From assembly GCA_963718045.1 (NCBI GenBank), contig OY970350.1, positions 360,001 to 392,000 of the forward strand: DNA of 32,000 nucleotides, written 5' to 3'. A program made the position numbers and the translations under genes. Under the pieces are notes generated by a model. It worked only from the letters and a program-made list of their open reading frames with translations, did no database searches and was not told where the DNA came from. Shown here in pieces: positions 1-32,000 of the stretch. This stretch comes from Candidatus Saccharimonadota bacterium. GTDB taxonomy: Bacteria > Patescibacteriota > Saccharimonadia > Saccharimonadales > UBA4665. Numbering within the stretch: the stretch's first letter is position 1; each line of letters begins with the position of its first letter.

Positions 1-2
1 TT

Positions 3-1634
3 ATCCGGCACATCACTATTGCCAATCCCTTGGACCGTGAACGAGACGTTCGGGTTTTTATGCACCAGGTATTCCAGATATCTAGAGCTGGCCGGGCTGA
101 TACTGCCCTATACATTCCCGATGACAACTACATTTTGGACTACAAGGGCCGTTATTCACTGGCTATTTCAGGTAAATACAGTGACGGCGGTGAGAGCTTT
201 GACCAGTACGCTGTTGGTAACTACGGCATTGAAGCTAAGGCTGGCACATTTGTTGACGCCGAAGACGGCCAGCTGTCCGGTAATGCCGTGGAGCATGGCG
301 GTGTTGACAGCGTAATTAGATTTAAACGGGCGCTTGGTGCTCATAAGTCAGATTTTATTGACTACTGGATCATCGCTTCGTCCAGCCAGAGTGATGCCCA
401 GGTTGTTGATGAATCCTTGAAAAAAGATGATATTGAGAAAAGATTAACAACTGTTCGGAAATATTGGCAGAAATGGCTTAAAGATAATCATGAACTGCCA
501 GACTATCACCTTAGGAGCTTAAAGCATAGTTTGCTGGTTATTAAGGCTCATATTGATGAGAGGGGTTCTATCCTGGCTAGCGGTGACTCCAGTATCTTTA
601 ATTACGGCCGGGACTACTACTGTTATTGCTGGCCAAGAGATGCAGCTTATGCTCTTTGGCCCCTCATCAGACTTGGCCACTACGAAGAAGCTAAGCAGTT
701 CTTTGAATTTGCCCGTGATACGAAGCATAAAGACGGCTATTTAATGCATAAATACCAGCCAGATAGATCAATTGGTAGTACCTGGCATCCTCTTGTTCAT
801 GGACGCAATAAAGAGCTGGCAATCCAGGAAGATGAAACAGCAACCGTTATATATATGATCGGCCAGTATTATGAAGCTTCCAAGGACAAGACTTTTGTTG
901 AGAATATTTATCATAGCTTTGTAGTTGGAGCAGCTAATTTCATGGTTAGGTTTATTGACGAATCGACCGGCCTGCCGCATGCCAGTTATGACCTATGGGA
1001 GGAAAAGTTCCTAACCTCGACTTATACAGTATCAACTGTTATTGCCGGTCTGGATACCGCTTCTTACCTAGCTAAAGAGGTTGATTCGGCCGATGACTCT
1101 GTTAGATGGAAGAAAATGGCTGACCAGCTTAGAAATAACCTAGATAAGCTATTTGGTGAAGTAGATTACTTTACAAAGGGATTCCTGCTTCTAGATAACG
1201 GTGATCTTAGATATGACTATACATTGGATATATCCAGCCTCTATGGGCCATTTATGTTTGCCGGTCTTGAATCGACAGATAAGAGACTGGTTGCAACTGT
1301 TGACCAGATTGAAAAGCGTATTTTAAACTCCTCACCTTCCGGAGGTGTACTCCGTTACGAGAACGATAGCTACTTCTTGACTAAGAAGCAGTACAAAGGC
1401 AATCCATGGATAGTCAGTACATTATGGCTGGCCCAGTATTATCTGGCAGTCAGTCAGCACCAAAAGGCTAAAGATCTGCTCGAATGGTCAATTGCCCGTG
1501 AACTTCCCAGTGCAGTCTTATCTGAACAGTTTGATCCTGAAAATGCCTTACCGCTCGGAGTTACGCCGCTGGTATGGAGCCATGCCGAGCTGGTTAATAC
1601 ACTGCTGGATTTAAGTAAATATCAAAAAGACTAG
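3..1634 (+). CDS. Glycoside hydrolase family 15 (glucoamylase/glucodextranase-like), 5'-truncated by window edge
   Basis: The frame is open from base 3, with no stop upstream of the TTG at 30, so the N-terminus lies outside the window. The catalytic region carries GH15-type motifs ([27 protein letters not shown]), preceded by an N-terminal beta-rich domain. Confidence 0.8.
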
Positions 1635-1837
1635 TGTTTACGGGGTTTAACTTCGTTCCTGCCTAAACTCTTTTTAGTTTCGGTGAATATAACGTGCTTG
1701 CGAAGTCTTGGGCTGTATTTCTTTAAAGATAACTTATCTGGTGTATTCATGGTGTTTTTAGTGGTGTAATAGATTCTTTCGCCACTTTCTTCACTAACCA
1801 TACCGATTATCTTTCTCTTATCGCCTTTTTTAGCCAT
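1631..1837 (-). CDS. rpmG: 50S ribosomal protein L33 (Cys-less form, short C-terminal extension)
   Basis: The core [33 protein letters not shown] matches the L33 signature. All four zinc-ribbon Cys positions are replaced. The 3' end overlaps the GH15 stop by 4 nt in convergent orientation. Confidence 0.85.
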
Positions 1838-1912
1838 AACTTATTGCCTTTAGACTTAAATATTATATATAGTTTAACAGATTAGAGTTAAGTTGTAAAA
1901 CCTGATTTAATC

Positions 1913-1988
1913 TGGAGCCGTGACCGAGATTTGAACTCGGGACCCCATCTCTACCATAGATGTGCTCTACCAACTGAGCTATCACGGC
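1913..1988 (-). tRNA. tRNA-Thr (anticodon GGU), CCA encoded
   Basis: Manual cloverleaf on the reverse complement: acceptor GCCGTGA/TCACGGC, D arm GCTC-AGTTGGTA-GAGC, anticodon arm CATCT-ATGGTAG-AGATG, T arm CCGAG-TTCAAAT-CTCGG, 3' TCCA. Confidence 0.9.
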
Positions 1989-2052
1989 GTTTTCTGCTAG
2001 CCAATAGTAGCAAATTTAATCTGTTTTTGCTACACTCTCTATCTGTAAGTAT

Positions 2053-2128
2053 GCCACCTTAGCTCAGCGGCTAGAGCAACACTTTTGTAAAGTGAAGGTC
2101 GTCGGTTCAAATCCGACAGGTGGCTCCA
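2053..2128 (+). tRNA. tRNA-Thr (anticodon UGU), CCA encoded
   Basis: Acceptor GCCACCT/AGGTGGC, D arm GCTC-AGCGGCTA-GAGC, anticodon loop TTTGTAA, T arm GTCGG-TTCAAAT-CCGAC, 3' TCCA. Confidence 0.9.
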
Positions 2129-2129
2129 T

Positions 2130-2217
2130 GCAGGGATAGCGAAGCGGTTCAAACGCACCAGTCTGTAAAACTGGCGGCTTTATGCCTTCGGGGGTTCGAA
2201 TCCCTCTCCCTGCACCA
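2130..2217 (+). tRNA. tRNA-Tyr (anticodon GUA), type II with long variable arm, CCA encoded
   Basis: Acceptor GCAGGGA/TCCCTGC, anticodon arm CCAGT-CTGTAAA-ACTGG, long variable arm CGGCTTTATGCCTTCG, T arm GGGGG-TTCGAAT-CCCTC, 3' ACCA. It starts 1 nt after the preceding tRNA. Confidence 0.9.
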
Positions 2218-2265
2218 CAGATAGAAGCATTGTGGACGTTAGAACATTTTCGTATAATTTATACC

Positions 2266-2448
2266 ATGAATTGTCCAACTTGTAATAAACCAATGCGTAA
2301 AGTTCGCTGGGAAATCACGAACAACTTTAAAACAGGTAAAGATTTTAAAGAATACGATAAAGTTACTTACGAGTGCAAAGATGATGATATTTGGGTTACG
2401 ACAGAAATTCCAATGACCGAAATAACTGTTAATAGCAAATTAAAATAG
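2266..2448 (+). CDS. Small hypothetical protein (60 aa) with a single N-terminal CxxC
   Basis: The track ORF 2182..2448 overlaps tRNA-Tyr, so I trimmed it to the internal ATG at 2266 (MNCPTCNKPMRK...). TATAAT at 2253-2258 lies 7 nt upstream, TTGTGG lies 17 nt further up, and there is no SD. No family recognised. Confidence 0.45.
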   Translation: MNCPTCNKPMRKVRWEITNNFKTGKDFKEYDKVTYECKDDDIWVTTEIPMTEITVNSKLK

Positions 2449-2657
2449 TTCTGACCTTGTTAAGAACGGTGCACCACGGATATAAGGATTCGTTACGTTA
2501 GAATGTTAAGTGACTTAATACAACCTACCAACTTTAGTTAGCCGCTTACAGGCCGAAGGAATCGCCACTCAGAAATTAACTAATTAGAGATAGTGATCTA
2601 TTAGGTATTCGACACGTATCATTATTATATTATTCTAAAAAAAGTTATCACGGATAC

Positions 2658-2685
2658 TTGCCGATTGTAATAATCGTGCTATAGT
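2658..2685 (+). promoter_or_regulatory. Predicted sigma70-type promoter with extended -10 for the 2713 gene
   Basis: TTGCCG (2658-2663), 16-nt spacer, TGcTATAGT (2677-2685). AGGAG RBS at 2703-2707, ATG at 2713. Confidence 0.45.
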
Positions 2686-2712
2686 TCAATTAATAAGAGT
2701 ATAGGAGTAACT

Positions 2713-3300
2713 ATGGCAGAGCGAACATTAAGTAAAGAAGTCTCTAAGAATGTAAGTGAATTATGGTGGCTATGGGTTATCCAAGCCATAGTATCCATAA
2801 TATTTGGGGGAGTAGCTATGTTTTGGCCTGGTTTAACACTAGTAGTGTTAGTCTATCTGTTAGCTCCCTTTGTTTTGGCAATTGGTATAATTGAAACTGT
2901 CCGCTCACTAATGACTATAAAGACTCGTGATACTTGGTGGATGGGTCTGATACTTGGCCTATTAACATTTGGCATAGGTGTATATCTAGCGCGACATCCA
3001 GAAGTTTCATTTGGAACGTTTATCGTCTTGGTTGGCATAACATTTATAGCTTGGGGCGTAATAGATATTGCTAGTGCATTCTTGGACAACATATATACAC
3101 ATCACAAGACCTTAAGTTTTATTGCTGGGCTCGCTGCACTAGCCGCTGGCATAATAGTTATGGTTCAACCGGTTTCCGGAGGTGTGGCATTTGTCTGGGT
3201 GCTTGGTGTATTTTCATTAATTTACGGTATAATCGCATTGGCGTTTTCTATTGACCATCACCGAGACTTTCAGGAGTTAAAGACCAAGCTAAAGGGCTAG
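2713..3300 (+). CDS. DUF308/HdeD-family integral membrane protein
   Basis: About six predicted TM helices with the repeated G-x3-I-x2-G-x6-P-like DUF308 pattern (IIFGGVAMFWPG, GIGVYLARHPEV, AAGIIVMVQPVSGG). Good RBS. Confidence 0.6.
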   Translation: MAERTLSKEVSKNVSELWWLWVIQAIVSIIFGGVAMFWPGLTLVVLVYLLAPFVLAIGIIETVRSLMTIKTRDTWWMGLILGLLTFGIGVYLARHPEVSFGTFIVLVGITFIAWGVIDIASAFLDNIYTHHKTLSFIAGLAALAAGIIVMVQPVSGGVAFVWVLGVFSLIYGIIALAFSIDHHRDFQELKTKLKG

Positions 3301-3364
3301 ATGGCTTTAATTACTATAGTATTGTAAACCTCGTTCATCACACTGCACCACAACCATAGGTGAA

Positions 3365-3682
3365 ATGAAAGATTTAAGCAGACTAACAATTGAGCAGTAC
3401 CAGGATTTGATCAAGGCGCTAGTTGTTGAGCGCGGTTTCGGTGAAGAAACAATACCTGAAGTCTTTACTTTATTGGTAGAAGAAGTCGGAGAATTAGCCA
3501 AGGCTATACGCAAACAAAATGGTCAAAAAGTTGATTTGTCTAGAAAACAGCATGATGTTGAGGAAGAGGCCGCAGATGTATTTTGGTTGTTACTTGATTT
3601 ATGTAATAGGTTAGGAATTGACTTGGGCAGGGCCTTTAATACTAAGGAAACTAAAAACTCGACTAGAAATTGGAGCAACTAA
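3365..3682 (+). CDS. MazG-like nucleoside triphosphate pyrophosphohydrolase (single all-alpha domain)
   Basis: EEVGELAKAIRK and EEEAADVFWLLLDLCNRLGIDL match the paired EExxE/ExxD metal-binding helices of the MazG/all-alpha NTP-PPase family. Size (105 aa) is typical. Confidence 0.75.
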   Translation: MKDLSRLTIEQYQDLIKALVVERGFGEETIPEVFTLLVEEVGELAKAIRKQNGQKVDLSRKQHDVEEEAADVFWLLLDLCNRLGIDLGRAFNTKETKNSTRNWSN

Positions 3683-3808
3683 CAAGGTTCTATCTTCGTT
3701 CAGCATTTTGCTCCATGATACTTTTATCCGTAATATTTAGTGTTTTATTAACCTATAACGCAGCGTAGTGTTTTTGTTATAATAGCTTTATATAAGGGAG
3801 GTAACTTT

Positions 3809-4063
3809 ATGAGAAAAATAGACGGTAAATATCAGACAAGCGGCGACATAACTAAATTAGATGGGACACCTATTCCGGAAGATGAACCACTTTTCCTGTT
3901 TAGGGCACACGATAAGCTGCTGGTTCAGCTACTTGAATATTACATGGAGCTTTGTAAAAAAGCTGGAAGCCCTCAAGCCCAGATTGACTTACTAAATCAG
4001 CGCATTGATGAAATTAAATCCTGGCAATCATCTCATCAAAATATGCTTAAAATACCAGATTAG
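3809..4063 (+). CDS. Hypothetical small protein (84 aa)
   Basis: Strong RBS AAGGGAGG at 3794-3801. Extended -10 TGtTATAAT at 3775-3783. The motif EDEPLFLFRAHDKL resembles, from memory and unverified, a motif in small phage/prophage proteins. Confidence 0.55.
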   Translation: MRKIDGKYQTSGDITKLDGTPIPEDEPLFLFRAHDKLLVQLLEYYMELCKKAGSPQAQIDLLNQRIDEIKSWQSSHQNMLKIPD

Positions 4064-4205
4064 TCGTTCTGTTGTAATATTCTGACTCTGTTGACAAGGT
4101 CATACTATTATTAAAGTTTTGGGCTTAACATGTAGTTTGTAAAATAAAGTGACGGATTGTTTGTGTTTATTAGCCATAAACTTATGATTTACAGATTATA
4201 AAAAG

Positions 4206-4769
4206 TTAGTTAAAACTACTTTTAGGCAGATCGCTTAGCTTCGGAGTCGGGAGTTTCCCAAGTCTAAATACTGGTACTGGCTTTTCCCTGGCTGTATTGG
4301 TCTTAGTCTTTGTCTGGAATAGTCTTAACGTCTGTTTGCCTGCAGCTTTGGCTTTTTTACGTTTTTTATCTTCCTCATGTTTGCCATTTAAATCATGCTT
4401 GTGGTCAGCTTTTTCGCCGAATATAGAGTTGATACCCCGATCAAATATAGGCCCTAGCTGTTCATCTCGGGCTAGTTCTGAGCCGTGATTGTGCCCCATG
4501 CAAATCTGGGCAAATTCAATTGACTTTTGCCGCATTAAGGCCATATCATACCTTACATTATCTCTGTTAAAGAAGGATCTGTATTCATCGCGAATTTGTT
4601 CATATGTCGGTTCCGTACCATCAGCATGTCTTAGTGTCGCAATGCCAGCTAATACATTTTCTGTTCGGTCTTTTTCAGCCACATTAGCTAGCTGTCTGTT
4701 ATATCTTTCATAGAACTCAGGTGTAAGTGCCGCTGGGTCAAAAGTCGGTAATTCTAGAGAATTAATCAT
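4206..4769 (-). CDS. Hypothetical protein (187 aa), His-rich patches and Lys-rich disordered C-terminal tail
   Basis: Its ATG overlaps the stop of the upstream 292-aa ORF (ATGA, 4766-4769), implying co-translation. No TM segment or signal peptide. Motifs CMGHNHGSE and ADHKHDLNGKHEEDKKRKKAKAAGK. No family recognised. Confidence 0.6.
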   Translation of the reverse strand: MINSLELPTFDPAALTPEFYERYNRQLANVAEKDRTENVLAGIATLRHADGTEPTYEQIRDEYRSFFNRDNVRYDMALMRQKSIEFAQICMGHNHGSELARDEQLGPIFDRGINSIFGEKADHKHDLNGKHEEDKKRKKAKAAGKQTLRLFQTKTKTNTAREKPVPVFRLGKLPTPKLSDLPKSSFN

Positions 4770-5644
4770 GCCGTGTCTGCAATCCTTCTTAATTGATCTG
4801 TAAATGCTTGTTGGCCTTGCCGATCATACATAGCCTGCAGGCCCGCGCCTAAGGCTATATCGGCTGCTTGGTCATAGTATACACCATAAGCTTGCTCTTT
4901 TGGCAAGAATTTAGCAGGAATATATATGGCATCTGTTGGCTGAGTATTTCCCCAACGAAAAATTATCGGCATACCGTAGCCACTAAAGCCTGCCAGATTA
5001 TCTCCGTTTGGCTCAAATACGTTGCCTAATGTGCCATCAGTTAAGCCGTTAGCAACAGTTGTTCTTTGTCTTACCTTAAAATGAGTATGATTACCATTTT
5101 CATCGAGAATCGTGTCTTTACCAAGTGAGATAGCGCCAAGGATAGTAAAGATATCCTCATAATCTTGAACCGGAGGTTTATTGTGGCTGCCTACTCCAGG
5201 CCCTTCGGCGTGGGCTGAGCCAGCTAACATAGTAGCCACTTCAGGGGGTGGCAACAGCTCACCACCTTTGCTTATCAGCGGATAGGGAGTAACTAACGGT
5301 AATACAGATATTGATGGCCGTCTGTAGGTGCCAGTTTCATCATAGTTAGGCGATAACATTCCCATTACGGCTTTATCTTGACCTTTTCGAGCATAGACAA
5401 CCGGCCCATATAGAGCCATGGCATGAACTATGCCGAAAACTAGCCGATCACTTAACCGTAGTTCGTGCATTTGAACAGTCTCTTTAATGCCATTACCTGT
5501 ATCAGCATCAAGGGGTTCGGTCCTAAACGGACTTATTATAGGTTCGAAAATCTCGATACCCTCGACAGCTAGTCTGCTAGGGGTTGGTGTTTCAAGATCA
5601 AATGTTTCAGCACCTTGTTTACCAATGTCTAAAATTGTTCGCAT
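4766..5644 (-). CDS. Hypothetical protein (292 aa), soluble, Gly/Pro-rich, apparently beta-rich
   Basis: Long clean ORF that is first in a two-gene operon. No TM segment or signal peptide and no motif I can assign to a known family. Confidence 0.6.
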   Translation of the reverse strand: MRTILDIGKQGAETFDLETPTPSRLAVEGIEIFEPIISPFRTEPLDADTGNGIKETVQMHELRLSDRLVFGIVHAMALYGPVVYARKGQDKAVMGMLSPNYDETGTYRRPSISVLPLVTPYPLISKGGELLPPPEVATMLAGSAHAEGPGVGSHNKPPVQDYEDIFTILGAISLGKDTILDENGNHTHFKVRQRTTVANGLTDGTLGNVFEPNGDNLAGFSGYGMPIIFRWGNTQPTDAIYIPAKFLPKEQAYGVYYDQAADIALGAGLQAMYDRQGQQAFTDQLRRIADTA

Positions 5645-5675
5645 TCAAATAGCTTACACGAGAACAGTAATAGAC

Positions 5676-5690
5676 TGCAACTATGTTGCA
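5676..5690. promoter_or_regulatory. Perfect palindrome TGCAAC-TAT-GTTGCA in the divergent promoter region (candidate Fur-family operator)
   Basis: A 6-3-6 inverted repeat centred in the 66-bp gap between the 292-aa ORF (start 5644, minus) and the Fur-family gene (start 5711, plus). It is flanked by overlapping -10 boxes: TATAAT 5699-5704 (plus) and TATACT 5697-5702 (minus). Confidence 0.45.
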
Positions 5691-5710
5691 ATTAGTAGTA
5701 TAATTGTTAC

Positions 5711-6136
5711 ATGGCAACCGGAAACATAACTAAATTTAAAAAAACTCTCACAGATAACAATTACCATGTTACTAAGGCTAGAGAAGCTACTTTTAAGCTT
5801 TTAATACACTCTGAACCGCAGACAATGGCAGAAATATTAGCTAGAGCTGTGGGTGTGGACCGGGTAAGTATCTATAGAAACGTGGAATTATTCGAAAAAC
5901 TCGGTATAGTTCACCGAGTCTATGTCGGCTGGAAGTATAAATTAGAGCTTTCAGACAAGTTTATTGCCCATCACCATCACATAAGCTGTCTAAAATGCGG
6001 ATTGCTAATGGATATTAAGGACGAGAAAGAAATTGCTAATTTTATTACAGCAGTATCAGCTAAATTCGATCTTGAACCTATCCGCCATCAGTTTGAAATT
6101 GAAGGCCTGTGCGCTGAATGCCGGGCTAAACAATAA
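5711..6136 (+). CDS. Fur-family metalloregulator (Fur/Zur/PerR subtype not resolvable)
   Basis: N-terminal winged-helix (VTKAREATFKLL..., RVSIYRNVELFEKLGIV), an AHHHHISCLKCG motif and a second CAEC pair that would form the structural Cys4 zinc site. Length is 141 aa. Confidence 0.85.
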   Translation: MATGNITKFKKTLTDNNYHVTKAREATFKLLIHSEPQTMAEILARAVGVDRVSIYRNVELFEKLGIVHRVYVGWKYKLELSDKFIAHHHHISCLKCGLLMDIKDEKEIANFITAVSAKFDLEPIRHQFEIEGLCAECRAKQ

Positions 6137-6779
6137 CCCGTTTAGGACGGATCATCTGTTTAACTTTAGCGGAAGGCAAACTTAGCCGCCTTAGTCTCTT
6201 CTTTAGGTCTCTGGCTTCATCTTCCATACCGTGGTTCAGATAGGAGTTATATAAAAGAGTGTAGGTTTCTCTGTTTGGCTCTATTTCAATAGCTTTATTG
6301 AGTTCCTGGAACATTATTTTAAGATTACCTAGTTTTTCCTGAACTTTGGCGTAGGCAACGTGACGGGCAGCTAGTTTATCTTCTAGCTTTAAGGCCTGTT
6401 CGAAGGCTACAGAGGCTTTCTCGTAGTTTTCGGTCTCATAATAGATAAGACCAAGGTTATGAAGGCTGGAAGGCGTTGCTTCGATGCTGGAAGCTATTTC
6501 AAAACAGTCTATGGCGTCCTTATATTCTTTTTGCTTGGCGTATAGGATACCAAGACGGTTATAGGCAGCTACATTCTTCTCGTCAATCTTTAGAATTGTT
6601 AGTAAGGCTTTTTCAGCTCTTAGAAAGCGGTTTTCTCTCATGCCCTGGTGGGCAATATCCCATAACCGGCCGATACGTTCACCGACTTTTCTTGATACAT
6701 CAACAAACTCGTCATCGTGTATCTCTGAGTCTCTAAAAGCTAATATTCCAAACATCACTACGATTAGTAATTCGTACAT
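6126..6779 (-). CDS. TPR-repeat protein with N-terminal membrane anchor
   Basis: N-terminal hydrophobic helix MYELLIVVMFGILAF, then several 34-aa TPR-like repeats (AYNRLGILYAKQKEYKDAIDCFEIA, LHNLGLIYYETENYEKASVAFEQALKL). Confidence 0.7.
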   Translation of the reverse strand: MYELLIVVMFGILAFRDSEIHDDEFVDVSRKVGERIGRLWDIAHQGMRENRFLRAEKALLTILKIDEKNVAAYNRLGILYAKQKEYKDAIDCFEIASSIEATPSSLHNLGLIYYETENYEKASVAFEQALKLEDKLAARHVAYAKVQEKLGNLKIMFQELNKAIEIEPNRETYTLLYNSYLNHGMEDEARDLKKRLRRLSLPSAKVKQMIRPKRVIV

Positions 6780-6799
6780 GTAGGGATCATTATATCAGA

Positions 6800-7657
6800 T
6801 TAAGCGAGGCTTAAAATATAATCGGTTAAAAGAAGTTTGGTTTGGGCGTTTAAAGAAAGTCTGTTTTCGCTTTTTAAAGTAGCAGCTAATATCTTATGCC
6901 ACCGAACTGCCTGCTTTGGATCACTTGAGCTGATACCGATCTTAGCCATCTGTTTTATAACAAATAGAGTGTTTATAAGATCCTTCTTATCTTTTGCCAG
7001 ATCGCTCGCATAACTTAGTCTTTCAAAGGTAGTTGAAGAAAGTAGTTTCCTGGCTCTTATGGCTGCATCGTTGAGGGAACTTTCCTTGTCTAAAAGGAGA
7101 AGGTCCATAAGTCCCGGGTAGCCGTCAGATATTAGATAGGCTTGGGCTATATCAGCGCTGTCTAGATCTAATTGACTATAGTAGGCGGTTAGCTCCGACT
7201 TATCTGGTTTAAAGACGTTAATAGTGTATAGCCTGGAGGTAATAGTCGGAAGCAGTGAAGTTAAGCTTTCAGCTGTTAAGATAAAGACAGTGCCCATGGG
7301 TGGTTCTTCCAGGTTTTTAAGAAGTGCATTTTGGGCTTCTAAGGTTAGTCTTTCTGCTCTTTCAATCAGTATTATCCGGTTAATGACTGTTTTAAGCGGT
7401 ACTTTAAGGATAATAAAGTCATTGATAGACCTTACGTCATCAATACTTATGGAATTTAATCCTTCGTTCTTTATGTCTAGAAAATAGGGGTATTTATCGA
7501 GTTCGCCGTCACTAAGGTGTAAGAGTCTAACTGTTAAATACTTCGCTAAGTAGCTTTTATCTAAACCACGAGGTCCGATTAAACCGACCGCTTGGCCCGG
7601 AGAGTCAAGGTAGGAAGTCATTGCTTTTAACGATTTAAGATTTATCGGCTTATTCAT
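6800..7657 (-). CDS. holB: DNA polymerase III delta-prime subunit
   Basis: AAA+ clamp-loader fold with a degenerate P-loop (GPRGLDKS) and the NALLKNLEEPP motif. Size is 285 aa. Confidence 0.75.
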   Translation of the reverse strand: MNKPINLKSLKAMTSYLDSPGQAVGLIGPRGLDKSYLAKYLTVRLLHLSDGELDKYPYFLDIKNEGLNSISIDDVRSINDFIILKVPLKTVINRIILIERAERLTLEAQNALLKNLEEPPMGTVFILTAESLTSLLPTITSRLYTINVFKPDKSELTAYYSQLDLDSADIAQAYLISDGYPGLMDLLLLDKESSLNDAAIRARKLLSSTTFERLSYASDLAKDKKDLINTLFVIKQMAKIGISSSDPKQAVRWHKILAATLKSENRLSLNAQTKLLLTDYILSLA

Positions 7658-8498
7658 GGCTTATTAGTATCTTAAACTCATTTGGCGTATCGACTTCAAA
7701 TGTTTTACGCTCTTTCGACGGCAAAGTTATCTCCAGCTTCTTAGCCAGTAAGTATAGTCTGTCAGCCGGCTTTCCGTGATAAAGGCTATCGCCGACTATA
7801 GGATGGCCGAGGTGAGATAGATGAACTCTTAATTGGTGTGTCCGACCGGTAGTTGGCTTTAGTTCAATTAAGCTAAAGTTATTCTGTGTGGTTAGAACGC
7901 TATATTCGGTTATTGCCTGCTTACCGCCGGCATCAACCCTAAAAGACTGCGGGTTTTTGGGGTTACGCCTAATGGGCAGATCTATAATGGCTGATTCATG
8001 ATTTAGGCTGCCGTCAACTATGGCCAGATAAGTTTTTCTAGCTTTACGGGTAGAGAACTGCTTCTGGAGCCATTGAGCAGCTGCTTCATTCTTGGCTAGA
8101 ATCATAACGCCGCTCGTTAGCCTATCTAGTCTATGGACTATGCCTGAGCGTTCATTTTTGTCGCCAATATATTTATCTGCCAGCCAGCTTGCAACTGTTG
8201 CCTCGGGGTTATATTCACCCTTTGAATGAGCTAAAACTCCAATTGGCTTGTTTATAACTATTACATCATCGTCTTCATAGATAATCGGCAGTTTAATTTT
8301 CGGAATTTTAATCTTATCGGGGTAATAGTTTATGTTAAGTTTGTCGCTGTCAGACACCTTAAATGCTGGTTTGATAACTTTTAAACCATTAACTTTAATA
8401 AGGCCGTCTTCAATTATTTTGGCGGCTGTTGACCGGCTAATTGTTGGCAAACTGTGTGAGACGGCAATATCTAAACGGACTTCGTTTTTATCTGTCAT
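7650..8498 (-). CDS. RluA-family 23S rRNA pseudouridine synthase (RluD-like)
   Basis: N-terminal S4 RNA-binding domain, catalytic motif HRLDRLTSGVMILAKN and the downstream RTHQLRVH motif. Confidence 0.85.
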   Translation of the reverse strand: MTDKNEVRLDIAVSHSLPTISRSTAAKIIEDGLIKVNGLKVIKPAFKVSDSDKLNINYYPDKIKIPKIKLPIIYEDDDVIVINKPIGVLAHSKGEYNPEATVASWLADKYIGDKNERSGIVHRLDRLTSGVMILAKNEAAAQWLQKQFSTRKARKTYLAIVDGSLNHESAIIDLPIRRNPKNPQSFRVDAGGKQAITEYSVLTTQNNFSLIELKPTTGRTHQLRVHLSHLGHPIVGDSLYHGKPADRLYLLAKKLEITLPSKERKTFEVDTPNEFKILISHE

Positions 8499-9526
8499 TT
8501 CCTCAGGCCAACGGCTCGCTGAACTTTAGTTAATGTTTCGTTAGCCACTTTATTCATGGCCTCCTCAGAAGACGACAGATGGTCTAATATTGCTTGGGTC
8601 TCAACCTTAGATAATTTATCCTGGAAGTCAGTCAGAAATTGCCTAACGGCTTCAGAAACAGCTTGCTTTAGCTCACCGTAGTTAGTTTTACCATCCCACT
8701 CGCCGTTTACATCTTCTTGCGGCCTTCCGGATATAAGGGCCAATAGCTGCAGTAAGTTAGAGATTCCTGGTTGTTTTTCTGGGTCATAGTTAATTTGAGC
8801 AAGACTATCCGTTGTGGCCGACATAATCTTTTTGGCTGCTTCTTCTGGGCTGTCGTTAAGGAAGATAACACCATTATTGTTATCTTCACTCTTACTCATT
8901 TTCTTAGCTGGATCAGCGAAGCTTTTAATTCTAAGACCTTGGTCGTGGGCGAAGAATTCGTGCTGCTCTTTGACGCTTTTAGGTAAAACGAATAGATCGC
9001 CGAATCTTGAGTTCATTCGCATGGCTATATCTCGAGCAAATTCGATATGCTGTTTTTGATCGTCACCTACCGGTACGTAGCTGGCACCATATAAAAGTAT
9101 GTCTGCAGCCATTAGGACTGGGTAATTGAGCAGGCCCATAGAGACCATGGAGTTGCCAAGTTTGGCACTTTTATCTTTAAACTGGGTCATTCTATTCATT
9201 TCACCAACGCCCGTGAAGCAGTCCAGGATCCAGGCTAGTTCACTGTGGGCTGGGATGAAGCTCTGCCTATAGACATAGACATTCTTAGCATTTAAGGGTA
9301 GGCCAGCGGCCACAAACAGCTTTACGTTTTGAATTGCCTGATCATATAAGGTGCCATGGTCAACCGGTGTAGTAAAACTATGAAGATCTGGTACGAACAG
9401 ATTTATCTGGTAATCATCAGGCTTGTTTTTGGCAAGATCAATAATTGGCAGTAAGGCACCAAAATAGTTGCCAATGTGGAGATCATTATTGGTCCTTATT
9501 CCCGTTAGAATGACTGTTCTACTCAT
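8495..9526 (-). CDS. trpS: Tryptophan--tRNA ligase
   Basis: Class I aaRS of TrpRS size (343 aa). HIGN (HIGH-type) motif at TGIRTNNDLHIGNYFGA and a KMSKS motif (KKMSKSEDN). Confidence 0.85.
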   Translation of the reverse strand: MSRTVILTGIRTNNDLHIGNYFGALLPIIDLAKNKPDDYQINLFVPDLHSFTTPVDHGTLYDQAIQNVKLFVAAGLPLNAKNVYVYRQSFIPAHSELAWILDCFTGVGEMNRMTQFKDKSAKLGNSMVSMGLLNYPVLMAADILLYGASYVPVGDDQKQHIEFARDIAMRMNSRFGDLFVLPKSVKEQHEFFAHDQGLRIKSFADPAKKMSKSEDNNNGVIFLNDSPEEAAKKIMSATTDSLAQINYDPEKQPGISNLLQLLALISGRPQEDVNGEWDGKTNYGELKQAVSEAVRQFLTDFQDKLSKVETQAILDHLSSSEEAMNKVANETLTKVQRAVGLRK

Positions 9527-9576
9527 GTTCTTAGTTATTATATCCTAAGAATTAAATGCTTGGCTAAAAACCAGAC

Positions 9577-9987
9577 TTAACGCTTGGTGAATTGGCGCTG
9601 CTTACGGGCACCGCGCAGACCGAACTTCTTCCGTTCTTTATCGCGGGAGTCCCGGCCTAACAGATCGGCTCGCTTCAGAGTTTGCCTATAGTCTTCATTT
9701 AAAACGGTCAGGCATTTGGCGATACCCAGCCTGATAGCTTCTATCTGGCCGTTTTTACCGCCGCCAGCTACCACTACAGATATGTCGAAGTTGTTAGTGA
9801 GATCAAGGGCATTAAATGGTTGGTTCAGCTTATTGAGCAAGTATTTAGAGCCATTAACATATTCGGAAGCTGATTGGCCGTTAATAACTATATTTCCTTT
9901 GCCGCGTATCAGTCTGACGCGGGCGGTGGAACTCTTCCGGCGGCCCAGACCGTAAAAATAACTGCTATTTGCCATTGTCTTCTCCAA
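9577..9987 (-). CDS. rpsI: 30S ribosomal protein S9
   Basis: YFYGLGRRKSSTARV near the N-terminus and C-terminal GARKQRQFTKR. An alternative start at 9975 (MANSSYFYG) is possible. Confidence 0.95.
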   Translation of the reverse strand: MEKTMANSSYFYGLGRRKSSTARVRLIRGKGNIVINGQSASEYVNGSKYLLNKLNQPFNALDLTNNFDISVVVAGGGKNGQIEAIRLGIAKCLTVLNEDYRQTLKRADLLGRDSRDKERKKFGLRGARKQRQFTKR

Positions 9988-10414
9988 GAGTAATAATTAC
10001 CGGTTTCTGCGGGTCTTGCTTATGCTGGTCGTCAGCGTAGATCTTAAGTCTAAGCAGCCGCCCGTCTCTAAGTTTATTATCCGGCAGCATACCGCGGACT
10101 GAATGATAGATTACCTTTGTCGGGTCCAGGGCTAACTGATCTTCTAGTGACCTTGTCCTCAGACCTCCTGGATGCTGGCTGTGATGGTAGTATTTCTTAG
10201 TTTTTAGCTTATCGCCTGTCACTCTTAAGTCTTTGGCGTTTAAGATAATAACGTAGTCACCACAGTCAATGTGCTTGGTAAACTGCGGTTTGCCCTTGCC
10301 TAGTAGTAAACTAGCAGCAACTGTCGATACTCTGCCTAAGGGAGCGGTTGAAGCGTCAATAATGTACCACTTCCTGGTTACTTCGCTAGGTTTGGCTGAA
10401 TATGTTTTCTTCAT
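9965..10414 (-). CDS. rplM: 50S ribosomal protein L13
   Basis: KWYIIDASTAPLGRVSTVAASLLLGKGKPQFTKHIDCGDYVIILNA is a canonical L13 N-terminus. Confidence 0.95.
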   Translation of the reverse strand: MKKTYSAKPSEVTRKWYIIDASTAPLGRVSTVAASLLLGKGKPQFTKHIDCGDYVIILNAKDLRVTGDKLKTKKYYHHSQHPGGLRTRSLEDQLALDPTKVIYHSVRGMLPDNKLRDGRLLRLKIYADDQHKQDPQKPVIITLGEDNGK

Positions 10415-10845
10415 TTAGTCTCCTTGGCCGCCTCAGCAGGCTTAGTTTCTTGTATGGCCGGCGCTGGTTTTGGCGTTTCTGCCTTCTTTTCATCAACAAA
10501 GCTAACTACTGCCATTTGAGTGTTATCACCGCGGCGGGTAGTTGAAGGTTTAATGCGTAAGTGACCTGATGTTCGGCCTTTCATACGGGGCGCCAGTTCA
10601 TCGACTAGTTTGTGGGCGCTAGTAAGTGTCGATAGCCCGCTGATTATTAGTTTTCTATTAGCCAGGTCACCTTTTTTTGCCTTAGTTATTAGCTTTTCCA
10701 TGTAGGGCACAAGCTCTTTGGCTTTAGATAGGGTGGTCTCAACTTTCTCGTATTTAATTAACGAATCAGCCAGACCTTTCATAAGAGCCCGGCGTTGGTC
10801 GCGCTCACGGTGCAGTTTTCTACCTTGATAGCCGTGTCGGTGCAT
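10411..10845 (-). CDS. rplQ: 50S ribosomal protein L17 (Ala/Pro/Lys/Glu-rich C-terminal tail)
   Basis: MHRHGYQGRKLHRERDQRRALMKGLADSLI matches the L17 N-terminus. Confidence 0.95.
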   Translation of the reverse strand: MHRHGYQGRKLHRERDQRRALMKGLADSLIKYEKVETTLSKAKELVPYMEKLITKAKKGDLANRKLIISGLSTLTSAHKLVDELAPRMKGRTSGHLRIKPSTTRRGDNTQMAVVSFVDEKKAETPKPAPAIQETKPAEAAKETK

Positions 10846-11796
10846 CTAAAGCTCCAATTCCGCTAGTTTCTCTTTAACTTCGTCTAGTGCCTTTGAACCA
10901 AAGCCTTTAAGGTCTTTAAGTTCAGCGTCATTTAGGGCAAATAGCTCCCTGATGGTATGGATATCGTTATTAATCAGAGCGTTAGTTGTTCTGGCAGACA
11001 GGTTTAAGTCTTCAATCGAAGTGTTCAGGGCAGACATTTCATCGGCGTTTGCTCCTTGGTCGAAGTTGTCATCGCCAACCATGCCCTGGTTAGATTCGCT
11101 TGTCTCAACCCGTGTCTTACCGGCTAGGGCAGTATATTGGTTAACTAAAATGGCAGCGGCTTCCTCAAAAGCGTCACGGGGAGTAATGGTGCCGTCAGTG
11201 TCAATCGTTAGGAGCAGCTTGTCCAGGTCTGTTACCTGGCCGACACGGGTGTTTTCCACTTTATACCGGACTCTAAGTACCGGGCTAAAGATAGCGTCAA
11301 TAGCAATCATGTCACTTGGTTTTTTAAGTGTTCCTTCTTCAATTGTCCGATAGCCTCTTTCTATTTCAACTAAAAGATCCATGTCAAGCGATGCTTTTTC
11401 ATCGTCAATTGTAGCTATAACGTGCTCAGGGTTAACTATTTCAACATCGGCGTTAGTCTCAATGTCTTTAGCGGTAACCGTGCCCTTGCCTTTTTTAGCT
11501 ATTCGGAGAGTTTGCTGTTCATTGCCGTAAACCCTAAAACGGATGCCTTTAAGATTAAGCATTATATCTACGACGTCTTCTTTAATACCTTTGACATCAG
11601 TAAATTCATGAGCAATGCCCTCGATTTTAAAAGCTGTTACGGCTGCTCCGGCAATACTGGACAATAGTACCCGTCTTAGCGAGTTGCCCAGTGTCATGCC
11701 ATAGCCGCTGTGTAGCGGTTCGATGGTTAGTGTTGCTGAAGTAGCGCTGTGATCGTCGACGCTGACGATTCCCGGGGTGTGAATTACATTTGACAC
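10846..11796 (-). CDS. rpoA: DNA-directed RNA polymerase alpha subunit
   Basis: Conserved position between rpsD and rplQ. N-terminal dimerisation domain and a C-terminal HhH domain (LNLSARTTNALINNDIHTIRELF). Confidence 0.95.
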   Translation of the reverse strand: MSNVIHTPGIVSVDDHSATSATLTIEPLHSGYGMTLGNSLRRVLLSSIAGAAVTAFKIEGIAHEFTDVKGIKEDVVDIMLNLKGIRFRVYGNEQQTLRIAKKGKGTVTAKDIETNADVEIVNPEHVIATIDDEKASLDMDLLVEIERGYRTIEEGTLKKPSDMIAIDAIFSPVLRVRYKVENTRVGQVTDLDKLLLTIDTDGTITPRDAFEEAAAILVNQYTALAGKTRVETSESNQGMVGDDNFDQGANADEMSALNTSIEDLNLSARTTNALINNDIHTIRELFALNDAELKDLKGFGSKALDEVKEKLAELEL

Positions 11797-11814
11797 TTTG
11801 TTATGACCTCCTAT

Positions 11815-12435
11815 TTAACGTGAATAATACTCGACAATTAGCTGCTCATTGATATCCGGCTCAGCATCATCTCTAGCTGGGTAACTAGTGACACTAACTT
11901 CAACTTTTTTACGGTTGACTTTGAGCCATGATGGGACTTCGGCAGGCGCCGGCGAAACTTCGTCCAGTTGCTTAAAATAACTGTTCGTGACACTGTTGCT
12001 TCTTAAAGTAAGTTTGTCGCCAGGAATTAATTTTAGGCTGGGGATATCGACTCGGCGGCCATTTAGTTCAAAGTGGCCGTGGGTTATTAATTGTCTGGCT
12101 GACCGGCGGCTGGGAGCAAAGCCAGCCCGATAGACGACGTTATCTGCCCGCTGTTCTAAAAGCATTAACAGAGTTTCACCAGTTTTGCCCTGGGTTCGGT
12201 TAGCCTCAGCCATTACCCGTCTAAATTGTCTTTCAAGCAGGCCGTACAGCCTCTTAACCTTCTGCTTTTCTCGTAATTGAATTGAATACTGACTGCCACG
12301 GCCGCTGTTTGGACGGGCTGAGTTATTATATCCAGGCAGCGCTGATCTCTTCACCAGGGCTTTATGGGCTTTAGGATGAAGAGCGTAGCCTTCGCGGCGG
12401 CTTTGTTTAACAATTGAGCTTCTGTCTCTGGCCAT
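11815..12435 (-). CDS. rpsD: 30S ribosomal protein S4
   Basis: S4 domain RADNVVYRAGFAPSRRSARQLITHGHFELNGRRV, in the conserved operon position. Confidence 0.95.
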   Translation of the reverse strand: MARDRSSIVKQSRREGYALHPKAHKALVKRSALPGYNNSARPNSGRGSQYSIQLREKQKVKRLYGLLERQFRRVMAEANRTQGKTGETLLMLLEQRADNVVYRAGFAPSRRSARQLITHGHFELNGRRVDIPSLKLIPGDKLTLRSNSVTNSYFKQLDEVSPAPAEVPSWLKVNRKKVEVSVTSYPARDDAEPDINEQLIVEYYSR

Positions 12436-12437
12436 AT

Positions 12438-12899
12438 CTATACTCTCCTAGCTTTCCTGGGTCTGGCTCCGCCGTGCGCAACACCGGTAACGTCTATAAG
12501 GTTTTCTATCTGGATATCTAAGTTTGAAATAGCCCTAACGGCTGAGTCTCGGCCGAGTCCAATTCCTTTGACATAAACATTAGCCTTAGTCATGCCGTAC
12601 TGGGATTTAGCAACCTGACCGGCAGCCTCAGATGCGACCTGAGCAGCATAGGCAGTGCCCTTTTTAGAACCTCTAAAGCCGTTTGCTCCGGCGCTTGAGT
12701 TAGACAGCACGTTGCCTTTGGTATCGGTAAAACTGACTATGGTGTTATTGAAGGTGGCAAATATGTGAGCTTGTCCGACTGGTACGCTGCGCTTAACCTT
12801 TTTCTTCTTTTTGGCCGGCTTAAGACTGACTTCAGCTGGCTCTTCAGGCTTAACTGATTCATTAGCGATTATGGGTTCTATAACTTCTTGTTCTGCCAT
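12438..12899 (-). CDS. rpsK: 30S ribosomal protein S11 (about 25-aa N-terminal extension)
   Basis: GQAHIFATFNNTIVSFTD and the C-terminal DVTGVAHGGARPRKARRV are S11 signatures. Confidence 0.95.
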   Translation of the reverse strand: MAEQEVIEPIIANESVKPEEPAEVSLKPAKKKKKVKRSVPVGQAHIFATFNNTIVSFTDTKGNVLSNSSAGANGFRGSKKGTAYAAQVASEAAGQVAKSQYGMTKANVYVKGIGLGRDSAVRAISNLDIQIENLIDVTGVAHGGARPRKARRV

Positions 12900-12909
12900 A
12901 TATACCTTT

Positions 12910-13296
12910 TTAAGTCTTAGTTGCTATTCTCTTAGCCGTGCCGCCGACAGTTACTCTCTTACCACGGCGAGTTCGGGCATTGGTTCTTGTTCTTTGGCCG
13001 CGTGATGGTAAATTGGCAAGGTGTCTAAGTCCGCGGTAAGATTTTATGTCTTTAAGCCGTTTAATATTACCGGAAACTATTCTTTGCAATTCGCCTTCGA
13101 CAACGAAATCATTGTTAATAACTTCTTGGATCCGGGATATTTCAGCGTCAGTTAGGTTTTTAACCCGGATGGTCGGTTCAACGTTGGCTTTTTCTAATAT
13201 ATTGTAGCTGGATTTATTGCCAATACCGTGAATATATGTCAAAGCCACCCACAGCTGCTTATCGTTTGGAATTGTGACACCGGATATTCTGGCCAC
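12910..13296 (-). CDS. rpsM: 30S ribosomal protein S13 (GTG start)
   Basis: MARISGVTIPNDKQLWVALTYIHGIG is a canonical S13 N-terminus. Confidence 0.95.
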   Translation of the reverse strand: MARISGVTIPNDKQLWVALTYIHGIGNKSSYNILEKANVEPTIRVKNLTDAEISRIQEVINNDFVVEGELQRIVSGNIKRLKDIKSYRGLRHLANLPSRGQRTRTNARTRRGKRVTVGGTAKRIATKT

Positions 13297-13298
13297 TT

Positions 13299-13415
13299 TT
13301 AACCCTGCCTCTGCTTGTGCCTGGGCTTGAGTTTGTTAATAACGTAAATACGGCCCTTACGACGGACTATCTTGTCGTCGGGAGATATTTTCTTAACACT
13401 AGCACGCACTTTCAT
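13299..13415 (-). CDS. rpmJ: 50S ribosomal protein L36, Cys-less (non-zinc) form; absent from the ORF track
   Basis: Manual reverse-strand translation gives [38 protein letters not shown] followed by TAA. GAGGAG RBS upstream. Canonical position between infA and rpsM. Confidence 0.9.
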
Positions 13416-13464
13416 GCGGATCATTGCTCCTCGAGTGTGAGTAAATGACACTCTGCCTTAAATA

Positions 13465-13686
13465 TTATCCTTTGCGGTAGGTTATCCGACCCTTTGTAAG
13501 ATCATAAGGTGTCAATTCAACCGTCACGCTATCACCGGGTACAATGCGGATAAAATGTTTCCTCATCTTACCGGCAACATGAGCTATAATTTTATGACCG
13601 TTTTCGAGTTCGACTCTAAATTGAGTACCTGGTAAAGTCTCAACTATTGTGCCGTTTAACTCAATAACTTCCTTGTTAGCAGTCAT
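13465..13686 (-). CDS. infA: Translation initiation factor IF-1
   Basis: S1-like fold with [41 protein letters not shown]. Length is 73 aa. Confidence 0.95.
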
Positions 13687-13703
13687 AAATATAACAGGGC
13701 TTC

Positions 13704-13732
13704 ATTATATCAAGCTAAACAGATAGTGTAAA
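13704..13732 (-). promoter_or_regulatory. Near-consensus sigma70-type promoter upstream of infA
   Basis: On the minus strand: TTTACA (13732-13727), exactly 17 nt, TATAAT (13709-13704). Only about 10 nt of leader would precede the infA ATG at 13686, and no SD is visible. Confidence 0.55.
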
Positions 13733-13805
13733 GTGTTGGTTTAAATTACTTTCGGCTGATGGTAATCGTTCTTTAGTTCTAGTCCTTTATAGCTAGCCAT
13801 ATAAA

Positions 13806-14237
13806 CTAAGTTTTTTTATCGAACCCGTAAAGTTTTAAGAAATCGACTGGTTTTAATATATTTATGTGTTTATATGATCCAAGTACGAGTAAATCTTTGT
13901 CGCCACTAATTATGCTTTCTGCGTTACCTGTTACTGCTGTTTCAATAAAAACATTATCAGTTGCATCTCGGCTAGCAGTTATCCGGACTATACCTAATTT
14001 GACGACAAGAGCATCTTCACGAATTGACTCCTCGAGTAATCCTAGGTTTGGTAAAAATAAGGGGAATAATTCCGCTATCTTACGCCGAAGCTCGCTTAGT
14101 AACTCTTCTGAGGTTACAACATTTATTTGTCCATCAATGAATAATCGGATAATCTTTTCTGGATTACCGCCGAAAACTAATCCTGAAATCCATACATTTG
14201 TATCTAAAACAACCTGGGGTCTGGATGTAGTCATCAT
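13806..14237 (-). CDS. PIN-domain toxin (PIN_3 / TIGR00305-like, VapC-type ribonuclease)
   Basis: N-terminal VVLDTNVWISGL (first acidic residue), DATDNVFIETAV and IISGDKDLL motifs. It lies 5 nt downstream of an RHH antitoxin gene. Confidence 0.8.
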   Translation of the reverse strand: MMTTSRPQVVLDTNVWISGLVFGGNPEKIIRLFIDGQINVVTSEELLSELRRKIAELFPLFLPNLGLLEESIREDALVVKLGIVRITASRDATDNVFIETAVTGNAESIISGDKDLLVLGSYKHINILKPVDFLKLYGFDKKT

Positions 14238-14242
14238 ATTAA

Positions 14243-14470
14243 CTAGTTGTTAATGATTTTGTAGACTTGCTCTTCGCTGCTTATACCCATTTGTTTGCCG
14301 ACAGACTTACCTGCAGCAAATAACTGCTCCCATCGCTTTCTACGAGCCAGATCGGAAAGAGCTAGTCTTCTAAAGTACTCACTTCTCGTACCCATATCCT
14401 GCTTGACTTTAGCATCAATGTCCTTGAGCAATCTTTCGTCCAGTGCAATGTTCAATGTTTTTGTAGCCAT
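14243..14470 (-). CDS. Ribbon-helix-helix (CopG/Arc-like) antitoxin
   Basis: 75 aa. The N-terminal beta-strand plus two helices pattern (KTLNIALDERLLKDIDAKVKQDMGTRSEYFRRLALSDL) is typical of RHH. AAGGAG RBS lies 8 nt upstream. Confidence 0.7.
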   Translation of the reverse strand: MATKTLNIALDERLLKDIDAKVKQDMGTRSEYFRRLALSDLARRKRWEQLFAAGKSVGKQMGISSEEQVYKIINN

Positions 14471-14483
14471 TATTTACACTCCT

Positions 14484-14523
14484 TATACAAGTATATTGTA
14501 TAGGTCTTGTATGTGCTAGTCAA
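14484..14523 (-). promoter_or_regulatory. Toxin-antitoxin promoter with overlapping inverted-repeat operator
   Basis: On the minus strand: TTGACT (14523-14518), 17 nt, TACAAT (14500-14495). The inverted repeat TATACAA-GTATA-TTGTATA (14484-14502) covers the -10 and predicted start site. A third TTGTAT half-site lies at 14507-14512. Confidence 0.55.
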
Positions 14524-14646
14524 TGGCATTGTTAAAGTATTTTACTTAAATCAATTCGAAAATCTTTAACCGAGACCAGCCATAGAACCTTAGCCATGCA
14601 ACCTTAAACTATCGGCTAGTGATGCTTGGCGGTATTATATATAGTT

Positions 14647-14961
14647 ATGATTGGCGTTGACTTAGTTTATATTCCTGAGTTTAAAAAACAAATGGAGCTT
14701 GGCGGTAATGCATTCATGCATAAAGTATTTAATTTAGATGAAATAAATAATTCTAAAACCGAGCATTTAGCCGGTTTATGGGCGGCAAAAGAAGCTGTCG
14801 TCAAAGCCTCATTAAAGCCGATTAGCAAATTAACAGATGTTAAAATTAGTTTTAGTAAAAGCGGTCAGCCATCAGCTAGCGCTAAGGGTAATAAGTTTGA
14901 GATATCTATCGCCCATGACGGAGATTATGCTATTGCCGTGGCTTATGGGGTAACCCAGTGA
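14647..14961 (+). CDS. acpS: Holo-[acyl-carrier-protein] synthase (4'-phosphopantetheinyl transferase, AcpS type)
   Basis: MIGVDLVYIPEF, AAKEAVVKA and SIAHDGDYAIAVA are AcpS signatures. I prefer the ATG at 14647 over the track's TTG at 14626. The TGA stop overlaps the GTG start of the next gene (GTGA, 14958-14961). Confidence 0.8.
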   Translation: MIGVDLVYIPEFKKQMELGGNAFMHKVFNLDEINNSKTEHLAGLWAAKEAVVKASLKPISKLTDVKISFSKSGQPSASAKGNKFEISIAHDGDYAIAVAYGVTQ

Positions 14962-17423
14962 ATTATAGAAATTTCAGTGACTATGTGTCTGAGTTTAAAG
15001 GTAGAGGAGAGCGTAGTGCCCTAACTATTCGCAGCTTTATTAAAATAGAAAGACTAAGTTACGCTGCCTTTCAAGTCAATATATATAAGACAGCTAACTT
15101 CTTAAAAGACAGGGGCTATCAGGCTGGTGATCGTTTAATGATAGTTGCCAGCAACTCTCCAGAGTGGCTAGAAGTATTTTTGGCAGCTGAGCTACTGGGA
15201 GTTATCGTCGTGTCGGTAGACATTAGCTTAAGCTCAGCTACAATTAAAGGCTTTATTAAGCAAACTGAACCGAAGGGCATATTCGTCAGTCGGTATAAAG
15301 TTAATGAGTTCAGTAAGTCACTTAACCTATACGTTATCGATGATTTATATCAAGACATTGCCGTTTATTTAGCCGAACCGCCAGGTATTAGTCTTAGCGA
15401 TGAGCAAAAGGGGTTAATTGTTTTCACGTCAGGCACGACGGCTGCTCCTAAAGGTGTAGTTTTGACTCAGGCTAATATCTTAAATAATGTCTTAGGGATT
15501 CAAAGAGCCATTGCCATTGATCCAGACTGGCGGCTTTTATCGGTTCTCCCCTTGTCTCATATGTATGAGTTGACTGGCAGCCTTTCTGTTATATCTAAGG
15601 GGGCTAGTATCTTCTACCTTAAGCAGGTCACTCCCTCGGCTATTGCCAAGGCTTTAGTCGAGTACCGCATATCGGTTATGCTGGCTATCCCGCAGCTTTT
15701 AGGATTGATGATGGGAAGTATTGAGCAAATTGCTAAGAACGAAGGACAGTCCGGGGCGCTTTTGGTTGCCAGACGCATTGCTCGTTACCTGCCCTTTGGA
15801 CTTCGAAGGAAGCTGTTTAGCAGTGTTCGTAAGCGCCTAGGCGGACATTTAAATCTGATTGTCACCGGCGGAGCGCCGATTCCAGAAGACGTTGCCCTTA
15901 AGTGGGAGCTGATGGGTGTTAGGCTGCTCCAGGGCTACGGCTTAACTGAGACTTCGCCGATCTTAACCGTTAACCGGATGGACGACCGTCATGCTGATTC
16001 GCCTGGTCCGCCGCTAGATAATGTTGAGCTTAAAATTGCCGAGGATGGTGAAATATTAGCTAGAGGGCCAAGTATTTTCAGCGAGTACTGGCACAATAAG
16101 ACGGCTACTGAGGAAACATTTACTTCCAATGGCTGGTTTAAAACTGGTGATGCCGGAATGATTAAAAACGGATTACTATATATCCGAGGCCGGCTGAAGT
16201 TTGCCATTGTCCTATCGAGCGGCCTCAAGGTCTTTCCTGAAGACATTGAAGAGCGTGCCGTTCATAATGAGGCTTTCGGCGAGCTCTGCATTGTCGGTGT
16301 TAATACAGCTGGCGGCGAAGAAGTCACTGCTGTCGTAACCTCAGTTAAAAGCGATGACCAGATAGCTAAAGCTATCGAAGAAATTAACGACAAACTGGAG
16401 TCATATCAGTATATTTCTTCCTGGAAAAGGTGGCCAGAAGAGGACTTTCCGCGAACCCGTTTATTAAAAGTTGACCAACGTCTAGTCTGGGATTGGGCTA
16501 ATAAGAAAACGGATGCAGGCCGGTCCGCGAATGAAGAGCCGGCTTCTAAGGACGTCCTAGTTGAGGCCATAAGACTAACCTGTGGCAAACAACTTCCCGA
16601 CGCTCGGGACTCGAATAAGCTAGCTGAGCTTGGACTTGATTCACTAAAGCGCTTAGCTTTAGTAGCAGTACTAGAAGAAACTTTACGGGTCAGTATTCCG
16701 GAGGAATATATATCTTCAGGGACGACTGTTGGCCAGCTTAGAAACTTAATTAAGGAAGCACCAGCCAACAAGGCTAGTAAGCCAATACCTAAATGGCAAT
16801 TTAATCCCTATGTTAGACTTATCGGCAATGCGCTCAGAGATTACCTGCTAGGTAGTATTGTTAGAATATGGGTACGTTTGAAAGTTGAAGGAACCGATAA
16901 CCTTAATAAACTTAACTGCCCGGCTATATATATTTTTAACCACACTGATGACTTTGATGGTCCGGTTGTTTATCGGGCGATACCAAAAAACTTAAGAAAA
17001 CACCTAACTGTAGCTGCCGCTGACGATGTTCTAAGAGAACATAAGGTTTTAGCCTTTATAATTAGACTGTGTTTTGCCGGCTTTAACTTATCTAGAAAAG
17101 AACCGTATTTGCCTAGCCTGGAATACGTTGGAACGGTTATTGATAAAGGCTTTAGCGTCGTAATATCCCCTGAAGGAAAGATTAGCGTTAGCGGTAAACT
17201 TCAGGATTTTAAAAGTGGCATCGGTTTACTGGCTGTCGAATTGGGTGTGCCGATAGTGCCGCTAAAAACATTTGGACTTAGAGGCACCGTCCCGCTGCAT
17301 GCAAATTGGCCTAAAAAACATAGTCATGTAACAGTTAAAATAGGTCGTCCTGTTGTCTTCGGCAGAGATCAGTCCTACAACGAGGTTGCCAGAAAACTGC
17401 ATCAAATCTTAAACAGTATGTAA
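14958..17423 (+). CDS. Tri-domain fusion: AMP-forming fatty acyl ligase + phosphopantetheine carrier domain + PlsC-type lysophospholipid acyltransferase
   Basis: Adenylation motifs VFTSGTTAAPKG (15426-15455 for TSGTTAAPKG), GYGLTETSP, WFKTGDAG and PRTRLLKV. Carrier motif LGLDSLKRL with Ser562 at 16641-16643. Acyltransferase HX4D motif NHTDDFD at 16938-16958 and SPEGK at 17166-17180. Confidence 0.85.
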   Translation: MNYRNFSDYVSEFKGRGERSALTIRSFIKIERLSYAAFQVNIYKTANFLKDRGYQAGDRLMIVASNSPEWLEVFLAAELLGVIVVSVDISLSSATIKGFIKQTEPKGIFVSRYKVNEFSKSLNLYVIDDLYQDIAVYLAEPPGISLSDEQKGLIVFTSGTTAAPKGVVLTQANILNNVLGIQRAIAIDPDWRLLSVLPLSHMYELTGSLSVISKGASIFYLKQVTPSAIAKALVEYRISVMLAIPQLLGLMMGSIEQIAKNEGQSGALLVARRIARYLPFGLRRKLFSSVRKRLGGHLNLIVTGGAPIPEDVALKWELMGVRLLQGYGLTETSPILTVNRMDDRHADSPGPPLDNVELKIAEDGEILARGPSIFSEYWHNKTATEETFTSNGWFKTGDAGMIKNGLLYIRGRLKFAIVLSSGLKVFPEDIEERAVHNEAFGELCIVGVNTAGGEEVTAVVTSVKSDDQIAKAIEEINDKLESYQYISSWKRWPEEDFPRTRLLKVDQRLVWDWANKKTDAGRSANEEPASKDVLVEAIRLTCGKQLPDARDSNKLAELGLDSLKRLALVAVLEETLRVSIPEEYISSGTTVGQLRNLIKEAPANKASKPIPKWQFNPYVRLIGNALRDYLLGSIVRIWVRLKVEGTDNLNKLNCPAIYIFNHTDDFDGPVVYRAIPKNLRKHLTVAAADDVLREHKVLAFIIRLCFAGFNLSRKEPYLPSLEYVGTVIDKGFSVVISPEGKISVSGKLQDFKSGIGLLAVELGVPIVPLKTFGLRGTVPLHANWPKKHSHVTVKIGRPVVFGRDQSYNEVARKLHQILNSM

Positions 17424-17436
17424 GCCAGACTTACCT

Positions 17437-18939
17437 TTAACTACTGTTCCGTTTTCTAATAAATTTCGGTATGAATTTGAGTTCACGAGCGCCGGTAGCT
17501 GCTTCAGCTCCTGTCTCTGGATCATAAAAGAAGTCCGGACTTGAGTATTGGTCATAAGTTACCATTAGAGCCCTTGATTCAACGGCTCTTAGAGTTTGCA
17601 GGGCGACAGATACTAAGATTAGGATGCTAGTACCGCCAATAGTTATGCTGACGCTAACAAATAACTGGGCAATAATTGGTAATAGGGCCAGTAAACCTAA
17701 GGAAATGGCGCCAAACAGAGTCAGCCTGTTAACGATTCTAGATAAGTACTTCTCGGTTTGCAGTCCGCCCCTGACTCCTTCAATAAAGCCGCCCTGTTTG
17801 TGCAGGTTTTCGGCTATTTCTTTAGAGTTAAAAGTGATTGATGTATAAAAGAAAGTAAAGACAAAGACTAGGAGGAAGTATGTCAGCGGATAGATATAAG
17901 CAATTAAACCTTCAGTCTTAAAGGTGGTGGATGTTGGCGTCTGGAACCAAGTAGTAAGGTCGGTGCCAATATGGGACCAAGTCACGCTTTTAACACCCTT
18001 TAATATTTCACCGGCAAAACTAGGCACACTTAAGAAAGCCACAGCAAAGATAATTGGTATAACTCCTGCTGTAATCAGTTTTACGGGCAGCGTGGTCGTC
18101 ACGCCGCCGTAGGCCCGGTTGCCTTGGACCCTTTTGGCATAGTTCACCGTCAGGTTTCTGGCCGCCTCGTTTAACATAACGACCAGCCACGTCAGGATTA
18201 CGATAGACACTATTATAATAGCGGTATAGATTAAAGCCTCCTTATTGAAAGCAATGCTGTGACCAAAGACTTTCCAGTGATGTTTACCAGTTACAACCGA
18301 GCTAATAATGTTATGAATATTGCTTGGCAGCCGGCTAACAATACCGACGGTTATGATTAGCGATATACCGTTGCCAAGGCTTTGTTCAGTCACTAGCTCA
18401 CCGAGCCACATAAGCAGCATCGAACCGCCGGTTAAGGAAGCCACCATTAAGACCCACTGCATTATGGATGTATTAGCGGTAATATTACCAACACCGCCTA
18501 GACTTGCGGCTGCTTGTCTAATTAGGAAGATTGATCCGACAGATTGAATCATAGCCAGCGGAAAGGTCAGGATACGGGTGTACTGGTTAATCTTCTTCTG
18601 GCCAAACTCACCTTCTTTATGGAGTGCTTCAAGTTTAGGGATAGCTTTTGTTAGAAGCTGCATAATAATCGAGGCATTAATAAAAGGTCCCAGGCCGGCC
18701 AGCATTATTGAGAAGTTGGCTAGTGCGCCGCCGGATAAAACGTTAATAAAGCTAAGCAGCTGCGGACTATTCTTGGAATTAAACAAGTTTTGCAGGACTT
18801 GGTGCAGAGTTTGTGGATTAGCTATAGGTACTGGCAGTTGAGCTAGGATTCTAAAAACTAACAATATACCAAGGACAGCTAAGATGCGCTTGCGCATGTC
18901 GCTATGGCTTAGTGAACGCCAGATTACTTTCCAGTTCAT
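17437..18939 (-). CDS. secY: Preprotein translocase subunit SecY (about 45-aa C-terminal extension)
   Basis: A 10-TM SecY profile directly downstream of rplO in the conserved position. 500 aa. Confidence 0.95.
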   Translation of the reverse strand: MNWKVIWRSLSHSDMRKRILAVLGILLVFRILAQLPVPIANPQTLHQVLQNLFNSKNSPQLLSFINVLSGGALANFSIMLAGLGPFINASIIMQLLTKAIPKLEALHKEGEFGQKKINQYTRILTFPLAMIQSVGSIFLIRQAAASLGGVGNITANTSIMQWVLMVASLTGGSMLLMWLGELVTEQSLGNGISLIITVGIVSRLPSNIHNIISSVVTGKHHWKVFGHSIAFNKEALIYTAIIIVSIVILTWLVVMLNEAARNLTVNYAKRVQGNRAYGGVTTTLPVKLITAGVIPIIFAVAFLSVPSFAGEILKGVKSVTWSHIGTDLTTWFQTPTSTTFKTEGLIAYIYPLTYFLLVFVFTFFYTSITFNSKEIAENLHKQGGFIEGVRGGLQTEKYLSRIVNRLTLFGAISLGLLALLPIIAQLFVSVSITIGGTSILILVSVALQTLRAVESRALMVTYDQYSSPDFFYDPETGAEAATGARELKFIPKFIRKRNSS

Positions 18940-18991
18940 TATCTTACTTAATACCCTCCAAAGACTTTTTGTCTTCCTTAGTCTATCAAAT

Positions 18992-19465
18992 TTATTTTAT
19001 GCTGTCAGAGTCCTTGGCCGGTCTTTTTAAGCGCTCGACTTTTAGGTAACTGCCCCCGGCTTTATTTATCTCGTCAATAGCTCCGCCGCTGGCATTAGGC
19101 AGCTTGACAGTCTTAGACGACTTAAGCTCGCCGCCAGCCAGCAACTTCACCTTAGTATAGGGGCTAGATATTAAGCCTTCTTCGGCAAGTACGTTTGCAT
19201 CTATTTCCTTAGCCTTAACCGCTTCAAGAGAGCCAACTTTTACTATTTCAGCCTTAGTTTTAAGTGATTTAAAGCCAGGCAGTTTAGGCAGCTGCTGCAT
19301 AAGCGGGTTTTGTCCGCCGCTAAAGCCTGGACGCTTGCTAAAACCGGTTCTCGATTTTTGACCCTTAGTCCCCCGTCCGGCAGTTTTGCCTTGTCCGGCA
19401 GCAATGCCTCGTCCAACCCGATTAGTCTTCTGGCTGGCGGTTAAATTTAGCTGGTTGTACTTCAT
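18992..19465 (-). CDS. rplO: 50S ribosomal protein L15
   Basis: NRVGRGIAAGQGKTAGRGTKGQKSRTG glycine-rich L15 N-terminus. Its start overlaps the rpsE stop (ATGA). Confidence 0.95.
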   Translation of the reverse strand: MKYNQLNLTASQKTNRVGRGIAAGQGKTAGRGTKGQKSRTGFSKRPGFSGGQNPLMQQLPKLPGFKSLKTKAEIVKVGSLEAVKAKEIDANVLAEEGLISSPYTKVKLLAGGELKSSKTVKLPNASGGAIDEINKAGGSYLKVERLKRPAKDSDSIK

Positions 19466-20031
19466 TTAGCTTCCTTTGACTTGGCGGTAACTTTTTTGGT
19501 AACTTTAGGTTTTGAGTCCGGTTTCCCTTGTCTGGTTATCCATTCACTCGCCGGCTTAAGTGAGCTTAATGCATTAATTGTGGCATAAGCTACGTTAGTC
19601 TTGTTGGATGAGCCGAGGGACTTAGTCAGTGCATTATTAACACCGGCAGCTTCAAGAACTGTTCTAATAACGCCGCCGGCAATAACACCCGTACCTGGGC
19701 TGGCTGGTTTTAGTAAGATTCTGGCACCAGATACTTTTGCTTCAACTTCGTGAGGAATTGTACCTTTATATAAATTAACGGTGATGAAGTGTTTTTTTGC
19801 AACTTCAGTGGCTTTAGTAACAGCTGCGGTTACATCGGCACCCTTAGCAGTCCCGACGCCAACACGGTTTTTTCGGTCGCCAACGACTACTAGAGCCCTA
19901 AATCTAAATCTTCGGCCGCCTTTAACAACTCGGGCGACACGGTCAACCTGGACAGTCCGTTCATCGAACTGCTTTTCTTCGGGCTCTACTCGAGGCCTTT
20001 TACGATTCTTATTTGCTTGTTCGTTAGCCAT
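19462..20031 (-). CDS. rpsE: 30S ribosomal protein S5 (extended termini)
   Basis: VDRVARVVKGGRRFRFRALVVVGD is the S5 dsRBD signature. Confidence 0.95.
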   Translation of the reverse strand: MANEQANKNRKRPRVEPEEKQFDERTVQVDRVARVVKGGRRFRFRALVVVGDRKNRVGVGTAKGADVTAAVTKATEVAKKHFITVNLYKGTIPHEVEAKVSGARILLKPASPGTGVIAGGVIRTVLEAAGVNNALTKSLGSSNKTNVAYATINALSSLKPASEWITRQGKPDSKPKVTKKVTAKSKEAK

Positions 20032-20387
20032 TATATCTCCAATCCTGCATCGCGGGCGGCATCTGCTAGAGCGGCAACACGGCCATGGTAAAGTTTACCA
20101 TTTCTATCTAAAACAACTTTCGTATACTTCTTAGCGGCCGCTTTTTTGGCGATGTCGTTGCCAACCCACTTAGCTCTCTTGGTTAAGTTCTCCGGCAGGT
20201 TCTTTTTGCCGACTGATGTTGAATAGACTAAAGTTCGTCCTGATACATCATCTACCAGCTGGGCAGTTACGTGGCGGAGACTAAAAAAGACAGATAGTCT
20301 GGGTCTCGATTCTGAGCCGTTAACAATGCTTCTGACTCTGAGCTGGCGTCTTTTACGGTTGGCTAGTTTATGCTTTAAATTATCCAT
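20031..20387 (-). CDS. rplR: 50S ribosomal protein L18
   Basis: RKRRQLRVRSIVNGSESRPRLSVFFSLRHVTAQLVDD and C-terminal YHGRVAALADAARDAGLEI. Confidence 0.95.
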   Translation of the reverse strand: MDNLKHKLANRKRRQLRVRSIVNGSESRPRLSVFFSLRHVTAQLVDDVSGRTLVYSTSVGKKNLPENLTKRAKWVGNDIAKKAAAKKYTKVVLDRNGKLYHGRVAALADAARDAGLEI

Positions 20388-20389
20388 CG

Positions 20390-20929
20390 TTATTTTTCCT
20401 TACCGCTTTTACCGCTCTTACGGATAATACGTTCATCTATATACTTAATACCCTTGCCTTTATATGGTTCAGGTTTCCTGATTGCTCTAATTTCAGCGGC
20501 GACTTGGCCAACCTGCTGCTTGCTTATGCCGCTGACAGTTATAACGTTCTGATCAATGGATAAAACTATGCCCTGGGGGACTACATATGTAACATCGTGG
20601 GACAAGCCAACGCTTAGTTTAAGAGTTTGTCCCTGGAGATTTACTCTATAACCAACGCCGTTTATCTCCAATTTCTTGGAAAATCCATTTGTTACCCCGA
20701 CAACTTGGTTATTAATAAGGCTTCGCATCAGACCGTGTTTAGCTGCTGTTTGCTGTTCATTATTTTCCCGTTCGACTACAACAACATCTTCATCTCGGCG
20801 AACTTTAATTCCAGGTATCATGAATTGGGTTAGTGACCCCTTGGGGCCATTAACTGTAACATTATCCGGGCTAATGTCTATAGTGACACCGCTTGGGACT
20901 TTGATAGGTTGTTTGCCAATTCTACTCAT
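20390..20929 (-). CDS. rplF: 50S ribosomal protein L6
   Basis: MSRIGKQPIKVPSGVTI N-terminus and EPYKGKGIKY near the C-terminus. Confidence 0.95.
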   Translation of the reverse strand: MSRIGKQPIKVPSGVTIDISPDNVTVNGPKGSLTQFMIPGIKVRRDEDVVVVERENNEQQTAAKHGLMRSLINNQVVGVTNGFSKKLEINGVGYRVNLQGQTLKLSVGLSHDVTYVVPQGIVLSIDQNVITVSGISKQQVGQVAAEIRAIRKPEPYKGKGIKYIDERIIRKSGKSGKEK

Positions 20930-21334
20930 TTAATATACCTGACAGATTAATTCTCCACCTACGTGTTCGCTTTTAGCCTGGTCACCAGTCATTACTCCTT
21001 TAGAGGTAGATAATATTACCATACCCCGGCCATGTTTAACTACTGGGATTTCCTTAGAGTTAACATAATTTCTTTTGCCGGGACGGGATAATTTGTCTAT
21101 TTCAGTAATTCTAGCAACAGACGAGTCACGGTTTAGGGTTAAGTTTAGCACCTTTGAGGTCTTATCGCCTTCCACTTTAACTCCGTCAATAAAGTTGTTT
21201 TCAACGAGAAGCGTAGCAACAGCTTCTTTAATTCGGCTGTGCGGCAGGATAATTTCCGCCTTATTAACAGCAATAGCATTACGGATCTGACTTAGCATAT
21301 CGGCGATCGGGTCAGTTGATGGTTTTCGATTCAT
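20930..21334 (-). CDS. rpsH: 30S ribosomal protein S8
   Basis: DPIADMLSQIRNA N-terminus and GGELICQVY C-terminus. Confidence 0.95.
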   Translation of the reverse strand: MNRKPSTDPIADMLSQIRNAIAVNKAEIILPHSRIKEAVATLLVENNFIDGVKVEGDKTSKVLNLTLNRDSSVARITEIDKLSRPGKRNYVNSKEIPVVKHGRGMVILSTSKGVMTGDQAKSEHVGGELICQVY

Positions 21335-21352
21335 ATATAAACTCCTCCTAAA

Positions 21353-21622
21353 TTACCAGCTAGATTTTGTTATACCAGGGATTTCACCCTTTGCGGCGTG
21401 TTCACGGAAAGATATTCTGCTTAATCCAAATTGACGCATATAGCCGCGTGAACGGCCGGTCTCTAGACACCTGTTTTTTAGCCTAGTCGGTGATGAATTT
21501 CTGGGCAGTCCAGCCAGGCCTTCAAGGTCGCCCATAGCTTTAAGTTCAGCTCGTTTGCCGGCATACTTCTCATTCATTTTGCGTCTTTTTAGATCTCTAG
21601 CAATAATAGATTTCTTTGCCAT
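21353..21622 (-). CDS. rpsN: 30S ribosomal protein S14 (long, non-zinc-ribbon type)
   Basis: [41 protein letters not shown]-terminus. It lacks the CxxC pairs. Confidence 0.95.
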
Positions 21623-21627
21623 ATTCT

Positions 21628-22206
21628 TTAGCTCCTTTCTTTCTCAAAGGGTATGCCGAATTTATCCAGCAGTGCCTTTGATTGTTCTCTAGATTTAGAT
21701 TTAATTACCAGGATTATTTCCAATCCGTGGCTGGTTGTCGTTTCTTCAAATGTTAACTCCGGAAAAACAGACTGTTCACTTATGCCGATTGTATAGTTGC
21801 CCTGGGCGTCAAAAGAGGTAGTCTTTAGGCCATGGAAGTCCCGCAGCCTGGGCAGTACCAGGTTAATAAAACGATCTAGAAATTCATACATACGGTCGCC
21901 TCTAAGTGTTACTTTAAGCCCAATCTTGTTGCCTTCCCTAAGCTTAAATGAGGCAATAGACTTCTTAGCGGTTGTTTCAACTGGCGATTGTCCGGTTATC
22001 TTACGAAGAGTATTGGCAGCTGCTTCCAGGTATTTTTTATCGTCCTTAGCCTTACCGAGACCAACATTAATAACGATCTTAGTCAGCCTTGGTGCCTGCC
22101 AAGGGTTTTTAAGACCCAGTTCACTAACAAGTTCAGGCAATAATGTTTGCCTGTACTCGGCTTTAAGCCGCGGCGTATAAGCTACTTTTAAGTCGTTAGC
22201 AGCCAT
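21628..22206 (-). CDS. rplE: 50S ribosomal protein L5
   Basis: [13 protein letters not shown] and the [19 protein letters not shown] motifs. Confidence 0.95.
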
Positions 22207-22541
22207 TATTTAATCTCCTTTGAACTCTTGGCATATTGACGGGTCTTAGTACCTTTATCGTCAAGGACATGCTTGATTCGGCTAGGTTTTTTAAGTTCCG
22301 GTTCATAGATAGCAACCTTACTTACCCAGATTGGCTTAACAATCTCTCTAATCGAACCAACGCGGTTAGTCCGGGTGGGTTTAATGTGTTTTTTAATAAT
22401 GTTAATGCCTTCGACAGTAACCTTATTTTCCCTGGGGTGGACTTTTAGGATTTTGCCTGTTTTGCCCTTATATTTACCCGACAGGACAATCACCTTATCG
22501 CCGACTTTTAGCCTAATCTTAAATGGTTTGTTTAAGTTCAT
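22206..22541 (-). CDS. rplX: 50S ribosomal protein L24
   Basis: KOW motif LKVGDKVIVLSGKYKGKTGKILKV. Confidence 0.95.
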   Translation of the reverse strand: MNLNKPFKIRLKVGDKVIVLSGKYKGKTGKILKVHPRENKVTVEGINIIKKHIKPTRTNRVGSIREIVKPIWVSKVAIYEPELKKPSRIKHVLDDKGTKTRQYAKSSKEIK

Positions 22542-22542
22542 C

Positions 22543-22914
22543 TTAAAGCACCTCCGGAGCGAGTGAAACGATCTTAGAATAACCCAGGTCTCTTAGTTCT
22601 CTTGGTACTGGACCAAATATGCGGGTGGCTCTTGGTGTTAGGTCGTCCTCAGACAGAATGACAGCAGCGTTATCGTCAAAGGCGATAGTCGATCCATCTT
22701 TTCTTTGAGTGGTGTCTTTAGTCCTAATAATCACGGCTTTGACAACTGATTTCTTTCTGACGGTGCCGTTCGGGGCGGCATCCTTAACGGTAGCGACGAT
22801 TTTATCGCCAACTCTGGCATAGCGGCGTCTTGAACCACCAAGAACACGGATGCAAAGTATTTCCTTTGCGCCTGAATTATCGGCTACAACTAGTCTTGTT
22901 TCCTGCTGAATCAT
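22543..22914 (-). CDS. rplN: 50S ribosomal protein L14
   Basis: [27 protein letters not shown] is a canonical N-terminus. Confidence 0.95.
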
Positions 22915-23258
22915 TTGACTTCCTTATCGGCTTCATCTTCTTCGGTCTTCTTAGACTTTGAAGCTGGTCTTTCCGTAGCGTCTTCAGGTTTAATTACAGC
23001 CAGTGAGTCTAAGGTAAGGACGGGCCTTTCCAAGATTTTCTCTAACTTAAAGTGCTTCTTAGCGCTAATCGGTCTGGTTTCGATAATTATTACCTTGTCG
23101 CCTGGGTTTGCTTCATTCTTCTCATCATGAGCCAGAATCTTCTTAGAGACTGAATACTGCTTCTTATATATCGGGTGTGTGCGGCGGCTTGAAACCAGAA
23201 CAGATATTGTCTTATCTGCTTTATTGGACGTTACAATACCGACAATTACTTTAGGCAT
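22911..23258 (-). CDS. rpsQ: 30S ribosomal protein S17 (acidic/basic C-terminal extension)
   Basis: [28 protein letters not shown]... [26 protein letters not shown]. Confidence 0.95.
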
Positions 23259-23458
23259 TAGCGAATCTCCTTTATTAGCTCTTCACCAAGGACTGTTAAT
23301 ACACGGGCCAAATCTTTACGCTTTAATCTGATTGCCCTGACGTTATTAATTTCACCTAGCCTTGTTCTTCTTCTAAGCTCAACCAACTCTTCTTTAATTG
23401 AGTTAGAAGTGGTGGCTAGTTCTGCAGTCGACATTTTACGTATTTCAGCTATTTTCAT
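23258..23458 (-). CDS. rpmC: 50S ribosomal protein L29
   Basis: IRKMSTAELATTSNSIKEELVELRRR... RLKRKDLARVLTVL. Confidence 0.93.
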   Translation of the reverse strand: MKIAEIRKMSTAELATTSNSIKEELVELRRRTRLGEINNVRAIRLKRKDLARVLTVLGEELIKEIR

Positions 23459-23460
23459 GG

Positions 23461-23874
23461 CTAGTCATCCTCACGCCTAATAAACTTAGTTCTAACCGGC
23501 AGCTTGTTGGCGGCTAGTCTCATAGCTTCCCTGGCGACATCTTCGGTTACTCCCTGCATCTCAAAAAGAACGGTGCCAGGCTTAACTTTAGCAACAAAAA
23601 ACTCAGGGTTGCCTTTACCGCCGCCCATCCTGACGTCCAGAGGCTTCTTGGTAACTGGAATATGGGGGAAAATACGGATCCAGATTTTACCGCCGCGCTT
23701 AATATATCTGGTCATCGCTTGGCGGGAAGCTTCTATCTGACGGGCGGAAATTCTTGATGGCTCCATAGCAGATAAACCATATTCTCCAAAAGCAATGTTG
23801 TTTCCTGAGGTAGCAACACCGTGTATGCGGCCTTTTCTAAACTTTCTAAATTTGGTTCGGGCTGGCATTAACAT
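23461..23874 (-). CDS. rplP: 50S ribosomal protein L16
   Basis: The track ORF runs to 24030 but overlaps rpsC. The true start is the ATG at 23874 ([19 protein letters not shown]), 1 nt downstream of the rpsC stop codon. Confidence 0.95.
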
Positions 23875-23875
23875 C

Positions 23876-24505
23876 TTAAAGAACCTCCCCCTTATATATC
23901 CAGACCTTAACACCAATAATGCCGCCGACAGTCTTAGCGTTAACCTCGGCAAAGTCGATATCTGCTCTGATGGTATGAAGCGGAACTGAGCCGGCAACTT
24001 CTTTCTCTCGTCTGGACATTTCAGCACCATTTAATCGGCCAGCGACTTCAATACGGACACCCTTAGCGCCAGCCCGCATAGTAGCGGCGGAAGCAGATTT
24101 AATAGCCCGTTTAAAACTCATTCGTCTTTCCAGCTGGTGGGCAATGTTTTCAGCAACAAGTTTGGCCTGGAGGTCAGCTTTCTTGACCTCTTCAATATTA
24201 ACCCGGGTAGGGGTGGCATATATTTTTTCAATGGCATCTTTAAGCTCGCTGGCGCCTGTTCCGCCCTTGCCTATAACTACACCGGCCCGGCCGGTAAAGA
24301 TCGTGACATTAACAAGATTTGGTGTTCTCGTTATCTCCACTTTAGAAATAGCAGCCCGGGAGCCGAGTTTATCGGCAATCATCTTACGGACTGTCAGGTC
24401 CTGGGCAAGATAGTTAGCGTAATTTCTTTTATCGCTGAACCACTTGCTTCGCCATTCTTTATTGACCTGGAGACGCATGGAAATTGGATTAACTTTCTGG
24501 CCCAT
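23876..24505 (-). CDS. rpsC: 30S ribosomal protein S3
   Basis: The track ORF runs to 24595. The canonical start [12 protein letters not shown] is at 24505, adjacent to the rplV stop. KH domain and S3 C-terminal domain present. Confidence 0.95.
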
Positions 24506-24506
24506 C

Positions 24507-24914
24507 TTATTTAGCCTTCCCGGTCTTATTAGCAGTTTCCTTCTTGGCAGCAGTTTCTGCCTTCGGCTTAGGCTGCGGCCTCTTTTGGCCGTCAATAACT
24601 ACTCGGATATGGCAAGAACGTCTCTTAAAAGGCAGTGCCCGGCCGTGGGATGCTGGTCGGTAGCGCTTTAGGGAAGGGCCACCGGTGACACTGATTTCAA
24701 TAATTTTGAGACCTTCGGCTCTAAAACCGTGGTTATGCGTTGCATTAGCTTTGGCACTTTCAATAACCTTCTTAACAGCTGTTGCCGACTGTCTTGGCGT
24801 GTAGTCAAGGATAGTTAATGCTTCATCGACTGTTCGGCCGCGAACTAAGGCAACCACCTCGCTAACCTTGCGGGTGCTGATTCTGACATTTTTAGCTATT
24901 GCTTGGATGGCCAT
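24507..24914 (-). CDS. rplV: 50S ribosomal protein L22 (Lys/Pro/Ala-rich C-terminal extension)
   Basis: AKNVRISTRKVSEVVALVRGRTVDEALTILDYTP. Confidence 0.95.
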   Translation of the reverse strand: MAIQAIAKNVRISTRKVSEVVALVRGRTVDEALTILDYTPRQSATAVKKVIESAKANATHNHGFRAEGLKIIEISVTGGPSLKRYRPASHGRALPFKRRSCHIRVVIDGQKRPQPKPKAETAAKKETANKTGKAK

Positions 24915-25195
24915 TATACTATCTCCGCCTCTTTAGCTTTTCGGCCGCCGTGGCGTCTGAATTTACGGGTAGGGGCAAATTCACCAAGTTTATGTCCAAC
25001 CATGTTTTCGGTGATGAAAACAGGTACGTGAAGCTTACCGTTATGGACGGCAATTGTGCGGCCAACAAAGTCAGGGGAAATGGTGCTAGACCGGGCCCAG
25101 GTTTTAATGATAGTCCGGTCATCACTAGACAGTGCGGCTATTTTTTTAGCCAGCTTGAAGTCTATAAACGGTCCTTTTTTCAGTGAACGGCTCAT
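24914..25195 (-). CDS. rpsS: 30S ribosomal protein S19
   Basis: [12 protein letters not shown]... [33 protein letters not shown]. Confidence 0.95.
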
Positions 25196-25197
25196 GA

Positions 25198-26052
25198 CTA
25201 TTTACCTCTCTTGTTTAGGTGACGGCTTCGGATAATGTACTTGGTTGTACTCTTTCGCCTTCTTGTCTTATTGCCCAGAGTTTTTTGACCCCATGGAGTT
25301 TTAGGCGATGAACCATGTCCCTTACCGCCGCCAATACCGTGCTTGCCGCCGTCACCGCCGCCATGGGGATGATCAACAGCGTTCATGGTAACACCGCGGA
25401 CTGCCGGTCTGATGCCTTGGTGGCGTTTAATGCCGGCTTTGCCGAGCTTGATGTTTTGGTGCTGTTCATTGCCAACCACACCGATGCTGGCTGTGCAGTT
25501 TTCGTTAACTTGCCTGACTTCGCCGCTGGGCAGTCTGAGCTGGGCATAGCCGTTATCTCTAGCCATTAACATGGCGCTTGCGCCAGCTGATCTGACCATT
25601 TGAGCGCCTTTACCCGGCTGCATCTCTACGGCGTGAATAACACTTCCAATCGGCAGTACTTTAAGGGCTAATCTGTTGCCGTTTTCAATTGCGCTGTCGC
25701 CGCCGACAGATATCTTTTGACCTATTTTCATGCCTTGGGTAGCTAGAATGTAAGCGTATTGGCCATCGGCCCGTTTAATCCGGGCCAGATTAGCACTTCG
25801 GTTTGGATCATATTCAATGTCTGTAACTATGCCAGAGAAACCGTCCGGCAGGCTAAAACTAACTAATCTATAGAATCTATGGGCGCCGCCGCCTTTATGC
25901 CTGGTGGTGATCTTGCCTTGGTTGTTTCGGCCTGAACCGCTGCGCTTAACTGATGTTAATGATCTGACCGGCTTACTAGTGGTTATAGCCTGAAAATCCC
26001 GCTTACTCATGCCTCTTCGGCCGGGGGAAGTTGGCTTATATATGCTGTCCAT
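25198..26052 (-). CDS. rplB: 50S ribosomal protein L2
   Basis: [13 protein letters not shown]-terminus and the [13 protein letters not shown] motif. Confidence 0.95.
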
Positions 26053-26053
26053 C

Positions 26054-26506
26054 TTATTTGCCCTCCGGCTTTTTGGTCATTAAGAAGCGCCGCTTCGGAG
26101 CTTTATCTGCCTTCTGGGTCTTGACTTCCTTTTCAGCCTGCTTTTTGGCAGCTTTATCGAACTGCTCCTGATTAGCTTCACGCTTCTCTTCAGCTTCATC
26201 GATACTTTCAAAGAAAGGCAGGCTTTGATCTTTAGCTAGAGTTACGTAAGCTTTCTTAAGCCCTGGTCTAAATCCTTCGCTGTTTACCGAGCGCTTGCCG
26301 GTTAAAGATATGGTCCTTTTAGCCTTACCTTTAATACTTGCCATGTTGACCGATTTAACTTCAACTTCAAATTGGGCTTTAACGGCCTTTTTGACTTCAA
26401 GCTTGTTAGAGCTCGTCGGAACGTCAAAGACATAAACATTCTTAAGTTTAGATAAATCATATGTCTTTTCGTTAATTAGAGGTGTTATACCTAAGGTCTT
26501 AGACAT
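26054..26506 (-). CDS. rplW: 50S ribosomal protein L23 (about 50-aa charged C-terminal extension)
   Basis: LINEKTYDLSKLKNVYVFDVPTSSNKLEVKKAVKAQFEVEV core in the conserved position. The tail is EEKREANQEQFDKAAKKQAEKEVKTQKADKAPKRR. Confidence 0.93.
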   Translation of the reverse strand: MSKTLGITPLINEKTYDLSKLKNVYVFDVPTSSNKLEVKKAVKAQFEVEVKSVNMASIKGKAKRTISLTGKRSVNSEGFRPGLKKAYVTLAKDQSLPFFESIDEAEEKREANQEQFDKAAKKQAEKEVKTQKADKAPKRRFLMTKKPEGK

Positions 26507-27141
26507 TATTTAACCTCCAAGCGTGATTCAATTTCTTTTAAGGCTGGCTTTGTAATAACAATCCGGTCACTGTTTAAGACGTCAAAAACGTTTAATCCTT
26601 TGGCGGTAGATAAAAGAACAAACGGAATATTTCTAGCGGACAGCTTGAGTTCTTCTGGCAGCTTGTCAAGAACTAGGAGAAGTGAGCCTTCCACGGATAA
26701 TTTATTAATAAGACTGACTAGCTCAGCTGTTTTAGCGTTTTTAAGCTTTATCTCTTCAATTATGCTGATCTTGCCATCGCTTTGAGCAAGAGTCAGGGCC
26801 TGCTTTAAAGCAATTCTTTTAGCTTTAATATTCAGTTTTTTTGCATAGTTCTCATTGCCGGTCGGACCAAAAGCAATACCGCCGCCGCGCCAAATAGGGT
26901 TCCTTGAGGAACCAAAACGGGCCCGGCCAGTGCCTTTTTGCCGCCATGGCTTCTTGCCGCCGCCTGATACCAGGCCTCTGGTTTTAACGACTGCTAAATT
27001 CTCCCGGCCATTAGCTAAGTAGGTACGATAGGCATCTTTAAGTAATTGGTGGTCTTTAATCTCTTGGCCAAAGACATCTTTAGATAAGACTGTCCCATTT
27101 GTAGATTTCTGACCGCCGGCGCTATATGTCGGGGCGTTCAT
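26506..27141 (-). CDS. rplD: 50S ribosomal protein L4
   Basis: GGGKKPWRQKGTGRARFGSSRNPIWRGGGIAFGP is the L4 signature. Confidence 0.95.
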   Translation of the reverse strand: MNAPTYSAGGQKSTNGTVLSKDVFGQEIKDHQLLKDAYRTYLANGRENLAVVKTRGLVSGGGKKPWRQKGTGRARFGSSRNPIWRGGGIAFGPTGNENYAKKLNIKAKRIALKQALTLAQSDGKISIIEEIKLKNAKTAELVSLINKLSVEGSLLLVLDKLPEELKLSARNIPFVLLSTAKGLNVFDVLNSDRIVITKPALKEIESRLEVK

Positions 27142-27760
27142 TACTTAGCCTCTCTGAGACGATTAAGATTCCCTTTTTAGGACCTGGGACGGCACCAAAT
27201 ACGCCAATAACGTGCCTTTCGGGATCAACTAAAGCAACTTTAAGGTTTTTAACGGTGACTTTCTCGTGTCCCAAACGACCAGCCATTTTCTTGCCCTTTA
27301 AGATATGCTGAGGATACATCGAACCAATTGAGCCAACCCGTCTATAGCTTCGGCCGCCGTGGGTTTTACGGCCTCTATGGAAATTGTGGCGCCTAATAGT
27401 GCCAGCCCAGCCTTTACCTTTGTTTAGACCACTGACATCGACTATGTCACCAATACTAAAAACGTCGGAGTTAAATTTGTCTCCGACATTTAAAGAATCT
27501 GCACCGTCATCTAACTTAAACTCCCTAATGATCTTAGGCATTACTTTAGCCAGCTTAGAGTGCCCTTTTAGGGACTTACCAGGATGTCTTGCTGTTTCTG
27601 TGCCGACTGCCAGTGCGTTATAGCCGTCGATACTTTCCGTCTTTTTCTGGATTACGGTGTGTTCATCGACTGACAGCAAGGTAACAGCTCTCACCGCTCC
27701 GCTTTCATCTATCGTGGAGGTCATGCCAAGCTTTCGAGTAATTAGGGATTTTGGCCCCAT
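27122..27760 (-). CDS. rplC: 50S ribosomal protein L3
   Basis: LITRKLGMTSTIDESG N-terminus, and GKGWAGTIRRHNFHRGRKTHG. Confidence 0.95.
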   Translation of the reverse strand: MGPKSLITRKLGMTSTIDESGAVRAVTLLSVDEHTVIQKKTESIDGYNALAVGTETARHPGKSLKGHSKLAKVMPKIIREFKLDDGADSLNVGDKFNSDVFSIGDIVDVSGLNKGKGWAGTIRRHNFHRGRKTHGGRSYRRVGSIGSMYPQHILKGKKMAGRLGHEKVTVKNLKVALVDPERHVIGVFGAVPGPKKGILIVSERLSNERPDI

Positions 27761-27959
27761 TGAATACTTACCTTACTTATTACCTTAATTTAGCCTATAT
27801 ACTAAAATTCTTGGTGACCGACGGTTTCCATCTGTTAGACCTATCTGATAACACCAAGCTACCTAATTTTTTGTCTAGATACCATGACAGATTAGCATGC
27901 GAGATTATATCTGTCAATACGTTGAGAATTCTACACCATCAATAATGAAATTCTAGTCG

Positions 27960-28253
27960 TTAGATAGCGCGTTCAAGTTTTGTTATGCGCCGTTCGTGAT
28001 TAGCCAGCTTTGATTCATCTCTGCCGAATTTTTCGTCGATATGATCACTTAGATCTAAAAAGGCATCACCCACGCCTGCGAAACCATCATCCATTCTAGT
28101 CGTTAATCTTATTTCCATTTTTTTCATGTCCCCTCGGATATTGGCTTCTGTTTTAGCGGCAATCTCAGTAAATTCCTTCTTGAGATTTGCTTCCGTGTTA
28201 TTAGCACTAACCTGAACTAGCTCTTTAATATCTTCAAATTGTTCGTCATTCAT
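27960..28253 (-). CDS. Hypothetical coiled-coil protein (97 aa) inserted between rpsJ and rplC
   Basis: Clean ORF on the operon strand with AGGA about 8 nt upstream of the ATG. Highly charged with heptad-like sequence (EANLKKEFTEIAAKTEANIRGDMKKMEIRL ... HERRITKLERAI). No family recognised. Confidence 0.5.
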   Translation of the reverse strand: MNDEQFEDIKELVQVSANNTEANLKKEFTEIAAKTEANIRGDMKKMEIRLTTRMDDGFAGVGDAFLDLSDHIDEKFGRDESKLANHERRITKLERAI

Positions 28254-28328
28254 GACTTAATCCTAGCACTTACCACGCGATATAATCTGTTGTATTTTCA
28301 CCAGCATTTAATAATTGAAAACTGACTA

Positions 28329-28658
28329 TTACATCTTTATTTCGACATCGCAGCCGGCCGGAAGTGACAGGCTCATGAGTGAGTCAATTGTCTTAGGGGT
28401 CGGGTCAAAGACATCAATCAGGCGTTTATGGATACGCATTTCAAACTGTTCACGGCTTTTCTTATAGACATGGGGGCTTTTTATGACCGTGAAGGTGCTT
28501 TTTCTAGTTGGCAGAGGAATAGGGCCGGCCAATGATGCGCCGGTTCTAAGAGCGGTATCGATAATCTGTTTAGCTGCCTGATCTATAACTTTATGATCAT
28601 AAGCTTTAAGTCTTATCCGGATACGCTGTTTTACGGGTGGGGTTTTGGCTTCGGCCAT
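28329..28658 (-). CDS. rpsJ: 30S ribosomal protein S10
   Basis: [40 protein letters not shown]. Confidence 0.95.
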
Positions 28659-28713
28659 GTATTCCTTTAATTGTTAATTGAAGGCTAAAAAAGCTCTTCG
28701 CTTTAAATATATC

Positions 28714-29898
28714 CTATTTAATTATTTTAGTCACAACACCGGCACCAACTGTTCGGCCGCCTTCGCGGATTGCAAAACGCAGACCCTGTTCCATGGCAAT
28801 TGGTGAAAGCAGTTTAACTTTGAAGGTTATCGTGTCGCCGGGCATAACCATTTCTTTATCAGTTGGCAGTTCAACTTCACCTGTTACATCGGTGGTTCGG
28901 AAGTAAAATTGCGGCTTATATCCCTTAAAGAATGGGGTATGGCGTCCGCCTTCTTCCTTTGTTAAGATATATACCTCTGAATCAAATTCAGTGTGAGGTG
29001 TAATTGAACCTGGTTTAGCCAGAACTTGGCCGCGTTCAATGTCATCCCGTTCAATGCCTCTTAGCAGAATGCCGGCATTGTCGCCAGCCTGACCCTGGTC
29101 TAAGGTCTTTTTGAAAGCTTCGATACCGGTTACAACGGATTTTTGGGTTGGCCGGATACCGACAATTTCAACCTCATCGTTAATTTTAACGACACCTTTT
29201 TCAATTCGGCCGGTAGCGACTGTACCCCGTCCTTTAATGGAGAAGACATCTTCTATTGGCATTAGGAACGGTTTGTCGAGCTCTCTGACTGGCTCGGGAA
29301 TGTATTCATCCATAGCCTTAATAAGTTCCATTATGGCTTCTTCACTGGCAGCGTCGCCCTCCAGAGCTTTAGTAGCAGAACCGCGGATAATCGGGGCATT
29401 TTTGTCAAAACCGTTCTTTTCCAGCAGCTCCCGGACTTCTTCTTCAACCAGATCAACTAATTCAGGGTCAGCTATATCCATTTTATTCATGAAAACTAAT
29501 ATCTTCGGAACTTCTACCTGACGGGCAAGCAGAACATGTTCCCTGGTTTGAGGCATCGGACCATCAGCTGCCGAGACAACTAATATGGCACCGTCAATTT
29601 GAGCGGCGCCAGTGATCATATTCTTAACGTAGTCAGCGTGTCCCGGCATGTCAACGTGGGCATAGTGACGCTTTTCACTCTCATATTCAGTGTGGGAAGT
29701 GGCAATAGTAATACCCCTGGATTTTTCTTCTGGCGCATTATCTATTTCTTCAAATTTCTTAGGTACGTTAATTTTTGATGGGATTCTCTTGGCTAAAACA
29801 AAAGTAATAGCCGATGTTAAGGTTGTTTTTCCATGGTCAACATGACCCATAGTACCGACATTTACGTGTGGCTTGCTTCGATCAAACTGCTCTGCCAT
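28714..29898 (-). CDS. tuf: Elongation factor Tu
   Basis: [18 protein letters not shown] and NKMD GTPase motifs. 394 aa. Confidence 0.97.
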
Positions 29899-29975
29899 TT
29901 AAACTTGCTCCTTTAAGCTCAGATTAGTAATTCTTTATACATAAGTAATATATACTCACGCTTTGTGATTGAGTC

Positions 29976-30004
29976 AGTATATCTAAGAAGAGTTGCTTTG
30001 TAAA
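29976..30004 (-). promoter_or_regulatory. Predicted sigma70-type promoter for tuf
   Basis: On the minus strand: TTTACA (30004-29999), 17 nt, TATACT (29981-29976). An about 70-nt leader ends in an AAGGAG RBS before the ATG at 29898. Confidence 0.45.
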
Positions 30005-30037
30005 GAGTTAGTAAGGACAATTCTAAGAAAGCTGAAA

Positions 30038-30685
30038 CTAAAAGAAGCTAGCAAAGTTTTGGACTGCGGACTGGGTCTTGCCTAAGTGGTTATTCATGGC
30101 TTCTATACGCGATCTAAGTTTGGCAGGATCATTTGCTCCGACGAGCATAATTCTATAAAACTGCCTTTTGAGAAACTCCATTGAATTTTCATCTTCTTGT
30201 TCAGTAGGTATCTTTTGAATTGAATCTGGGTGAATACCCGTCTTTGATGCAAATATAATAAATCGTTCTAAATGATGTAGATGACTGACCACCCCAAGAG
30301 GGTTGTCCGGGTCAATAGTAGCGGGATCTATATAACCAAGTTCAATACAGTTTAATATGTTTTCGGCAGTTGATGTGGACTCAGTTTCTGTCTCTATGAG
30401 TCTAGAAGGGATTTCCGCTTCCATTAAAAGTCCGGCTATTAAACTAGCTTCTCGTTGTGACTCAGGTACATATTCACCGTTTTGGCCGTGGCTATGGCCT
30501 CCGGTACATACGATCATTGCGCCCCTAGCTAGAAAACGAGCTTCTTCCTCATAGTAATACTCAATTGTCCTATCGGCACGCTCTGTTGAATGCTGATGGA
30601 GCATCAACTGTCCATAGTCGTCGATGGTCAATCCGCCTCCTAAGACCATCAATTGATTGGCCGCAACTGTATTTACCTCAGACAT
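30038..30685 (-). CDS. DUF218 (YdcF/ElyC/SanA-like) domain protein inserted between fusA and tuf
   Basis: Pattern LMVLGGG ... ERADRTIEYY ... MIVCTGG ... ESQREASLIAGLL...IPSRLIETETESTSTAENI ... VVSHLHHLERF follows the DUF218 consensus (vLGgg / sGG / sEA..m / E..S.nT.eNa / VTs..H..R). Confidence 0.55.
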   Translation of the reverse strand: MSEVNTVAANQLMVLGGGLTIDDYGQLMLHQHSTERADRTIEYYYEEEARFLARGAMIVCTGGHSHGQNGEYVPESQREASLIAGLLMEAEIPSRLIETETESTSTAENILNCIELGYIDPATIDPDNPLGVVSHLHHLERFIIFASKTGIHPDSIQKIPTEQEDENSMEFLKRQFYRIMLVGANDPAKLRSRIEAMNNHLGKTQSAVQNFASFF

Positions 30686-30717
30686 AGCGTTACTAACATA
30701 TATTAGACTCCCTATTA

Positions 30718-32000
30718 TTACTTAGCGCTCTTAGAAATTATTTCTTCGGCAACGTTTCTGGGAACGTCTGCATAGTGGCTAAGCTCCATTGTACTTGAAG
30801 CTCTGCCCTGGGTCATGCTCCGAAGATTGGTGGTATAACCAAACATTTCGCCTAAAGGAACAAAGGCTGTTATTTCTTTAATACCGCCGCTTAAATCTTC
30901 CATCGACTCAATATGGCCTCTTTTGGAGTTTAGATCACCAATGACATCACCCATGTAGTTTTCGGGTGTTACAACAACTAGCTTCATGATAGGTTCAAGA
31001 ATTACAGGGTTTGCTTTTTTGACACCGTCCTGCAGGGCAATGGATCCGGCTATAGAGAAAGCCATTTCAGAAGAGTCAACTTCGTGGTAGCTGCCGTCAT
31101 AGAGCTCGGCCCTTATATCTACTACCGGATAGCCGGCTATGACACCGTTACCCATGGCCTCTTCAATGCCTTTTTTAACAGCCGGGATGTATTCGTTAGG
31201 CACTACCCCACCCTTGATTGAGTTAATGAATTCATAGCCTTTGCCAGGTTCGTTTTGGAATATTCTTATCCAGACATCACCGTATTGCCCACGGCCGCCT
31301 GATTGACGGATGAACTTACCGTTTGCCTCAACGCCGTCCTTGCGAATAGTTTCACGGTAGGCAACCTGGGGCTGACCGACGTTAGCCTCGACGTTAAATT
31401 CACGCTTCATGCGGTCGACAATAATTTCCAGGTGAAGTTCACCCATGCCGCTAATTATTGTTTGTCCTGTTTCGTCATCAACGCGGATTCTAAAGGTTGG
31501 GTCTTCTTCAGCTAAACGTCCTAATGCTAGACTCATCTTCTCTTGGTCGATCTTAGTCTTTGGTTCGATAGCAATAGAGACAGGCGGTTCAGGGAAAGTT
31601 ATACTCTCTAGGATTATCGGGTTATTTGGATCACACAGCGTGTGTCCAGTGGTGGTTTCTTTAAGTCCGACAATGGCGGCTATATCGCCGGCCATAACTT
31701 CAGATACGTCTTCTCTTTTATCAGCCTGCATCCGAACTACCCGACCAACCCGCTCTTTTTCACCTGTGCTGCTGTTTAAAATATACGATCCGGCATTTAA
31801 CTTGCCTGAATAAACCCTAAAGTAGGCTAATTTACCAACAAATGGATCTGTCGAAATTTTAAAAGCCAAGGCACAGAATGGCTGGGCATTGTCAGGCTTT
31901 CTTTCAATCTCATCTCCAGTTTTTGGGTGAGTGCCCCATGTACTGCCTCTATCGACAGGGCTGGGTAAAAGATCATTGACGGCATCAAGTACCTTTTCAA
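30718..32000 (-). CDS. fusA: Elongation factor G, C-terminal about 427 codons (5' end beyond window)
   Basis: The track starts at an internal TTG (31869), but the frame stays open to base 32000. Upstream translation ...[48 protein letters not shown] matches EF-G domain II. The C-terminus is canonical. Confidence 0.95.

Follow-up and report, generated by a model that had tools for sequence, protein, structure and literature searches.

A pair of orphan genes behind a conserved, putative Fur-family operator in Saccharimonadales: a candidate zinc-starvation operon

An orphan gene pair beside a Fur-family gene

The window (the whole 32-kb stretch of DNA that was analyzed) contains two overlapping minus-strand genes, encoding proteins of 292 and 187 amino acids (aa), which lie back to back with a Fur-family regulator gene across a 66-bp gap (5645-5710). 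The features discussed below are the following.

4206-4769, minus strand: gene of the 187-aa partner, an ORF overlapping the 292-aa gene by ATGA
4482-4502, minus strand: CMGHNHG, motif C-x2-H-x-H of the partner (187-aa translation and alignment)
4766-5644, minus strand: gene of the 292-aa orphan protein (ORF list)
5069-5089, minus strand: H186-R192 of the 292-aa protein (family alignment)
5153-5230, minus strand: motif MLAGSAHAEGxGxGxH..D.E of the 292-aa protein (family alignment)
5651-5656, minus strand: TAAGCT, putative -10 for the operon, 6 nt upstream of the start codon
5675-5691, no strand assigned: putative 17-bp 6-5-6 operator, conserved across lineages
5699-5704, plus strand: TATAAT, putative -10 for the Fur-family gene, 6 nt upstream of the start codon
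5711-6136, plus strand: Fur-family metalloregulator gene, 141 aa (Pfam FUR)

An earlier note, made from the sequence alone, had described two overlapping minus-strand ORFs at this place, and the ORF coordinates agree (4206-4769 and 4766-5644, sharing ATGA). The reality of both genes and their pairing are supported by computation: homologs of the two proteins are adjacent in every locus examined, with the 187-aa homolog 3' of the 292-aa homolog. The two ORFs are a real operon with translational coupling. One search found 27 clusters of the 292-aa family and an exhaustive search of 1.84e9 representatives found 29 clusters at E<=1e-10; the weakest matches of the exhaustive search (P0058-P0060) were TPR or other repetitive proteins and were discarded as spurious. 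The pair thus forms a tiny family of some 30 clusters within 1.84 billion representatives, and all named matches belong to Candidatus Saccharibacteria/Saccharimonadales. Surroundings outside the fur-pair core vary between loci, and no conserved substrate or pathway neighbours of the pair were found.

Neither protein could be assigned to a family, as the earlier note had said: Pfam, NCBIfam, PHROGs and PADLOC, searched with every member of both family alignments, and PDB sequences gave no credible match, and PDB sequence-profile searches with three alignments returned nothing below E 0.08. Matches of the partner to a PHROG tail assembly chaperone (E 0.019), and of one family member each to UreD (E 0.008) and to RHA1_ro05818_N, were regarded as noise. 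No homology of the pair to P-loop GTPases (CobW), FolE2 or ribosomal paralogs was detected in Pfam, NCBIfam, PDB sequences or Foldseek. The two proteins are oppositely charged. The absence of transmembrane segments was confirmed by maximal Kyte-Doolittle 19-mer values of 1.38 (292-aa) and 0.32 (187-aa), and both products are predicted to be cytosolic.

The 292-aa protein is acidic (pI 5.0), lacks Cys and contains 10.6% Gly and 7.5% Pro. Its AlphaFold (AF2) model is confident (pLDDT 87.5, pTM 0.87) and predicts a mixed alpha/beta protein with 39% helix and 20% strand, not the beta-rich protein that had been supposed. The structure prediction and fold search proposed in the earlier note were both carried out; the modelled fold is without a match in PDB or BFVD, where Foldseek found nothing with E below 0.1 and TM values did not exceed 0.15. 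Candidate identities as an encapsulin/HK97 shell subunit (~290 aa), as a FolE2/YciB-like protein or as a phage tail protein were rejected because Foldseek gave no match (PDB and BFVD for the shell subunit). Family alignments reveal a conserved set of carboxylates and His residues with one Arg, namely E147, H154, D161, E163, H186/H188 and R192.

The 187-aa partner is basic (pI 9.25) and has a helical N-domain. Its AF2 model is of low confidence (pLDDT 65, pTM 0.36), with a helical core predicted at residues 56-117, and no match was found in Foldseek versus PDB, in PDB sequences or in Pfam. Both His clusters that had been pointed out, GHNHG and HKHDLNGKHEED, are present in the translation. C90, the sole Cys of the N-domain, is invariant in the family and H93 is near-invariant. 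A His/acidic linker and then a poly-Lys/Arg stretch follow the Cys/His motif, with a short aromatic patch after the latter in most homologs; we infer that this polybasic-aromatic tail could associate with the membrane.

Regulator, operator and promoters

The divergent gene 66 bp from the pair does encode a Fur-family protein, matching Pfam FUR (PF01475) over residues 17-130 with 46.4 bits (cut-off 23.1, E 5.3e-12). It carries the hallmarks of this family: a C-terminal dimerisation domain bearing the two CxxC motifs of the structural Zn site (93-96 and 134-137), and a regulatory motif rich in His (HHHH at 87-90). H126 is present too; C93/C96, C134/C137 and HHHH87-90 are invariant among nine aligned regulators. 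Its class is less clear from sequence scores: NCBIfam gave 60 bits for Fur, 42 for PerR and 20 for Zur, all below the cut-offs, and the Zur model NF008646 (20.4 bits, cut-off 167) places it outside Zur by sequence membership. The best PDB sequence match was Nur of Streptomyces coelicolor (3EYY, 6.6e-10), essentially tied with a Fur. Synteny, which the earlier note had wished to see examined, is conserved: 12 of the 16 lineages carry the divergent Fur gene beside these two genes, down to ~40% identity of the 292-aa protein.

The gap contains the palindrome TGCAAC-TAT-GTTGCA exactly where it had been placed, at 5676-5690. The accompanying warning that 6-3-6 palindromes arise by chance was justified, with 11 in the window versus 9.2 +/- 3.5 in shuffles. 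The conserved unit is a 17-bp 6-5-6 element and not the window-specific 6-3-6 core. This element reads CTGCAA-CTATG-TTGCAA on the plus strand and TTGCAA-CATAG-TTGCAG in the operon orientation. In all 16 lineages the consensus TTGCRA-N5-TTGCAA ends 29-31 nt before the ATG of the 292-aa gene; the palindromic site is conserved upstream of every ortholog, including those of four lineages without an adjacent Fur gene (L001, L004, L005 and L024). The 153 kb of related, non-redundant DNA hold 19 sites with no more than one mismatch, where 0.55 would be expected, and 5675-5691 is the sole site with at most two mismatches in the window. The window site and its 15 orthologs match the published Streptomyces Nur box, tTGCaa-N5-ttGCAA (PMC2691836). 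We propose that a dimer of the regulator binds here.

The location of the element relative to candidate promoters is equally regular. On the operon side, its proximal half-site lies 18 bp upstream of TAAGCT and would act as the -35; a TAnnnT hexamer 6-7 nt before the ATG, with the half-site 17-18 bp further upstream, occurs in 14 of 14 aligned upstream regions. A -10 only 6 nt before the ATG implies a leaderless operon mRNA, and we consider this promoter more likely than one using TATACT upstream of the box. The earlier note had positioned both TATAAT (5699-5704, plus strand) and TATACT (5697-5702, minus strand) correctly, with the assignment of TATACT to the operon now being the less likely one. 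On the other side, the operator ends 7 nt upstream of the TATAAT of the Fur-family gene, and at the other Fur-adjacent loci 19-20 nt separate the box from the fur ATG and a TAnnnT lies on the strand of fur. These promoter elements fit the sigma-70 consensus poorly, and a scan with that consensus did not score the intergenic promoters.

The coincidence of a half-site with the -35 position could mean that TTGCAA-N5-TTGCAA, whose half-site resembles TTGACA, is promoter architecture only, i.e. a -35 hexamer plus an upstream element to which no Fur protein binds, the adjacency of the regulator gene being mere synteny. We regard this as very improbable, given that the distal half-site is equally conserved in a fixed 11-bp register and forms a dyad with the proximal one, and that the remaining ~150 kb examined, despite the many promoters therein, are essentially free of the element. 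Moreover, it recurs before importer genes and matches a footprinted Fur-family operator. The proposal that a Fur-family dimer in the gap governs both the regulator gene and an orphan operon responding to metal is supported at the level of sequence, as the orphan status, the synteny and the conservation of the site all hold.

Links to zinc importers and the metal signal

Sites before metal transporter genes, which the earlier note had suggested looking for, were found in relatives. In one lineage (L019) the identical 17-mer TTGCAACAAATTTGCAG precedes both the pair and a gene for a substrate-binding protein (SBP), which contains a His-rich loop and best matches AdcA (3e-71) and YcdH (5e-70), versus 1e-38 or weaker for Mn/Fe SBPs. 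Boxes with two mismatches precede ZIP genes in two lineages (L003 and L022). In two further lineages a ZIP gene is attached to the operon itself, right behind the pair: it overlaps the partner gene in L020/L021, and in L010 it starts 16 bp after that gene. A weaker box precedes an ArsP_1/DUF1980 permease gene in L012. Genes neighbouring the pair or bearing the box hence encode ZIP, AdcA-type ABC importer and ArsP_1 permease proteins, and the pair is found with three different importer types. An operator upstream of zinc-uptake genes, a trait of Zur, thus occurs in relatives and not in the sampled part of the source genome: since no importer gene with a box was found in the ~39 kb of that genome covered by the window and by L025, which extends it by ~7 kb to the left, the link to zinc comes only from relatives. 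A literature search for work connecting DUF1980 or COG0701 to zinc, or Saccharibacteria to Zur, returned nothing relevant.

The operon had been described as metal- or peroxide-responsive. Zinc is a likelier signal than peroxide, given the zinc importers that stand behind this box in relatives.

A second metal has to be weighed here. The regulator might sense nickel (Nur-like), iron (Fur) or manganese (Mur-like), with the operon belonging to the corresponding starvation response; the operator layout and half-site are identical to those of the Nur box, Nur (3EYY) is the top PDB match and Fur gives the best NCBIfam score. ZIP transporters are not strictly zinc-specific and can carry Fe, Mn and Co, as would also suit this reading. 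The alpha-proteobacterial Mur box may likewise have a TGCAA-N5-TTGCA core. It has been described as a 19-bp palindrome. However, of the Nur nickel site H70/H72/H126 only the H126 equivalent is kept in the regulator family; H70 and H72 correspond to R69 and Y71 in the alignment, at positions that vary across the family. No nik-type transporter or sod gene was found near any locus, and the one ABC importer with an identical box upstream clearly belongs to the zinc importers of the AdcA/YcdH type and has a His-rich loop. We therefore consider another metal improbable.

A further possibility is a mobile, phage-derived or defence module that landed by chance beside fur. The weak PHROG match of the partner and the variable neighbourhood outside the fur-pair core would suit such an origin, which is nonetheless hardly credible: PADLOC gave no matches and BFVD no fold match, integrase genes, repeats and phage genes are all missing nearby, and across lineages the pair keeps its operator and its link to importers.

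A proposed zinc-starvation operon and its relation to known systems

Among the targets of a Fur-family repressor in a subset of Saccharimonadales (Patescibacteria), the pair appears to be the most constant. The conservation and position of the operator and its linkage to Fur and to zinc importers were established by computation, and on these we build the following mechanism. A metal-loaded repressor dimer would bind TTGCRA-N5-TTGCAA at 5675-5691, where the operator would overlap the -35 regions of two back-to-back, probably leaderless promoters. Because the site overlaps both -35 regions, binding would shut off the repressor gene and the operon alike, and depletion of the metal would free both. 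The signal is most likely zinc, since in related genomes the operator precedes genes of an AdcA/ZnuA-type importer and ZIP genes and since ZIP genes are fused to the operon there, in which case the regulator, a proposed Zur-like repressor, would work as a Zur with a Nur (6-5-6) type operator. Under starvation, the two products would assemble into a complex for binding and trafficking zinc, in which the partner would capture the metal near membrane importers and either hand it to the 292-aa protein or hold it together with that protein. Conserved residues suggest that either protein may bind metal. The pair would be a functional analogue of Zur-regulated metallochaperones.

We consider an autoregulated, Zur-like zinc-starvation operon with a Nur-type operator, whose products form a zinc-trafficking complex, to be reasonably probable, the pair probably being a core cytosolic, metal-binding member of the regulon. 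The further step, that the pair is a hitherto undescribed cytosolic system of two components for zinc acquisition or metallochaperone function on a new fold, with a COG0523-type role in Saccharimonadales of reduced genome and controlled by a Zur with a Nur-type operator, is tentative and rather doubtful. If true, this Zur would have kept, or converged on, a Nur-type 6-5-6 operator, and operator type and metal specificity would be uncoupled within the Fur family.

With the regulation unchanged, the 292-aa protein could instead stand in for an essential zinc enzyme during starvation, as an enzyme that needs no zinc (Fe, Mn or metal-free), with the 187-aa protein as its maturation or activating subunit. 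Zinc-sparing replacement proteins are common in Zur regulons (PMC6103462). The invariant Glu, Asp, His and Arg residues in a compact, confidently folded protein resemble a catalytic site, and the association with three importer types shows that the pair does not belong to any single transporter. On the other hand, known zinc-sparing proteins are recognizable paralogs of the proteins they replace, whereas the 292-aa protein has no detectable homolog, and conserved substrate or pathway neighbours are lacking. An enzyme is thus unlikely, although it is the alternative to which we give most weight.

Zur regulons are exemplified by B. subtilis Zur, acting on znuABC/ycdH and yciABC, and by S. coelicolor Zur. 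The cytosolic effectors of metal-starvation regulons are few, comprising COG0523 GTPases, ribosomal paralogs and replacement enzymes. Like the Zur regulons of Firmicutes and Actinobacteria, the present system has a Fur-family repressor that is apparently autoregulated and encoded near its targets, and a palindromic operator that overlaps the putative -35 and precedes genes for AdcA/YcdH-type SBP, ZIP and cytosolic accessory proteins. In Zur regulons, overlap of the box with the -35 is frequent, and importers are joined by cytosolic accessory proteins (PMC6103462). In contrast, the operator here is of the 6-5-6 TTGCAA type and does not match a canonical Zur box, these being AT-rich 7-1-7, 9-1-9 or 23-bp palindromes (PMC6103462); the regulator scores below the Zur model cut-off; and the accessory pair is unrelated to COG0523 GTPases, ribosomal paralogs, FolE2 or other known targets. 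With COG0523 proteins (ZagA/YciC, ZigA) and the tails of UreE, HypB and SlyD the pair would share a cytosolic location, His-rich segments and Cys/His motifs, and with Zur-regulated metallochaperones a presumed induction together with importers under metal starvation. It differs from COG0523 and His-rich chaperones in having two components, no P-loop GTPase domain and no sequence or fold similarity to them.

The most conserved apparent target of a Fur-family regulator in this lineage of ultra-small, host-dependent bacteria is a pair of proteins without sequence relatives, the larger of which also lacks a structural relative in PDB and BFVD. If the pair handles zinc, it would represent a new solution to intracellular metal allocation and a handle on metal scarcity in episymbiotic Patescibacteria, with a general reach limited by its narrow distribution (about 30 clusters). 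The regulator, for its part, is a natural example of a Nur-type operator apparently serving zinc control, which bears on the evolution of DNA and metal specificity in the Fur family. With S. coelicolor Nur (3EYY; PMC2691836) the system shares an identical operator consensus in 6-5-6 geometry, and the regulator shares with it the His cluster 86-90, both CxxC motifs and the Y-R of the recognition helix. Unlike in Nur, the nickel-specific H70 and H72 are missing and H33 occurs only in the clade of the window; whereas the Nur regulon includes sodF and nik genes, the neighbours and co-regulated genes here are zinc importers.

The gene pair and its surroundings

A gene for a 292-aa orphan protein and one for its 187-aa partner form a minus-strand operon, separated by 66 bp from a divergent Fur-family regulator gene. 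ORF coordinates bear out the two overlapping ORFs described in an earlier note on this DNA, as well as the divergent gene at this distance, whose 141-aa product matches Pfam FUR with 46.4 bits (cut-off 23.1).

Features of the divergent unit
4206-4769, minus strand: 187-aa partner gene (ORF; shares ATGA with the 292-aa ORF)
4766-5644, minus strand: 292-aa orphan gene (ORF; shares ATGA with the 187-aa ORF)
5675-5691, plus-strand coordinates: operator, TTGCAA-CATAG-TTGCAG in operon orientation (upstream-region alignment)
5699-5704, plus (fur) strand: fur TAnnnT, TATAAT (position before ATG)
5711-6136, plus strand: Fur-family gene, 141 aa (ORF; Pfam FUR match)

The Fur-family gene and a convergent TPR-repeat gene (6126-6779, minus strand) overlap by 11 bp at their 3' ends (6126-6136).

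At every recovered locus of relatives, a homolog of the partner gene directly follows that of the 292-aa gene. The arrangement with an adjoining divergent Fur-family gene, checked in related genomes, is kept in 12 of the 16 informative lineages (the window/L006 clade, L009, L017, L003, L012, L013, L008, L010, L019, L020, L022 and L023) and absent from L001, L004, L005 and L024. Relatives with 86% identity (loci L006 and L007) have two additional genes after the pair (7599-8304), one a 91-aa ORF and the other encoding a retropepsin-like Asp protease (PF13650/PF13975). Both are missing from the window (4064-4205), hence a small indel between close genomes. Three lineages have an RmuC-family gene no more than a few kb from the fur-pair-ZIP cluster (L003 3050-4135, L010 2440-3501, L020 8325-9380), immediately after ZIP in two of them, which may be plain synteny. 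A UbiA-family prenyltransferase gene is found beside the pair in some lineages (L004/L015 7538-12873; L013 2876-3907). In L004 the pair also adjoins a gene for a YibE/F protein and a heme-copper oxidase cluster (COX1-4), so these Saccharimonadales encode an aerobic terminal oxidase.

The operator and the putative divergent promoters

When the upstream regions were aligned in operon orientation, a conserved 17-bp element emerged, TTGCRA-N5-TTGCAA (the box). The earlier note had singled out the palindrome TGCAAC-TAT-GTTGCA, which is indeed present at 5676-5690 together with the promoter hexamers reported beside it. As such, a perfect 6-3-6 palindrome occurs at chance frequency (11 in the window versus 9.2 ± 3.5 in shuffles); the one noted consists of the inner part of the window's box plus window-specific complementary bases. 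The box is present in the orthologous intergenic regions of all 16 lineages, and its end lies 29-31 nt from the ATG of the 292-aa gene in each, also in the four that lack a neighbouring Fur gene. Allowing at most one mismatch, 19 sites were found in 153 kb of non-redundant related DNA versus 0.55 expected. Of these, 15 are primary sites upstream of the 292-aa gene, two are second sites in tandem with a primary one, one precedes an importer gene and one coincides with the 5' end of fur coding sequence.

With two mismatches allowed, the window holds a single box, and matches in the extra 7 kb to its left are at chance level only. The ribosomal L33 gene in that part of the source contig (L025 8919-9125) has no box; it lies directly left of a tRNA cluster in the window (1913-2217), made up of a minus-strand tRNA-Thr(GGT) followed by plus-strand tRNA-Thr(TGT) and tRNA-Tyr(GTA). 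The source contig also has a PemK/MazF-type toxin gene (L025 3729-4327) some 7 kb to the left of where the window begins, preceded by a small ORF that is probably its antitoxin.

In 14 of 14 aligned upstream regions, a TAnnnT hexamer stands 6-7 nt before the ATG of the 292-aa gene, with the proximal half-site 17-18 bp upstream of it. Because this spacing is kept and no Shine-Dalgarno sequence is visible upstream of either divergent gene, the data suggest a leaderless operon promoter using the operator half-site as its -35 element. On the fur side, the ATG is 19-20 nt from the box and has its own TAnnnT 6-7 nt upstream, so that both genes appear leaderless. Positions 5645-5710 of the window would form a bidirectional promoter-operator unit packed into ~66 bp, a layout kept across lineages. 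With this layout, a single bound dimer would occlude both promoters. A sigma-70 consensus scan did not score the intergenic promoter elements; we infer the layout from conserved position, not from consensus strength.

Regulator type and the likely metal

The operator is not a canonical Zur (zinc) box, but equals tTGCaa-N5-ttGCAA, the Nur (nickel) box that DNase I footprinting defined in Streptomyces coelicolor as a 6-5-6 motif (PMC2691836). Nur (3EYY) is also the regulator's best PDB sequence match (6.6e-10), essentially tied with a Fur. The two proteins have in common the recognition-helix Y-R, the two CxxC motifs and the His cluster at 87-90, whereas the nickel-specific H70 and H72, aligned with R69 and Y71, are not conserved in the regulator family. 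H33 occurs only in the window's clade among the aligned regulators. NCBIfam scores are far below each cut-off (Fur 60, PerR 42 and Zur 20 bits). Given the tied matches, the absent nickel residues and these low scores, we file the regulator only as a Fur-family member, with no subfamily. The alpha-proteobacterial Mur (manganese) box presumably has a similar TGCAA-N5-TTGCA core, so the metal is not fixed by the box alone. That box is described in the literature as a 19-bp palindrome.

The putative link to zinc comes from comparative genomics of the relatives. One and the same 17-mer, TTGCAACAAATTTGCAG, is found at two places in L019: upstream of the pair, and upstream of the gene that comes next, which encodes a substrate-binding protein and is followed by an ABC ATPase gene. 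This protein contains a His-rich loop and best matches AdcA (3e-71) and Bacillus subtilis YcdH (5e-70), its matches to manganese or iron binders being no better than 1e-38. A gene for a ZIP transporter overlaps that of the partner in L020/L021, starts 16 bp after it in L010, and lies downstream of the pair with its own 2-mismatch box in L003 and L022. In L012 (3755-5522), the pair is followed by genes for a permease of the ArsP_1 type (PF03773) and for a DUF1980 protein, with a weak box (2 mismatches) ahead of them; together they are a candidate for an uncharacterised metal importer within this regulon. A divalent-metal importer thus lies directly behind the pair in 6 of 16 lineages, the clearest one being zinc-specific. 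Zur systems repress by -35 occlusion and control importers and cytosolic accessory proteins (PMC6103462), and the pair/importer arrangement fits this description.

The regulator apparently behaves like Zur with a Nur-type operator. The predicted logic is of a known kind, namely a starvation regulon under an autoregulated Fur-family repressor whose palindromic operator sits at -35; the 6-5-6 operator type is unusual for an apparent zinc regulon, and the effector proteins have no known relatives.

Fold, possible role and distribution of the orphan proteins

Searches of Pfam, NCBIfam, PHROGs and PADLOC gave no credible match for either orphan protein or any member of their families, and PDB sequence-profile searches gave none. 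Neither protein has a TM-like segment, as first described. The AlphaFold2 model of the 292-aa protein, built from the family alignment, is confident (pLDDT 87.5, pTM 0.87) and mixed alpha/beta rather than beta-rich as it had looked from sequence. Foldseek returned no match in PDB or BFVD (best E 0.25, TM ≤0.15), so the modelled fold would be new relative to these two databases only. The partner's model has low confidence (pLDDT 65), with residues 56-117 forming a helical core, and its structure search against PDB found no match. Profile and fold searches therefore leave the pair as unrecognisable as the earlier note had judged it.

The polar residues that stay invariant or nearly so in the broadest 292-aa family alignment (S98, E147, H154, D161, E163, H/D164, H186, H188/189 and R192) lie in and around one helix-loop-helix segment and look like a metal or active site. 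In the partner, C90 is invariant within C-x2-H-x-H and the linker is rich in His/Asp/Glu (e.g. HEHEHERE, HDHDSADEH). The 292-aa protein is acidic (pI 5.0, zero Cys) and the partner basic (pI 9.25, one Cys); translational coupling and opposite net charge suggest that they form a complex. The partner also carries a Lys/Arg run, and 15 of 20 sequences have in addition a short patch rich in Trp/Phe (e.g. GWF, WLGWFV, LGLWALA). The partner's tail resembles peripheral membrane-binding segments; alternatively, it may bind nucleic acid.

Since the importers that accompany it differ (ZIP, ABC, permease), the pair is not a subunit dedicated to any single transporter. We favor a putative starvation-induced module that captures and traffics zinc. 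Its main rival, in which the pair would be a replacement enzyme independent of zinc plus an accessory subunit, is weakened because replacement enzymes are normally recognisable paralogs. Regulator binding, metal response, complex formation and metal content are predictions from sequence.

The 292-aa family is tiny, with 27 clusters at 90% identity and just 29 representatives at E≤1e-10 among 1.84 billion; the weakest matches of that search were spurious repeat proteins and were rejected. Among GTDB species representatives, a scan turned up three loci, each titled Candidatus Saccharibacteria or Saccharimonadales. One partner homolog, P0068 (L019 7001-7462), bears the JGI name [quoted passage not shown], which looks like a misannotation because Pfam gives it no support.

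Follow-up and report, generated by a model that had tools for sequence, protein, structure and literature searches.

How does a cell that cannot make fatty acids furnish its membrane with acyl chains? For Patescibacteria, the acquisition and assembly of membrane lipids is an acknowledged gap, and no mechanism of lipid acquisition is known (PMC11665869). Saccharibacteria have no fatty-acid synthesis (PMC6031116; PMC10633639) and encode CdsA, PgsA and Cls, which would be workable 'if provided' with phosphatidate; the genome analysis could account for the chemistry of the phospholipid head groups on that condition alone (PMC6031116). In an aquifer, a combined lipidomic and metagenomic study described CPR genomes without enzymes that produce or require ACP, and lysolipid scavenging was proposed (PMC7242380). 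The window analyzed here, a stretch of 32,000 nucleotides from a Saccharimonadales (CPR) genome, raises the question in a concrete form: it carries a putative ACP-dependent enzyme for activating and transferring acyl groups, together with a phosphopantetheinyl transferase (PPTase) of its own. A preliminary description of this DNA had assumed a host-dependent genome, in keeping with the Saccharimonadales matches of its SecY and with the published gene content of Saccharibacteria. The two genes probably, if far from certainly, constitute a self-contained unit for channeling free fatty acids into glycerolipids.

The fusion protein and its coupled acpS

The first gene, acpS (14647..14961, forward strand), begins with ATG, ends with TGA at 14959-14961 and encodes a 104-aa AcpS-type 4'-phosphopantetheinyl transferase. 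Translation from a TTG at 14626 instead would lengthen the product to 111 aa; the length of 105 aa reported earlier corresponds to neither start, and ATG is the one called in L001, a contig 99% identical to the window. The product matches Pfam ACPS (PF01648; 5e-13, 49.5 bits against 25) and NCBIfam TIGR00556 (65 bits, cut-off 45.35), and it has both G-V-D5, with the Mg-binding Asp, and WAAKEAVVKA, with the KEA-x-x-K motif. It misses the threshold of the equivalog-level AcpS models (63.5 versus 124), and is thus a divergent member of the AcpS type.

The second gene (14958..17423, forward strand) encodes a ligase-carrier-acyltransferase fusion of 821 aa, as seen in the ORF, the Pfam matches, an alignment and an AlphaFold2 model (mean pLDDT 83.6, pTM 0.80). 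Its GTG start codon at 14958 shares the sequence GTGA (14958..14961) with the acpS stop codon, an overlap that the preliminary description had placed correctly. The N-terminal ANL-superfamily acyl-adenylate-forming domain (residues ~29-510, 15042..16487; Pfam AMP-binding, residues 29-378, 2.7e-60) contains the motifs TSGTTAAPKG (15426-15455), GYGLTE and TGD, and Lys504 (16467-16469). Its best PDB matches are FadD13 and MatB, and long-chain fatty-acid ligases, FadD13 among them, are the enzymes nearest to it. The carrier (ACP-like) domain (residues 533-596, 16554..16745; Pfam PP-binding, 9e-6, 26.3 bits against a gathering score of 20.8) includes the phosphopantetheine attachment site, Ser562 (16641-16643), and its PDB and NCBIfam matches are acyl carrier proteins of the fatty-acid-synthase type. 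A linker and a long amphipathic helix (residues ~613-638, 16794..16871) precede the core of the C-terminal PlsC/GPAT-fold acyltransferase domain (residues 640-821, 16875..17420; Pfam PF01553, residues 640-769, 3.5e-15), in which NHTDDFD, the HX4D motif with His662 and Asp667, lies at 16938-16958 and SPEGK, motif III, at 17166-17180. The earlier reading of the chain as three domains with a built-in carrier therefore stands, since Pfam returns AMP-binding, PP-binding and PF01553 in this order, with ACPS for the neighboring gene, and the motifs that it had quoted occupy the codons that it assigned to them. The helix, modeled at 617-638 and with a hydrophobic moment of 0.52 for residues 613-630, is possibly a membrane-interface element, as the N-terminal helices of T. 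maritima PlsC would suggest; there is no transmembrane-grade segment anywhere in the fusion protein.

The architecture is that of a family far beyond chance, with more than 120 full-length homologues that have the same three Pfam domains. In an alignment of 41 sequences with 49-57% identity to the window protein, the invariant residues include TSGTT-A-PKG (157-166), GYGL-E (326-331), TGD (396-398) and K504 of the ligase, D561-S562-L563 of the carrier, and H662, D667 and P738-E739-G740 of the acyltransferase. A Foldseek comparison of the full-length model with the PDB returned only ANL and adenylation-carrier structures, and the complete architecture is found in no solved structure.

Loci with at least 34% identity define the clade to which the window protein belongs (the window with L001, and L003, L004, L006, L011, L012, L094, L095 and L096). 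An acpS gene is next to or near the fusion gene in all nine of these distinct loci, and directly adjacent in eight. Stop and start codons overlap at five junctions, recurring in independent loci as ATGA (L003, L004 and L011) and TGATG (L006), and in L094 acpS also abuts the fusion gene. Among 32 three-domain metagenome loci at greater distance, none has an acpS, so the coupling is specific to the clade of the window. AcpS identity tracks that of the fusion protein across loci, indicating that the two genes are inherited together. The dedicated, translationally coupled AcpS postulated at the outset is thus present, and has been kept throughout the clade.

These observations bear on whether the carrier is functional at all. 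The ANL domain is most like CoA ligases, database names call such proteins 'long-chain acyl-CoA synthetase', and the PP-binding score is a modest 26 bits; the ligase could then make acyl-CoA, the acyltransferase use acyl-CoA or free acyl-ACP, and the carrier be vestigial. We regard this as very improbable. The D561-S562-L563 triad is invariant among the 41 aligned sequences, the carrier region is modeled as a folded helical bundle, and the retention in every clade locus of a coupled PPTase gene that diverges together with its fusion gene makes no sense if the carrier is dead.

A carrier loaded by an ANL domain on the same polypeptide, as we propose here, is familiar from the didomains of NRPS and carboxylic acid reductases, and EntE-EntB (3rg2) and CAR (5mss) are among the structures that match most of the model (TMq 0.49-0.56). 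The downstream partner in the window protein is an acyltransferase of the glycerolipid type, whereas in NRPS and CAR it is a condensation or reductase domain. An NRPS/PKS-type module for secondary metabolites was considered and rejected: condensation, ketosynthase and thioesterase domains are lacking, and the PPTase is of the AcpS type, not the Sfp type of NRPS-like systems.

Relation to Aas, PlsC and ElbD, and the acyl acceptor

The chemistry proposed for the window protein, in which a fatty acid and ATP would give an acyl-carrier thioester and then an acylated lysophospholipid, is that of Aas. In BLASTP the domains of the E. coli protein match in swapped order (26% identity for ANL, E 5e-20; 30% for the region of acyltransferase motif III, E 6e-7). 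Aas has an N-terminal acyltransferase, a C-terminal ANL domain and no built-in carrier, and uses free AcpP; the window protein runs from ANL through carrier to acyltransferase and, unlike LplT-Aas, has no lplT next door. The NCBIfam Aas models (NF005959, NF006386 and NF005291) score 139 and 127 bits with the full protein and 45, 44 and 22.7 bits with its C-terminal part, and are not passed, their cut-offs being 886-1349.

The acyltransferase domain shares with PlsC its fold, the HX4D dyad, the motif II arginine (R713) and motif IV. Modeled alone (pLDDT 88.1), it matches T. maritima PlsC best among PDB structures (5kym; Foldseek E 3.6e-10, TM 0.63-0.65), with PatA and LpxM as weaker structural matches. 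PlsC, however, works as a separate enzyme on acyl-ACP or acyl-CoA supplied in trans, whereas the window domain lacks EGTR and at 34.6 bits falls below the cut-off of the AGPAT model TIGR00530 (102.95). Its best family models are Aas-type acyl-ACP-phospholipid acyltransferases, at 45 and 44 bits. Motif III reads S-P-E-G-K-I-S in place of the canonical F-P-E-G-T-R-S, and the consensus of the clade is PEG[R/K/H/A/S][L/I/V]S, the canonical PEGTRS having been lost; motif I is also divergent (NH-T/S-DDFD). By these comparisons motif III is Aas-like, not PlsC-like, PEGKIS of the window resembling PEGRIT of Aas. Because the clade lacks the canonical motif III, the acceptor may be something other than LPA or G3P.

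The same divergence of motifs I and III (NH-T/S-DDFD and PEGxΦS), together with the low TIGR00530 score, could point away from phospholipids altogether, to glycolipids or lipoglycans, storage lipids, amino-acid lipids (through an OlsA-like step) or acylated products for secretion. The genomic neighborhoods of the cassette, which vary among relatives, would also allow this, and genes for phosphatidylinositol mannoside enzymes are present in Saccharibacteria (PMC6031116). We nevertheless think such an acceptor unlikely, since no partner genes such as olsB or glycosyltransferases recur beside the cassette, the structure is closest to PlsC, and the acyltransferase of Aas, which acts on lysophospholipids, has the same type of motif III.

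The order of the domains had been described as reversed with a built-in carrier. This is correct relative to Aas, but it is not new, as it is the layout of ElbD without the reductase domain. ElbD of Myxococcus xanthus (Q1DC43), a FAR-ACS-ACP-AGPAT protein of ether-lipid biosynthesis, has the ACS, ACP and AGPAT in the same order on one chain; its ACS and ACP activities have been confirmed in vitro, with the ligase domain loading the carrier domain, and no acyltransferase activity could be shown for it (PMC9131029). Lorenzen et al. (2014; reviewed in PMC9131029) noted 'ElbD-like homologues lacking the FAR1 domain'. Reductase-less homologues of ~820-850 aa form ~150 sequence clusters; of the 150 representatives listed, most align over residues ~1-820 (31-57% identity) and a few are fragments. 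The window protein fits this group in its size and in having a single full-length match. What distinguishes it is the translationally coupled acpS, as the domain order itself had already been noted.

Kinship with ElbD raises the possibility of a specialized lipid, for example an ether-lipid precursor like acyl-DHAP, as the product in place of an ordinary diacyl phospholipid. The comparison was made through an ElbD-like protein from a metagenomic locus, L034; this locus is ElbD/ElbE-like, encoding a FAR-ACS-ACP-AT protein followed by an epimerase gene, and over its whole length the window protein aligns with residues 602-1432 of the FAR-ACS-ACP-AT protein (28% identity, E 2e-74). The acyltransferase of ElbD has also been described as AGPAT/GNPAT-like (PMC9131029). 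A role of this kind is, in our judgment, distinctly unlikely. The N-terminal fatty-acyl reductase of ElbD (NAD_binding_4 and Sterile) is absent from the window protein, in which ANL begins by residue 29 at the latest, and the window protein further differs in its own coupled acpS and in its divergent acyltransferase motifs I and III. None of the nine clade loci has neighbors like elbB (HAD) or elbE (epimerase) of the elb operon, or AGPS-like genes near the cassette; the informative neighbors are of another kind, as described below. Reductase-less homologues, moreover, occur in bacteria without reported ether lipids (PMC9131029).

Genomic setting and distribution

The cassette lies between infA (13465..13686, reverse strand) and secY (17437..18939, reverse strand), the latter converging on the fusion gene with the two stop codons 13 bp apart. 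It had been suggested that adk and map were displaced from this position, but three related Saccharimonadales have neither gene between secY and infA. Their gap holds nothing, one unknown gene or five unrelated genes, and is thus a site of variable cargo. In the window it also contains a toxin-antitoxin pair (13806..14470, reverse strand), which does not belong to the module and is made up of a PIN_3 toxin (13806-14237; Pfam PIN_3, 1.3e-17) and a 75-aa antitoxin (14243-14470) with a weak HicB-like match (4.6e-4) below the gathering score. There are no other lipid genes near the cassette in the window. A scan for promoters and terminators gave the same counts as in shuffled sequence, and found no terminator in the 13-bp gap between the converging genes. 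Between ~13.7 and 17.4 kb, a search for flanking repeats and mobile-element signatures found only short repeats at chance level, and the GC content across 15-17 kb (0.44-0.46) is similar to that of the surroundings.

The view of the module as an acquired insertion is overstated: its placement here is lineage-specific, but in a neighbor-joining tree the family looks old within Saccharimonadales, and it is therefore not a recent foreign import. The clade unites Saccharimonadales with Actinomycetota. As some of these Actinomycetota presumably have FASII of their own, the cassette is not tied to the loss of FASII.

Gene neighborhoods in relatives fit a role in membrane-lipid acylation, as had been supposed, and so does the PlsC fold. 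In L011 and L012 the cassette is beside cdsA (PF01148; 4.7e-44 and 7.2e-37) and a CDP-alcohol phosphatidyltransferase gene, and in L004 and L094 a gene for a lipid-flippase-like protein (PF03706, LPG_synthase_TM) follows immediately downstream. The relatives with cdsA synteny keep the canonical motif III, so this synteny may not apply to the clade of the window. The 32 distant metagenome loci have no cdsA, and their heterogeneous neighbors (SecA, Xer-type recombinases) offer no functional clue for the wider family. A contig profile search with the single fusion protein gave only a weak PlsC-like match in Xenorhabdus. The published annotation table of the oral Saccharibacterium Southlakia epibionticum has no entry for PF00501, PF01553 or PF01648, indicating that the module is not a universal solution in Saccharibacteria. 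We found no description of a Saccharibacteria enzyme of this kind in the literature.

Proposed function and its bearing on CPR lipid biology

In the mechanism that we favor, AcpS would move the phosphopantetheine arm from CoA to Ser562 of the carrier. The ANL domain would then adenylate a free long-chain fatty acid, presumably derived from the host, and thioesterify it onto this arm. The carrier would hand the acyl chain to the PlsC-fold domain, whose His662/Asp667 dyad would pass it, at the membrane surface, to a hydroxyl group on an acceptor glycerolipid; a lysophospholipid or lysophosphatidate is the likeliest acceptor. The preliminary description had the module work without any CoA pool, which is too strong: the arm that AcpS attaches comes from CoA, and each enzyme molecule must therefore draw on CoA once. 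In a Saccharimonadales cell unable to make fatty acids, the cassette would provide a route, possibly the main one, for acyl chains into phospholipids. Of this picture, the domains, the conserved catalytic residues, the fold, the link to AcpS and the lipid genes beside relatives are observed, whereas the fatty acid as substrate, the acceptor and the reliance of the cell on this route are inferred. A bolder version, which we hold only tentatively and consider doubtful as a whole, is that in environmental Saccharimonadales acyl chains enter the cell's own membrane solely through the cassette, which would re-acylate host lysolipids with an enzyme-bound arm instead of free ACP or acyl-CoA pools, and that the cassette has been passed between epibionts and their Actinomycetota hosts, the neighbor-joining tree suggesting the direction from epibiont to host lineage.

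The value of the finding is bounded by the prior notice of the architecture and by at least one oral Saccharibacterium that apparently lacks the module. Within these bounds, the analysis defines an AcpS-coupled sub-family of ligase-carrier-acyltransferase proteins, common to Saccharimonadales and Actinomycetota, a distribution relevant to gene flow between epibionts and hosts. Found in a CPR genome and equipped with a PPTase of its own, this putative ACP-dependent cassette offers a concrete, clonable candidate for the missing lipid step.

The gene pair and its domains

The cassette consists of two plus-strand genes, acpS (14647-14961) and a gene (14958-17423) for a fusion of an ANL acyl-adenylate ligase, a carrier and a PlsC-fold acyltransferase. 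ORF analysis places the acpS stop at TGA 14959-14961 and the start of the 821-aa ORF at GTG 14958, with GTGA common to both genes. The acpS start at ATG 14647 is that annotated in L001, a public contig 99% identical to the window, and gives 104 aa; the alternative mechanical start, TTG 14626, gives 111 aa. Pfam finds an ACPS domain in the acpS product (5e-13) and three domains in the fusion protein: AMP-binding (residues 29-378, 2.7e-60), PP-binding (residues 533-596, 26.3 bits against a gathering score of 20.8) and Acyltransferase PF01553 (residues 640-769, 3.5e-15). The overlapping ORFs and the four domains are as the preliminary description had them, and each sequence motif that it quoted was found at the codons it had assigned. 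The cassette is real, and its earlier description is confirmed.

In an alignment of 41 homologues, each 49-57% identical to the window protein, the ANL core motifs, Lys504, Asp561-Ser562-Leu563, His662, Asp667 and Pro738-Glu739-Gly740 are invariant. The Pfam and NCBIfam models identify AcpS as a short, divergent AcpS-type PPTase, and PDB and NCBIfam matches liken the carrier domain to the ACPs of fatty-acid synthases. A scan of the whole fusion protein found no transmembrane segment. The structure model and hydrophobicity analysis place an amphipathic helix at about residues 613-638, N-terminal to the acyltransferase core.

Relatives of the fusion protein and the coupled acpS

At 49-57% identity to the window protein, over 120 full-length proteins share its set of three Pfam domains. 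About 150 further clusters were found among 50%-identity representatives; most of their proteins have 800-880 aa and align end to end at 31-43% identity. The named members of these clusters are from Chloroflexota, and their labels are no more specific than 'AMP-binding protein' or 'long-chain acyl-CoA synthetase'. A longer relative is the 1509-aa protein of the metagenomic locus L034, in which NAD_binding_4 and Sterile (fatty-acyl reductase) domains precede AMP-binding, PP-binding and Acyltransferase. Its residues 602-1432 match the window protein in identical domain order (28% identity, E 2e-74), and the gene for the L034 protein is followed by an epimerase gene. This arrangement is the ElbD/ElbE layout of myxobacterial ether-lipid synthesis, ElbD being the FAR-ACS-ACP-AGPAT protein of Myxococcus xanthus (PMC9131029). 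For ElbD, ligase and carrier activity have been demonstrated in vitro, whereas acyltransferase activity was undetected, and reductase-less ElbD-like homologues are found, unstudied, in other phyla (PMC9131029). The literature searched yielded no biochemically characterized member of the reductase-less family.

The domain order with a built-in carrier had been regarded as unprecedented. It is instead shared by the L034/ElbD layout and by the roughly 150 clusters; the ligase-carrier-acyltransferase order is thus already known, though uncharacterized, and is no new invention. Both enzymatic domains of Aas, the E. coli acyl-ACP synthetase/2-acyl-GPE acyltransferase, also match the window protein, with their order swapped (E 5e-20 for the ANL domain and 6e-7 for the acyltransferase). 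Against the Aas family models the window protein scores far below the cut-offs. The cassette of these CPR bacteria encodes an enzyme that resembles ElbD and Aas, lacks the reductase and is coupled to AcpS.

What distinguishes the cassette is the coupled AcpS, not the order of the domains. Within the window's clade (at least 34% identity), acpS is present at all nine distinct loci (window/L001, L003, L004, L006, L011, L012, L094, L095 and L096), directly adjacent at eight and 1.7 kb away at one. An AcpS profile found no acpS at any of 32 loci encoding distant three-domain homologues (24-31% identity). Stop/start overlaps at the clade's junctions read GTGA, ATGA, ATGA, TGATG and ATGA, and at L011 the order of the two genes is inverted. 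Between loci, AcpS identities track those of the fusion protein (for example 53 vs 55, 55 vs 51 and 30 vs 37%), which indicates that the two genes are inherited as a unit.

The secY-infA site and spread between phyla

Homologues 77-97% identical to the window's SecY are source-labeled Candidatus Saccharibacteria or Saccharimonadales, and contigs near-identical to the window's are 764-832 kb long. These data assign the window to a Saccharimonadales (CPR/Patescibacteria) genome. Flanked by the minus-strand genes secY and infA, the cassette itself is encoded on the plus strand. The secY-infA gap (13687-17436) also holds, on the minus strand at 13806-14470, genes for a PIN_3 (VapC-like) toxin and, upstream of it, a 75-aa antitoxin with a weak HicB-like match; a sigma-70-like promoter match lies near this pair, at 14523-14495. 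In three related Saccharimonadales the gap is empty (L010, 8489-8724), holds one uncharacterized 170-aa gene (L008, 8510-9183) or holds five unrelated genes (L009, 8480-11278). These differing contents mark the gap as a site of variable cargo in the lineage, and within the cluster of ribosomal-protein genes it resembles a hot spot of integration or rearrangement.

The cassette had been taken for an acquired insertion where adk and map normally lie. Neither gene occurs in the gap in any of the three relatives, so the cassette did not displace them. The placement is lineage-specific, but nothing was displaced, and neither a compositional anomaly nor flanking repeats were found around the cassette.

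Several features of the surrounding region may be recorded here. The fusion gene and secY converge at 17421-17439, with stop codons 13 bp apart, and a scan for terminator-like hairpins within and around those 13 bp gave none. Ribosomal protein L5 is a single intact ORF of 192 aa in the window (21628-22206); the corresponding stretch of L001 (16671-17250) is annotated as two ORFs of 87 and 76 aa, probably an indel error of the public assembly. At 18992-20031, the S5 gene is followed by L15 with a 4-nt overlap and no L30 gene between them; loss of L30 is reported for CPR bacteria.

Several members of the cassette family are source-labeled Acidimicrobiales or Actinomycetota. Loci L003 and L006 have 62-63% GC and neighbors of free-living type, and the best named matches of the aldehyde dehydrogenase adjoining the L003 cassette are from Actinomycetota. 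A neighbor-joining tree of 120 fusion proteins (P0001-P0120), rooted on 34-40% identical outgroups and carrying sparse taxon labels without support values, places the low-GC sequences, including the window protein and every Saccharimonadales-labeled one, in a basal grade. Nested within this grade, at 50-57% identity, is a single clade that unites the high-GC actinobacterial sequences. This nesting suggests that the cassette was transferred from the epibiotic Saccharimonadales to their host phylum, Actinomycetota.

Locus L004 lies on a contig of 1,901,429 bp and 44.6% GC (ENA ERZ25039522, contig_23123), with several transposase genes near its cassette. A Saccharimonadales-type SecY, P0210, 77% identical to the window's, is encoded on a contig of exactly this length, presumably the same one. 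Most Saccharibacteria genomes are no larger than about 1 Mb, so 1.9 Mb would be unusual for them; either the lineage has a large genome or the assembly is chimeric.

Predicted chemistry, acceptor and lipid supply

Established knowledge of the domain families suggests a three-step chemistry. AcpS would prime Ser562 of the fusion protein with CoA as donor, the ANL domain would adenylate a carboxylic acid and load it onto the carrier, and the HX4D acyltransferase would pass the acyl group to a hydroxyl acceptor. CoA is the phosphopantetheine donor of AcpS. The earlier proposal that no CoA pool is needed therefore went too far, since carrier priming still requires it. The mechanism proposed there, activation of a fatty acid, transfer to the protein's own carrier and acylation of a lysolipid, is plausible, and we lean toward it.

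Several lines of evidence tie the cassette to the metabolism of membrane lipids. The ANL domain has its nearest relatives among long-chain fatty-acid ligases, FadD13 for example. For the acyltransferase, the structure nearest to the model (pLDDT 88) is the LPA acyltransferase PlsC (E 3.6e-10), followed by squash GPAT, PatA, human GPAT1 and LpxM. At L011 and L012 the fusion gene has cdsA and a CDP-alcohol phosphatidyltransferase gene as its neighbors. At L004 and L094, both Saccharimonadales-type and from different subclades, the gene order is acpS-fusion-PF03706, with the gene for the PF03706 (LPG_synthase_TM, MprF-flippase-like) membrane protein beginning 10-15 bp after the fusion gene (8484-9482 and 8479-9492, respectively).

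The acyltransferase motifs bear on the acceptor. Motif I reads NH(T/S)DDFD in the window's clade, and motif III (17166-17186 in the window) reads PEG[R/K/H/A/S][L/I/V]S throughout P0001-P0120, in place of the canonical PEGTRS. Canonical motifs are kept in L011, L012 and many distant relatives, and in the outgroups P0267, P0269, P0270 and P0273. PEGRIT, a non-canonical motif III of the same type, is found in Aas, which acylates a lysophospholipid, and Aas-type models are the best family matches for the window's acyltransferase domain. In mutational work on GPAT motifs, the motif III arginine is reported to help bind the phosphate of the acceptor. Its loss hints at an acceptor other than LPA or G3P, namely a lysophospholipid that carries a head group.

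Fatty-acid synthesis is absent in Saccharibacteria (PMC10633639; PMC6031116). One genome encodes the CdsA, PgsA, Cls and PI-synthase steps, a route workable 'if provided' with phosphatidate (PMC6031116), and the lipid uptake mechanisms of Patescibacteria are unidentified (PMC11665869). In an aquifer study, no ACP-producing or ACP-requiring enzymes were found in CPR genomes, and the small-cell fraction, dominated by CPR bacteria, was enriched in lysolipids (PMC7242380). The missing acylation step could be supplied by the cassette, which is a candidate for it. The cassette does not look universal: the annotation table published for Southlakia epibionticum, an oral Saccharibacterium, lists no PF00501, PF01553, PF01648 or PF01148 entries, although the stored copy of that table may be cut short. 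With the cassette, how Patescibacteria assemble their membranes becomes a question accessible to experiment.
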